From the NCBI GenBank assembly GCA_964247055.1, contig OZ176051.1, positions 11,966,001-12,030,000 on the forward strand: 64,000 bases of DNA, written 5' to 3'. Positions 1 to 64,000 of this stretch are shown piece by piece. Numbering within the stretch: the first letter of the stretch is position 1; the number at the start of each line of letters is the position of its first letter. The notes beneath the pieces are model-generated. The model searched no databases. It worked only from the letters and a program-made list of their open reading frames with translations, and was not told the DNA's origin. The stretch comes from Paragordius varius. Its lineage: Eukaryota; Animalia; Nematomorpha. The position numbers were made by a program, and so were the translations under genes.

Positions 1-3000
1 ATTAACGATACGAATTTAATCTTTCACGTAATGTCGGCATATAGCGATGTTTTGCAAACGATACCTCCTTATAGGAGCTGTATTCTGGAGTACCCTAAAA
101 CTTCAGATTTTAAAGATGATAAGGTTATTTCCTGTCCTATGTATCATACCTTTTGTTTTTTTAACAATAGTTTGGACCCAACGCTTTACGTAACAATATA
201 GAGTTAACATATTTTATTTTCTTTTGACTGAATTTTCAAATGATCCTTACAATTATTTATTGTTGTTATAAAAAAGTTTGCTATATAATTATTAAATAAA
301 ATTTATAATTTAAAATATTAAGGATTTAATTATCATTTATTTATTTTTTTGGATATGATTTTTAATATTATGGAAAAACTTTAATACTTTTTTATTAATA
401 TACTTGTAAATATTTTTTATTGTAAATTTTATCATTGGTAAATTTATCAAACAAGATAGTTTGATAACCGTACTATATTCCAGTATCCTTTTTTACATTT
501 TATATTAATTATTTCCCCTTAAAGAGTATTGCCTATTACAAATTTGGGATTGATTATAATGGTACCCGATGCTTTTCGAAGCCAATTGCTATATCTCTGG
601 TAACAGAAAATGAAAACGCATACTTTACAATCAGCGACGATCACATAGAAAATTATTTTTTCAAAACAGACTTTCGCAATGTTTTACCTTTAAATGGACA
701 TTGCGCTGTAGAGATCGAACTTGATACAAAAAGGGTATTATTAATTGCAACAAACTTTAAAATTTATAGTTCTAATGTAAAGTTTAAGCATTTTTTATTC
801 TTACGATCATAATCTAAAAAGTAAAACTTGGTCATTTATATATAAAGGCAATGTTTCTCAATTATTCTTATCTCTATGATTATGATTAAGACGTTGATTT
901 ACGGATAATAAATAATATGGGCATCTATATATTATTTGGCCATGATGTAAAACGTTATAGATATATTAATATATATATATATATATATATATATAACCTA
1001 TAGATTTGCATGTTAACTTTAAATTCAACGGATAATGTAACGGACACATATGTCAACGGGCCTCGATTAATTACTATTAAAGCAATGTACAATTTAGATC
1101 CGCACTGTACCTATTTATCACATACAGCAAAAGAAAAAAATATCGATTTAAACTTTACACTTGATCGTATACACTTTGATCCTAAATCCTTAAATTGGAT
1201 GGAAAAATTAGTTATGGAATTGGGTAGACTTGGCTCAGCATTCGATATTAGTCCAAATATTATCCACGCACCAAGTTTAAATTCTCGAGTAAGTTTATAT
1301 TTCATTGATGAAATTGATGTTGACTTTTTTGTCATAGTAATTAGTACGTTAGGTTACCTAATATGTAATATACATATAAAAATACCTAATTTTACTATTC
1401 TAGATCATTCCATTTTGTTTGGTTAATGCAGCAAAACAATCATCACCATTTATTGAATCATATATGCTAAATAATAACTCAGTTAATAGAAGTTATATAT
1501 GTTTAACGATAAGTAAACCAAATTTGCCTTCTTCCGATACACGTATTAACGTTATATTTCCTGATCCTTTGGAGCATTCAAAAACTTGTAATAAATTTTC
1601 CGCGGCGGGAGATAGCACTCTATATATCTATCCTATTACACTTTGTTCATTTACTACAAAAATCAATCCAATGAAAAATGTGTGTAACTTGTGTATCAAA
1701 TATTGTGAACCATCAAACAATTATCTTTTGACCCTTGAACCTATTAATCAATCCCCTACCCTCGTAATAGGTAATAGCTGGACTCCCATATCTAAGGGAC
1801 AAGATAAAAATTTAATCACTAACGAATTGATACTTCTTTTGTCAAATGATAAAAACTTTCAACCTGTTGAAATGTTTAATCATTATTTGCCTCCCGCGTT
1901 TGAAAGAGAAGGTAATATTTCGTAACTCTGTGTTATATTTTTTGAAAAAAAATTGTTTAAAAATTATATTCCTTTAATTATAGATTTTTGAACATATTTG
2001 TGTGTCAATATATTTTATTTTGTGTAATTGGGCTCTAACTTTTTATTAGATACTTTTATTTATCTTATGGATGGGTTTTTGCATTTCATACATTTGTCCT
2101 GTGATAACGATATTGGACTTAATGCTGAGTTATGGTATCCCTACTTCTCTCAAATTCATCTGTGGATTTGTTTGCGCACTAAAAATCCTGCCAGTTTAAA
2201 ATGGATATATGGTACAATATATATTTCCGTAATTCTTGTTAAATATATTTTACAATTATGCCTTAATTTATGATTTGTGTAATTTCTATTTTGTCCATAG
2301 CTGGTTGTTTGAATAGCAATGTGGAAAAACGATCAAAGCGAAGCTATGCAATAATTGAACACGATATGGAAATAATACATTTACAAAGACCCAATCATTA
2401 TGGCATAACTATTGGCAATTATGGTCAAACCATGATAACACAAACGTCTGAAACAGGAAATGCAATTCCACACAATCGATCATATACATTAAATATTTTG
2501 GAATTGGAATTAGTCCTGGGTTCACTCAATTTTGCCACAAAAACCAACGATGTTGTTTCAAACACTGATAAAACTATATTAGTTATTGATCAAATATTAG
2601 TGCTCAAAGGCAAACAGTTACACTTGGCCCTTAATTCTATTTATTATTATGATAAAGATATCTTCATTCCACATGAAGCGCAAACTAATAGCAATGCATT
2701 AAACATGGTTAATCATGATTTCAAATGTTCTCTCAACAATTTTTGCATGTTTAATGGTATATGCCTAGCTAAATTACAGCCCAATATACTCCTACCACAT
2801 ACTAAAAACCAGTGTGATGTTAATTACAACAATAATAATAATGATAATTCCATGAAATTTACTCATGAACACAATAAAAATGGTGGTTTAGATTTCGGTT
2901 ATAATGAATTTGATACAATATGTTTCATACGACCAATGATGAATGGTGATCATGGTCACGTTAAAAGCAGTATTATAAAACACCATAGGCCTTTGGTCAA

Positions 3001-6000
3001 TTTTGATGCCAAAATCAAAGTTTATCAACATGGTAACCGCTTGGATAAAGACACGCCTTCCCCCAAATTTATTTGTTGCAAAAATATGCAATTTGTGATA
3101 GATAGGGATAATTACATTCAATTATCGCTGGAGGACAAATTTTGGTTGACATTCATTAATCACTACATGGCTTTGTACCAAACACCATTCAACCATACCT
3201 CCAAAAACAAAATCAACAATAATCCTAATAATTTATATCATTTCGGTGATTTTATGATATACCCTATTAATGTTGGGATAACCATACATTTTCATTACGG
3301 AAACATTTTTCTATCTTCCACCATAAATTCCCCGTTAAAACTTTCTCCAGTTATTTTAGATGAATGGACCACTTACATGTATTTTACAAGTTTTTTGACG
3401 GTTTGGCCTACCGAACTAGTTAAAAAGTCTATTGCCGTATATCAAAATGACATGCTTAGGAATGCAGGTTTAGTTTTTAGCGTGTTTCGTTTTTGTGTAT
3501 TAATTATTATAATTTTTTTCTCTTAAAACAATCGTTAATTAAATCTAATATTCTTATATTACTAAGATGCTTTCTTGTATCCCCCCATCATATATCAACG
3601 TACAAAACAAAATATTTTTTGGTCTTTAGGTTGCGAATGAGTTTTTTTACTAATACTAAACCGTTTTTTATGTATAGCATGGATTCTTGGTTCCCTTGGT
3701 ATGTTTGGAAGTCCTGCCATTGTGGTCTCATCTTTAAAGGAATGCATTACGTCCATATTTCATACTGACAGTAACATTAATAATAGTAGCTTACAAAAAT
3801 CATTAGTTTCAAAGGATGATATTGATTGTAATGTTTCAAAATTTTCAGCGTCCAAAAAACATGGCGGTATCTACTCCCAAACCATTTACGATGACTTAAA
3901 TCTCAACATTTCACATTTCGATTCCACATCTGGCACTTTAAATCTCCCAAAAAAGATTGTTAAAACCCTGACAACATGTAAGAATGCTTGTTGTTTTGTT
4001 ACGAAGTTTTGATGTTTTATGATAGGGATGTCGAACATAAATGGCTTCGCGGGTCAAAAAACCCCGGCGGACCGCATTCAGAATATATAGGGGCATTTAT
4101 AAATAATTCATTAGTTGTCAAACACAAGACTTTAAAATTCAAACACAATATAACAATTTTTTCTACTCTTGCTAATTGAATAGGCTTATTCACAAAAAAT
4201 TGTTTATGAAATGTCAATTTTATTGAGATTCTCGCGAGCCATACATAAAGTCTCACCCGTTTATAATATATTTTTCTCTTTCCCTTTCTAGCAATATTAT
4301 TGTCCCTGTTTAATTTTTGTAAAAACCTTAATCGCAATCTGGACGCATTAACCTTTGACAGTGTTCACACACAGTATATGAAGGAACGGCGAACTAGTCA
4401 ATGGAAAAATATAAAGTTCCATTCATTATCCAATTGTAGTTCAGAGAGAAATGCATCACCGATTTCCGCAGCTAAACGCAATTTTATGACGGGATTTTCG
4501 GATATGGGTTTTGGTTTTATAGGTAAATAAATACAGTCATTTATCCTTTGTTTTATCAAAAATTTATTTTTTTTCGTTGAATGAGTATAAATATTTGTTA
4601 AAGAATAGAAAAAACAAGACTCTATGGTATTAACAATATCATATTCATCAAAAAAGTATAAAATTACCATAGCGCTCTTGTTTTTTACCCATTCTTTAAC
4701 AAATATTTATACCCATTTAACAAAAAAAATAAATTTTTGATAAAAAAGGATGCATAACTGTATATAAATATTTAAATATCCAATGCAAGTTTTGAGAACC
4801 AATTAGGTATGGGAGTAAAAATTGAAATTATACAGACGATGTGTGAAAACATAAAAAATATTTAATTGAGTTGTGGGTAACGACGAGGGTTTGAAATGTA
4901 AATGATGTGGAAATCGTCGTAAAATAACGGAAAATAAAATATAATTTATTGATTATCAAATTTTCGCTATAGGGGCATCATCATCAGGCGATTAGTTAAG
5001 AAAATAATATATATATATAATATATAAGACAATAAAAATTAAAAAATGAACAAAATCCTGATTGGTATTACTTATTTAGGAAAAATTTACAAAAGAAAAA
5101 AAATCACAAAGAAACCGTTGTGATATAAAATAATCAAATGTGCATTTTAAAATATAATTAATTTTAATGCTATAAACAAAGTAATAATTTAATTAAACAA
5201 TATAAACATAAAGTATTAAAATTTAAGTAATAACACTGTAAATTGGTTTGTGAGTAAAAATGTGATGATTCTTAATAAATGATTTAGTTTCAGGGTTTAT
5301 ATCATTCTTCTCTTCACGACGATTAAGTTAATCATCTTGTGCGCTCTGTATTAAGAGTGCTTCTTTTGTTATCCTTGAGTTGTGCTTTCTTTTTACGGCT
5401 AAAACGTCGATTGTTTTGAGCACTCATGGTTGTTATCCACGCAAAGAAAAATGGCCGAATATTTTGATGGTTCTTAAATCTTACTTTTATATTTCACTTC
5501 GATTGGCCTATGTAAATTGCTGGGCAATTCTTGCATTTAAACTTATATACCGCATTTTCCATTTCTCCCTCCTTAGACCTAACATCTTTAGAAGGTTCGA
5601 TGTCGGTTTATAAACCACTTTTATGTCATCTTTCTTTTTTAAAATTCTCCTGAAACTTTCTCTCTTGCTTTTATTACAGCCATCCCATCTCTCCCACAGC
5701 AGCCTCACAATCAACGGACGAAACTATTCATCCTTCCGGAAAGATCAATCGTATAAAATTTGCTTGCTTACCCTATAGCGCTACATCAGAAAGCTTGGGA
5801 AATTTTAAAAAAAGATGGCATAAAAGTGGTTTTTAGATCGATTCAAACGTTCTAAAGATGTTAAAATCTAAGGAGGTGGAAACGGAGAATACGGTGTATA
5901 ATTGAAATGCAAGAATTGCCTAGCAATTTACATAAGCCTATCGAAGCTAAATATAAAAGTAAAATTTAAGGAGCATCAAAAACGCAAATATTCAGCCATG

Positions 6001-7464
6001 TTCCTGCATTGCGTAGATAACAAGCTCAAATACAATTGACGTTTTAGCCGTAGAAAGAATGTGCAACTCACGGATAACAAAAGAAGCACTCTTTATATAG
6101 AGTTCATAATATTTAATTATTGGCCATGAAGACAAGGAGGATATAAACTTTGAAACTAAATCATTTTTCAAGTGTCATCACATTATTAATCACAAACCAA
6201 ATTACAGTGTGAATATTACTTGAATTTCAATAATTTTATGATATTGTTTAATGTTAAAGTATTGTTTCATTTATATGAAGAGTTCGAGTTGGTCCTTGAA
6301 CATTTCAAGTTAGTCCTTAAAATTTATAAATTTTGAGACAACCATAATTTTTGCATTTATTTTTTTATTTTATTATTTTAACCTAATTTTCTTTATTTAT
6401 TATGTATTTATTCATTTAAAAATAAAAAATTTTATTGAAATACCATTTTTTTGTTTCAAACTATTTTTTTTCAATTGAACAAAATTATTAACTTTTAAAT
6501 GTTTTTAATGAAAAATTTTAATCAGTAACCCAGAAAACTTATATATTTTTTTCGTGTTAAAATCTTATAAATAGCCAAAACTATTTTAAGAAATAAATAA
6601 AGATATACGGTTTCTCAAAGATTAAAAGGTGATATTGATTTAAAATTTATGTTAAATAATAGAAAATAGGTTAAAAACAATAAAATAGATGAATTATTTA
6701 CGATATGATTGATAAAAGTTAAAAAAAAACAAAAAAAAACAACTTGAAGTGTTCAACTACCAACTTGAAGTGTAGGACCAATTTGAATTGTTAAAGGACC
6801 AACTTAAAATGTCCAAGGACCAACTTGAACTCAGGGACTAACTTGAAATGTTCAAGGGCCAACTTGAAGTGTTCAAGGACACTCTTGAAGTGCAAGTGGT
6901 ATATATATATATATATATATATATATTCTCAACTAATATCCTGATGATGCCTATGGCGAAAATTTGAAAATCAATAAATTATATTTTATTTTCGCGTTAT
7001 TTTACGACGATTTCCACATAAAAAATATTTGTTGTTACATCTCTATATCATACTTTGCAGTTGAAAACAATGATTATATTTAACCTAATTACGTTTAAAA
7101 AGGTATACCAGTCTTTTAAAAAATAATATTTACCTTGGTATTTTTACGTTTTGTGTGTATAATTTCAATTTTTACTGTAAATTTTGATAAAGTGTTTTGA
7201 TATCCAAATGAATAGCTGGAATAGCAAGTTTAATTGGAGTTCCACTCCGTGAATGTCAACAAACTATGGAGGATTTGGCCCGCGAAGCACAAACGCAACA
7301 AAATATTGTACCTTATAAAGCAAACCCTAATGCATTAGTCAATGGCTTATATAGTTCACCCCGCATTGCGAAATCTCTCATTATGGGCCTTAGTAAGGGA
7401 ATGGTGGGTGCCCTGTTAAAACCTATCAGCGGAATTACTCAATTTTTGGAATTTTCAACTCAAG
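1..7464 (+). CDS. VPS13B: VPS13B-like lipid transfer protein, C-terminal part (5'-partial, multi-exon)
   Basis: Phase-consistent GT-AG exons at 1004-1336, 1404-1911, 2050-2211, 2301-3467, 3678-3977, 4292-4522 and 7216-7464, with further open exons at about 1-187 and 527-770. The spliced product contains ELVKKSIAVYQNDMLRNAAWILGSLGMFGSP, SLFNFCKNLNRNLDALTFD and IMGLSKGMVGALLKPISG. These match VPS13B C-terminal motifs recalled from human (..AGWVVGSLDILGSP, ..SLARNMDRLSLD, ..GVGKGIMGVFTKPIGG). Confidence 0.8.
4534..4760. mobile_element. Tc1/mariner-type MITE (copy 1)
   Basis: TA|CAGT...ACTG|TA ends with about 85-bp imperfect terminal inverted repeats. A homologous copy lies at 41792-42022. Confidence 0.8.
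4905..7019. mobile_element. Inverted pair of degenerate Penelope-like (GIY-YIG) element 3' ends
   Basis: Arms about 5210-5720 (-) and 5760-6230 (+) are inverted homologues with decayed GVY/YI/KFKEH GIY-YIG-like motifs. An outer inverted repeat (4905-5010 vs 6925-7019) carries a CTGATGATG..CGAAA motif of the kind seen at Penelope ends. Confidence 0.6.
6281..6898. repeat. Foldback-like element with subterminal 21-22 bp repeats (copy 1)
   Basis: Tandem GGACCAACTTGAAGTGTTCAA-like units at 6740-6890 and inverted units at 6281-6320. A homologous element with the core in opposite orientation lies at about 40066-40615. Confidence 0.65.
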
Positions 7465-8105
7465 GTTACTTCCAAAATGTTTTTTATATGATAATATAAT
7501 TTAAATTTTTAATATTTTATCTTTTGGTTTACAAATCGGTTAGTTATCTAGCAGCATTACATATTTTTTCAATCAATCTTTAAAAATTTCAATCAAAAAT
7601 CATGCTAACAGCATCGGACTTTTTTCACTTTCGAATTAAAAGAGCGATTTCGGCAATAAATATGTATCATTTGGAGACTTTTGTCGATACGCTTTTTATT
7701 TCTTAATGATTCGCAATACTGTTTATAAAGTGCCATTTAAATTATTTTTAATGGTGTTAAGGTGTAATTTAATTTTTTTGCGGTCTGAAGAATATAAATC
7801 TGACCTCACTTAACCCATGGATAATTTAATTTAAAAAAACTTTTTTAATCAAAAAAGAATTTTACTGGATTTATTCCAGTCATATATATTAAATTTGCAG
7901 ATGAACTTGCCATCGATTTTATTACTTAGGCAAATGTTTTAAAATTTTAGTTTTATTATGTAAAAAACTATTAAATTTACAAATTTGTTTTTTATTCACA
8001 ATCTATTAAAAAGGAATGAAAGTAAGTTGGACCATATATCTGATACAATGTTCGCTAAAATTTTGAGGTGTTTTTTAATTGATGCTTAAACCCTAACTAA
8101 ATCAA

Positions 8106-8818
8106 ATGGATATTTTGTTATTTTCTCATTTTAGCATATTTTTCATGCACCGTCTTATATTAATGGTTTTAAATTTTTTAGTAAAATTTATATATGTTTT
8201 AAAAGGAATATTGAACATGATTGACACAAATAAACAACATGTTAATACCAGCGAATTGACCGCAGAATCCTTAGTATTTGAAATCAATATGGAAGAGAGC
8301 TTTTATCAATATATGCTTCATGCATGGCACATGCGAAACAAGTTTTTATTTTTTTTTCCGTTATTAGGCCTAAACTTTTTTTCCAATTTTTACACTCACT
8401 CATTTAATTTTTTAGATTAAAAAAGTTTTGGGGAGATCACCTTATTATACCTGTGGGAAAAAATATTTTACCCCTATCACAACTCACATTTGTCCCACCC
8501 AGCTATAATGCTCATGAAGAAAACGCTTATTTTTTAGCTTTTAACATTTTGCGGGATAGCCTGAATGGCCATCACAAAAAATTATATATATTTAAATTCC
8601 CTGAACCAGGAACACTCATGCCATATCGCATATATAACATATTTGAACTATCTCTCATGCGTAAGATATTGCCATTAAAGGATGGGAATTTAGAGTGTCA
8701 TTTTACCTTATCAGCATTTGATGAAAACGAATACAAAAAGGAATGTTCGATAGATAACAATTTGGAAGAGGTAGGAGCTATTCTTACGCTATCAATATTT
8801 TTGATAAATGGCATATAA
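8106..8818 (+). CDS. Probable terminal exons of the VPS13B-like gene (unresolved)
   Basis: Open frames at 8106-8420 and 8453-8818 lie on the same strand downstream of the last confident exon. No recognisable motif, and the splice path through 7465-8450 could not be resolved. Confidence 0.3.
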
Positions 8819-10209
8819 AAGTCATTGAAAAAATTAAGCAATTATATATTAATCATATATCCTTAAATTATTCGTGCACCAATAAATATATTTATATGCT
8901 AAAAGATAAATGTTTTTTTTCAAAACAACCATATTTTTTCAAACTTTGATTTTTCCCAAAAATTTATTACAATTAATTTTATAGAATTTAAATTTTTAGT
9001 TCCCGTTTCACAAACTAAACGATGAGTTTTAATTAAAACATAATTTTTACGTATTTTGTATTATTTTAATTTTAACTTGAATGTCTAAAATTTGATGGAT
9101 TATTTAATTTTATTAGTCAGGTTATATTATAAAATATAAGTCAACGTATAATGATTATATGGCACTTGTTTAGAAATGCCACGAACCAAAATGTAGCCTG
9201 TAATAAGATTATTAAAATTATTTTCACAAAAAGCGGTTCAACTGTTAATTATATCAATAAACTATAATTCAACCTTATAATCTAATTTTTTAATTCAATT
9301 TTAGAATGGAAATATATCGATTCAATCGCTTCTCGCTACATTGGATGAAAAATATTTTAGTGTGAGAAATGAGCTCCATTTTTTTAATTTATCACGAAGG
9401 GAATTTTATGCAATAAAACATTTTTTTGATTCACTCAAATATTTAATTTATACAGAAACACATTATAGCAATATTAGTAATGAATAAATTTTATATCTAT
9501 ATTATTTTAATAAACGATATGAAATTAACAGTATTTGTTGCTCATAAAACCGAAATCCAGGGAATTTTTTTGAAAAACCGACAGTTTACTAATCATACTG
9601 TGTGCCACAAAAATCTGATTTATTTAGGAAGCCTTTTAAACACAATATCAGCCCCTTAAACAAATCAATGTTTATATTTAATTTTTATATTTTTAATTGC
9701 ATTTAATAAAAGTTAAAATAATAAATATTTTATTTTAAGTATTAATTTTATTTTATCAAGTTAAATCAACGGAAAAATTAAGTTGTTAAATGATGACAAT
9801 TTGATAAATTTTGGAATTTATTATTAAAAAGCGCTTCGTTTAAATTTATATACTATCGTGGTGTTTTATTAACCAAAGCGTAACATAAATATTAAAATTT
9901 TTAATTATGTAATTTGTTGTTGCTAACCATAATGGTACTAGAAAATTGGATGTTAAAAAATTATATACCGATGGTAAATTAATTTTTTAATGTTCCATGC
10001 CATTTTCGATATTTTTATCATATTAACAATTGATACCACACCCTTTGTTTTCAATATTTGATTTTCAATTTTGTCGATTATTTATGTTTCTAAAATTCAA
10101 ACGTATGGTAAAAAAATAGTTTTGCGCTATGGCTAATGGTATCAGCAAAATCGAATGTTGTTTTGGTTTTATCCCCAAGTTTTTTGGTGATTTAAATATT
10201 ATCATAAAC

Positions 10210-11396
10210 CAGGGCTTCTTAAACTATGGCTCGCGAACCGATTTAGGGTTACATAGCAAAATTATGGAGTCGCGAGTGATAAAAATCAGGATGCTGTTTA
10301 GGTCTTAGAGCAATGCCCTTAACAGTCGCTTATATCAAATCTCTGTAAGGATAAATGGATTCCAACTACACAACTTTGTAAGAGGGTTGTCAAGAGGTCA
10401 AAGTTTAAAAAGATTATTGTTAGTGAAGATGAGATCGAAACATTTTTAACTGAACGAAAGTGTGAATTTGCTGCTTTTTTTCAATATGACTTGTGGCTAT
10501 CCAAGCTGTGTTATTTGTCAGATAATTTGCAAAGTTAAACAAACTTAAGTTGTCTCTTCAAGGAAAAAATTGCGATATATTTACTTCAAACGATAAAATT
10601 GAATTGATCAGCATTTGGAAAAGTGGGTCGAAAAAAATTTCTATGTTTTCCAGTGTGGACACTTTTGTAATTGAGAAAATTCATGATTGCAAAAACTAAT
10701 GTAGATTACTTAAAAGCGCTAGAAATACAGATTTCCGGGCATATTTTATATTAAATATTGATATACCAAAATAATTTGAATACAAAAGCCGTTTTGGATT
10801 GGTTTAGTGGATGACCTGCCACTTAAAGCTCAAGAGGAATATGAGCTTTCGTGTGACTCAAACTCAAAACTAAAATTCCAAAAAAATTCCTTGACTGAAT
10901 TTCCCACAATTGCCGATATGGCGTTAAATTTACTTCTGCCATTCAACACCACACACTTATGTGAAATAACTTTCTCAGGTTTAACATACATTAAATCCAA
11001 TATTGTTCAAAGAGGTCTTACGTCCAGCAGTTTCAAACATTACCTCAAGATTTTATTTGTTATGCAATAAAACAGGCAAATTCATCTCATTAAATTTTTA
11101 AAGTAAATTTTAATTTAATATTTACCACTTGGATTTATTCGAGAGAATTAAGACGGTCAGAATCCACTTTTGTTTATAATATAATAAAGACTTCCATAAC
11201 ATTTTGTGCAAATTTCAATTTTAGATTTTTTTGTTTCAAAACTTTTAAATCTATATATTTTAATATGCATATGTATATTGTTACTTAATAAATATATCAT
11301 CAAAAAATATTATTCTATTCTTTTATATTGGTTGGGTCGTTAAGAAACTCTCAATCATAAATGGGGTCGGGGATTAGAAAAGTTTAAGAAGCCTTG
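10210..11396 (+). mobile_element. hAT (Buster/Charlie-like) internally deleted DNA transposon
   Basis: TIR CAGGGCTTCTTAAACT / AGTTTAAGAAGCCTTG. The 8-bp TSD is TCATAAAC (10202-10209) / TCATAGAC (11397-11404). Broken transposase fragments include SRGQSLKR, WLSKLCYLSD, LSLQGKN and LLLPFNTTHLCEITFS. Confidence 0.9.
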
Positions 11397-11470
11397 TCAT
11401 AGACCATCTAAAATATTTAGTCTTTTCCAAAATGTACTAAGCCCTATATTAGACATACTATATGTATGCA

Positions 11471-13897
11471 TAAAGTGACCAGATTTTTTGAAGAAAAAAG
11501 CGGGACAAATCTGAGAAAGGTGGACATGGGGGGTCCAACCAAAAATTTTTTTACCAAAAATTTATTGTAATATTTATTTATTTTTAACACAAATACATTA
11601 TAAATATATATAAATATTTTATTTTTTGGTATATTTTTTTATTTGAGGGAATGCGTTTTAGCAGATTGTCATCCTTTTTTAAACTATAAGTCTTCACAAG
11701 TATTGTCAAATTATATTTGACAGATAAAATGGCCTTTAAAGTTTCGACATGTAAATTTGATTTTTCCGATGTCCACACCTTATTTAGTGTGGAAGAAACG
11801 CGCTCAGTAGCAGCGTTGGTTTTAGGTAAAGATAGTGCCCACAATTTTTAAAATATTGTATGGAACATAGTTTGTTTAAAAATGATGAAATATTTCTAAC
11901 AATTTCTTTTCTACTGTAATTTTTTTTGTCTATAATAAGTTTGTCATTATTAATATATTTTTTAACTCTTCAGAAAAAGGATCATTTTCTGAAAGATTAC
12001 TTTTTGGGAATTTTTGGGAGATGGTAATCAAATGATTTTTGAACATCGCACCAATTAAATTCTGGTTTTAATGTTATCTAATTATCATTGGATTGCACCA
12101 TCCCGTCTTCCAAATAATCTTTACATTTTGTATAAAACATTTTTATATGGAGGATATCTTGGTGATTTATTAAGTTTTGTTTTTCTAAATTAATTATAAT
12201 ATTGACGATGGTTGATGGTTTAAAATTATTTTCTAACCTTTCTTGACATTGGAATTTTAGGTTACCAACTTCATTGGCTACTTTAATTGCCAAAATTTTG
12301 TCACCTTCTACCAATTCAATATAGAGAAGCTTGATTATGTAAGAATAACTATATTTTTGAAGAATCACTTTCAAAAAACTTTTTGAAAGTTGTAGGACAT
12401 TTGTCCTGTGATAAAAAATAGGTTTTTAAAGGATCATACATTTTTAAAATTCTTTCAATAGCTGGCAGAAGAGCTAATCAACGAGTTTTACAATATCCAA
12501 GCATTTTTTGATAATAAACTTCTGCATTTTCACAGAATTCCCTTAAGCGTTTCAACGCGTACCGTGTATATATAAAAATAGGAATGTATTTTAACAACTA
12601 CATTTTCCATATCTAGGGATATCAAATCAGCAGCTGTTTGAATAGCGTTGTGTAATATATGTGCATACCCAGCGCTAATAATGTTTTGATTAAGATTATC
12701 TGCTAATTTATGAAAAATATTATTTCCCCTCCTTGCTTTTCCACCGAAGTTCGTATTGGTGTTGTCAGCGCAATGTGCGATGATTTTGTCTTTTAAAATA
12801 TTTTTTCTAGAATATTCATTATTGAAGTAAAAATTATGTCGAAATTTTCAACGAGAGAAATAGAACTAAAATTCAATTTTTACTCCGGTTTCTGGATAAA
12901 AATATCTTATTAAAGTGGGAAATAATTTTTCCATGTGATTCGATGCAGCAGAGTAGAGCTATATGAAATTAATTTTCAGCAAATCTTTTTGTATTTCAGA
13001 AAATGCATGTGGCGAAAGGACATTGCATACAATGGCTTCCGCCTTTGTACGGGCACATGTAAATTTTTTATGGAATAACGTGCGAATAACCTGTGAGGTA
13101 CAATCCATAGATCTAAAGGAATGATTGTGATAAACCGCGTGAAAAGATAAAACGCCTTCGGCTAGTGACAAATTCTTTTCTTCCTATCCAAAAGCGGTTT
13201 TTCGATAAAAATCGCTCATTTTGTAAGATGATGATGCCACATCTAAACAATTTTTATGTTTCTATGTTGTCATATGCTTTGTAATATCATGCTTGTCGCC
13301 ATGTGCTAGGGTGAATTCCCCCTCGCATAAAGAACATTTAATAAATGATTCATTCTTCATTTTTTTAAAGGAAATTCTTTGATTAATTCATTGTTGAATT
13401 AATAACCTCCTTTTGTACTTATATTTTTTTACTAATATTAGTTTAAAAAAATATTACCTTAATTTTCTGGAGTAAAAGTATAAGCTACCGATTTTTGGTA
13501 TTAATTTGTCTTTTTGATAAGATTGGCAGGTAATATAAGTAAAATATTAGTATAAAAATATATTTTACTACCTTAATTTCCTGAAGTTATATATGCTACC
13601 GATTATGAGGTATTAATTAGTCTTTTTGATAATGTTAGTAATAGTAGGAAGCAAAGTGTATAATCACATGATATAAATTTGAAAAAATAATAAAAAATTG
13701 TAATTTAAAATTGATATAGATTATAAAGATAACTAATGATAAAAAATTAAAACGAATTAAAAAAATAAATTTTCAATAAAAAATTTAAATGTATTAAATA
13801 AAATTATTTTTTATATAATCTTGATAAAGCGGGACATTTCAAAAACGTAGCGGGAGGCGGGACAAAGTGTGAAAAAGCGGGACGTCTGGTCACCTTA
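11471..13897 (-). mobile_element. hAT (Blackjack-like) DNA transposon with disrupted transposase
   Basis: TIR TAAAGTGACCAGA / TCTGGTCACCTTA with a perfect 8-bp TSD TGTATGCA (11463-11470, 13898-13905). Minus-strand fragments include a BED-like CxxC..H..H region near 13250-13370, HNHSFRSMDC, and the hATC motif LSLPKTNAATERVSS. Confidence 0.9.
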
Positions 13898-14654
13898 TGT
13901 ATGCATAATTATTTAATAAAACCATAAATCAAAATGTTTGAAAATTAATAAAAAAAACTTCCAATTTGATCCATAAAATTAATATATGATAAATTTAGAG
14001 CTTTTAAATTTATAATTCCTTTAAATATACAAACAATTAAGTATGAAAATTAAATTAGCCGATATAAAATAACCATTCCATAATAATATAAATTTAAACT
14101 AGCCATCCTTCGTTTTTATTCTTATTGTGAATAAATATATCACATATGCGTATATATGCGCAGTAGGCTAGGGTTTACACTTCTCAAAATAAAATCGGAA
14201 TTATTCAATAAAATATTAACCCAATTATTTAATGCATAAAATTTTACATTATTATAGTTAATAAAACTCCATCTATTAGGTTTTATGAAATTCTCTACAT
14301 TTTTTTGGTATAAATATAAAAACCTATTTAATTAATGATATTCCATATAAAATAGTTAACAATTACGTTCTATTGAATAATACATTTTTTTAATGGTTGT
14401 TATTAGATTGTTTAATTAAAATCGATAAGCAAGCAGCTCAATAGAATCGCTTTAAATTCAAACATAAAACGGACTTTTTTTAATAATAATTATAAAAATA
14501 ATAGCCATGATGTAAATTTGAAATTTTTGTAATGAAGGTATTTTATGCACGTATTATGTAAATATTCTTATCCTGAATATCACAGCCATAACCCAAAATA
14601 TATGTAGAAATATAAATAGTTAGCAAGAAGTCTATTTATTTTAACGCTGCAAAA

Positions 14655-14948
14655 TTACAATGTAATATTCATTTTAAAATGACCTTGAGGAGGTATTTCT
14701 TTAAATACTCCGGCTTCACGCATGCGTATGTAATCGCGATCAGCATCATAGTTCCTAAAAAATAAACCACAATTTTACTGATAAAATTCTTTTATGGCTT
14801 TCTTAGTTGCCCGACCAGTAAAACACCAAAACATATATGCTATCCCAGATGAAAGAACCAAGCTTAGCGGTACACACACTTGATAATAACGGGCACAAAG
14901 GCCTCGCATTCGAGCCGGTCTCGGGATTCGAGTGTTTTTATCAGCCAT
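14655..14948 (-). CDS. COX6C: Cytochrome c oxidase subunit 6C
   Basis: Exons 14948-14779 and 14754-14655 give MADKNTRIPRPARMRGLCARYYQVCVPLSLVLSSGIAYMFWCFTGRATKKAIKEFYQ|NYDADRDYIRMREAGVFKEI. This has the COX6C hallmarks MRGL, a single TM segment, and FY.NYD..MR.AG.F. The last few codons could be alternatively spliced. Confidence 0.9.
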
Positions 14949-15456
14949 GTGTTAACACTAAACAAATTATCAGCTGGTAATATCATTTCTGGACCAAACT
15001 ATATTATAATAATTTAGTAAATTAAAAACCACAGATATTTATAAATATATATAAATAATATTTTCTGTAAGTCCATAGAGAAGTCTAGAATAATATAAAA
15101 TCTTTTACCCAAAAATTTCCACATTGCTTTCAGTATTTCTGGTTTTTTTACAGCTTATACCCAAAAGGTAATAATATACTAGTAAAAATATATTTTTTGG
15201 TCATAAAAAGCATCAAAATTTAAGTAGTGCTCTTAGTTGACTCTAGATTGATAATTTGAAAGGTATCACTACTTTCGTAATTACCTGTATCAAAAAACGA
15301 AAAGGAAATTATTTTTAATTGTTTTAATGAAAGCAATCCTTCCATATACAATGCGCTTAAAATCGGGGGAAACACCCTAATAAAATATTAATATTTTGAG
15401 AGGAAAATGTATCAAGATTATCATTGTTATGAGTGATATAACAGTTATCTATAAAA

Positions 15457-15954
15457 TTCGATTTAAATTGGGTTATCTAAATAAACCAGACTAAATTTAG
15501 GATTTTTAAAAAACTACTGAAGTCCCAATTCTGCTTTTATCCTAATAAATATTATATAAATATGCCAAAATATCTTAAAATAATTAAGTTTTATAAAAGA
15601 AGTTTCATGTCAAACTACTTCGACGCCATTTTTATTTTACAAAAATTTTTGCAAAATCTCGTTTTCATTTAATTTTAAAAAATTAAAGCTAATTTTTTAT
15701 TTAAATTACATTAAACATTGATAGAAATAGAACAGTATATTTTGTATTATTTTTAAACTTTACCATTGTACACATGTCAGTTACTAAATTATTACCTTTC
15801 GGTTTTAGCTTAAAATTAGTAATATCAACTACTTTTGAATAAAATATTTTATATATTTCGGTTAAAATTTTGACATGGTTTCGATTTCTTCCATATTTTT
15901 TCAAAGATTTAATTATAAACAGGCCTGGAGTATTTAACTACAAGAATTTGAATC
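15457..15954. mobile_element. piggyBac-like MITE family member (ends eroded)
   Basis: Homologous along its length to the TTAA-flanked copy at 36245-36821. Confidence 0.7.
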
Positions 15955-16448
15955 ATATGTTTTTTTACATTCTTGTTTGCCCAATGAATTTAGACACATA
16001 TAGTTCTTGAATAGTTTCTTAATTTTGTCTTCCGTAAGCTGTTTTAAATTTTAGGTTTTGATGTGAATATTTAATTTGTTTACAAAATGTTTTGAAACAT
16101 TTGCATGCATAATTTTTAATTTAGCAGATAAAATATAACTTTATCATTTTATTAAAATTTTCTCATGGGGATTTTATTGTATATAATAATATATTTTACT
16201 AAGTTATACAGATGTTGAGAAATAGAAAAGATTGCATATTTATATTTCTAGTGTTTTGCTCTAAAACAATTTGGGCAAACTACGTGTAGAAAACAAATTA
16301 TTTCCCTAATAATATATCTTGACATATCGTTAATTAAAGATCCAATAGGAGTCAATTATTTAGATTGATATATAACGAGACACAAAACAAACTCAGACAA
16401 TAAAAATTATGAAATTCATAAATAATGCACGAATAATTTTTTCAATTT

Positions 16449-16640
16449 ATCGCTTCTCTGGCTTATTAGCTATGATCGATTGTGTAGTATCTGTTCTTAT
16501 CAGCTTAATATCTGATATGGTTTCTCATTGAAACCCGTGATATTAAATCATTTTTTGTAGGTTTTGGGGATCGCTCTAGGCTTGCCTATCAATCCTCAAA
16601 CGGGTCAACCTGGTATTGCACTATATCCAGGAGTGGCCCA
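16449..16640 (+). ncRNA. U2: U2 snRNA, full length (divergent)
   Basis: Contains the 5' ATCGCTTCTC, branch-point recognition GTGTAGTA, stem IIa TATCAG..CTGATA, Sm site ATTTTTTG, stem III, and stem IV with loop TATTGCAC, in canonical order over 192 nt. Confidence 0.97.
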
Positions 16641-16661
16641 ACAATTATTATAAATAAAATA

Positions 16662-17657
16662 GATCAAATGGGAATTCATCGATTCCTCTCCCATATTAAT
16701 AGTTGATAATAAACGACTCAGTATCGAACAACGTTCTTCAGTAGTTTCCATGCTCAGACGCTCTCGGCGTGCGCTAAAAGACGCAGAACTCCATCACTTT
16801 GCCCTACAAGGACGAGTGATGGAATGCGTAGCCGCCGATCGAGCCAGCCATTCCTTTCTCTACACAGGAGAACACATGAGATTTCGTGATTGGAAATTCA
16901 TCCATCGCGCCAGGCTCAATCTCCTCCCCACAAATTCCCGCAAACACGATCCCACACTTAAATGCCGACGGTGTGGCAAAGACAATGAAACCCCCGCCCA
17001 CGTCCTCAATAATTGCTTGAAAGAGAGCAACTTAATCACCAAGAGACACAACCTTATTGTAAATAGGATAAAAGACGCACTACCATCTAATTTCGAAATC
17101 ATCAACGAGAATGAGGTAGTTGACTCATCTCGTCTTCGTCCTGACCTAATCGTTACCGATGGAACATCGTGCTTCATCATCGATCCGACGGTACCATATG
17201 AAAATAGGATTTCCTCTTTCCATCATGCTGCAACAAACAAACTTATCAAATATGAATCCATCGCCAATGGACTACGAGAGCGCTTCAACGATGTCGAAGT
17301 CATACCAATCGTCGTTGGATCTCTGGGTTCCTGGTACTGCAACAATGACGTGATATTCGACAGAATTCCAATGAAGACCCCAAACCTCTTAAAGAAGCTG
17401 ATCATATCAGACGTCATCAAAGCGTCATGCGATATGTTTCACTACTTTATGAGTGGACGAAATGAAACAAACAATACAAACATCTCTTCATAATTTATGT
17501 TTTTTTTATTTTATATTATGCAATTTGCATCATTGTTCTTCTACAATTTCATCCATATTCACTCAATAATTGTTAGATAGGCCACTTGCATTTTCGTATT
17601 CTCTTTTCAGATTCTCAATCTACAAATATTAAAAATATATATTACTCTATAATAAAT
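16662..17657 (+). mobile_element. Utopia-type RLE non-LTR retrotransposon, lineage A, 5'-truncated
   Basis: Uninterrupted ORF 16750-17493 with a CCHC knuckle (CRRCGKDNETPAHVLNNC) and RLE motifs RHN, RPD, IIDPT and K..KY. The 3' UTR ends AATAAAT, joined to U2 nt 40 (TATCTGTTC), matching the U2-targeting habit of Utopia. Confidence 0.93.
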
Positions 17658-17810
17658 TATCTGTTCTTATCAGCTTAATATCTGATATGGTTTCTCATTG
17701 AAACCCGTGATATTAAATCATTTTTTGTAGGTTTTGGGGATCGCTCTAGGCTTGCCTATCAATCCTCAAACGGGTCAACCTGGTATTGCACTATATCCAG
17801 GAGTGGCCCA
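17658..17810 (+). pseudogene. U2: U2 snRNA 3' fragment (nt 40-192) downstream of a Utopia insertion
   Basis: Identical to 16488-16640. It lacks the 5' 39 nt. Confidence 0.95.
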
Positions 17811-17870
17811 ACAATTATTATAAATAAAATAATTCAGAATATCTTATCCCTTCACTTTTTTTAATAATTT

Positions 17871-17987
17871 CGTCAGCCAACTGTTTAACATAATTTACAG
17901 CATTAACACGCTTATTCAAGTACAGTAAACGCCTAAAAAAGACCTCTTTAGAGGTCGTATCAGATATTAAGCTGATAAGAATAGAGA
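17871..17987 (-). pseudogene. Variant U2-like 3' fragment (class B), copy 1
   Basis: TCTCTATTCTTATCAGCTTAATATCTGATACG (U2 stem IIa), then hairpin GACCTC-TAAA-GAGGTC, a U6 tract and two further hairpins. It directly follows a Utopia-A 3' end. Confidence 0.7.
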
Positions 17988-18177
17988 ATTTATTATAAAG
18001 TTATATAAATTTTTAATATAGATTAAGAATCTAAAATAAGAATACAAAAATGCAAATAGCCTATCTAACAATTAAAGAATGAATATGGATAAAATTATAT
18101 AGGAACATTGATGCAATTTGGGTAATATAAAAATAAAAAAACATTAATTAAGAAGAAATGTTTGGATGTGTGGCCCC
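17988..18177 (-). mobile_element. Utopia lineage A 3' UTR remnant
   Basis: The reverse complement aligns with the 3' UTR at about 17480-17657 and with 22573-22747. Confidence 0.85.
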
Positions 18178-21100
18178 CTTTTGGTTATATATTAATTATC
18201 CGGGTGATTAGGAATTTATTTATTTCCATTCTTTAATCCTTTGGTCCATCTAAATTTCTTTCCAGTATTATATATTGTTTATTTTTATAGATATGATATC
18301 AACCAACATTATTAGCTCCAACAACGTACAAATCATGTTTCGCCTTACAATAAGTGATAATGATAATCAACCAGTGTCCTGCAAGACAACCTTCTGCCAT
18401 ACCTCTGTCACCACGGTCAATACTCAAAGCCATCTATCATTCTGTGTCAACCCGTCGACAACTCCAACACCCGATATTGGCTCTCTCTATGAACACCAAT
18501 TCCCTTCACTCTCTTCATCTCAGTTCTACGACAACGTGTACACAGCTACCAATCAGTCATCCAATCAGGCCAAATCTCCCAGCTCAAACATTAAACGCAA
18601 GACCATCCTTGATCTTGCCCATCCAGCCAACAAAATGCTTAAGATAAATAATAATGATGATGATAATGATGGCGACCTATTGGAGGTGATGCCACATCAA
18701 CCTACCCTGCAAGACAAAACCCTATCCTTCTATTTCCCTTTACCGAATCACTTTTTATGTCCGTTTGAATCTTGCAATCATCAATTTCGTTGTAAATCCT
18801 GGACTGCCCAGAGACAGTCTCTTCTACGTCATATTAAGCTGGTCCATAAAGAACTAATCAAAATAGTTAATATTTGCAAACCTTGTAACAAAGTTTTATC
18901 TATTCACCCAAGTATACATATGAAAGAGTGCATTTTTGCGTCCAAATCTCCTATTTTCCAAATGCCTCACGCATGTGATGCGTGTGAAATGTCGTTTCCC
19001 AAGCGCATGTCTCTCTTATCTCATAAAAGGTCTCATAATCTACCTCCTCATCCTCACAGTAAACCGTTAAGTTTGTCAAACCTCCGATTCAATCCGTCTA
19101 ATAAGCCTAAGGTTGTCGAGTCATCTCCAACCCACAGTAAACTTTTTTGATCCACCCAGCTCTCCAGTTAATTCTTCTCCTACCAAAGTGAGTGGGACCT
19201 CAAACATCATTGGTAAGGGACATGAAGGCAATAATTTCAGTACGGATATTAATTCCAATATTCTAAATCCCAGTAGTTCGGTAAACAAAAATTATTTTAA
19301 TTACTTTTCTCAGAATGAAGTCTCTTTCTCTAATCGTTTTACAATTCTTGAGGAGAGTATTGATGAGGAACCCACTTCATCGGTTACTCTACCTACACCA
19401 AATAAAAGTTTTAATAAATCATCTGCTTTAAATAAAAATACTTTTCCTTTCACTAATTTTAATAACCTTCTTGACTCCCACGACGAGAATTCCGACTGGA
19501 AGGATATTTGTTCTTTAATAATCTCTATTCAAAATGCAATATCTCCTCCCCGGGCTGATTATAATAAGTCTAAAAGTTTGGTTCATAAAGATTTAAATAT
19601 TCGAGCATGTATAAGAAAAATAGGAAAAAGGCTATAAGATTAATCGTTGATGGCCCTCCATCCCTCTGTAAAATTAATAACGAAGATATAACAAATTATT
19701 TTAACAATACAATTGGCAAAAAATCTGAGCCTATTAATTTTAATTATTCTAATAATTCTGTCCCTTTACTTGATTTTATTCCCTTTTCAGCATCTGAAGT
19801 TTCTGATAAATTAAGAAAAGTTTCTAACAGCTCCCCTGGTCCTGATGGTATTTCATATACCAAATGGAAGCAGGTGGATCCCAAAGGTATTCTTTTATCT
19901 AAAATTTTTAATTTGTGTTTAAGTCATAGAATGATTCCTAATCATTGGAAAGTAACTAAGTCAATCTTAATTTCTAAAAAAAAGGGAGACCCTTCTCTTG
20001 TTTCAAGCTGGAGGCCCCTTTCACTAAGCAATACTATTTATAAATTATTTACTGGCCTTATTGCCAACCGAATTTCTAAACATATTTTAAAGAATAACTT
20101 ATTATCATCAGCCCAGAAAGGATTTATGCCGGCTGCTTTGAGCATAATTATATTTTAAATAAATCAATTTCTGATGCTAAACATAATAAAAAAGATATTT
20201 TTGTAACCTTTATTGATATCACTGCTGCGTTTGACTCGGTCCCTCACCAGCTGATTTTTGAATGTCTCCCTAATTTTGGTATAGATAATAATATTCAAGC
20301 TTTAATTAGGGATATTTACACAAATTCATGTACTCAGTTCTTTTCCGCCTCTGGGTTAAACCCATTCCTTTCTTGTCTGGCATTAAACAGGGGTGTCCAA
20401 TTTCTGGCCTTCTTTTTAATTTGTCAATCGATTCTGTGTTGAGATCTATGGTGTTTAATGGTCACAATGTCCTCGCTTATGCTGATGACATTGTTTTATT
20501 GTCTGACTCTCCTGAACGTCATCAAGTTGGGCTCAATTTGTTAGAATTTCTTATTCATGATATTGGTCTTTCGATCAAAGCTGAGAAGTGCAATAGTATT
20601 TCTATTGCTTCTTGTAGTCCTGTTTTTAAGATTGGTGAAGTTGTCGTTCCCTCAATCGGTCTAGGTGAGTTTGTTAGATTTGAAAGCCTGTAGGTCTCAA
20701 TTTCATTAATCCCGTTCCTTCTACGGAAATTGTGGATAAAATACATAGTTCTAGCCTCCTCCCTTGGCAAAAGCTAGACGCTATTAAAACTTTTTTTATC
20801 CCACTATTTCTCACCAGTTGAGAAGTAATGAGCTTAAAATGGTTACAGGTGAATATCTAGATAAAAGCTAACTAAAGTGTTCAAACAAATATTAAATCTT
20901 CCAAGAGACGCCACTAACAATTATATTTTTGGCTCTCGTAATAAGGGCGCCTTAGGGATGCCCCTATTCCGAGATGACATTAATATATTTCGTGTGGATT
21001 CCGCTTTTAAATTACTTACTAGCTTAGATCCTTCTATAAGAGTTTCTGCTCTAGAGGAACTTAAGGTTTCGGCTAGCTTCCGTTTTAAGGTTCGATTAGA

Positions 21101-22223
21101 TTCTATAATTCCCGATCAATTAGGCAAATATTTGTCTGGTTATGAGAACCCTCTTGTCTCAAATCCAGCTAATAAATGCCAAAACATTTGGACAATAGCG
21201 AGAATTGCGTCTGAATCTCTCAAAATTTCCTGGTCTTTTGATGATTCTTTTCAGCCTACAGTAATTACAGACTCTAAAATCTCCCAAGACAATCGCTCAG
21301 CTGTTGTTTCTATCCTTCGATTTTATAAACGAAAGCTAAAGGATACTGAGCTACACCATTTTGCTTTGCAGGGTCGGGTGATGGAGTGCGTTGCTGATGA
21401 TAAGGTCAGTCACCATTTTCTTTACAATAATAAGGATCTTCGCTTCAGAGACTGGAACTTCATCCATCGAGCGCGGCTCAATCTCCTTCCAACGAAAATG
21501 CGACTCAGGTCGTCTGAACAAATGTGCCGTCGCTGCGGCAAATCGAAAGAAACCCAAGCCCACGTTTTAAACCACTGCCTCAAAGATGATAATATAATAA
21601 CCAAAAGACACAACGTCATAGTAGACTTGATTAAAGATAATCTTATATCAAATTTCAAGTTAAGTGAAAACCAAGCCATCGATTCGTCGAGAGTACGCCC
21701 TGACCTCATTGTAACAAATGGCACTGATTGCTATATCATCGATCCCACAGTGCCGTTTGAAAACAGGCTAGAATCGTTCGAAACGGCGTTCAACAATAAA
21801 TTAATGAAGTATAGCTGTATGGCTCAACAATTACAGGAAACATACAGCAACACCCAAGTCATTCCAGTTGTTGTTGGGAGCCTCGGCTCATGGTATTCGA
21901 AAAACGATGTTCTTTTTGAGAAGATCAGGTTCCGATGCCCTAACCAACTAAAGAAATCAATAGTTACAAGCATAATAAAATCTTCAGCCGACATGTACCA
22001 CATGTTTATGAGCGGTCGAAATTCCCTCATAGACAACAACCCATCAAATGCATTTTTGTAATATTTTTTATATATATATTTTTTTTATTATATTTTTTTT
22101 CTATATTTATATATAATAATTTTTTCTTTCTTCCCCCTTGTAACTTCCCCATGCCCAATATTGTTGCGTAGCACTTTTCTTCATATATTCTAAATTGTAT
22201 TTCTTATATATATTAATAAATTA
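18178..22223 (+). mobile_element. Utopia-type retrotransposon, lineage B, near full length, frameshifted
   Basis: Three N-terminal zinc fingers (CPFESC..HIKLVH, CKPC..HMKEC, CDAC..HKRSH), RT motifs (PGPDG, WRPLSL, QKGF, GIKQGCPISG, YADD), a CCHC knuckle and an RLE, spread over several frames. The 3' end joins U2 nt 40. The 5' boundary is approximate. Confidence 0.93.
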
Positions 22224-22376
22224 TATCTGTTCTTATCAGCTTAATATCTGATATGGTTTCTCATTGAAACCCGTGATATTAAATCATTTTTTGTAGGTTT
22301 TGGGGATTGCTCTAGGCTTGCCTATCAATCCTCAAATGGGTCAACCTGGTATTGCACTATATCCAGGAGTGGCCCA
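22224..22376 (+). pseudogene. U2: U2 snRNA 3' fragment (nt 40-192) downstream of Utopia B
   Basis: 153 nt with two C>T differences from the full-length U2. Confidence 0.95.
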
Positions 22377-22440
22377 ACAATTTTATATACAAAATAAATT
22401 AATCCCTTCACTTCTTTTAAATAATTTTAATATAAATTAT

Positions 22441-22572
22441 CGTCAACCAACTGTTTGAAATAATTTACTACAGCATTAACACACATTTATTCAAGTACAA
22501 TAGTTTACCGTGAACGCCTAAAAAAGACTTCTTTAGAGGTCGTATCAGATATTAAGCTGATAAGAATAGAGA
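22441..22572 (-). pseudogene. Variant U2-like 3' fragment (class B), copy 2
   Basis: Homologous to 17871-17987 with indels in the distal hairpins. It follows a Utopia-A 3' end. Confidence 0.65.
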
Positions 22573-25500
22573 ATTTATTATAAAGTTATATAAATTTTTA
22601 ATATAGATTAAGAATCTGAAATAAGAATACAAAAATGCAAGTGGCCTATTTAACAATTAAAGAGTGAATATGGATAAAATTGTATAGAAACAATGATGCA
22701 AATTGCATAATATAAAAATAAAAAAACATAAGAAGAAATGTTTGGATTGTTGTTTGTTTCATTTCGTCCACTCATAAAAAAGTGAAACATATCGCATGAT
22801 GCTTTGATGACGTCTAATATAATCAGCTTCTTTATGAGGTTTGGAGTCTTGATTGGAATCCTGTCGAAGATGACGTCATTGTTGCAATGCCAGGAGCCCA
22901 GAGATCCAACGACGATCGGGATGACCTCGACATCATTGAAGCGCTCTCGCAGTCCAGTGGCGATTGATTCGTACTTGATAAGCTTGTTTGTTGCTGCCTG
23001 AGTAAGGATAGCCGTTCATATGGTACCGTGGGATCGATGATGAAGCAGGATGATCCATCGTGACGATTAGCTCCGGGCGCAGGCGGGATGCGTCAACTTC
23101 TTGATTCTCGCTGATGACTTAAAAGTTTGGTGTGTCTCTTGGTTATTAGATTGCTCTCTTTTAAACAGTTATTTAGAACGTGGGCGAGGGTTTCGTTGTC
23201 TCTGCAACATCGTCGACATTTTAGTGTTGGGTCGTGTTACCGAGAATTGGTGGGGAGAAGATTGAGACTGGCGCGATGAATGAATTTCCAATCACGGAAC
23301 ATGTGTTCTCCTGTAAAAGGAAAAGAATGGCTGACCCGATCGCAGCTACACGTTCCATTACTCGTCCTTGCAGGGCGAAGTGATTAAGTTCTGCATCTTT
23401 TAGCGCACGCCGAGTGCATCGAGACTATGGAAGAACGTTTTTCGATACCGAGTGGTTTATTATCAACTATTAATGTAGGAGCGGAATTGATAAATTCCCA
23501 TTTGATCTTAAGGATCTTAGATGATTTACCTGCCTCTGTCTAAGGGTTTTGAGCTTTGTTGCTAGGGTTTATAACGTCCGGATTGTCTTTGCCGGAATGA
23601 TAGGAAGCCATATCCTCATGAATTGGGTTTTTAACTTTTAATCTATAAGCTGAATCTATTCTAAATATATGCATGTCATCCTTTAGGAGAGGCATGCCGA
23701 GAGCACCTTTGGGCCTGAACCCGTAGATATAGTTTGTGGTGGCGTCTCTTGGAAGAGCCAATATTTGTTTGATTACTGTAGTCAATTGTTTATCTATTGC
23801 ATCGAAATATTGTAATTGATTTGATTAAAGCGCAGTCTGTGCATGAGTCTGGGATAATAGAATGTTTTTATAGCGTCAAGCTTTTGCCAGGGGGCCAGCA
23901 TTTTTGCGGGATTTCAGTATTTGCGGCAGGTCTTTCAATGTCCAACCCAACCGGGTTACCCAAGAAGTTTGTATATTCTTGGTGTTGTAAGGTTCTAATA
24001 ATGCCATCATCAATCGAGAACTGGTAATTGGAATTAAGGCAAAGGGTGACACACTTGGAGGAATTTATGGTAAGACCGATTTCACTAAGGAGGGATGTTA
24101 GTCGGTCAAGCGCTGCTTGGTGGAGATGTGGGTTTGGATAAGCAAGCCATATCATCCTCATACGCAAGTATTTGGTGACTGTGATTACTCATTTTCTCAA
24201 TTATTGAATTAACGGCAACGTTAAATAAGGTGTTGAGTGAGCCTGTTGGATGCCGGAGAGGAGCGGGATTTGGTTTGTCAGTCCATGGGATGTCATGAAA
24301 GCTGTGGATGAGTTTGTATAGATATTTTTAAATGATATTAATGATTAATGAAGCTTTCGGATAGGCCGAAAAGGGTGAGGCCATTGAAGATGGCTTGGTG
24401 TGGAAGGCTATCGAAGGCAGCAGCTATATCGCATGTTATGTACAATGGAGATTTACTGTGCACCGCTGTTTTTATTTGAAGCACCCATCGTAGGGGAGGA
24501 AACCCTTCTGTTTGGGAGATATGAGATTATTGTTATTGGTGTATTGGATGATTCGATCTGATAAAATGGCTGTATTTGTTAAAGAGATTGGAGGCCACCC
24601 AATAATTTTGCTCAAATCTTAGTTCTTTTTGGGAACCAAGATCGAGATGGAATTCCAAGCATCAGGTATGCGTTGGTGATTGAGACAAATATTGTAAATT
24701 GCTGAGAGTAGTTTACCATTATTATCTATTTTTAACGATTTGTGATGCCGTCATTGCCGGGGGAAGACTTTGGCATTTTTTTCAGCTTGTCGACTATTGT
24801 GTTTGGCAAGATTAGCTCCATGTCTGAAACATTGTCAGGGAATGTGACTGCAGGTATCGAATTTAGCGTATAAGAACGTTTGATTAAGGATTTAAAGGGA
24901 GATTCAATCACTTGGGGATCTATTTCACATACTTGAGCGGGCCATCCATGATAAGAAGCATCGCCTTTCATCAATTGAATCGGTATAGGTTTTGTAGGTA
25001 ACGTGGGTTAGTATTTTTAGTTGAGAATTTCTTGGGATTGTTTTGAGAAGAACGAGGAGAATTGTGGTAACGGATGATATCATCCAATATTTCCTCGAAT
25101 CTGGCCCAGGGATCCGGGTGAGAACTGATATTATTTAATTCGTTGATAAAAACAAGTGGTTTGTCATTATTATCAGGTATCAAGTAGTTTGACCGGCCTT
25201 CCAAAGGAGGGGTAATAGAGTGTAGTGTGTCTGGTTCAACTTCGCAAATATTCGAAATGGATGTAGCATCATCCTCGATTGAATATTGGAATATTGAAAA
25301 CTTATTATTGCAGGTGATTGTATCGCTAGCGTTAAAAGTTTGTTGGGGAAACTTGCGACAGTGACTTTTAACTGGGGATTTCTGTAGAAAGAGTTTGTTA
25401 TCAGGATTGAATTTGGTATCAAGAAGCGAGATCGCTTTCTCATGATGGCGTAATGGAGCATTATAGGAACGAATATGATGATCCAGATTACTTTTTTGGG

Positions 25501-25578
25501 ATATGTATTGCCGCAAATGTTGCATTTGTGCGGGAATAGAGTTTTAGGGAGCTCGTGTCAGTTAGGGCACGATTGTAA
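22573..25578 (-). mobile_element. Utopia lineage A, degenerate, reverse orientation
   Basis: Minus-strand fragments of ZnF3 (PHKCNIC..HHIRS), RT (PGNDG, YADED-like motif), LALPRDATTNYIYG, CCHC/RLE and the 3' UTR, ending at the class-B U2-like target. Many stops and frameshifts. Confidence 0.88.
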
Positions 25579-25582
25579 CTTT

Positions 25583-27097
25583 GAATGTCCATTAAAAATT
25601 GTAATCATATATTCCGAGCCAAGAAATGGACGGCTCAACGCCAATACCTTCTGAGGCGCCTCACCCTAAACCACAAAAAATTTATGATAAAAGTCCGGAA
25701 TTATTGTAAACCTTGCAATTTAGATGTGGAATGCTATCCCTCATCCCAAGATTTCATGTCACTCCATAGACTGACAAACCAAATCCCGTTCCTCTCCGGC
25801 ATCAAACAGGGCTGCCCACTCTCTGGCATCTTATTTAACGTCGCCGTTAATTCAATAATTGAGAAATGAATAATCACAGTCACGAAATACTTGCGTATGC
25901 GGATGATATGGCTTGCTTATCGCCAAACCCACATCTCCACCAAGCAGCGCTTGACCTACTCACATCCCTCCTTAGTGAAATCGGTCTTACCATAAATTTC
26001 TCCAAGTGTATCACCCTTTGCCTTAATGCCAATTACCAGTTCTCGATTGATGATGGCATTATAAGAACTTTTTAACACCACGAATATACAAACTTCTTGG
26101 GTAACCCGGTTGAGTTGGGCATTGAACCTGCCGCAAATACTGAAATCCCGCAAAAAATATTAAATCCCAATCTGGCCCCCTGGCAAAAGCTTGACGCTAT
26201 ACAAACATTCTATTATCCCAGACTCATGCACAGACTGCGCTTTAATCAAATCAATTATAATACTTCGGATGCAATAGATAAACAATTGACTACAGTAATC
26301 AAACAAATATTGGCTCTTCCAAGAGACGCCACCACAAACTATATCTACGGGTCCACAAAGGTGCTTCAGCATGCCTCTTTTAAAACACATGCATATATTT
26401 AGAATAGATTCAGCTTTCAAACTGCTAACCTCCCGCGACGAATCAATTAAAACAGAGTCGCTTGCCGAGCTCTCAAAAACAATAGCCTATGGATTAAAAG
26501 TTAAAAACCCAACTCCGGAGGATATGGCTTTCTATCTTTCCGGCACATACCCGACGTTACAAACCCTAGCAACAAAGCTCAAAATCCCTGGACAGAGGCA
26601 CGTAACATCTCAGTTCCGTAAGATCAAATGGGAATTTATTAATTCCTCTCCCACATTAATAGTTGATAATAAACGACTCGGTATCGAACAACGTAGTCTC
26701 GATGCTCAGACGCACTCGGCGTGCGTTTGAAGATGCAGAACTCCATCACTTCGCTCTGCAAGGACGAGTAATGGAATGTGTAGCTGCCGATTGGGCCAGC
26801 CATTTTATTTACAGGAGAACACATGAGATTCCGTGATTGATTTATTCATTGCGCCAGGCTCAATCTTGTCCCCACCAATTCTCGAAAACACGCAAGTCTG
26901 ATGTCGACGATGCGGCAAAGATAACGACACCCCCGCTCATGTTCTCAATAACATCTTGAAAGAGAGAAATCTAATAACCAAGAGACACAATCTAATTGTA
27001 AATCGGATCAAAGAGGCGCTACCACCAAACTTCCAAGTCATCAGCGAGAATCCAGAAGTTGACGCATCTCGTCTGCGCCCTGACCTTATAGTCACAG
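25583..27097 (+). mobile_element. Utopia lineage A pieces: ZnF1-2 segment fused to an RT-to-RLE fragment
   Basis: 25583-25746 encodes C..KNC..KWTAQRQ..H..CKPC. It joins through CTCATCC to the RT region (GIKQGCPLSG, YADD) and runs to RPDL near 27080. No 3' UTR or U2 follows. Confidence 0.85.
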
Positions 27098-28500
27098 GTG
27101 TGCAAACAGTAAAAAAGCTTTTAGATATTATAAAAAGACCTTTTCTATATATATATATATATTGATGATGTTGAACAATATCGCTTCAGAATTTTAAAGG
27201 TTCGTTTGCTTAATAATTTGGTGAATTTTTGTAAAAAAACACACTATATATATTACATAAATTTGAAGACGAACAAATATTTATATCAAAATTCTTTTAT
27301 AATAAATATTAGTATTATCAATTATAAAAGTATCCAAAAAAAGTGCGTAAACTTTGCCATTTTTTTATATGGAACACTCACCACAAAAGTGGAAATAAGG
27401 GCCAAAAGCACCATGATAATCCTGATACATTCTATCAGAATATATATATTTTAGATATTTTTTGTGATTGCAAATAAAAATATATTTAATTATTATTTAT
27501 ATATTTATAACAATTTTAAATGAAAAGGAGGATTTTACTTAATTCTATTTAAATTCCTATAATTTATAATAATTCATAGCGTTCAACCTTACCACTTAAA
27601 AATTTATAAGCTTCACTTAATATTTGAAAACTACCTATACTCATTTATTTGTTTTTTGACTAGTTTCTCACTTTTTTAAAGAGTATGATTTTATGGATTA
27701 TAAGGCTAATTTGAAATTTTTTATTGAATATTGGACCACAAAACACTTTAATATATTGCAGACTACTTCCTTCAATGTTGCACCGAACATATTTTGCCGA
27801 ATTTAACTATAAACATATCATTATAATAAATTGAAACAGAATTAAGGAACCTATTTACTTTAGATTCCAATTCAAAGTGGATGTACAAGTTAAAAATAAC
27901 ACTTGAAATTTGATACTTTATATGATGGATGTCTTTTGTATATAAATATACCATTAAATAATTTTATGTGATGATAAATTATGAAAACTATACTTTCAAA
28001 GAGTAATACTTCGAATTTCCTAATAATTTCCCCTAGCCATATACATTTATATTTAATTGCAACGCTAATAATTAAGGTTATCATATTTTTATAGAGGTCA
28101 GCTCATGTCTAGTATGAGTTTAAGTCTAATGCTTATACTAATATATGTAAAATAAATAATGATGAAATTCATTTATTATAATGGAATATATAATGTAAAT
28201 TCCAAATTTAATGTAATATAATTTAATTTTTATCTACATTTATGAAATTGTTATTGCATGGTATGAAGTGTTAAATTGTGGATAGAAACAACCTTTTTTG
28301 GGTATCTTACAGAATTTGCGAAATTCCTAAGATTTAATCCCAGTTTTTCGATTATATCTAAAATAAGAAGAGAGAGTGTTAATACTTTGGCATGTTTGGC
28401 ATTTACTTAATTATATTTATTTAGCTTCTGATTTTACTAAAAAAATAAAAAAATTGTACACCCTTAAAAGGACTAATATTATTTTGGATACTAACCATTA

Positions 28501-30402
28501 CACAGTGCGCACAAAAAAATAAACAAACATGATTTTTATCTAGAATAATAAGAATTCCCTTGGAAAAGGAGACCCCAAAAATTTTGGGGCAAAAATGCGC
28601 CCCAAAATGGAAATATTCCATTTTTTCATTTTTGACTAGAAATAGATTTTTGTCCAGCAAACATGATAAAAACCTAATATATTCTTAAGAAAAATAGATA
28701 AAATTATTTTAAAGTATCAATAATTTTTTTTATTCCACAAAAATGGGAATTGGTAAATTTTATGACATTGTCGAAATATATTATAAAAAAATTATTTGTA
28801 AGAACTCCATATTGTTTTGATTATTTAAGTTTATGACTTATATATAACATACCAAAGAGTTGGTATATATAATAAAGGCTATGTATCCTTTTTAGTCCCT
28901 CAAAAAATTTGTATTTTTTGAAAAAATTTTCGCGATTTTTGTTGCATTTTCCTCACATGCTTCTCACTGTTTCATAAATACAGTATCAGTATCAGTAGTC
29001 GGCAATTTTCAAAGAATACTGAAAAAACCAATAAAACTTCAAGATTATGAAATTCCCATTACATTACTTTGGATAAATGTTTATATACTATTTAATCTAT
29101 AGATAATAAATTTAATTTAGGACCTCTTGATATACAGAAAGCAGCATCGGAAATATAGCTTTTTTTTGCTATATACACTATATTTAGCTTTTTAAGTAAA
29201 ATTATATTTGTATTCACGTGTATTTTCTTCATATAATTTTAGTTACAAAATAGAATTTTCCTTGCACCAAAATTATTCTGACATTTGTAAATAATCTACT
29301 TCCAGAAACTCTATTGCCAAATTATAAATCGAACAATTATTACAATTATTATATATATTGAAAAACTGATAATAAATGGATTTATTTTTATTCGATAGAA
29401 TTTTTAGCATTCTTTTACAATAAGAATATTTTATTAGGTTTCTATAAAATTTTAAAATAAAAATGTTCCGGTCTTATAAAGATATTGTCAAATACAAACT
29501 TCGTTTGCAAAAATCCTGCAACATCTCTTCAAGTCTAACCCAATAACAATACTTAAAATACATATAAGCATTTAAATTTATTTATACATAATGAATATAT
29601 TAGCCAGACATAAAGTGATTCCAATAGTATTCACCAACTATTGAAACTAGTATAATTTTTTCTATATGTTTAAGCGTTTGATAGAACCGTTCTCCATCCT
29701 GGTCTGTAGCCCTCCACCGGAATTAGTATAATTACCTTGCTGTGGGCTCATATTTCCTTGTAATGAACTAATTTACCAGTAAAATACATGTTGCAATAGG
29801 TAATTATTTGTTCAGTAATTTTAATCAAATTTGTAGGGCGATGATACCTTCCACATACATAGCAGAAAAGGTTTTTGGTTTTTTCAGTATTTTTTGAAAA
29901 TTGCGGATTACTGATACTGTATTTATGAAACAGTGAGAAGCATGTGAGGAAAATGCAACAAAAATCGCGAAAATTTTTCAAAAAATACAAATTTTTTGAG
30001 GGACTAGGATACATAGCCTCTATTATATATACCAACTCTTTGGTATGTTATATATAAGTCATAAACTTAAATAATAATAACAATATGGAGTTCTTACAAT
30101 TTTTTTCATAATATATTTTGACAATGTCATAAAATTTACGAATTTCTATTTTTGTGGAATAAAAAAAATTATTGATACTTTAAAATAATTTTATCTATTT
30201 TTCTTAAGAATATATTAGGTTTTTATCATGTTTGCTGGACAAAAATCTATTTCTAGTCAAAAATGAAAAAATGGAATATTTCCATTTTGGGGCGCATTTT
30301 TGCCCCAAAATTTTTGGGGTCTCCTTTTCCAATGGATTTCCTATAATTCTAGATAAAAATCATGTTTGTTTATTTTTTTACCCCCCTTTTTTGCGCACAG
30401 TG
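28501..30402 (-). mobile_element. Chapaev3/CMC-like non-autonomous element with about 530-bp inverted arms
   Basis: TTA|CACAGTGCGCA ... TGCGCACAGTG|TTA, a TWA-type TSD. Arms 28501-29030 and about 29870-30402 are inverted homologues. The minus-strand FCYVCG..IT..YF..G resembles the Chapaev transposase N-terminal domain. Confidence 0.6.
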
Positions 30403-30778
30403 TTATATACGAAAAAATTAATTATTTTTTGTATTTGAATATTCATTTATTTTAGGGAATCGGTAAGATTGTAAGTAATTTAAATTACAATTAATTTAAA
30501 TTTTAGCTACAGAAATGCAATATCAACATACTAAAGTTCCAACGATAAACACAATAAGAATTTATTAAGAAGTCCAAAAAATTTGATCTTAGACTGAATT
30601 GTACATCTTTCTGCAGTTCGGATTATCATAAATAAAACATAAATTATGTACAATCAATTATTTTGATTTTTTTACAAAATATGTTAGAATTCTACTTTAT
30701 CTAACAAAAGGTCCGATCTTTTAAAATATCTAAAATTTATAGCGTTTAGAAACACAAAAAAATGTTAAAATATATTAC

Positions 30779-31520
30779 CTCGGTCCAAGTGATCATTTAA
30801 TAAATAAAACTCAATAGATCCATTATTGATAGTAACGCTTTGAGCTAAGGCAATTTCTTTGGGTTTATTTTCGTGTTCCATAATCTCATCATAATAACTA
30901 TCTACTGGGAAACATTCCTATTTTAGTATATAAATAGCGCATAAATCTATACAAAAGTCTTTACTTTTGATAAATATGACCTAAAAGACCCAATAAACCA
31001 GATAAATTGCTTAACACATGAAAAACACATACGCGATATTGTGTATTATATATTAAACGTCAAGCACAGATTAGGTTAGCCAAAAACTAGCGTTTTATTT
31101 TAACCATTAAATACCTAAAAACAAACATTTGCGGCCCCTATTCCCCGGGAAAAAGCTATAAGTCATCATTTACAGGTAAAAACTTATGGTCAACATGCTT
31201 TATTGATTAAACGTGTGCAACATGGTTCAATAATTCAAAACTTGTGATTTCAATGTGAAAGTATGGGGCGCTCTTATAAAATACACAACTGCGCAGTCAA
31301 AAGAGGGCAAGAGACTTGAATGATAAACCAACTTTAAAACCCCAGCATTAATTGTATTACAAAAACAATCAATATAGTCGTCTAAGATCAATGCTAAACT
31401 TATATATTTGGTAAGATACCATTTGAATGACGTAAATTCGGAAATCGCAACTTGACTTGTGATTCCTTCTTTACAGAAGAAAATCATTTTTGGATCGTAG
31501 GGGTAGAAAAACTCCGCACC
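30779..31520 (-). CDS. Probable exons of an unidentified protein-coding gene
   Basis: Open, AG/GT-bounded segments at about 31520-31242 (AEFFYPYDPKMIFFCKEG..FTLKSQ) and 30917-30779 (ECFPVDSYYDEIMEH..DHLDR). No family recognised. Confidence 0.35.
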
Positions 31521-34173
31521 TCAAAATATTGAGTCGATAGATTTTTTTTCCATCAAATTATAGAGAAGTTTTGTGAAAATTTTATGCTACTTTCGCTTAT
31601 CAATTAGATAATATTATTTTTATGTCAAATTATTTATGAACGCGATATATTGGGTAAATTCAAAATATAGTACATTCATTTATCATAAATAAAATAATTA
31701 AATTCTTTTACCGCATAGTAACAATTTTATTTAATTCAAATTTGACGCCAAAGTGCAATTTTCAGCTTTACTTGTTATTCCTTCGAGTGATTAGCCTATT
31801 TAACATTATAATTCTTTTTCGATATTACTTTGCATTTAGATCCTTATGTAAAAACTAATAACATTGACGCGTTTTTCTCCATCGTTATTAAATTTATTCG
31901 ACCTAATGTGCCACAAAAATGCGATAATTTGATTTTGGGATAACTGAAAGAAAAGAACCTTATTAAGCCTTGTGACTTATTCTAGATATTTATTTTCCTG
32001 AGCTGTTAGAATCGAATGAGATATGATTCATAAATAAAGCATTTTTGATGCGCACCGTGTTATATATATATATATATATATATATATAGATATCAAATAA
32101 AGAAAAATTATAATTTAAAATTATAATATAGTACATATATTCTTCAACAAATTATTATTATAAGAAAACTTAAAAAGTTTAAGGACGACCGACTTAAGTT
32201 TTACAGGAGACTTTTGAGGTGAAAATGGTATACCATAATTAGAGATAATTTTAAAATATCCAATTATATTTATTCCAAAATATTAGAAGAGCGATAATTT
32301 ATTAGATTCACTCTTTTAATTTCAAATTTATAACTGTTTTAAAGTTTATATATGGATTTATACACTTATTAAACATATAATTTGGATTGATATATATCAT
32401 ATACCTTTTTTTAACTTGATCAAGAAAGTTATATGAAATCATTATATCATAATTTATTATTACCAATCGATTGTAAATATAGAATGTAAGAGCTGTTGTG
32501 AATAAAAGGGACAATTTACTAAACATTATTGGCAGTTCTATTTAAAAATAAATATCAAGGATTAAAAGTAAAATATTTATAATAACCTTTAATTTAAATT
32601 TGGTATAAATATGAAATAGTGAATATAATTCATATGGTTTTTTGAAGTAGGAACCGTCTTTTAATTATGATAAGAAAAAAAATAATTTTAAACGTAGTAT
32701 ATATTAAATTATTTGATTTTTTCAACCAAACACTGTTTTATTACCATCGAATTTATTAACACCAAACAGATTTTATAAATTAGTATTACAGTGAAAAAAT
32801 AAAAGTAATGTAAATGCATAGGTTACTTAAGCTTTTAACTTTTTAGTCCCACTTAACCTTTTGGGGTATTTTTATATCCCTTAATTTAGTAAATAACTAC
32901 GGTTTTAAAGTCATTTTAGTTAAATCATCAAAAAATGATCTCATGTAGCTGATAAAAAAGCCTAATACATTTGTTACTACCAGAAACACGATTAAACAGC
33001 TGAAATTAAAATAACAAGATATCAAGGTTTTGCTGATAAAATATAACAAAGCGTTTCAAAACTACTAAATCTAATTTTCTAACCATAATATGCATTTATT
33101 TGCCTGTTGCATTGGTAAATTCAAAAAATTTATAGAAAAAAATGGCGGCAAAAAAAGTTTAAGATGAGGATTTTTTTTCCAATTTTACATTTTTTAGAAA
33201 AAAATTTTTTGTATAATGCGCCTAAAACTAAAGTAATCATATTGTTAAATCTAGCTTAATACCATATATACTTTCTAAGGTATTAAATATTTATTCTCTC
33301 TGGGATATGAAACTTCCCCAAAAAGTAATAAAGTTTTAATATGTATCTTTTTTTTATATTTACTGTACTAAAATATTGTATATGGAATATACTTTTTTTC
33401 GTTAAATATTATTTAACGGTGTAACACCTTGAAAATTAACAAGGTCGCATATATTTATATTAAAAATGATAATTTATAACAAATTTATGAATTTAGCTCT
33501 CTGATAATTTTGATTCCAAAAATCGATTGTTACTATTTCACGCACCAAAAAATTAACCTGTACTTTTTTATTTAAAAACACGGGTGTCCAACACATATAT
33601 CTTCCCGGATGCTTTGATATTTTTTTTTATTTTTAGACCAATTTTGGATTATATATCTTCTAACTAAATAATAGTATATTTTTGACTCAATACAATTTTA
33701 TTTTTAAGACTTTTTAGAGCACTTTTGGGTACCGTAAAAAGCGTGTCGGACATCCCTTATTTAGAGGATACGTCTTTTATATAAAACTAAGGCCATGTGA
33801 ATCAGCTTTGAGTTAGGAACTCAGGTTAATCTGGAAGATGAAATGTAAAATTATAATTCATCTTTTTTGTAATTAATATCCGTTATCATTAAAAGCCAGA
33901 TGAGTCGGCGTATCGAGATAGTTCATACATATAAACGAATTTGAATCGGCAAACCTAATTAAATTAAATTTGTTACAGTTTACCCATTAGTTTTTAACTC
34001 ATTTTCATTATTTTCAAAACCGCCGACATCCTCAAACTTCCAAATTAAAAAGTAAAAAATTTTAATTCAAATTCGGAGGCCAGTAAACCTTCGCCAGAGT
34101 TGAATTACAAAAAAAGTTTTTTAATATCTTAAACAGTTTTGTTTCCACCATACTTTAAATAATAACTTTAAAA

Positions 34174-34707
34174 AATTTGCTAAATAAAAATTATAATCGA
34201 AGTATATTTTACAAAAATAAATTATTAACAAATCATATTGTGATCTCTAGCCTTAATAATTTTATGGTGTAATCTCAGCTTATTCAATTACCCCACAAAT
34301 TCGAAAATTTTGGAGTTCACATCTATACAAATTGTTTTATTTATTATTGCTCCATATCGAAAAGCCGCAAAATCAGTGAATCTTATATGAAATCTCTTTG
34401 ATATTCTGGTTTAACCTTTTATAATTATACTGTTATGCGAGAATTTGCTAAATAAAAATTATAATCAAAGTATATTTTACAAAAATATTTTTTAACAAAT
34501 CTTTATTTATTCTCTGTCTTAATAATTGGTGTAATATCAGCTTTTTTTTCAATTACCCCACAGATTTGAAAATTTTGGAGTTCACATCTATACACATTGT
34601 TTTATTTATTATTGCTGCATATCAAAAAGCCGCCAAATCAGTGAATCTTATATGAAATCTCTTTGATAATCTGGTTTAATCTTTTATGATTATACTGTTA
34701 TGCGAGA
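34174..34707. repeat. Tandem duplication, two units of about 268 bp
   Basis: Units begin AATTTGCTAAATAAAAATTATAATC at 34174 and 34442 and align throughout with scattered differences. Confidence 0.85.
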
Positions 34708-35636
34708 GCATCCTAAAATGAATGTTTTAACTATAAATAAAAAAATATTTTTAAATATGCTTATAAACATATAATAACAAGTCGGAAGATATATATATAT
34801 ATATATATATAAACTTAAAACTCATTATATAAAACATGTCGCGGTTGGGTCCATGTAGTTTGGATTATTGATTGAGCCGTCGGCTTGCCGATCAAACGGT
34901 AGAGTTTTTTAAGGAAACACATTAGCATATAATTTTTTAAAAAAAATATTTTAATCTATTCATAGGCACATTAAATTATCATTTTTTATTTATAATATTT
35001 ATCTTTCATTGTATATAAAGACAAAAGCAATTTATTTTTGCATTTTTATTGGAGACGTTTCCTAAAATGTCTAAGAAAATTAATCGTAATACACGAGGTT
35101 AAGCCTTAAATAAAAGATATAGAATAAATTTGGTCAACAGTCTATAGTTTTTATAAATGTAATTACAATTAATATCTGAATTTCTGTTGCAATCGGATAA
35201 AATTATTTAAGTTGCGGTTTAAACATTTTGACCGTAAATAATATATTTAAATTGAAAACAATTTATAGTCTTCAAATCAAGAACTACGGATTTATATCGA
35301 TCTAATGAACAGCTAATTTTTTATTTATTAACGTAATACTTGCAGCCACCAATATTTTTTAAGATTTTTTTATATGATTCACTTAATATCCTAAATTTAC
35401 AACCAATATGATATATGCAATGTATTATCATAATAAAAATTTGTAATGTGTCAACGTTATAAATTTATACCATAATTATAATTAAAATAAATATGGTATA
35501 AGAAATAGCAAATCGTTGTTATATATAAAAATATCATAAGGTATAAAGGTTTCACCAACACAATAATCAATATAAATGCTATTTTCTTTTGTATTCATGG
35601 GTGATGAGGATCAAAAGATGTATACATAACTTGGTA

Positions 35637-36071
35637 TTATTTATTATCAACATCATGAGTGCGTACAGAATCCGATACAATTTTCCATTTATCACCTTCC
35701 GCAATAAGAATAAAATATTGATGAAATCCAAACGAATCAATTTTTTTGGTATGTTTGAGTTCTTGATCATATTTAACTAATCCGTGAACATATAGAGTTG
35801 CACTTTGCTGACCATTTGTAACAATAGGGGTTATGGGTAAAACATTTAATGCATCGGTTTGATGTTCACTATGAGGAAGTTTTTCATAAAACTCCTTAAT
35901 AGAATCTAAACCCTATTATTAAACAAATCATACTTGATATTGATTACCGTTCCATAAAAGAGTTGCATTTTCATGATATAATTTGTAAAGAATATGCCTT
36001 TTCTTATCGACAGTAGAATAAAATACAGGAACAAAGGCTTGACATGAATCAAGTAAGTTTTTTAAATCCAT
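35637..36071 (-). CDS. NXT1: NTF2-related export protein (p15, NXT1/NXT2)
   Basis: Exons 36071-35934 and 35912-35637 give MDLKNLLDSCQAFVPVFYSTVDKKRHILYKLYHENATLLWNGNQYQ|GLDSIKEFYEKLPHSEH..FHQYFILIAEGDKWKIVSDSVR. This matches the NXT motifs Y..MDKRR..L..LY...ATL.WNGN, LPSS and WKI.SD. Confidence 0.93.
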
Positions 36072-36154
36072 TTCCGCACATCAGGGGGTAAAAACATGAC
36101 TGATATTACCGTGGATCGGTTGTCGATAACATTGAATAATATATCCTCATAAAT

Positions 36155-36210
<56 letters not shown>

Positions 36211-36244
36211 CTAGTAAAGAACTATGGTACTTTTGTTATTTTAA

Positions 36245-36821
36245 CACTTCGATTTAAATTGGGATATCTAAATACCCCAGAGTAAATTTGAGTTAGGATT
36301 TTTAAACTACTAAAGGAAACAGTCCCAATTTAAATTTATGCTTCTATCTTAATAAAAATTATATAAATATGCCAAAATTTTTTAAAATAATTTTGTTTAG
36401 AAAAAAAAAGTTCCATGTCAAACTACTTCGACGCCATTTTTATTTTACAAATTTTTTTGCAGAATATCGTCTTCATTTAATTTTAAGGGTAAAATTAAAG
36501 CTAATTTTTTATTTAAATTACATCTATCATTGATAGAAATAGAAAAGGCTGTTTATTTTGTATTATTTTTTATTTTACCATTGCACGCATGCCACGTTGT
36601 AATTTTTACCTTTCGGTTTTAGCTTAAAATAAGTAATATCAAGTATTTTTGAATAAACTTTTTTATATATGTCGGTTTATTAATGTTATACAAGTGCAAG
36701 ATTTTGCCATGGTTTTGATTCCTTCCATATTTTTTTAAGAATTTAATTTTGAACAGGCCTGGGGTATTTAACTACCCCAATTTGAATCGAAGGATTATAG
36801 TGAATGTGTTGTATCCAAGTG
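36245..36821. mobile_element. piggyBac-like MITE, complete copy
   Basis: TTAA|CACTTCGAT ... ATCCAAGTG|TTAA, 577 bp, non-coding. Confidence 0.8.
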
Positions 36822-37368
36822 TTAAATAAAATAAAAAAGATTTTGGGGATTCGTTTAATAGCGAAACGTAAAAGGAGCACATAGTATAAACAATAAAAAA
36901 TTAACTTTTGGTAATAGTTAAAACAATATTTATCAAATTTTTATCTATGTTTTTATTCATAAATTTTTATCCTCCCATGTGGCTCGACTTTATGCAAAAC
37001 CAATATTGCATAATTTTAATATGCTAGGCTTGATTAACATTATCACTTGGATACAACAAATCCATTTCAGTCCTTCGATTCAAATTGGGGTAGTTGGATA
37101 CCTAGGCTTGTTTAAAATTATATAATTCAAAAAATATGGAATGAATTGTTACCATGGCGAAAATTTGGACATTTATAACATTAATGAAATATAAAAAAAT
37201 TTTCATTTTAAAATACTTGATATTACATTTTTTATGTACCTCAAGGTATATATTTAATCACTATGACATGTGTGCATTAGCTATAAAAATAATACAAAAT
37301 AAACCACTTTTTCTGTTTCTATCAATGTTAGATGTGTTATGTAAAATTAGATTTCATTTTAGCTTTAA

Positions 37369-37948
37369 CACTTGGATACAACACACTCATTTTAGTCCTT
37401 CGATTCAAATTGGGCAGTTGGATACCCCAGGCCTGTTTAAAATCAAATAGTTTAAAAAGTATGGAAGCCATCAAAACCATGGCAAAATTTTGCACTTATA
37501 TAACATTAATAAACCGAAATATAAAAAAAATTTATTTAAAAATACTTGATATTACTTATTTTGAGCTAAAAATTAAAGGTAAAAATTTAGTCAACGTGAC
37601 ATGTGTCAAATTGTAAAATACAAAGATAATACAAAATAAACCGCTTTTTCTATTTCTATTAATGTTAGATGTAATTTATATAAAAAATAAGCTTTAGTTT
37701 TACCCTTAAAATTAAATGAAGACGATATTTTGCAAAATTTCTGTAAAATAAAAATGGCGTCGAAGTAGTTTGAGGTGGAACTTTTTTTTCAAAACAAAAA
37801 TTTATCAAGATATTTTGGCATATTTATATAATATTTGTCAGGATAGAAGCATAAATTTAAATTGGGACCGTTTCGTTCAGTAGTTTTTTAAAAATTTTAA
37901 TTTAAATTTAGTCTGGGGTATTTAGATACCCCAATTTGAATCGAAGTG
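37369..37948. mobile_element. piggyBac-like MITE, complete copy in opposite orientation
   Basis: TTAA|CACTTGGAT ... ATCGAAGTG|TTAA, 580 bp. Partial copies flank it at about 37043-37350 and 37960-38185. Confidence 0.8.
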
Positions 37949-38226
37949 TTAAAAACAAATTAACACGATATTTTGCAAAAATGTTGTAAAATAAAAATGG
38001 CTTCGAAGTAAATGATGTAAAACTTTTTTTTCAAAACCAATTTTTATAAAGATTTTTCGGCTTATTTATATAACTTTAATTAGAATAGAAGCATAAATTT
38101 AAATTGGGGTCGTTTCTTTAGGTAGTTTTTAAAAAAATTAAATATAAATAATGTCTGGGGTATTTAGATACCCCAATTATAATCCAAAAAATGGGTAATT
38201 CATTGACATTCATTTTTACCAATAAC

Positions 38227-38783
38227 CACTTCAAATCAAATTGGTGTATCTAAATACCCCAAACTAAATTTAAATCAATATTTTTTAAAATACTACCGAA
38301 GGAAACGGTTCTAGCTTCTATCCTGATAAAAATTATATAAATTAGCCAAAATATTTGAAAATTTAGTTTTGAAAAAAAGTCCCATGGCAGACTACTTCGG
38401 CCCCATTTTTATTTTACAAAATTTTTGCAAAATATAGTGATCATTTAGTTTTGAAAGTTAAATTAGAGCTAATTTTATATTTAAATTACCTAACATTGAT
38501 AGTAATAGAATTGGGGTTTATGTTGTATTATTATCAATTTAGACAATTCACACATGTTACGTTAACAAAATTTTTACCTTTGAGTTTCACATCGAAATAA
38601 GTAATATCATGTATTTTTGAATAAAGATTTTTATATATTTCGGTTTACTAATGTTAAACAAGTGCAAAATTTTGCCCGGGTTATCTTCCATATTTTTTAA
38701 AGTTTGTAATTTTAAACAGACTGGGATATCTTACTACCCCAATTTGAATCGTAGGACCGAAATAAATGTGTTGTGTCCAAGTG
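38227..38783. mobile_element. piggyBac-like MITE, further copy
   Basis: Homologous to 36245-36821 in the same orientation. The TTAA flanks are not preserved. Confidence 0.7.
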
Positions 38784-40065
38784 ATGAAGAGTAATGTTAA
38801 TGTGAAGCCTAGTAGAAAGTGAATCGTATGATTTAATTCTGTCAGGCTTCTTGGAATCGTTTTATAAGATCTATAAAATTTGAAGGAGCGATGTAAAATT
38901 TGAATATAAAGTATTTAAAGTTTTTAGCCGAATTTAAAACTTTTTTTTAGTCTTTTAGGCGCATTATAGTTTTTAAAAATGTAAAATTGTAAAATCCTCA
39001 TCTTAAACTCTTTTGCCTTTTTTCTATAATTTTTTTTTAATCGCTATAATGCAACAGGAAATAAAGTATATTATGGTTAGAAAATGTAGATAATTATATT
39101 TAACACTTCCTAACTTTTTCACTTTTTAATCTAGTTTACAACATATTGGGGTAGTTTATAGCAAATAAACTGCAGTTCTGGAATTATTTTAGCTAAAATT
39201 TAATTCTCAAATATCGTTCGCATGTATTAGTAAAAAGCACATATTTTTTTACAGTTTAACTTATAGAGTCTAAAATTGGGGCTCTAAAACACGATTGGAA
39301 AAACAGCAGTAGTTTTATAAAAATGGCTTTGGGATATAAAAATACGTATATGTCAACAATTACAGGAAATAAAAGGTCGTAAAGTGTTAAAATACACCCA
39401 ATTTTACACAAGCCAGCTCTAAAATAAATTTTGGTGATATAAATTTTTGGAACGAATTTTAAAAGAGTGCACACTAATTTATCTTAACTGTTATATAAAG
39501 TTTAAAGCACAATACGTATTTCATATATTTATATATTAATGATATCAAATAACACTACATTACCTTTTAAGATGGTTTCATATCAGATTGAAATTACATT
39601 AATCATTAGAGGTATTAGATCTTTAATAACACTAGACTACTAATTTACACTTTTTAGTGTCATGTTTGTAACTTTAAATTTTTTATAAAAGTAGATAAAG
39701 TATATCTGGAAAAAAACATAAAAAATTTTTGTCCCTTAAGTGTGTTAGCCATCTTTTGACATGAGATTATATAGAAACCTTAACTATATGTTTTAAGGCT
39801 GTTCATATATTGATCTCATAAAATGAAATAAACCATAATTTCTCAATTTTCATCATTATTTTTTGAATTTTCCTTAAATATCCCTAATTTTTATTTTTTG
39901 CCCGATTTCGATCCCCTAATATTTCAAAAATTAGGTCGTCAACAAATTATAATATTTACAGCAAATAAATTCAGGTCATAAGCTATCTAATGAAAAAAAA
40001 GTTTTCGGTTAAAAAAATTTAACCCTCTTTTTTGCACAGTGTTATACTAAAGATTATTATTTACC

Positions 40066-40615
40066 AGTTGGTCCTCGAACACTTCAAGTTGGACCCTAAG
40101 CTTTAAGTTGGTCTTTCAACTTTTTTGTTCTGTTTAAAAATTTTATCATCATATTCCATTTATCATTCATATATTTACTTATTTTCAAAAACCGTATATC
40201 TTTATTAATTTCTTAAAAATTATGTTAAATATATATAAAATTTTTTCAGTAATTAAAAAATATAAGTTTTCTGGGTTTGTACAATTTTTTATTAAAAAAA
40301 CATTTACATGTTAATAATTTTGTTAATAGTTTGAAAAAAAGTGGTTTTGAAAAAATTATTTATAAGTGATTTATATCATAAATAAGGAAATTTGTTTAAA
40401 AAATAATAAATACATGTAAATTATGGTTAAATCCAAATTAATTTTTTAGGACCAACTATGCTCAAAGACTATGAAGTGTTCATAGACCAACTTGGAATAT
40501 TAAAGGACCAACTTGAATGTTCAAGGACCATATTCAAGTGTTCATAGACAAACTAATATTAAAGGACTTGAAAAGAACCGCTGGAATGTTCAAGGACCAA
40601 CTTGAACAAAGGATA
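40066..40615. repeat. Foldback-like element with 21-22 bp repeats (copy 2)
   Basis: GGACCAACTTGAA-type units at both ends in inverted arrangement. The core is homologous to 6330-6720. Confidence 0.6.
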
Positions 40616-41546
40616 CTCTTAAAACGCATGTGCAACAAATTTTCGATGTAAATTACTTTTAATAACAGAGACTTGGAAGTTAAGACTTGGATATCAAATA
40701 TTTTAGTCATAGGGGTCGTTAGTGAGCCAAGACAATCATATATTTAAAAAACATGGAATAAATTGAAACCATTGCAAAAGATTGCATCCACATAACATTG
40801 ATTTCAGTGCAGCATTTTAAATTTAACACTTTAGTTTAAATTGGGGTAACTAATGTATAATATTTAAATTGTATTATTAAAAAACTACCGAAAGGGACGA
40901 TTTCAATACAAATTTATATTTAAAACCCTTCATCCTTGAGGTACAAAAGGCCGGCATTTTTGCTATAGAATGAAATGGAACACTATCCAAAAAAGCGTAT
41001 CGTAAAATAGTAAAAAAGCTTTTAGGAAAAAAACTCCGCCCTAGAGACAAAAAGAATGCACGTGGAAAAAATAGAATGCGCCTGTCCAATCTCACATGCA
41101 TGGCGTGATATAACACTTTAAATACCGGGCCTGGTAGTGTGACAAAATATAGATTAGCTTTAATTTATAGGTACTTCCATATTAGGGTAGAATATTCTTT
41201 TGTCATAAGATAATAGCTTAGTAGATGAGAGTTATTATGGAACCTTTACTTGATATATGTGATAACAAGAAAAATTCAGAATGCATCAAAATAATAGATA
41301 TAAATAAAAAAATAATTTTTATCACATAATTATAATTAATATATTACAGATAAATAATTTATCACATGAATTTTATGGCAATAAATATATTGTGTGATGA
41401 TAGAATATTAATTACACCAAATTTATAATTGATTTGTATGAATGACCCTTTGATATAATTATAAATACTTCGATTTAAACACCTCCGAACCTGGTTAAAA
41501 TACATTAATCTAGACCCGTATATTCACAAAAACACGAAAAAATTCC

Positions 41547-44500
41547 TCAACTCAATGGGGAGACTGACATAGTTTCCGTATGATATTTTGGATCATGTAT
41601 GTTAAAATTCCAAACTTCTGTAAGTTCGCCTCTGAATAAAGCGGTGAGTGCCGTGGCACCTAATGTGAATGGCACTAAATAAAGCAAGGCTGGTTGAGCC
41701 CTTTGCATGAGATATAAGGCACCGTAAGTAGATAGGAGGCCAAGTATGTATGCTGCATGTGAGTGAAAAGAACATTTTATAAAATAATTTACAGTATGCA
41801 TCTGTTTACTTTATCAAAAATTTATTTTTTTTCGTTAAATGGGTATAAATATTTGTTAAAGAATAGAAAAGACAAGAGCTCTTTGGTATCAACAATATCA
41901 TATTCATCAAAAAAGTATAAAGAATTACCATAGAGCTCTTGTTTTTCCCATTATTCAGCAAATATTTATACCCATTTAATGGAAAAAAATAAATTTTTGA
42001 TAATATGAAGGACACATGATTGTAAGAGCACATATAACAAAAAAAGTAATGATTAATTACCCAATGATACCATGGTAGAATAGATTTTCACTTTTTTATG
42101 TAACAAAGCTGATTTATAACGGTCAAAAAAGAAACAGAAAGCCATTAGTAGACCTATAAGGAAGATTATATCATATAAAATTATGTGTTAACAAAAAATT
42201 CGATTCAAAAATTTTGATGGTAAATAAAAACCTGGCATTACAACATCCCCATATCCCACGTATGAAACTTGAGTAGCAAATTCATACAATAAATATTCGT
42301 GGGCACAAGGTATGGCAGGAATACGTTTAATTAACATCCAACTTATGTAAGGCATACGAAAGGCCAAAGGTATCTAACATACCAGAATTTTATTATACAA
42401 ATATGTATATATTGATAAGACAATGTTAATTTATGTGTATTAACCAATTGAAAACACTAAATAATTATGTCTAAAAATTAAACAAAACACTAAATAATAA
42501 TGTCTGATAGACGAGCTATAAACAAAAAAATATTAAAATAATATCCATTCATTTTTAATTTTTAATTTTATTATCTTTTAATCATTGTCATTATAGCGAA
42601 ATAAAAATTAAAACAAAATTCAACGAATTATTTTCCGTTCGGTGCCATTTTTTATATATTTGTCTATTAATAAATTCGCACCTTATGATTATATATCTTA
42701 CATTTTGTGCATAGTTAATATGTTGTTTTGAGTCCATTACTGAAATGACTAAAATTAAATCGCAGTGAATTAATTTTATTAATATATATCCAATAAAATA
42801 TGCTACCTAAAAAGGTGATTATTTTAGTAGATCTGGATACAAATTACAATTTATTTCAGATTATTAAAATTAAAATCTGAAACTATCATATTTCTAACCC
42901 CCCTTCCACACTAGAAAAAGGCGATAGTTTGTGGGCCTACGTTTTAAGCCAGAACTTTTAATCAAAATTGTTAATATTAAAAAAGTTAAAAAAATTAATT
43001 TAAACATCGAGCATTCAATACACTTAGAGCATTGTTTCTTTGACAAAATGTCTAAACATTCATTATACTTATAAAACCCTGGATATTTCTACTTAAATAA
43101 CATTTAACCATAAATGGCCACACTTTATAAAAAGTTTACAATTTATATTTTAAGGTGCGCACACAAAAAAACCTGTTCATTCTTGGTTGGCGAAAAGATG
43201 GATGTTGAATTATCAACACGTTTTTGGGGCAACAAATGTCGTTGAGAAAAAGGAGTGTTATTTAAAGCATCATATTTGGCTATCAAACTGTTAAACGTTG
43301 TTGAAGCGGTTATATGTGAATCCGTATCCGTATTTGTAACTCTAAACAGACTTCCCTAATATCATTAGGGAAAAATGGTATAAAATCATAATTTTTATAA
43401 TATATTATTATCTTAACGTTATAAACTCTTCCAGACAAATAATTATTGGCAAGAAATTTGTAAAAATTAGTAAAATAAATAACAATAATAATGTGTTCGA
43501 TGTTTGAAAACCAATAAATTATCCATTAATGATCATATATTTAGAGAATTAAAATGCGGCCCGCAAAGCCATTTGTATGGGCTTCCCCTGGTATAAATGA
43601 AAATAAAATCAATATCCTTTGATCAATAAAAGAAGATAATTTATATGGCTTACTAAATCGACTGAGGTTTGCTTCGGTAAAGTATCTTTCCCTCCCAATA
43701 TGTCAAGCATGATACTCGTTTTAGACTAAATAAAAAAACATTAATAAATATTTTTTACAAATATATAAATATATATATAATAATATAAGCTTTTTTACAA
43801 ATGAAGTATATAAGACAAAACATGAAATTACTTTGGTTATGAGTGGCGTGATGAAGACAAAAAAGATATCAAATACAAATAGGAGTGACAACAAAAGGGT
43901 CCCCACCTAAATTGAAATCGGTAAAAGTTATATTATATTAAGCTTTTGAGATTTAAAATATTTATAAATTGCAATTAATTCAAATCTCAAGTTTAACTAA
44001 CTTAAATTCCACAAAACTAACCATAAAAATTGGTCTAAAAAATTAAATCCATCTTCAAAAAAAACTTTTATAAATCGAACACAACTGTAAACTAGAGCAC
44101 ACCTTGAGATTCGGTATATGGATTGTGGAAAGGATGTAGATACATAACGAAGCTCCCATAATATCCTGAAAAATGAAGGCATAAAACTCGTGTCGTAAAA
44201 TTAACCATGTACAAGTGATTAACAGAGCCGTAATCAAGGATAGCGTATTTTTAACCGTACTTATCTCTGTCAAAAGTGCTAAGAAGTTGTCTTTAATATA
44301 ATTCATTAATCGTTTCCCATAATGTATAAAACAACAATCAGTAGTATTTTGAGGCACATTAGATTGTTGTGATGGTGAATTTTGATCTTTTGTAGACGCA
44401 TTTTCAAAGGTTTTTCCTACCATTTGATTGTCAAGTTCATTGGAGGCAGGAAACGGTTCATATTTATTATTGTTATTGTTATGACTATCGATATAATTTT

Positions 44501-47500
44501 GAGATAATTGCCCAGTTTGATGGTGGTAAGGAAAAAATCTTTACAAAATACAAAATAAATGGGTAATTTTAAAACATCTTTATAATAAAAATTTATGATT
44601 GTATATAATTATCTACTTAATAAAACCGGCCTTGATTTTTTGAAGGCAATTGACCTAATAGAAAATATACCCACAAACATTTCAAATTAAGCCTAGTATC
44701 TGGGACTAATTTAACTCATTATTCAAATAAAATTGTGGGAGAATTTATTATATTTTCTGTAATTTTAAACAATTCGATTTGTGAAAATATTTAAAAATAT
44801 AGGCAATTTTTTTATTTTCAAAAACGAATATTATTTTTTGTGTAAATTTTAGGCGCAAATATACTAAAAATGCCAAACCTGATATCTGTGAAAGGACACA
44901 ATAAAGCAAAAACCGATTTGAGTTGCATGTACAAGGAAAGTGTGGAATAAACAAAGAATACGTAAATCAGGTAATATACTATAATTATACACATATATAT
45001 GAGATAAAAATTTGAACAAAAAAAATATTCAAATATTGTAAAACAAAAAAAATTAAAAATTTCAATAAATGATACAGTTTTGTAAAAAATTACAGGTTAG
45101 GTGGTATATGAAAATGATAAAATTTATACCGGCATATTTGAAGAAGTACCAAACAAGCATCATAAAGACTGTCATGAATAATACCATAAACAGTACGGTT
45201 GTAATGGAAAATGCATTTTCATCCACTATTTTCTGAGCAGCTTTATTCACATTGGTCGTCATCTTTTGACCTTTTATAAGTTTATTATTTATGACAATTT
45301 TATTTATGCTTTCATCATTTTTATTATGTAAATTGTCAAGTGTAACTCCATTAGTTATAAGTTTATTTGGCATGGCTTGTAAATGATTGATGTTTGAGGT
45401 TGGCTGATTAAAACAAGTATTTGATTGATGACGTGAAAAATCTTTAAATCTATATATCATAAATATATATTTTGTAATGTAAGAAAAGCGGGGTTACATC
45501 ATTTTGCTAAAAAAACTTAAATTTTGTGACAAAAGACAGGATGGTATCTCAAACTTAGTAAAAAAAATTTGGATAGAGACAATTAAAAGAATATATTCAA
45601 AAAACTAAATGCGCAAAAAATCTTATTATCAGTATTCTCAAAACTTTAGAATTTGAAGAGTTAAGGGTCAAAAAATGAAGCTATATTAATAATAACAAGT
45701 ACGTAAAAAATTAACTTTCTTATAACTGATGTAAAAATGTGTAAAATGTAAATCACGATCTTATTAATGTGGCGACGAAATTATAATATTATAAAAGTAT
45801 TATTATATTCAATACTAATTTATTACCTTACGCTATGAAATTTATTGATCCCTAAGTAATTAGATTTAAAAAAATTTTTATAAAAATAAAAAATTAAAAT
45901 ACTTTTGAAAGTAGGTTCGTCCACCCATATATGCTCCGACAATCGATATCAAAACTATAATAAAGGCTAAAAGTAGGGGTCCCATATCCTTTGCCAGCTT
46001 TAGCGGTTCAATACTGAATGGTGTGACTAAGGGAGAATCCTTTTTTCAAAATTCAATATACATGTAATAATTGATCATTTATTTAACATTTGTTTATAAT
46101 TATTCATAGTTTAAGGATGAATTTAGGTTGTATAAAACACGCATACATACTGGACATCAATAGTATCAAATCAATTTTTAACAATAATTTCTTTTTTGTT
46201 AATAAAGCTTAGAAGCTATATATAAAACTTTACTATATTTAGAATAAAATGGAAATTGAGAGTTTAAAACCAAATCATTTTCCATAATTCCTGCATAAAA
46301 CACGATATGAAAAACTCATCGCTTGAATTAAAATACGGAGAGAATATTGGAAGATTGATTAGTGTATAAAACCATAAAATAGTTATATTTCAGTTCAGTT
46401 TCCCAAAAACCAATTTTGAAAATCAACCAAAATAATTTCTAGTCTGAAAAAAATCAAGTTAAAAAAAAAGGTTTTCCCTGTCATGCAAAACGATTAGTTC
46501 AAAAATGTTTTTCAAAACATTTTTAAAAAACATTTCCCAAAAAACTACCCAAAATTTATTTATTTATCATATATTATAATTAAAATTTATTTATTTATTT
46601 TTTGTAAAGTAAAGGGCGTCCAATTCAAACCCATTTATTAATCAGGTGCCATATCAAAATCATATGCAAAAATTTAAATGTGTTAAATTCCAATTTATTT
46701 AGCTATAATTTGTGGGATAAAAAGAAAATGAAAGAATATTGCAGATAATCAAAATCAAGTCAACTCTAAAAATATAAAAATTAATGTTCATTTAATAATC
46801 CAATTGTTACAAAGTATTAAAAAATCAAAATGCATTAAACTTTTGATATGAATTAAATTACTATTAAACCTTAATCCTATATTGTAATGGTAATGAACGG
46901 ATTGGTTATGTTTTGTAATAACAGTTGTTAAAATCCGTAATATAATGATAAAGGATAATTAAATACAATTAAATGTGAAAACTCCAAGTCAAATAGTTGT
47001 GTCGTACTGATGAGTGCTAACAAGCACGAAACTAGTCTGCGATTACTATTGACGAAGGGTTTCACATATCGTTTATAATTTCTATTTATACTCTCATTTA
47101 ATTGTATTTAATTATCCTTTATCATTATATTACGGATCTTAATCCTATATATTTATTCATAAAGAATGGCAGAAGCTTAAATTATTAATGATATACTAGT
47201 AGGAATTATGACAAAATAATTATCACTATAATATTTTTCAAAAAATATTTTAACATTTTTTTAATTTCTAGACATTATCATCTAGACCCCTTTTATAATC
47301 TAATAAAACAAACAGCTGGTTCTTCTAAAAATCTTTTTAAATAATTCAAATTTCGCGGCGACCTACTACGGGCGAAAATTTGAAGTGATTTTTTATATTT
47401 TTAAAAATATTATTTAATGTTCCGCCATAGAATGCTTATTATTTAATTAAGCCCATAATTAAAATCGCTCGTACTACCCCAAATGGCAATAAAGTGTTGA

Positions 47501-48435
47501 TTAATTGGAAAAAAAGAATTAACAAAATTCATAAAAAATTAATTTTTAAAAAAACTTGGTAGGAATTATTTGTTTCCAATGCTTCTGGGAATATTAATTT
47601 GAAATCCGTTTCACGAATAAAAAAAATGTTTGCATTAGCCTTATTTTTTGAATTTGACGTTATCTTTAAATGGCTATTATTGTGATTATTATTATCGGTA
47701 TTTACAAATGATTCCACATTAAACCGGAAAGAAGGAATATTTTCTAGGAATTTCTAAGAATATTTTTATTTAATAAGGGCAATATGTAATATCGATAAGA
47801 GTATATTTTAAAATCAATTATTTATCATAATATATAGTGAATTTAGTGGCGTTCAAAAAAAATCTCTGTTTGTATTTACTTTGAACATATCCCAATTTGG
47901 CACAAATTAGGGGCGTATACTTTTTAACCTACATTTAAATTGAACTAAATCATTCTAATCTTTCGCCTCAACCACATATTTATAATTTACTATTTATAGG
48001 TAATAAACTAAAATAATTTATATATATATATATATATATATATGTATGACTATCATTTTTTTACTTGAAAAGACAAATAAGTCGGAGACACAACCAAGAG
48101 ATTATTTATCCCGTACTTTGTGTAAACATTTGTCATTTTTTGACCTAAATTACAGTTTCCACGTTTGACAGCCATAATAATTGAATGAAAATCTCTTATG
48201 TTGGTAGGAATATTTGCAAGAGATGGAAAATTAAATAAATCACAACCATCATTTGGGTAAATATTGATTTCGCTTAACTAAAATTAAATAAATATAATAC
48301 TTTCAATTTATTATTAATGGGATTTGCATATGCAACACAAACACTGAGGTTTTTCTTAGTGAGTAATAAAATTTGCTTCCCAAAAACAATGCTTATACAG
48401 GTATTCAGAAATCCAATTAGAAAAAATATCCGCAT
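41547..48435 (-). CDS. SPPL2: Signal peptide peptidase-like 2 (GxGD intramembrane aspartyl protease)
   Basis: 13 phase-consistent exons: 48435-48301, 48277-48065, 47753-47556, 46039-45903, 45449-45130, 44978-44879, 44538-44103, 43906-43832, 43725-43654, 43355-43173, 42373-42232, 42153-42061, 41752-41547. The product has a signal peptide, the PA-domain motif KRGNC, FDIFFVFITP, GYGDVVMPG and QPALLYLVP. Confidence 0.92.
41792..42022. mobile_element. Tc1/mariner-type MITE (copy 2), in the last SPPL2 intron
   Basis: Homologous to 4534-4760, TA-flanked and palindromic. Confidence 0.8.
46883..47137 (+). mobile_element. Hammerhead-containing mini retro-insertion
   Basis: Flanked by a 13-bp direct repeat CTTAATCCTATAT (46870-46882, 47138-47150). 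An internal perfect 43-bp inverted repeat (46933-46975, 47095-47137) encloses a hammerhead motif. Confidence 0.7.
46988..47053 (+). ncRNA. Minimal type I hammerhead ribozyme
   Basis: Stem I GTCGTA/TGCGAT, core CTGATGA, stem II GTGC-TAACAA-GCAC, GAAA, palindromic stem III ACTAGT, and cleavage triplet GTC (cut after 47037). Confidence 0.85.
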
Positions 48436-49119
48436 ACCCTGTATTTGTACAAACATCATGTGGGTTAAACAGATATATGTAAAATAGTTTTTTTACAATA
48501 ATTATGTGATTACGTTGTAAAATTTAATTTTAAAAACTAGATTAAAGGGAATGGCTAATTTTAAATTTTGGCATTAATTGTATTTTTATCCATAAAATTG
48601 TTTTCTGGTTCTGTATTAGCGGAACGCTTTGATTCGATTCGTATAATTGGCTAATTATAATCTATCTTTTGGGGTAGTTTATTACCCCAAGAGATCTTTT
48701 TAAAATAGCCTATGAAGATGTAAAGTATTAGGTCAAATATAATTTTAGCCTTCTCTAGCTCTTTAGGTACATTTAAAAAATTTAATGTTATATTGTGAAA
48801 AAATTTCATCTCAAAATTTATTTTCACATTTTATACTTTCATTGTAGATGATTATATTTTTTTGGGGTAGCTTTATATTCCAGTTATAAAAACTTTCATT
48901 TAACTAATGTTTAAAATTCAATTATAGTTTGTCCTGTTCTCCTGTTTTAAAATAACTTATTTCAAAAAATTTTATCTTCGGGAGCAGTGGTACACCAGGA
49001 CGAGCTAAGTGTTTTTTGCCTCAGGTAATGCCGTAAATGCATAGCATTATATACAGATACTTACAAATTGAATCAATATAACAATATTTTCGTGGGTTTA
49101 GGGAAATATGATGAACATC

Positions 49120-49330
49120 TCCTACATTATCGACAAATAATATTAACCGATTTCGGCAAATTTGCTTATCATCAGTAATGATCCATATGTCTATTAACAT
49201 ATTTCATCGTTAATATGTCGCCTCGATGTAAGTTAAGACACATATATTTTGATATATATTTAGCGCTTCCCAAAACTCATTAGCCATGTGCGAATTCCTT
49301 TAATATATCTTCGAAATAACAGTTAATTCT
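49120..49330 (-). mobile_element. Possible Penelope-like 3' end relic
   Basis: Minus strand reads EFWEALNIYQN, resembling a GIY-YIG C-terminus, followed by a CTGATGAT..GCCGAAA motif. Confidence 0.3.
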
Positions 49331-52300
49331 ACCCCAAGATGCGTTTAATCAAAACAGAAGCATTTAATGAAAGAATATCTTCTTATACAAAAAAATTTTA
49401 TAATTGAAAATTACGAAGTTAAACGGAATTTTTTAAATACCGAAGATCAATAATATCCTGCCTAAAGATACTTTTAGCGATCAAAAAATAATAATTATAA
49501 TTAAGTTCCGTAAAAACCATTTAGTTGAGTATCACTGTTCTAAGGGATAAAAAATGCATAAAGTTAAATACAAGGGGACAATACTTGATCATTGAATTTT
49601 AACGTGAACAACCAAACAATAGTTTAAAGCTTAAGCTGTGGCATATAGATTTACCCTAACATACAATCATCTAAAAAAGATAAAAATTATTAATGACTTA
49701 TTCAAATGGATTTAGTTCATCTTTCACAGTTTACAAAATGTCGGCCTAGCAGAATTAGCGCACATTATATTTTATAAATTAAAATAGATTATAAACTATT
49801 AAAAGCAAAACAATTTAAACTAATTTGAATTTTAGATAAAATCAAATCATGTTGTAAAATGGGGGTGTTTTTTATAAACTCAATGCCGACAGCTGGATAA
49901 CCAATTTGTATGCTAAATTATTTTGAAATAGAAGAAGTTAATTTTTTAAAAAATGCATATTTTGCTTTAAATTTTGATATTATTTTGTGCGTACTTAACA
50001 ATATTTTTTAGCTTGGTAGAAACGGAAGAACGCCTAAAAATATTTTATGAACATTTTCGATTTTTCGATAACTAAAAATTTCTATCACCTCACTTTTTTA
50101 ATAAATTCATTTGCTTTCCTGGAGAACTTGGCTGGAAAACCTACAATAAATCTTATTTACGAATGTCCAAATTTTGAGGTGATAAAAATGTTCACCGTCA
50201 TTAAAGTAGATTATACCGTTTTCATTATGAATTAAATTCCCCCTCATCAAAATTTTGTCAAAATTCAAATTAGTGAAGTATGCATTTTTTCAAGATTTTT
50301 CTATTTTGATGTCAAATCTAACACATATTATACCACCCAATATTGGAATTCCGTGCTAATAACGAAACTAGCTCATTTTAGAACAGGTTAAATTGAGACT
50401 TTCGGGACCTACACCTAAAATCATTATTTTTTAATATAGGTGTTATGTATAATATTTAAATAATGTTTTTTGGAATTATTATTCTTTCATCATGTGCTCA
50501 AATTTTGAAACTTTATATTATGGAGTAATTACCATAAAAGTTGTATAAATTACTAGTATGGCATGAAAGAAAAATAACCATAAAAATCCTGATCCCATCT
50601 TATAACAGAAAACATATATTTCAATTTTTTTTGTAGTGTATATAACCCTATATAAAATTCATGAATTTAATATGTTTAAAATCTAAAAAAGTTTTAAGTG
50701 TTATTATTTAATCCCAGGGTCATCATTTATAATTTAATTTAAAAATATATTAATGATGATATTATTTTAAAAATTTTAAGGCGCATTCCATATTTTTAAA
50801 AGCAGTATAAAATTTAAAATTCTCAAAACATTTGCCCTGTTTTCCTGAATTGCTTGATTGTTCACTGGATTGGTATAAAAATTAGTTAAATGTTTTTCAT
50901 TAACTTTAACCGCATTTATTTATGATAATATAGCGTTTGTTTATAATTTAGCTGTATATTTCGATATTTAGGTTATTAAAATTTAAGGAATTACGAAACT
51001 GGAAATATAATATATTTTTAATCGATATATAATACTTTCAAATATTACATAAAAGCTCCAAAATGCCGTTTTACACAAACACGTGTGTTTTATAAATTTT
51101 TAAACAATATTTATATTAATTTTAATCATTTATTTTATATTTTTATTATTATTAAGAGTTCCTATTATGATTAATATAGGCCTATAACGTCATGCAAAAA
51201 ATAGTATATTTTAAATCATTCTCCCGTTAAACACTAACAACTCGATTAATAATAAAAGATGAATTGTTATAAGTATAACCTCGTAAATAGAAAAAAAATA
51301 CCATAATATAAAGATTCTTTCCAGATACATAAATATAACCCAAAATAAAAATTTCCATATGTATTATATGATAAATGAACATCTTGTTTTTTACAGTTTA
51401 AATTTTAATAATAAAATAAAAAACAAAAAATGGTATTGGGCTTCAATTAACAAGGATAGGAGGGTATGTCAAAATGGAGCATTAACACATTTGAAAAATT
51501 TTTATTTTACAGGTGCAAAATAACGTATCAGTTTTTACAGATAACACTGTTTGCTCTCTACACGATACCGAACCGAAAAATTAATGAAAAAATTTGAATA
51601 CAAACATCCAAATTTCCTTCACCCTCAAAAAAAGATTCCAATTATATATAAATGTTCAGACGGATTATAGAATACATCTCTTTTGAAACTAAGAACCATA
51701 TATTTATACAAGACTTTTTTTATTCCTAGAGTGATACTTTTTAAAAGGTGCCAAAAGTTTCAAAAATGTTAAACAAAATGTAAGTTACGAGTCGAAAATG
51801 GTGTGGCACAAAGGTAAAAAAATGGTTCGATTCCATCTATATTTCCTTCTTTATGGAATGCGCGTACATTTATTGAAATTACATTAAAACTATACATTAA
51901 TTGGTATATAAATAATAAATTTGATATATGACAAGTATTTTTGGTATAGAGGAATATTAAATGTTAAATTTGCGTATTATAAAATCATTTTTGGTCTTTG
52001 ATTTATGTGCATTTATTTTTTCATTCCATAATTTGGGCCCTCAGATAACAATTCTTATCCGATACTGTTATCTTCAAATAAGTTGAGTGAACTTTCTTCC
52101 TGTTAAAAAAAGAAGCGATACGATAAAATAATTTGGATTTTAAAATTTGTACATTAAAGGATTATAGACAATACATATATATACATGTAAAGAAAGAGAT
52201 GAGCCAAATAGTCTGAGTGAGTAATAAAGAACATGCACAAAATTTTATAAATTATATCCAAAAATAAATATATTTGATGATAAAGGTTTATGTTTTGGTA

Positions 52301-52356
52301 TAAAATGATGGACAAAAATACTGATAGCGTATAAGCACAAAAAATTATAAAATAAT

Positions 52357-52991
52357 TTAAATTAATCCCAAGTCTTTGAGCGTATCGTCCAAACGTTCAT
52401 CCTTTTTTGGTAAAAAATTTAAAATTAATATAGCAGACAGAAAATAAATAGACATGCATGTAAAATATATTTGAATATACCTCCTGCAATACGTCCTGTT
52501 CCGTTATTGATTTTAAAATGCATTTTTTACTAGACTCCTGCATTTCTCCACCAACAAATAATTCATCAAGCATAAAATATGCTTTTTCAAAATTAAAAAT
52601 AATATCCAACTCGCATACCTAACATAATATTAAAACAATATTTATACGCTTCCAAAATATTTATCGAGTAATTCAACGTATCGATGAATAATTTCCAGAT
52701 ACAATAATTCATTATCATCAGGCTCAATTGCACAACAAAAATAAAGGCTTGCGTATCTAATTGATTAATTATTTTTCGCATACCGTTTATATACGATTTT
52801 AAGATCTTTCCAATCAAGAAAATTACACATTTTAGGTTTGCGAACAATAATCAATGCCATAAGCTCTTTAATAATTTTCCGTTTTTCTTTTTCGGATTTA
52901 GCGACATACCATTTTTGCAATCGTACCTTACCCTGGCGACTGAAAAGTAGCATAAAATGCATCTTTAAAATTAATAAATATATATTACCAT
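52357..52991 (-). CDS. AP1S: AP-1 complex subunit sigma
   Basis: Exons 52991-52989 (ATG only), 52962-52784, 52756-52648, 52618-52481 and 52401-52357 give [55 protein letters not shown]. Confidence 0.96.
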
Positions 52992-53685
52992 TTCAGCAAA
53001 CAACTGGTCTGGACGAAAGCAAAACAACTGCAAAATTTAAATTAAATCGTTAATTATAATATATATCTATAAATTTAATAGTTTATTAGCCCAGAGTTTA
53101 TACTATAAGACTTTTTATGATTTAAACCTAATGACATTGTAAGAAGTAAATTATTATTCCAGCTTACTAACTTCTAGAGCAGCGGTACTAGCGAAAAATT
53201 ATAAAGGACCGCAAAAAATAATTAACTTCTCAAGGGCCAATGTCAATAAAAACTACATAGATGCATAATACAATACCAGAAATTATGTTAAATAATTACA
53301 AAAATAAAAAATTCAGGGCCATGGAAACGGAACAGATAATGTTAAATTTATTAAATATTTGCAACAAGACCCTCATTGAATTCATATTGCCTTATAGCAC
53401 CCTGAAAATATGGCTACGCTTTTTATATCGAAGCGTATTTAATAAGGTTGACGGCTTTAAAAAACGTAATCATTTTTGCTATTTAGCCTTTACACAGTGT
53501 CCGCAAAAATAGTTCTGATGGTTCCCGGGGGATAAAAAATACCTGATGAAATATATATATATATATATATTCTGATAGAAAAATGTATCAGGATTATAAT
53601 TGGGTCTAACGAGTAATATAAAGTTATTATCACTTTAGTAGTAACTACTGCGGATAAGAAAATGTATTTTGCGCACTTTTGTTGG

Positions 53686-54120
53686 ATTCAAATTGGGGTA
53701 TCTAAATATTACGGACTCTATTTAAGTTGATATTAAAAATCTACTAAAAGAAACGGTAACAATTTTATTTTTAAAAAAATCCATATACTTTGACGCCGTT
53801 TTTATTTTACAAAGTTTTTTCAAAACTCGTTATTTAATTTTAAAGGTAAATTTAAAGCAATTTTTTATTTAACTCACATATAACATTGGTAGAAACAGAA
53901 AAACTGGTTTTGTATGTTTTTATATTAAGCTAATGCACACGTGTCATTTTGACCAAATATTTACCTTTGGGTTTTACCTTATAAGTAATATGAGGTATTT
54001 TAGAATTTTTTTTAATGTTTCTATTCATTAATGTTATGTAAGTGCAAACTCTTACAATGATTACATTTCCTCTGTTTGAAGTATTTAAAAAAACCTGGAC
54101 GATCCCAATTTAAGTCGAAA
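53686..54120. mobile_element. piggyBac-like MITE family member (degenerate)
   Basis: Homologous to 36245-36821 (GATTCAAATTGGGGTATCTAAATA.., GACGCCGTTTTTATTTTACAAA..). Confidence 0.6.
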
Positions 54121-54933
54121 GACTGAATTGTATGTCAATTGTTAATTTTGGTGAATATCATTCCAAATATCACTAAATATTCATAAAGTGACAAAAACCT
54201 ACACTCTTTCAACAAAAATTAATTTTAGAAGTCGGGTCCCAAATTGTTTCGCTCTGTATGGGCTATAAAGTAAACGCAAATTCTGGGATTTCTCATCAAA
54301 ATTTAAATATATGCTAAATTTATATATCAACTATATTTATAAATGCATATTTTTTTCAAAAAATCGTTGTGCAGCTTGCAGCCCACGCTGAACACTCGTC
54401 AAACAATAATTATAAAACAATTAGATATTAGGACATTTATTATCACCTGTTTAAATACCAAATAAAACTAACTCATGTAAATAAGGTTATAGCTCTATAA
54501 ACTCATAGAAATCATAAGGCAAGAACAATGAAAACCAGAACAAAGTACATGGCCGTGTTTAAATTGTAAAATACGATTCAAACACTAAAATGAAATAACT
54601 TTGCCAACATCATGTAGGCGCATTATCATTAAATGTATTATATAAAACTAAACTGGATAACCAAAAAATAAGATATAAAACCAATAAAATAAGTGTTTTA
54701 TGCATTTATTCAGGGTTATTACCATAACAATATGAAATTAAGGTGTAGTGAAGTTATCACATGTTAGCATAAATATATTCATATAAAATTAAATAATGAA
54801 AATAAATACGTGAAATGACCAGATGTATGGCTATATAGCCATACTAAAAGTGTATATATATATAACAAATAAAATTATTGCTTAAGATTGATTAGCTATA
54901 TAGGTATAAAAATATAATAAAAAAATGATTGAT

Positions 54934-57900
54934 TTATTGATGCCACATTTCAGGCATAACGTAAGAGATATCATCCCAAGGGTGCCGATACAGACCCTGT
55001 TTCAACCGCTTTTGATCCAAAAAGTGTCCTAATTATTTAATTATATATGACATATATATAAAATATATAATTTATTGAACCAATAATCGCACATTTATAG
55101 TTGAGTTGAATAGTCAAAATTAATTTTTCTGCAAATGTAATTATATTTAATAGGTATTAGTCCACGCATATTATTAAAATCGTGTTTCGTAAAAATAAAA
55201 GTAAATAATAAAAACCAATGAATCCCATTGTACGACCAAGGACAAATAAGCCATTAAGTGCCCCGTATTCAATGTAATCGTTAGCTTCCTCAGGGGTAAA
55301 ACAACCCGAATTGCGGAGAATATCTACAAAAATTACCCCAATTGCGCCATCCACATTAAGTATCAAATTTGGTTTCTATGCCACAAATAATGAATGTTCT
55401 TTAAATACTCAAAATTTAATTTATAAATGATAAATCCAAAGAATAATAATATTTTTTTAAAAATGTAAATCACATTGCTTTGGTTAAAAAATTAAAATCA
55501 AATTCTTATAAATTATACCTTTGAAGTTGTAATTTTCTCAACTTCCAATGCGTAATCCAACAAGGGTGTCGCATTAAAATGCGATTTAGCGTATTCCTTA
55601 AGTATGACTACACGCTTGTCGGGATTATTTAACTGTATATATACATATAATCAGATTATAATCGTAAAAATCAAAGTAAATTTCGTTTAATGACATATAT
55701 GATATACCGATTTAACTCTGTGCCCAATACCCATAATTAATTTTCCCTCTTTGCGCGTTTGATTAACAAACTCCATAGGTATAAGTCGTTGTTCATAAAA
55801 GGCTTGGCTAAATTGTTTAGCGGCTGCATCTAAGGCACCCCCAAAACGATCCCCCTAACCATGCCATAAAAATTTAATTCAATATATATATGCAAATATA
55901 ACGAGTCAACAAGCAAAGTAAAGTCCAAGTTATTTTATAAGTTTAATAGTAATATATTTTAATTTTGTTATTTAGCCCAATAACACTAGACAACAAATTT
56001 TAACTTTTTTTAACTGCCATTCTTGTAAATTTAAAATTTATTTCATTAAAGTACATAATTAGTATATCTGAAAAGAAAATTGGTCCTACATGAAAGAATT
56101 TTTTTATATTAGAGTTTATCGATAATTTTTGGCCCCGATTTAACATTAAACTCAAATATCATAAATTTAAAGTTTTAGATATGAAGCCATGTATTTTATA
56201 TCATTCAAAAGAGCGCAAAAAACTGCATCTTTTAAATGGTAGTAAGTCAATTAAATTTATCGGATGTAAAAGTTATTTGGATTTAAATGGTCAAAATTTT
56301 CAACCCTTAAATAAGTCAGGAATTTTCACAGACAAAATAATTTTTAAATCATTTAAATTATTTTAATATTATTATTAGGGTTATATTAGTATTTAATTTA
56401 AAAAAAATGTTTGGAAAAGCTTTTGGTTTGCTTTTTTAATAAAAATTATAATTATCATAAATATTTTATCTAGTGGATACTAAAATGCATAGTTATAACT
56501 GTAAATTTATTACATAATGGCTATAAAAGATCAAAAATACCTTAAACTTTGTTTTATTTTTAAATTTTCGAAGCCTTGTATAGAAAATAAATTAATATTG
56601 ATGAGATGTAATTTTCAAAAAACAAAAAACTTAAAAATGGCTGTTTTGCGTGACATAAAAGCAATAAAAAATGTTTTAATCAAAAAAAACTTTCTTTTGT
56701 TATCTTTTTTGGACATTCATCTCCATTTAAACAAAGTTTGAGCTATTTTCATCTATTAGTTTTAAAAATATTATAATTAAAAAAAATGCTCTCGCTTCGC
56801 GCGTTTGTCGCTCTTTGTGTCCAATATTAACTGTCGATGTAATACATATTAGTATACATTTTATAGAGTTTTTAATACTCTTTCGAATGATATATTACAA
56901 ATGGGCATTACTTGTATACTTTCAAAGAAAACATTTTTTAGTAAAATTTTGATAAAGAGGGCGCATAATCTAAAAAATCAAATTATACAAAATTCTTCCA
57001 ACGAGTTATAATTTTTATTTCAGATTTACTGTTAAAATGATATTAAATATCAGAAAATTCAAAAAACTCGAGTGGAGAAAAAATTTGTTGTCTAGTGTAA
57101 TTAAAGAGTAAAGATAGGACGCTCAATTTCGTATTTTACAAATGTAATCATCTAAGTTTATTTTTATATGGATAAAATATGATGGACTTTGACAAAAGAT
57201 CGTGGTGATAATTATAAATAAAAAACACTATTGACTTATTGTTTTTTCCATATAATTTTTATTTTAACTGATAGCTGCTTAAGCCTCTCAATAAAAAATA
57301 TCAGTTGTTATTTAAAGCAAAAAATGGTTTATAATACAATGACAACACACGTTATAAAAATATAATTTTTTTTAAAAATAATTTTATACTATTGTAAGTA
57401 GTCCTGAGGCTAAACTGGAAACCAAATCCTTTCCAGCACGCGCACACACTATAGTGTTGTGAGCTCCGGAAACAGCTGGCCCGTGATCAGCTGTTAAAAT
57501 AAGGCACATTTCAATGAATTTGGCTGCACTTGGAGGTAATCTGATTCAATTCATTTAACAAATTATTAACACATATAAATGTTAATTGAATCGTAAAAAT
57601 GGAGAAACAAGCAATACAAATTATAGGGGAAAAGTAAAAAGCCCCAAAATAAGTAACCAGTTTCAATAAAAAACCGCAATTTTATAAATTAAATTCAATG
57701 AGTAGGTAAATGCGAGTTAGGAATAGCTTAAACTCAAACCTAATGATATAAGAGCAAACTCAAAAAAGAGGGATTATGATTTATAAAATTTATTTTATAA
57801 TGCGGTTCTCAATTTTTTGATACCCTTTGCTATTTCCATGGAAACAAAGAGGGTTGATAATAAAAAAAGCAAGAAAAACCTTCGTTGAAACCAAAGTAGA

Positions 57901-60780
57901 CTTAAGACATCACCAATACCCAAACCTTGTTGAAAGATTTGTGTGATGGGCATCCCAGCATACAATAACTCCTGCCCTCGTTCATCACAAATCGATGTCA
58001 TAAACGATGCCGGTTTCCGTATTAAACCCAACTCCTATATACACATGTATAGTATATGTTGAGATTCTTGGTATATTGCACAAGCATTTTATAAACTTCA
58101 AAAAAATGTCGATAAATTAGGTTTAAATTAGTCTTTATAAATGTGTCATACCAGCTATTATAGTTAAAAGAATAAAATTATGAATATATTATTTTATCTA
58201 GCATTTAAGCTATAGGTTTGATTGTGTTAATATTTATATAAGTGTAACTGTCACATTTTTTAAAATATTGTAATATTCTTGCGCGATACTTATATGTTAA
58301 AAGTTTAGTGTCCTCAATTATCTGGAAAGAACAAACTATAGTACAGAAAATCAAAATACCCAAAACTGTTAAAACATAAGTTTCAAAGATTACAAACATC
58401 CTTATCAATATCATAAAATAATTATAATTGAAAATCAAAAAAAGGAGATATGTATACACAAGCCCAATCATAATCCATGGGTACGGGAGGGGGTGGGACC
58501 TCAGCCAGCGGGACAATTATGCCCGTGTTAACGAGTTGGCGATAGGTGTCCGCTATAACGGTATCCAGCGCATCAAAATTAGGTGGGACGTGAGCGCCCG
58601 CAGACCGGAGAGCCGCATTTTTAGCCGTCGCAGTTTCGGCCTCGGCTTCAGCCATACTCCCTGCATGTCCGAATTGAACCTTTCAAGTTTAAACAAAAAA
58701 AAAGTTACAAATGGTGACAGTAAGAACCAATAATGTATTTATGACAATTGGTGCATTACATTTGCTACATATTATGGGTAAATACAACACAAATGGTTAT
58801 AATTAAACATATTTTTTCCTTTTTAGGAACATTAAATTTGTTCATTTATTTAGATTTATAAATTGTTTTATATCAAATACGCTATTATGTTACCAACTGG
58901 GAAGCAATAAATTGGCGCTGTAAAATAAAATAAAGATGAAATGATATGGAATAGAAAGAATAATTTTAAAACAATTCAAAAACATATCTATCTCAATTGA
59001 ATCATCAACTAAAATCAAAATATAAAATTCGCCTATTTATAATTTTATAGACCTGATAATTCAAAAATTTTGAGAATCGTGAGCGCAATAAATATATATA
59101 TATATTTATATATATAAAATATTTTAAAATAAAAACGAGGAAAAAATAAAAAATATAGTTGACCAATATTCACCCGTCTATAATTAATGCTTTTACTAGT
59201 GTCATTTCCTTAAAACTAAGTGATAAAAAAGTCTTATAACATTCTTTAAAAGACTCCCTTCCCTGTCTGACTTAATCAGAATTTTTAATAAATAGAATAG
59301 TATTTTTTTAACATATATCGTTTTGAATTTAGTGAACAAATACAGAGATTTGGTAACTCAATTTTACATATTTTCCAATTGTATCATATAGGTATATAAA
59401 ACAAGGAGCAAATATATGCTTTCGTATGCCTTTTATATTTTGTTTAATATTGATTATGTATTTACAGCAAAGATCTATTCATTAATAAGTAGAATTTATC
59501 ATTCTAATATTCATTAAACATAATATCATTAAGCTCTCGAATGATATATAAAATAAATTTTATTATAGAGTTATATAAAAAGTACTATAAACAATATATA
59601 TGATAACAGATATTAATTTATAAGTAATTAAAAAACTTCTTTAACTTACAACAGCAAATAAAATATTCATGTGATGAAATCGCCGGAAAACAAGGTAAAA
59701 TATAATAAAACCATCTTATTAATACTATATATGCATGTATTATATAAGTAAGATTACTAACTTCTTTCAAACAAATAGTATATTATTAAACACAAGGACA
59801 AAAAAGAGATACAAAAAAACGCAAAAAATAAAGAGCATACATCAGAATCAAACATTTTGGCACATGTTCCAATACACCAAGCAACCAGGGGTTTCGTCAA
59901 TTGACCTGTTTGGAGTGCTTCACAAACCCTGTACTCTTCAGTGCCGCCTACCTCACCCAACAAAACCATTATTTTAACGGCTGGATCGGCTTCGAACCTA
60001 ATCAGGTGATCCATGAATGTTGTACCGGGATATCTGCGGAAAAAATAAAATTTTTATACATTTAGATTTTCCTTTTGTTACTTGGCAAAGTAAAAGTTCA
60101 AGGGACAAACGTTTGTCGTAAAGAATGGGTGAAATTACAGAATATTTAATTATTAAGAATAACGTAAAATCCTTTTCGTTTCTTAATAACCCTATGAGTA
60201 AAAAAACTATAATCCGATTTCCTTTAGTATTCTGCAATTTTTACTATTTCTGCTCCCTATAAGGGCTTCAAAATTACTACATATCAAGTTTTTATCAAAA
60301 TACACTCGACTCTAAACGGCCATAACTCAAAAACTAATAAATTTTAATGATGATCGTTGAGTTTATTGAAAGGAAAACATTCATTATCAAGGGATCACTT
60401 TATATAATTAATTTAATTAAACAAAACATGAATAAATAAGTATTGAATGCTTTTTGTCAAAGATTTTTTAAAAAAAGACGTCAATTAAAACTACAAGTTT
60501 TTATAAACTTTAAAATTAAGATTGTAGATACCAGATGGATGCATATAAAAACTCGACTTTTTACTTATAAAAAAACATTTCCAAAAACCAATGATTAATT
60601 AAAGAAAAATAACCTACCTATCACCACCAATGGCCACACCCTCATAAACACCATTTGAATTACGACTAATGATATTGTTAAGTTCATTCGACATACCGCC
60701 CGACCGACTAACGTAAGCCACTGATCCTGGTCTGTAGAGTTTGGATGAAAGAATGTTATCTAACATGCCTCCCGTGTTAC
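54934..60780 (-). CDS. ACLY: ATP-citrate lyase, C-terminal half (5'-partial)
   Basis: Exons 60780-60618, 60033-59841, 58679-58458, 58034-57880, 57540-57390, 55854-55708, 55632-55519, 55375-55216 and 55028-54934 encode [50 protein letters not shown] and YRHPWDDI. No upstream exons were found in the window. Confidence 0.97.
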
Positions 60781-61209
60781 CTAACGCCGTAAATGGACAA
60801 TAAATAATTTTATTATGGTAGAATGAAAATATATATATATATTATTTGAAAAGCATGGTTATATAAATCAAATATTAGTTAAAACTGATTAGGCTTAGAT
60901 ATCTGGATTGATATGAAAATATGAATCAATAAAAAGTTAAAATGGTAAATTTGTAGATCGTATCACTACAAACATATAATATATGATAAAATATTTTATA
61001 AATTTATAGCTGCCTTTTTTGCAAAAGCAAAAACCTTGGCAGGTTATAAAGTAGCCATTTTCCAAATGGTGGAAACACAAGTTTTTTAAATGACAGGAAA
61101 ATGTACGGTATAACTTCCCATCTCTCATCTACTTTTTACGAAAAATATTGATTTTATACCTTCTCCAAATGTTTTAGACATTTTTATATATTCCTTAAAT
61201 ATCTATAAC

Positions 61210-62450
61210 ATACTAGCGTAAATCTCGTGCTGCTACGCAGCACGAGGAAGTCCTTTGGACTTCTGGGGGGGGGGGGGAAGGTAGCTCCTTACCAAGCAGC
61301 TATCATTAAATAAACGGTGGACTAAAATTTTAGCTTTTTAACAGGGAACGTGGAATCCATATTGAATTTTTACGGTCTCATACCTAGGGCGAAAAATCGA
61401 TTCAAAAAATTATTTTTGTGGACTTTGTTTTTTGAAAAAGGTGGCATTTTACGGGGGGAGCGGGTAAAAAGAGGGCCTAAATCAAAAAAGTGGCTCGACT
61501 ATGTTCAGCGCAATCGAAAAAAGTAAACAAAAATTATATTTGAAATTGAATGGTCCAACACGTTCTCCGGAAAATTGTCTCAAAGACACGATTTTTGTGG
61601 ACTTTTTTTTTTTTTGAAAAAAATGGCATTTTACGGGGGGAGCGGGTAAAAAGAGGGCTTAAATCAAAAAAGTGAGTCGACTATATTCAGTGCGATCAAA
61701 AATAAGTAAACAAAAATCATATTTGAAATTGAATGGTCCAACACGTTCTCCAAAAAATTGACTTAACCTATTTTTCACACGGGGTGGGCCCAAACTGGGG
61801 ACCTAATTCCAAAAAAGGGCGAAGCTATTGTCTGGACATTTATTACAGATTATTCGATATTTATATTTTATAGGGTTCACCGGTTTTTCAGAAACAGATC
61901 ACAAAGTTACATGAAAAATCAGTTTTTAGCGGGTAGCTCCTTACCCAGCAGCTATCATTAAATAAACGGTGGACTAAAATTTTTGCTTTTTAACAGGGAA
62001 TACGTGGAATCCATATTGAATTTTTACGGTCTCATACCTAGGGCGAAAAATCGATTCAAAAAATTATTTTTGTGAACTTTGTTTTTTGAAAAAGGTGGCA
62101 TTTTACGGGGGGAGCGGGTAAAAAGAGCGCCTAAATCAAAAAAGTGGCTCGACTATGTTCAGCGCAATCGAAAATAAGTAAATAAAAATCATATTTGAAA
62201 TTGAATGGTCCAACACGTTCTCCGAAAAATTGTCTCAAAGACACAATTTTTGTGGACTTCTGTTTTCAAAAAACCGTTTTTCATACGGGGTGGGCCCGAA
62301 CTGGAAGCCTATTTCAAAAAAGGGCGAAGCTATTGTCGGGGCATTCATTAATGATTATATTTTTTCGAAGTTTGGATTTGATTGGGTCTACCGGTTTTCC
62401 TGTACCAGATCACAAAGCCAGCATTTTCCATTTTTATAAATATATAGATT
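61210..62450. repeat. Helitron-like non-autonomous element with nested tandem repeats
   Basis: Starts ACTAG followed by a perfect hairpin CTCGTGCTGC-TAC-GCAGCACGAG. Two long units (about 61280-61920 and 61932-62420) contain about 180-bp sub-repeats (61415, 61593, 62068). The Helitron assignment is inferred from the end structure only. Confidence 0.5.
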
Positions 62451-62749
62451 CCTGATAACATCCACCCATTCTAAGCACATTTTGCTAATGTTGAAATCAT
62501 GTAATTTCAGCAACCGTAACGGAACGTGGAATTTACGTGCTTATAATAATAGATTTAGTGGTTAACAAAATGACCAAGCAAGGACATACTAGGAATTATA
62601 GTCCTTCTACCGGCACTTTAGAAATCGACATACCATATTGAATATAACTCTGGCCATAACTCGTTATAATTCAACGGTGTAGGTATAATAATGAATAAAA
62701 AGCTGGCTAATTTATCTGACATTTTTATTCCAATCAATAAACATTAATT

Positions 62750-64000
62750 GCAATCCGCATACAACCCCTCATCTATCACAATCTTTCAAATTCACGCCCC
62801 TACCTCCTTTTACAGCGAAGACGACTGTGGAAAATTTTAAAGTGATCTCGAAATGGCGATTTCCAAAATATTTATCTGAGAAAATTTAATTCGATCACAG
62901 GAAAAGAAAAAAACACCTCCTATGACAGGCGGCATAGGCTTAGGCATAAAAAACGAGAGAGAAGATAGATTGATTGTGAATTCTGTGCAAACCATCGTTT
63001 CTTCGTCTCAAACACCTTTTTTAAACAACCTAAACGACGTCTATACACACGGCGTTCCCCGTGCAAAGATACCGTAACCAAATTGACTTTATATTAAGTA
63101 TGGTTAAATATAAAAGTTTTTCCATAAGTCAAATGCTTAGCAGGATTGAATTGCTACAGCGACCACAACCTATTAATCGCCAAAATCTGCTAAAGTTACA
63201 AATCCCCAAAATATCCAAACCCACCAGAACAAGATTAGATGATACAATCGACAACAAGTTTAGCACCGCTTATCTAATCGTTTCGATTGTCTTGATTATA
63301 ATTCCGAAAACTATCAGGATATAAACTCTTTGGAACGCTATAAATCTGCAGGGGTATAGCCGACAAATTTATACAGCCTCTCAAACTTACTAAACAAAAA
63401 AATAAAATTGTCAATCAAAAGTCTCGAGATCGCAGAAAAACGTAGAAAATCCAAAATCAAATGCAAATGGGGTGAATACAAACAACTAAACAGTGACTTT
63501 CAGAAATGTGCAAGAGAGGACAAAAATAATTATTACGACCAATTGTGCGAAAAAAACAGACGTCAAAAATAACCGAAACCTTTTTGTCCATACAAACGAT
63601 ATTATTCCACAAGAACTTTCTACAAGAGACCTATGAGAAACGACAACAACTCATCCTCACTGAAAAAGATGAAATCCGCAAACTCTTGCTTAAACATATA
63701 AGTAAACTATACAACGTAAATAACCCCCAGACTATTAACGGACTTACTCAAGAGAAAGACCCACCTATAATGAAAAAAGAAGTTAAACACGCTATAAATG
63801 ATTCTAGTATCGGCAAAGGAGCACAGAGAAATCCCTACTAAAATAATAAAATATATTACAATCAAAATACTTACCAAATTATTTCAAAATATACTTGAGA
63901 TGGAAAAATTTTTTGAAGATTGGTGTAACTGAATTATGATTCCTATTTATAGAGAAAAATGTAATTCATAATTGTGCGACAACTATCGCACCATAGCGCT
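62750..64000 (+). mobile_element. RTE-clade-like LINE, degenerate (APE endonuclease to start of RT)
   Basis: Broken frames read QIHAPTS, KNER.DRL, PKRRLYT..SP..YRNQIDFIL, DHNLL and the RT start W...IMIPIY..CDNYRTIA at the window edge. Confidence 0.8.

Follow-up and report, generated by a model that had tools for sequence, protein, structure and literature searches.

The nucleotides of U2 snRNA that lie between its side of U2/U6 helix Ia and the branch-point recognition sequence (or branch-site reader), referred to here as the linker or spacer, form part of the 5' strand of U2's branchpoint-interacting stem-loop (BSL). For human U2, the pairs of this stem-loop are G25-C45, C28-G42, A29-U41, G31-U39 and U32-A38 (PMC13019295). 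The genes that encode U2 are also the targets of Utopia, a group of RLE non-LTR retrotransposons (Kojima and Jurka 2015, PMC4640811), for which no target-site duplications were reported in arthropod families and duplications of 20 bp in reptile families (PMC4640811).

The U2 gene described here lies in a stretch of DNA of 64 kb (the window, meaning the whole stretch that was analysed) and, as judged from sequence features, heads a cluster of Utopia-type retrotransposon insertions. Comparable loci are those of the nematode Steinernema carpocapsae (L122) and the tick Ixodes hexagonus (L123), which like the window hold ecdysozoan U2 sequences into which retrotransposons have inserted, either within the branch-site reader or at its end. 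In both of these species, however, the 28 nt at the 5' end of U2 are those of the consensus (distance 0) and the linker is AAA, whereas in the window this part of the gene is at a distance of 5 from the consensus and the linker is GAUU.

Results

Comparison of the window with Rfam by cmscan identified a full-length U2 snRNA gene (RF00004) of 198 nt at 16449-16646 on the plus strand. The match scored 155.4 bits against a gathering score of 46 (E 3e-32) and extended over model positions 1-192 of 192, in agreement with the initial annotation, which had called this a full-length U2. Every stem was scored by cmscan, stems III and IV with compensated pairs, and stem-loops IIa, IIb, III and IV were all present together with the Sm site AUUUUUUG (16550-16557, plus strand), which was recognized both by cmscan and by reading the sequence. 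The predicted fold of the gene had a z-score of -2.8, and its loop IV, UUGCAC, is common to Steinernema and to the environmental contig L016. The 29-nt 5' segment of the gene occurred once in the 64-kb window against 0 occurrences expected, which excludes chance; the gene at 16449 provides the single U2 5' end of the window.

The 5' part of the gene (16449-16489) reads ATCGCTTCTC-T-GGCTTATTAGCT-AT-GATC-GATT-GTGTAGTA, and our re-reading of the sequence agreed exactly with the string, including GATC-GATT, that had first been reported for it. Relative to the vertebrate-type consensus of RF00004, the gene shares AUCGCUUCUC, GCU, GAUC, GUGUAGUA, stem-loops IIa, IIb, III and IV and the Sm site, but it is 198 rather than 192 nt long, has one nucleotide more in lower stem I, a U-A pair for a C-G pair, a bulge AU for AA, and a 4-nt linker GAUU for the 2-nt AA. 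The 5' end AUCGCUUCUC (16449-16458, plus strand, as are all the elements of the gene given here), which is the U2 side of U2/U6 helix II, was unchanged and was invariant in all eight of the U2 genes that we aligned. It is followed at 16459 by the extra pyrimidine (U) of lower stem I, which cmscan placed as a 1-nt insert after model position 9. In stem-loop I (GGCU-UAUU-AGCU, 16460-16471) the pair C14-G19 is replaced by U-A in the cmscan alignment, so that the swap is compensatory, as had been claimed; the GCU of helix Ib is kept, and the predicted fold retains stem I with one more U-A pair. The helix I bulge at 16472-16473 was likewise correctly described as AU instead of the consensus AA, the cmscan alignment showing a24 changed to U, and this change turns the model pair u9-a24 into a U.U opposition that cmscan flagged as non-canonical. 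The U2 side of helix Ia, GAUC (16474-16477), is unchanged, and between it and the equally unchanged branch-point recognition sequence GUGUAGUA with GUAGUA (16482-16489) lies the 4-nt linker GAUU (16478-16481), in which cmscan aligned the excess over RF00004 as two inserted nucleotides ('uu') between model positions 30 and 31. This U2 is thus altered directly 5' of its branch-point recognition sequence, as the initial annotation proposed. A different register, in which the second GAUU replaces GAUC in helix Ia, was set aside; it would give a 6-nt bulge, no spacer and one wobble pair more.

Divergence from other U2 genes was found to extend beyond the linker. The 28 nt preceding it had an edit distance of 5 to the consensus, as against 0 or 1 for the same part in 104 of the 112 environmental U2 sequences listed, and 0 in Steinernema. 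By this comparison the entire 5' third of the gene is an outlier, not the linker alone. In the alignment of eight U2 genes, the residues of helix II, helix Ib (GCU) and helix Ia (GAUC) and the branch-site reader were identical to those of the seven others, and the 5' changes spared every U2 residue known to pair with U6 or the branch site. Since helices Ia, Ib and II keep their U2 residues, no covariation in U6 is expected, and a comparison with U6 would be expected to be uninformative and could not discriminate between explanations.

In order to compare the linker with those of other U2 genes, we scanned metagenomes for GATC followed by 3-8 bases and the branch-site reader, a pattern that by design finds no 2-nt linkers. 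The scan gave matches on at least 120 contigs, and 125 matches were listed. An AAA linker in an otherwise consensus U2 5' end was present in 112 of these 125, and the other linkers among the matches listed included GAA (four), TTT (two) and CAA (one). An Rfam check on a sample of the metagenome matches returned full-length U2, for example in L025 (182 bits) and L016 (169 bits). The linker was also AAA in the tandem U2 array of S. carpocapsae, in the U2 5' halves of I. hexagonus and in the U2 of an ENA assembly (L127), all three of which were chosen as contigs that encode relatives of the window's retrotransposon; contigs L124-L126 (Rhipicephalus, Centruroides and Xenia) and L128 contained no clear U2 5' part. 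Two intact U2 genes had a linker as long as that in the window, namely AAAU in the environmental contig L008 (159 bits) and AAAA in contig L121 (171 bits), which corresponds to 1 in about 120 of the U2-like metagenome matches listed plus one GTDB contig. Unlike GAUU, these two linkers are A-rich extensions of AAA, and the stem I, bulge and 5' end of both genes are those of the consensus. The linker GAUU itself was found in no other sequence among the metagenome matches listed and the loci compared, which form a biased sample, and the AU bulge was absent among the U2-like 5' parts of the metagenome matches listed, in which the bulge was mostly AA and in a few cases UU or UA. A pattern scan of viral contigs with the branch-site reader gave 0 matches.

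The GAUU variant is real and rare, but the baseline against which it was first set was too narrow. Among the bona fide U2 genes compared at the sequence level, spacer length ranges from 2 to 4 nt, and the invertebrate baseline in this sample is 3 nt, not 2. The 2-nt spacer of the RF00004 consensus is absent from the gene at 16449-16646, which has four nucleotides (GAUU) in its place; since some other bona fide U2 genes have spacers of 3 or 4 nt, a 2-nt spacer is not a defining feature of U2. The initial annotation was right that the linker has 4 nt where the Rfam consensus has AA, but AA is not the general invertebrate state. Its further statement that this segment is normally nearly invariant does not hold for length, as the 3-nt AAA is common and intact U2 genes with 4-nt linkers exist; that statement rested on a vertebrate-type reference. 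Relative to the likely ecdysozoan baseline, the linker change in the window is one of +1 nt plus substitutions, rather than +2 nt.

Several other features of the compared contigs were observed. The environmental contig L046 contains a U2-like gene (2492-2682, 75 bits) with about 18 nt from its first GATC to the branch-site reader, a gap that includes a second GATC, and this gene is either a pseudogene or a case of a much larger spacer insertion. In L008 (2367-2473 and 4394-4587), U2 is linked with a U6atac gene about 2 kb away, and in the environmental contigs L058 and L066 a 5S rRNA gene lies within about 1 kb of U2. The tandem U2 genes of Steinernema (L122, AZBU02000009.1, 13004-17800) have a spacing of about 1.19 kb and stand beside a Utopia-like element. 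Two downstream copies of this array have small duplications, which in one add GT to the branch-site reader (at about 16594) and in the other repeat a stem I segment (at about 17794), and at about 5385 of the same contig there is a U2 5' half that is cut inside GUAGUA.

We also examined whether the linker of the window gene has a place in the predicted folds of U2. In local folding, a BSL-like hairpin formed through pairing of the linker's GAU with the AUC that immediately follows GUAGU. Its pairs, G-C, A-U and U-A, adjoin an 8-nt loop, and its predicted energy of -0.4 kcal/mol equals that of the Steinernema sequence. When the whole RNA was folded, C-GAU paired instead with the 5'-terminal AUCG, so that stem I was extended. 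These predictions suggest that the spacer change is at least compatible with the alternative folds of U2 itself.

Downstream of the intact U2 gene come about 15 nt of shared 3' flank and then a 5'-truncated retrotransposon copy at 16662-17657 (plus strand, start approximate). The ORF of this copy (16750-17493), which has a C-terminal zinc finger and a restriction-like endonuclease, parallels the C-terminus of the full-length copy and gave a sub-threshold match to PF15518 (PD-(D/E)xK-type endonuclease; 24.8 bits, cut-off 27). The truncated element ends exactly at the U2 cut site, at 17657, and is followed by a U2 3' part (17658-17816, plus strand) that starts just 3' of GUAGUA and duplicates the 3' part of the intact gene. 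The longer copy (18170-22223, plus strand, borders approximate) encodes in several ORFs a zinc-finger N-terminus, an RT (Pfam RVT_1, 60 bits; zf-RVT weak and below its cut-off) and a C-terminal endonuclease, and a second U2 3' part (22224-22382, plus strand) stands directly after its 3' end. The Rfam matches to U2 in these places run from 17635 to 17816 and from 22199 to 22382, but they are U2 sequence only from 17658 and from 22224-22226 onward. Throughout the U2 sequence, the part at 17658-17816 shows no difference from the corresponding part of the intact gene, and the part at 22224-22382 differs from it at two positions.

The architecture of these elements is the one described for Utopia, in which N-terminal zinc fingers, an RT and, at the C-terminus, a zinc finger with an endonuclease are followed by U2 sequence from 3' of GUAGUA (PMC4640811). 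In the window, RT, C-terminal zinc finger and restriction-like endonuclease were all found, RVT_1 with 60 bits and the other two below their Pfam cut-offs, and the copies have precise 3' junctions with U2 at 17657 and at about 22223. On layout and insertion site the elements appear to be of Utopia type, their relatives being assigned by best-match similarity. The closest protein relatives of the retrotransposon were elements of ticks, a crayfish, spiders and a nematode (Steinernema) with 27-38% identity, and three of these elements stand next to U2 5' halves whose cut falls inside GUAGUA or at its end. A word search with the N-terminal ORF found no homologue, and an exact look-up of the 247-aa ORF was without a match. 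Unlike the duplications of 0-20 bp in the paper on Utopia (PMC4640811), those that bracket the window insertions are direct duplications of about 174 bp (16488-16661 and 17658-17831) and about 510 bp (17658-18167 and 22224-22750). Because the U2 cut site is exactly where these duplications begin, an intact U2 is left upstream of them.

Further repeats were noted around this cluster. A second, different U2-like piece lies on the minus strand at 17945-17990 and at 22526-22570, with an identical stem IIa and a different stem IIb, followed by UUUUUUAGG. This piece starts at the same cut site, after the element end ...ATAATAAATT, is arranged tail-to-tail with the U2 3' parts, and matches the Rfam model with 32 bits over positions 39-84, with no U2 3' domain after it. 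More degenerate copies of the same kind of retrotransposon occupy both strands of 22900-26750, and their RT-like and zinc-finger ORFs at 23540-25525 (minus strand) and 25585-26730 (plus strand) suggest an inverted arrangement; these copies account for the rise in GC at 16-28 kb. Elsewhere in the window, at 46996-47047 (plus strand), Rfam gave a sub-threshold match to Hammerhead_HH9, which reached 26.7 bits (E 0.021) where the gathering score is 52.

The window also contains very short introns, which had been the premise of a proposal that the longer linker provides slack for small lariat loops. GT-AG introns of 21-29 nt are indeed present in COX6C, NXT1 and AP-1 sigma, with lengths of 24 nt (14755-14778), 21 nt (35913-35933), 29 nt (52619-52647) and 27 nt (52757-52783). 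In five introns read by eye, 6-10 nt separate a UUAAU or UUUAU motif from the 3' end, so that the predicted branch A would likely lie 15-19 nt from the 5' splice site. A heuristic finder of tiny introns returned mostly false positives in the transposon cluster and was used only to list AT-rich candidates. The NXT1-like gene (35640-36060, minus strand) consists of exons of 46 and 91 aa separated by a 21-nt intron, and a word-based protein search with the 91-aa exon 2 found no relative; an exon so diverged fits a fast-evolving lineage.

Discussion

On the features of its sequence, the gene at 16449-16646 is most likely the working U2 of this animal, or one of several. The explanation that we favour, with moderate confidence, is that this is a structurally intact and ordinary working U2 in which lineage-specific changes have been tolerated in unpaired or compensated positions. 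On this explanation, the 5' 33 nt in this fast-evolving, AT-rich animal carry lineage-specific changes at positions free of pairing constraints from U6 or the intron, these being the extra U of lower stem I, the compensated stem I pair, the bulge A changed to U, and the spacer GAUU for AAA or AA. The longer spacer would then be a tolerated variant of a segment that is 2, 3 or 4 nt long in different eukaryotes, and at most the spacer change would affect the intramolecular folds of U2. As the pairing residues, the branch-site reader, the Sm site and the 3' stem-loops are unchanged, the RNA should work as any U2 does; both this function and the neutrality of the spacer change are what we infer. 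Furthermore, the U2 3' parts that flank the retrotransposons match the intact gene, so that this type of gene is what the retrotransposon now targets, as would be anticipated for the main U2 family.

The outlying 5' region could also mean that constraint is relaxed on this particular copy, and a minor variant or dead gene, with a working U2 of canonical 5' region elsewhere in the genome, is an alternative that we regard as unlikely. It would account for the edit distance of 5 in the 5' region and for the one stem I pair of the Rfam model that is broken (U.U), and it would suit the position of the gene in a retrotransposon-ridden cluster with duplicated U2 pieces. However, the changes avoid all residues that pair with U6 or with the intron and one of them is compensatory, which is not the pattern of random decay. 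Unchanged pairing residues together with a compensated change speak for an RNA that is under selection and against a copy in decay, and the compensatory change in stem I points to selection on the RNA structure itself. Moreover, the 3' 160 nt retain all of their stems and the Sm site, and the U2 3' parts flanking the retrotransposons match the gene, one exactly and the other except at two positions, so that the gene at 16449 belongs to the U2 family that is being targeted.

A second alternative holds that the longer linker is an adaptation, providing slack in the catalytic core to close lariats of about 15-19 nt in introns of 21-30 nt. The reasoning, which is topologically sensible, supposes that the pairing of the U6 ACAGAGA with the 5' splice site, helix Ia, the linker of U2, the branch helix and the loop of the intron make up a closed ring, so that added linker length could take strain off a very short loop. 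The tiny introns of the window and the predicted positions of their branch A agree with this idea, as does the rarity of 4-nt linkers (1 of about 120 U2-like metagenome matches listed, plus the one GTDB contig). However, of the two ends of the branch helix, the linker lies at that of branch A, and not at the one that faces the short loop. Linkers of 3 nt are present in a tick and a nematode with ordinary introns, and a 4-nt linker is present in the environmental contig L008, which also has a minor-spliceosome U6atac gene and whose intron sizes are not known. Heterotrich ciliates have very short introns. A 2026 comparison of ciliates, heterotrichs included, found the U2 branch-site motif strictly retained, and it does not describe the linker (PMC13685798); the fully conserved branch-site reader of this group thus also speaks against the idea, as far as that motif goes. 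A link between the 4-nt spacer and tiny introns is not supported by the comparative evidence from these sequences, and we consider the adaptation improbable. The broader version, in which the 5' third of U2 was remodelled under selection, whether for introns of 21-30 nt or for dodging retrotransposons, and in which the GAUU gene is the sole expressed U2, appears to us just as improbable.

That the diverged 5' 33 nt arose from conflict with U2-targeting retrotransposons, the target DNA being altered while RNA function was kept, would fit the many site-specific insertions at the U2 site in the window and the confinement of the changes to about 40 bp upstream of the cut site with functional pairings spared, but it is very improbable, as the variant gene is itself the 5' partner of the cluster's insertions and hence not resistant now, the target bases read by the element are not known, and Steinernema and Ixodes host such elements yet keep a consensus 5' region.

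As things stand, the value of this analysis is mainly corrective, in that the spacer between helix Ia and the branch-site reader has 2 nt in vertebrate-type U2, whereas many invertebrates and environmental eukaryotes have 3 nt and a spacer of 4 nt is met with occasionally. With a spacer that varies from 2 to 4 nt, a change in length alone is no signal of special function. If the GAUU gene were the only U2 expressed, it would mean that the tether from helix Ia to the branch helix can be lengthened in a metazoan, and the animal would then offer a natural test case for the geometry of the spliceosome with introns of less than 30 nt. For the genome itself, the gene at 16449-16646 provides a useful anchor for annotating the U2 family amid its many retrotransposon-split copies.

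Follow-up and report, generated by a model that had tools for sequence, protein, structure and literature searches.

The window analysed in the current study, a stretch of 64,000 nucleotides from the genome of Paragordius varius (GCA_964247055.1; C2:11966001-12030000, in an assembly of 110 Mb in 44 contigs), contains a full-length gene of a variant U2 snRNA, referred to here as U2v, which is followed by a truncated retrotransposon and by a further copy of most of the same gene (Table 1). The Rfam call for this gene (16449-16646) is complete. The region of ~490 bp upstream of it has a homologue at window positions -15897 to -15400, where it precedes the second U2v gene of the genome, 32 kb upstream (locus 1). 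Upstream region and U2 together are 87% identical between the two U2v loci over 724 nt, and another alignment has 57 mismatches in 511 columns. The gene under study is composite, its nt 1-39 being those of the original target and its nt 40-192 those of the left copy of a duplication.

The two copies of this duplication are identical at 174 of 174 positions in a repeat comparison within the window, and they bracket a 5'-truncated element of 996 bp (element A), as had been described in an earlier, sequence-only reading of this DNA. Each copy spans from U2 nt 40 to 21 nt past the end of the coding region at nt 192. The identity starts exactly at nt 40 (TATCTG): position 16487 is the G of GTGTAG and position 17657 is the last T of the element. 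The right copy adjoins the 3' end of A, which is what target-primed reverse transcription (TPRT) predicts. The junction of the left copy and A has a microhomology of 1 nt only, the A at 17831 being assignable to either partner. The trailer of 21 nt matches the target's own flank exactly and has 3 differences from the flank of the U2v gene at locus 1, and the acceptor therefore carried the sequence of this very gene. Any RNA acceptor must then have come from the same gene, as a nascent or local transcript plausibly would. An older right-hand half of U2v at 22224-22396 differs at 5 of the 174 positions. The perfect identity is found although the right copy is a dead and unconstrained gene fragment, which argues for a duplication as young as A. 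Two further U2 calls that Rfam gives as 'full' (17635-17816 and 22199-22382) are 3' parts only, in which the first 39 model positions are forced onto element sequence.

Table 1. Features of the variant U2 locus and of the adjoining older insertion (positions in the window)
Feature	Position	Strand	Basis
Native upstream (promoter) region of the variant U2 gene	15957..16448	+	Homology to the region upstream of the second U2v gene
Full-length variant U2 snRNA gene (U2v)	16449..16640	+	Rfam RF00004, 155 bits, model positions 1-192
Left duplication copy: U2 nt 40-192 and 21 nt of 3' flank	16488..16661	+	100% identical to 17658-17831
Element A, 5'-truncated Utopia-type RLE non-LTR retrotransposon, 996 bp	16662..17657	+	Reading frame and R2 match
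Parts of element A	coding frame 16663-17490; stop 17491-17493; 3' UTR 17494-17657	+	ORF reading
Right duplication copy: original target's U2 nt 40-192 and flank	17658..17831	+	Joined to the 3' end of A
Probable U2v snRNA 3' box, AATTCAG	17831..17837	+	Conservation; present after the right copy only
Canonical-type U2 stub, nt 40-84, joined to inverted Utopia 3' end	17941..17987	-	98% to canonical U2
Inverted 3' end of an A-related Utopia	17988..18167	-	Repeat alignment
Element B, Utopia of a different, still active family	18172..22223	+	96.1% to the L005 element
Right copy of the duplication flanking B	22224..22750	+	Alignment of 17650-18171 with 22214-22750

The reading frame of element A is open from the junction and runs for 276 codons up to the stop. 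It aligns with residues 932-1162 of the R2 protein 9nl3 (E 8.6e-17), and the alignment takes in a CCHC zinc knuckle (CxxC...H...C), the restriction-like endonuclease (RLE) and the RPD motif. A weak match of the PD-D/ExK type (PF15518) is obtained in Pfam. The 3' end of the element adjoins U2 nt 40 (TATCTGTTCTTATCAG), and related copies in the region extend further 5' than the start of A at 16662. Based on the insertion site and on the CCHC and RLE features, A is assigned to Utopia, although A itself, being 5'-truncated, has neither a reverse transcriptase (RT) domain nor N-terminal zinc fingers; the assignment agrees with the Utopia insertion at GTGTAG|TATCTG that the earlier reading had proposed.

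Element A is the only member of its group that is free of frameshifts. Compared with the consensus of its four relatives it has 17, 6 and 66 differences at codon positions 1, 2 and 3, whereas the private changes of the relatives are spread flatly over the codon positions (16/12/19, for example). This bias towards the third position indicates that selection acted on the lineage of A as on an active element, whereas the other copies decayed. The nearest DNA relative in a whole-genome search is 84% identical, and the nearest ORF in the genome has 85% protein identity and carries a stop. No master copy of this lineage was found in the assembly by DNA and ORF searches; the genome has intact ORFs (1278-1411 aa) from related families. 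With its open frame, its third-position bias and a nearest relative of only 84% identity, A is a young and separate retrotransposition. The claim of a recent event is borne out by the same features, together with the 0 differences among 174 positions of the repeat. A segmental-duplication origin of A from its relative D' at the paralogous locus (84% identity, similar flanks) was considered and rejected, A alone being open-framed; it is also contradicted by the 17/6/66 distribution as against the flat private changes elsewhere.

Utopia elements are RLE-type non-LTR retrotransposons that target U2 snRNA genes (Kojima and Jurka 2015, PMC4640811). [quoted passage not shown] As in Nasonia, there are more split than intact U2 genes, and most copies are without a target-site duplication, as in arthropods (PMC4640811). 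Published duplications are of 0 bp in arthropods and 20 bp in reptiles, and the published 5'-truncated copies are not flanked by U2 (PMC4640811). In contrast, the 5'-truncated copy A is flanked by a duplication of 174 bp that rebuilds the whole target gene. A target-rebuilding duplication around Utopia is absent from the Utopia paper (PMC4640811), and the host is also new.

When the whole genome was searched with both U2 types, only five full-length U2 genes were found. Two of them are canonical (C3:526751 and C1:15223126), two are the U2v genes, namely the one under study and that of locus 1, and the fifth is a divergent gene on C4. About 35 more U2 pieces begin at nt 38-42 and represent genes split by Utopia. 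A search for U12 gave no match. The U2v fold is kept, with Rfam scores of 154-155 bits as against 178 for the canonical genes. The two U2v genes differ at 3 of 192 positions, whereas their upstream flanks have ~11% mismatches, which suggests that U2v is constrained or homogenised.

The ordinary products of Utopia insertion were seen at no fewer than ten of the loci examined. Here a U2 5' piece ending at nt 36-39 adjoins the 5' end of the element, the U2 3' piece resumes at nt 38-42, and there is no duplication. Nine of these loci have full-length elements (L005-L008, L011-L013, L015 and L017) and one has a 5'-truncated copy of 868 bp (L014). The normal top-strand cut is therefore local, and a stagger of 174 nt would be unusual behaviour for this enzyme. 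The joining of an element 3' end to U2 nt 40 is also found for the older neighbouring element B, and at nt 38-42 for the ~35 other U2 3' halves. All three U2v 3' halves belong to events with long duplications, and a junction of U2v nt 1-39 with an element is absent among the junctions examined. The U2v genes show these rare products probably because selection removes the insertions that destroy them. Survivorship at a constrained gene of two copies is the simplest reason for which rare products remain at U2v.

Some other candidates for long duplications were not counted. At L016 (C3:341723-351722) a repeat of 733 nt (88.5%) is present, and the intervening 5.5 kb has no Utopia coding similarity and only a Utopia tail of 200 bp. 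Pairs of U2 halves situated 1.1-1.3 kb apart, at C3:507234/508482 and at L019/L022, are old and enclose sequence that could not be recognised.

The 3' flanks of the snRNA genes of this genome were compared in order to derive a 3' box motif. AATTTAG or a near variant is found 13-26 nt 3' of the mature ends of U1, canonical U2, the third U2 type (L017) and U5. Four U1 genes with differing spacers (L023, L024, L025 and L027) have AATTTAG or AAATTAG 13-17 nt past their ends, and for canonical U2 the distance is 17 nt, whereas for one U5 gene (L036) it is 26 nt. U4 carries a looser version, AAATTAAG, and the other U2v copies match the motif poorly. The background of the motif in the window is 0.0003 per nt, which corresponds to ~0.008 expected per flank of 25 nt. 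AATTTAG is, from this conservation, the likely snRNA 3' box in this species, with a 5' limit and an Integrator cut site that are both uncertain by several nt.

The 3' box is known as the signal of the Integrator complex and lies 9-19 nt after the coding region (PMC11125478), and the site of cleavage has been placed upstream of the box (PMC4526738). The duplication ends at 17831, which is the first base of AATTCAG. On the conserved motif, this is the point where a pre-U2 RNA cut by Integrator should end. Under a uniform null over 500-1300 bp, the span of the other duplications, the chance of an endpoint within a few nt of the edge of the box is ~0.01. Among ~33 U2 3' ends and 12 U1 loci, no second junction ends at the 3' end of a pre-snRNA, and at no other U2 or U1 3' end does element sequence follow a cut at the box. 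A second RLE recognition site at the end of the duplication was also considered; sequence weakly resembling the target is present, but 6-8 nt too far downstream, and this candidate was rejected.

The left copy stops at the first base of the box and is followed by A and not by AATTCAG, and the rebuilt U2 thus has no 3' box. It had been claimed that a complete U2 survives in front of the element with its upstream region and 3' trailer. This is upheld for the U2 itself (155 bits) and for the native upstream region, but the trailer is without the box, and 'intact' as applied to the rebuilt gene refers to the RNA-coding part and the promoter and excludes the processing signal.

Element B, which lies 0.5 kb downstream in the same locus, belongs to the family that comprises L005-L008 and L017 (96-97% identical). 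It is frameshifted and 5'-truncated by ~416 nt, is similar to the L005 element from position 422 of the latter on (divergence 2.8%), and is preceded by a 4-nt filler, GTGT (18168-18171); the matches of the other copies likewise start at 18172. In Pfam, B has matches to RVT_1 (E 5e-5) and zf-RVT that are weak and below the Pfam cut-offs. An older duplication of ~510 bp flanks this element. Its left copy consists of 17658-17987 followed by 17988-18167, and the right copy contains U2v nt 40-192, the flank, an inverted canonical-U2 stub and the start of an inverted element C, so that the repeat includes 180 nt of an inverted Utopia 3' end. The stub in the left copy corresponds to C2:11983941-11983985, where inverted repeats were detected. 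The duplication starts at U2 nt 40 and ends in the inverted Utopia 3' UTR, ~330 bp past the box.

The copies of the repeat around B are overall ~88% identical, with 30 mismatches (~6%) and indels. A divergence of ~6% is about twice the 2.8% of B, and the repeat is hence roughly as old as B. The possibility that the repeat predates B, which the 88% identity had raised, was rejected, most of the difference being indels and the substitutions (~6%) being consistent with the age of B. An insertion-coupled duplication is the probable origin of this repeat, judging from these divergences, with a modest excess in its non-U2 part. The order of events is that B came first, its duplication of ~510 bp rebuilt U2v, and A later struck the rebuilt gene. 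A template jump to pre-U2 RNA had been among the mechanisms suggested earlier; the endpoint of A at the edge of the 3' box is in line with this, whereas the endpoint of B is not near the end of pre-U2. A processed pre-U2 would not account for the duplication of B, and a DNA-level route, or a jump onto read-through RNA, therefore also exists here. A polyadenylated read-through U2 RNA is not supported as the acceptor for B: an AATAAA is situated ~30 nt upstream of the endpoint, but the junction has no run of A. The family of B makes ordinary junctions elsewhere, and a long duplication is thus not a fixed property of its enzyme.

At locus 1, the segment -15360 to -14178 is repeated at -7879 to -6529 (~1.2-1.35 kb), from nt 40, around a pair of head-to-head elements. 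This is a third and older case, to which little weight is given, because these two elements have a common ancestry with the C/D pair at 22573-27095. It had been proposed that the duplication around A would be a one-off product if other copies showed ordinary junctions. Such junctions are indeed found, one of them with a 5'-truncated copy, and A is exceptional among them; with the duplication of B at the same gene, it is not strictly a one-off.

To these observations we apply a reading to which we would give an even chance, namely that the RT jumped onto pre-U2 RNA and that the resulting cDNA end annealed to U2 nt 1-39. Element A would stem from an active Utopia lineage, as a recent copy that was dead on arrival. 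TPRT would have placed it at the usual Utopia site, between nt 39 and 40, in a U2v gene, a type with only two members in this genome. The bottom strand would have been nicked and the last 996 nt of the Utopia RNA copied, up to a point where this RNA was broken or abandoned. The RT would then have left the Utopia RNA and moved to a second template with the target gene's own U2 sequence, ending at the 3' box. The most likely template of this kind is the Integrator-cleaved, 3'-extended pre-U2 made at the same gene. Copying of pre-U2 up to its 5' end would leave the cDNA with a terminal stretch of 39 nt complementary to U2 nt 1-39. This end could anneal to the cut target on its upstream side and prime second-strand synthesis. 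In the predicted product a full-length U2 without a seam follows its own promoter, and after it come the truncated element and then the old 3' part of U2. By the nomenclature of R2 junctions in human cells, the event would combine an 'extra template' step with a subsequent 'anneal' junction.

The alternative that comes nearest to this is a DNA-level duplication during insertion, that is, a long target-site duplication with target DNA as the second template or primer, which we regard as possible but less probable. The top strand might have been broken 174 nt downstream, or the upstream top-strand end might have been extended by strand displacement over nt 40-213 before a switch to the cDNA, or the 3' end of the cDNA might itself have served as primer on the top strand close by; chance or a protein roadblock at that place would then account for the endpoint at the 3' box. 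The older insertion B speaks for such a route, with its duplication from U2 nt 40 at the same locus and of roughly consistent age (~6% against 2.8%), as does the repeat of ~1.2-1.35 kb from nt 40 at locus 1. The lengths vary (174 bp, ~510 bp and ~1200 bp), and the family of B includes copies with ordinary junctions, so that the outcome is not fixed by the enzyme. The long duplication of R9 elements would be a further precedent. For the few R2 junctions that show 28S duplications, cutting of the top strand away from its preferred site has been given as the cause (PMC2718515), and 'snap-back' priming on a nearby DNA strand has been documented (PMC11331408). Against this, a DNA-level route gives no reason for an endpoint on the first base of the 3' box (~1% by chance), and it needs either the opening of a duplex of 174 bp or a break far from the normal top-strand site, which the ordinary copies place within a few nt of the bottom-strand nick. 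The microhomology at the junction is also of 1 nt only. Variable lengths had been proposed as a sign of DNA-level repair, and 174 as against ~510 bp agrees with this, whereas the endpoint of A itself at the box edge does not. The jump onto pre-U2 RNA is favoured because it needs only the normal cuts of the enzyme and explains the endpoint at the box. Against it stands that a single event shows the coincidence and that the box is deduced from conservation. An RNA-derived and a DNA-derived copy would be identical in sequence, and the sequence evidence for A fits both of these insertion-coupled models.

Repair or recombination after the insertion is an improbable explanation. A would have split the gene in the ordinary manner, and a later break near the junction of U2 nt 1-39 and A would have been repaired by copying U2 from nt 40 on, with an intact U2v as template, on the homologue, the sister chromatid or the downstream half, with synthesis stopping after 174 nt and the end being joined inside A with loss of its 5' part. 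Another version supposes a deletion in a former tandem pair of U2v genes that was kept identical by gene conversion. The region is indeed highly rearranged, with head-to-head dimers, stubs and segmental copies common to loci 32 kb apart, the 1-nt microhomology fits end joining, and U2v is seemingly homogenised or constrained (3/192 as against ~11% in the flanks). However, two or three events are needed where one suffices, no tie to the 3' box is predicted, no trace of a tandem U2v is seen, the upstream region occurring once per locus, and the perfect identity of the dead right copy argues for a duplication as young as A. The least probable explanation, to which we attach hardly any weight, is an artefact of assembly in which reads from interrupted and uninterrupted U2v copies were mis-joined. 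A perfect repeat in a repeat-rich region invites such a suspicion, but an assembly with as few as 44 contigs for 110 Mb points to long reads, for which 1.3 kb is no obstacle. The sequence at each of the two junctions is unique, and the left copy is continuous with a unique upstream region and the right copy with a unique flank. The older duplication of B has the same architecture with diverged copies, for which a collapse is impossible.

The jump onto pre-U2 RNA has a counterpart in the U6-L1 chimeric retrocopies of mammals, which are ascribed to template switching by the L1 reverse transcriptase (PMC4476161, PMC11838501). In both cases a full-length snRNA is joined to a 5'-truncated element, and an RT jump during TPRT is invoked; in the chimeras the snRNA part ends where the natural RNA does. 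The corresponding endpoint in A is the first base of the putative 3' box, the predicted end of cleaved pre-U2. The L1 enzyme is of the APE type, unlike the RLE-type Utopia described here. The U6-L1 chimeras lie at random sites and are dead U6 pseudogenes, whereas here the jump would have taken place inside the acceptor's own gene, with a real promoter, and the gene was rebuilt. A recurrence of independent chimeras with one snRNA endpoint, as expected of the U6-L1 type, was not found here among the ~33 U2 ends and 12 U1 loci.

For the R2 protein in human cells (PRINT), extension of the cDNA on a second RNA is described as 'extra template', and the 5' junctions are formed mainly by annealing of the cDNA to the upstream target, described as 'anneal' (PMC11331408, PMC13580325). 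Both steps proposed for A have therefore been seen experimentally for the R2 protein, although with engineered templates at 28S rDNA. We know of no description of a natural event that combines an extra template with annealing and restores the target. The R9 elements of bdelloid rotifers reportedly generate a long duplication of fixed length, 126 bp, at every insertion, as is said to have been found by Gladyshev and Arkhipova in 2009. They resemble the present case as site-specific RLE-type elements with an unusually long target-site duplication. Here, in contrast, ten or more copies have no duplication and the long ones are of differing length; the length is not fixed, B with ~510 bp having five ordinary copies in its own family. 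Long fixed duplications (R9) and chimeras of snRNA and element (L1) are already known, and what is new is a Utopia copy that rebuilds its target.

Site-specific RLE retrotransposons are thought to persist through highly redundant targets such as rDNA. The Utopia elements of this genome target a gene family reduced to five whole copies, and after each of at least two insertions at this locus, A and B, a whole U2 gene has remained. A wider reading, which we put forward as tentative, is that Utopia repairs the gene it hits: a jump onto the precursor RNA of the target, followed by annealing of the chimeric cDNA, would rebuild U2 behind its native promoter, and both U2v genes would owe their survival to such insertions. 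If so, with ~35 U2 genes split by Utopia and 5 whole, this would be a natural case of coexistence of an essential low-copy target and its specific parasite. The flanking repeats would, on the same reading, permit a later clean excision by recombination.

In R2-based gene insertion tools, the fidelity of the 5' junction is the main unsolved problem. If the jump onto pre-U2 RNA is correct, A would be a natural R2-like case of extension on a second RNA with homology-annealed 5' joining, so far seen in engineered R2 only, and this combination is relevant to such tools. The same reading predicts that the 3' end of pre-U2 coincides with the endpoint of the duplication. The analysis has also yielded, for a little-studied animal lineage, a candidate snRNA 3'-box motif, AATTTAG, and evidence for constraint on a structurally compensated variant U2.

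Utopia, a non-LTR retrotransposon that splits U2 snRNA genes between nt 39 and nt 40, has destroyed most of the U2 family of Paragordius varius. The whole-genome search has identified five full-length U2 genes (two canonical, two variant and one divergent) and about 35 U2 3' parts that begin at nt 38-42. The majority are clustered at 248-527 kb of one contig (C3) and near the chromosome ends.

In the variant U2, compensating changes accompany the alterations in stem IIa and stem-loop I, and the stretch immediately 5' of GUAGUA is changed as well. Between the two variant genes 3 of 192 positions differ, as against about 11% in their flanks, and this comparison of sequences suggests that the variant is a functional second class of U2. 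A motif conserved at snRNA genes is AATTTAG, often occurring as AATTTAGTTT, which lies 13-26 nt 3' of the U1, U2 and U5 genes and has the counterpart AAATTAAG at U4. A candidate snRNA 3' box of the P. varius lineage, the motif differs from the vertebrate consensus.

Inverted head-to-head pairs of Utopia have been found repeatedly and in several families. They are similar to the 'snap-back' junction class described for the R2 protein in human cells (PMC11331408). A 5'-truncated copy of 868 bp, belonging to another family, lies near a contig end, with U2 nt 1-39 on one side and the U2 sequence from nt 39 on the other, without any duplication, and shows that ordinary junctions are possible for truncated copies. 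At a further locus (L016) a direct repeat starts at a Utopia/U2 junction, and its two units enclose 5.5 kb in which a Utopia tail of 200 bp is present and no Utopia coding similarity was detected.

Purifying selection has acted on the lineage that gave rise to element A, the truncated Utopia-type copy bracketed by the 174-bp duplication. In the whole assembly no copy exceeds 84% identity to element A (window 16662-17657) at the DNA level or 85% at the protein level. The active master of this lineage is missing from the assembly, being lost, located on the other haplotype or unassembled.

The window also carries two repeat structures unrelated to Utopia, one an inverted repeat and the other a block whose repeats are tandem or direct.

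Coordinates of the features described (L, individual loci; C, contigs; negative window positions are upstream of the window)
Feature	Location	Details
Variant U2 genes	window 16449-16640; L001:4601-4798	
Candidate snRNA 3' box sites	L023-L027, L036, L003, L004, L017; window 17831-17837	
Head-to-head Utopia pairs	window 22573-27095; L001/L002 (window -14160..-7880, -7377..-2472); L010; L019; L021; L022	
Truncated Utopia without duplication	L014:8129-9222	reverse complement of locus; C4:6452-16451
Direct repeat	L016:2638-3341 and 8991-9706	~700 bp, 88.5%; reverse complement of locus; C3:341723-351722
Inverted repeat	window 28513-29039 / 29868-30379	527 bp, 94% identity
Tandem or direct repeat block	window 61280-62417	units ~170-335 bp, 90-96%

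Follow-up and report, generated by a model that had tools for sequence, protein, structure and literature searches.

The stretch of DNA analyzed here, 64,000 nucleotides from Paragordius varius and in the following termed the window, carries an intact U2 small nuclear RNA (snRNA) gene on its plus strand, together with remains of U2-specific non-LTR retrotransposons of the Utopia type (Table 1). Three classes of intact U2 are distinguished in this genome, and the resident gene is of class 2. In a gathering-level Rfam scan, the plus strand of the window gives three U2 matches, one intact and two cut at the 5′ end, and the minus strand gives none. The elements are assigned to Utopia on the basis of their 3′ end, which is joined to U2 at nucleotide 38/39; their ORFs are broken at this locus. 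In the plus-strand element, the tail of which joins a class-2 U2 3′ half at position 22224, the ORF at 20328-20693 gives an RVT_1 match of 60.1 bits, with weaker RVT_1 and zf-RVT matches nearby. An ORF at 16750-17493, belonging to a Utopia family designated e, contains a match to the PD-(D/E)xK-type nuclease family PF15518 (E 2.4e-5), which at 24.8 bits lies below the curated cut-off of 27. The tail of family e is found in only four copies in the genome, all of them in the C2 cluster.

Table 1. Features of the locus and related U2 genes elsewhere in the genome. Positions without a contig prefix are those of the window.
Feature	Position	Strand	Remarks
Intact resident class-2 U2 gene	16449-16646	+	RF00004, 155.4 bits, full model
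Class-2 U2 3′ half, convergent with stub	17658-17816	+	Rfam match 17635-17816, 114.2 bits
Direct duplication of ~520 bp, left copy	17650-18167		matches 22214-22747, 87.3%
Non-U2 block, copy 1	17871-17940	-	private 10-nt deletion; no U2 match; fold z -0.43
U2 stub, copy 1, class 1	17941-17985	-	RF00004 positions 39-84; 44/45 against intact class-1 U2
Utopia family e, 3′ tail	17986-18167	-	ends exactly at U2 cut site; inverted match to 17474-17687 (+), 84.6%
Utopia element, decayed ORFs	18168-22223	+	bracketed by the ~520-bp duplication
Direct duplication of ~520 bp, right copy	22214-22747		matches 17650-18167, 87.3%
Class-2 U2 3′ half beside stub copy 2	22224-22382	+	Rfam match 22199-22382, 115.3 bits
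Non-U2 block, copy 2	22441-22525	-	retains the 10 nt lost in copy 1; fold z +0.70
U2 stub, copy 2	22526-22570	-	one extra substitution, in stem IIb
Utopia family e, 5′-truncated, ~1.1 kb, upstream of stub copy 2	22571-23652	-	inverted match to 16661-17687, 81.7%; match to region 7.9-9.0 kb before the window, 86.5%
Non-U2 block, third copy, without U2 head	C2:11958331-11958402		7.7 kb before the window; homologous to the window blocks
Intact class-2 U2	C2:11950601-11950798		beside fourth local unit
Intact class-1 U2	C1:15223126-15223320		195 nt, 177.7 bits, model positions 1-192
Intact class-1 U2	C3:526786-526980		195 nt, 177.7 bits, model positions 1-192

The subject of this analysis is the minus strand of positions 17871-17987, which opens with the final letters of a retrotransposon tail and continues with a short piece of U2, hereafter the stub. 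An earlier note had recognized U2 stems IIa and IIb in this fragment, and this is confirmed: the minus strand from 17985 to 17941 corresponds to positions 39-84 of the Rfam U2 model RF00004, comprising stem IIa and stem IIb, with 37.3 bits and an E value of 2.5e-6 in a search of 241 nt. At this score the fragment falls below the RF00004 gathering score of 46 bits and is absent from the gathering-threshold scan. The stub begins exactly at the standard Utopia cut site. As had been noted as well, the U2 5′ end, that is, stem I and the branch-site-binding region, was lost at the insertion, and from 17986 upward the Utopia tail stands in its place. The Sm site and stems III and IV are also missing from the fragment, the match to the RF00004 model ending at position 84.

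The spelling of stem IIb had been described as unlike that of the resident U2 and closer to the canonical form, and the comparison with complete genes bears this out. The stub is identical in 44 of 45 letters to class 1, intact members of which score higher in RF00004 than the resident gene (177.7 against 155.4 bits), while its stem IIb shows many mismatches to both class 2 and class 3. Judged by its letters, the stub is a true U2 piece of class-1 origin and no derivative of the resident class-2 gene. When the 30 best U2 loci of the genome are sorted, which gives lower bounds only, class 1 is represented by at least 2 intact copies and at least 22 copies cut by Utopia, class 2, which is confined to the C2 cluster, by at least 2 intact and at least 3 cut copies, and class 3 (C4:2626169-2626361) by at least 1 intact copy and no cut one; five intact genes thus face at least 25 genes cut at the Utopia site. 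The cut copies lie mostly at 250-530 kb of C3 and near the contig ends of C4, C6, and C8. In the cut class-1 genes, the position of the cut is always the same, and at least four kinds of Utopia tail occur in front of the U2 portion. That U2 paralogs of more than one class exist in the genome, and that the class from which the stub came is a Utopia target, was therefore correctly anticipated in the earlier note; the further proposal that this class is structurally distinct does not hold, since class 1 is a full-length U2 of 195 nt. It matches RF00004 over its full length and with all helices, and in the intact genes stem IIb is followed by the normal single-stranded stretch, the Sm site, stem III, and a stem IV bearing the usual loop.

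The three intact classes share 73-80% pairwise identity, and where the helices of class 1 differ from those of classes 2 and 3, compensatory changes preserve them. An RNAalifold consensus built from these classes contains 47 pairs, 12 of which differ in both partners without loss of pairing, so that all three classes look like real, structurally constrained U2 genes. On sequence grounds, class 1 is the major, canonical U2 of this genome and the main target of Utopia, and the resident U2 of the window is a divergent paralog. Two additional variants were observed. The intact class-3 gene, located on the minus strand and scoring 153.3 bits, deviates at four letters that lie within ~4 nt of the Utopia cut site, one belonging to the branch-site-binding hexamer; its stems IIb and III differ in spelling while retaining their pairing, and it has a 3′-box-like word in common with class 1, located at the same distance. 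This class could represent a U2 paralog that escapes cutting by Utopia or one with altered reading of the branch site. The second, at C3:4529430-4529619 on the minus strand, is a Utopia-cut U2 with a class-1 stem IIb, in which stems III and IV are respelled yet complementary; it constitutes a fourth U2 variant, seen in cut form only.

Downstream of the stub, the resemblance to U2 ends. A search for uninterrupted copies had been suggested along with the original proposal, and intact copies were indeed found, albeit with a continuation quite unlike that of the fragment. In the 110.6-Mb genome, the full 120 nt occur at two places only, both within the window, while the stub alone gives more than 20 further matches with 87-98% identity, all of which continue as normal U2. 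The 70 nt that follow the stub in copy 1, here referred to as the block, yielded three copies in 110 Mb when searched alone, all of them local. Within 17820-18060, no further U2 match was obtained at E ≤10 with the 4227 families of Rfam. Local alignment of the block copies to the 3′ parts of class-1 and class-2 U2 was no better than that of shuffled sequences (p 0.47-0.99 overall, and 0.74-0.99 for copy 1, 17871-17940). Nor did the three block copies show any excess of folding over shuffles (z -0.43, +0.70, and +0.70), which speaks against the view that hairpins in the continuation form a U2-like structure. Taken as a whole, the 117 nt of copy 1 reach a fold z of -1.91, which is carried by the two U2 stems, and copy 2 as a whole one of -0.03.

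The relation between stub and block is seen in the third copy of the block. It has the same placement relative to a plus-strand class-2 U2 3′ half as the copies in the window, contains no letters of stems IIa and IIb, and is immediately preceded by the tail of a Utopia-like element of another kind. The fourth local unit, by the intact U2 at C2:11950601-11950798, lacks the block altogether, that same Utopia-like tail continuing straight into the U2 flank. Since the block occurs headless in one unit and is missing from another, stub and block are separable pieces. A three-way alignment places the join at the foot of stem IIb, within a T-run that is also present in the headless copy, where it forms the end of the other element's tail. 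The tract that had been taken for a U6 Sm-like site is this T-run; as it is common to the headless copy, it belongs to the neighbour and not to U2. The short hairpin reported downstream of it is found in copy 1 only, where it results from a loss of 10 nt peculiar to this copy; it is absent from copies 2 and 3, the sequences of which agree. The presumed U2 architecture of ~117 nt thus resolves into a join of 45 nt of U2 with unrelated flanking DNA.

Other identities were considered for the block. By eye it resembles class-1 stems III and IV, but decay from U2 was rejected on the shuffle p values of 0.47-0.99 and on the lack of any Rfam match. The only other Rfam match, to snoR38 at 17827-17911 on the minus strand (19 bits, E 1.2), contains a box-D-like word that neither copy 2 nor copy 3 retains; it was attributed to chance, and a C/D-box snoRNA was discarded as well. 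A repeat or mobile element was rejected because only three copies, all local, exist in 110 Mb. From alignment and folding, the block at 17871-17940 is to be regarded as unrelated local DNA that is not part of a U2-like RNA.

Self-comparison covered 50 kb around the site. The direct duplication of ~520 bp starts at the U2 cut site and includes the initial 180 nt of the minus-strand tail along with stub and block. Because both copies of the fragment in the window lie inside this one duplication, they go back to a single event and are not independent. Between the two copies the stub differs in 1 of 45 letters, and the block by ~11% substitutions plus indels. Better keeping of the stub would not be what pure drift predicts and would count against a scar, but the difference is not significant (Poisson estimate, p ~0.06, based on few letters). 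A second direct duplication (16488-16661 and 17658-17831), of 174 bp and 100% identity, likewise starts exactly at the U2 cut site and leaves the intact U2 upstream; the class-2 U2 3′ half at 17658 is its 100% duplicate of 16488-16661. The family-e copies always have the same 5′ neighbour and are situated within multi-kb inverted repeats. One such repeat, with arms of 3 kb and 87.6% identity, covers C2:11951840-11957980 (~14.2 to 8.0 kb before the window) and comprises family e with its 5′ neighbour; its right arm ends in a class-2 U2 half, and its left arm stops ~140 nt short of the family-e tail, against another Utopia-like element. A partner U2 half was sought in the right arm of the inverted repeat of the window, which proved to be truncated inside the ORF at 27095.

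Taking these data together, the fragment would most probably, with a likelihood of roughly 85%, represent the 3′ junction of a family-e element, a U2-specific non-LTR retrotransposon of the Utopia type, including a 45-nt tag of class-1 U2 that is joined to local DNA. Of the U2 sequence to be expected 3′ of the cut site, just the initial 45 nt are present; the U2 portion ends after stem IIb and is followed by the local block of 70-85 nt that also exists headless. This join was formed once and was later copied within the ~520-bp duplication bracketing the plus-strand Utopia insertion. The route of joining we infer from the surroundings. Favoured is a DNA-level breakpoint, which would correspond to the outer border of an arm in a Utopia dimer arranged head to head; within the same route, some other illegitimate join across a 2-nt overlap and the T-run would be an alternative. 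A breakpoint is preferred because the cluster is rich in rearrangements and the stub lies right against the end of another element's tail. In the present assembly, no copy of family e is found inside a class-1 U2, and so we infer the source of the class-1 stub. All three join routes, namely, the breakpoint and the two described below, would need a class-1-type family-e copy or U2 piece that is no longer in the assembly. From its context, the scar is assumed to be dead and to have no function of its own.

Retropseudogenes of snRNAs truncated at the 3′ end are known in mammals, and family e could have cut a 3′-truncated class-1 U2 retropseudogene on target, the 5′ 38 nt being lost through 5′ truncation of the element or through rearrangement. 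Insertion into such a copy would explain the clean end of the stub at the foot of stem IIb and the 3′ junction at the exact standard site, and it would agree better with an endonuclease of strict site specificity than an off-target insertion would. However, U2 positions 1-38 are not found upstream of the element in either copy, Rfam matches of U2 in the window being confined to the plus strand; no other class-1 U2 truncated after stem IIb was found in the genome; and the position of the stub right next to the end of another element's tail is what a breakpoint would produce. An origin from a truncated retropseudogene is consequently considered improbable.

Slightly less probable still is an off-target insertion, in which a read-through RNA of family e, originating from a class-1 U2 and extending as far as stem IIb, would have been reverse-transcribed at a chance T-rich nick, carrying the 45-nt tag along. 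The related R2 elements make use of downstream target sequence present on their RNA, and the join in question does sit in a T-run. The tag is of class 1, yet all surviving family-e junctions with a full U2 half are of class 2, which speaks for this route. Insertion outside U2 is documented for crocodilian Utopia families (PMC4640811). Against this stand the uniqueness of the event in the genome, the lack of a recognizable target-site duplication, and the fact that no family-e copy was seen in a class-1 gene; moreover, the 5′ neighbour shared by the family-e copies indicates that these spread as DNA segments and not by fresh retrotransposition.

Hardly credible is the original proposal of stub and block as the 3′ part (~117 nt) of a real, shorter class of U2-like snRNA that would possess an Sm tract of its own and a pair of novel hairpins and would have been interrupted by Utopia: stem IIa and a well-formed stem IIb followed by a T-run are present, and copy 1 folds somewhat better than shuffles, though owing to its U2 stems, but intact genes with this stem IIb continue as ordinary U2, the block exists headless in one unit and is lacking in another, shows neither fold signal nor U2 similarity, owes its short hairpin to a deletion that copy 2 (z -0.03) does not have, and occurs independently only once.

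With the scar as the preferred reading, the locus can be compared with known systems. Isoforms of U1, U2, and U5 are known in insects and vertebrates, and as in these animal snRNA paralog classes, several U2 genes of different spelling and the same fold are present here, class 1 being the canonical form and not an exotic one. The mammalian 3′-truncated snRNA retropseudogenes likewise provide U2 pieces that end after an internal hairpin and lie outside a U2 gene; unlike these, the stub is devoid of the 5′ 38 nt, sits on a retrotransposon tail, and has no flanking direct repeats that could be found. The closest counterparts are the Utopia-disrupted U2 genes described by Kojima and Jurka in 2015 (PMC4640811), in which the U2 sequence 3′ of Utopia starts at nucleotide 39. 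The elements of the present locus are probably of the same restriction-like-endonuclease non-LTR type, and their 3′ end is likewise followed by U2 nucleotide 39. Cut U2 copies outnumber intact ones in Nasonia, several Utopia families share one site, and U2 arrays are mixed with different Utopia families in Phytophthora, all as observed here (PMC4640811). In contrast to those genes, the U2 piece of the present locus stops after 45 nt and is joined to non-U2 DNA, and its class differs from that of the neighbouring genes. Furthermore, the published target-site duplications of Utopia amount to 0 or 20 bp (PMC4640811), whereas at this locus duplications of 174 bp and ~520 bp flank the insertions.

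It is conceivable, albeit rather doubtful, that pressure from Utopia drives the diversification of U2 in this genome, in which case class 3 could be an escape variant and the stub would record a class-1 past of family e before its move to class 2. Summarizing, a Utopia scar with a tag of canonical U2 belongs to a known kind of feature, here met in a new host, and the proposed new U2 architecture is not real. With this, a false lead is removed: there is no short, oddly shaped U2 class, and nothing at this locus suggests a special U2 for tiny introns. Scars of Utopia can carry short U2 tags to sites where these tags mimic novel small RNAs.
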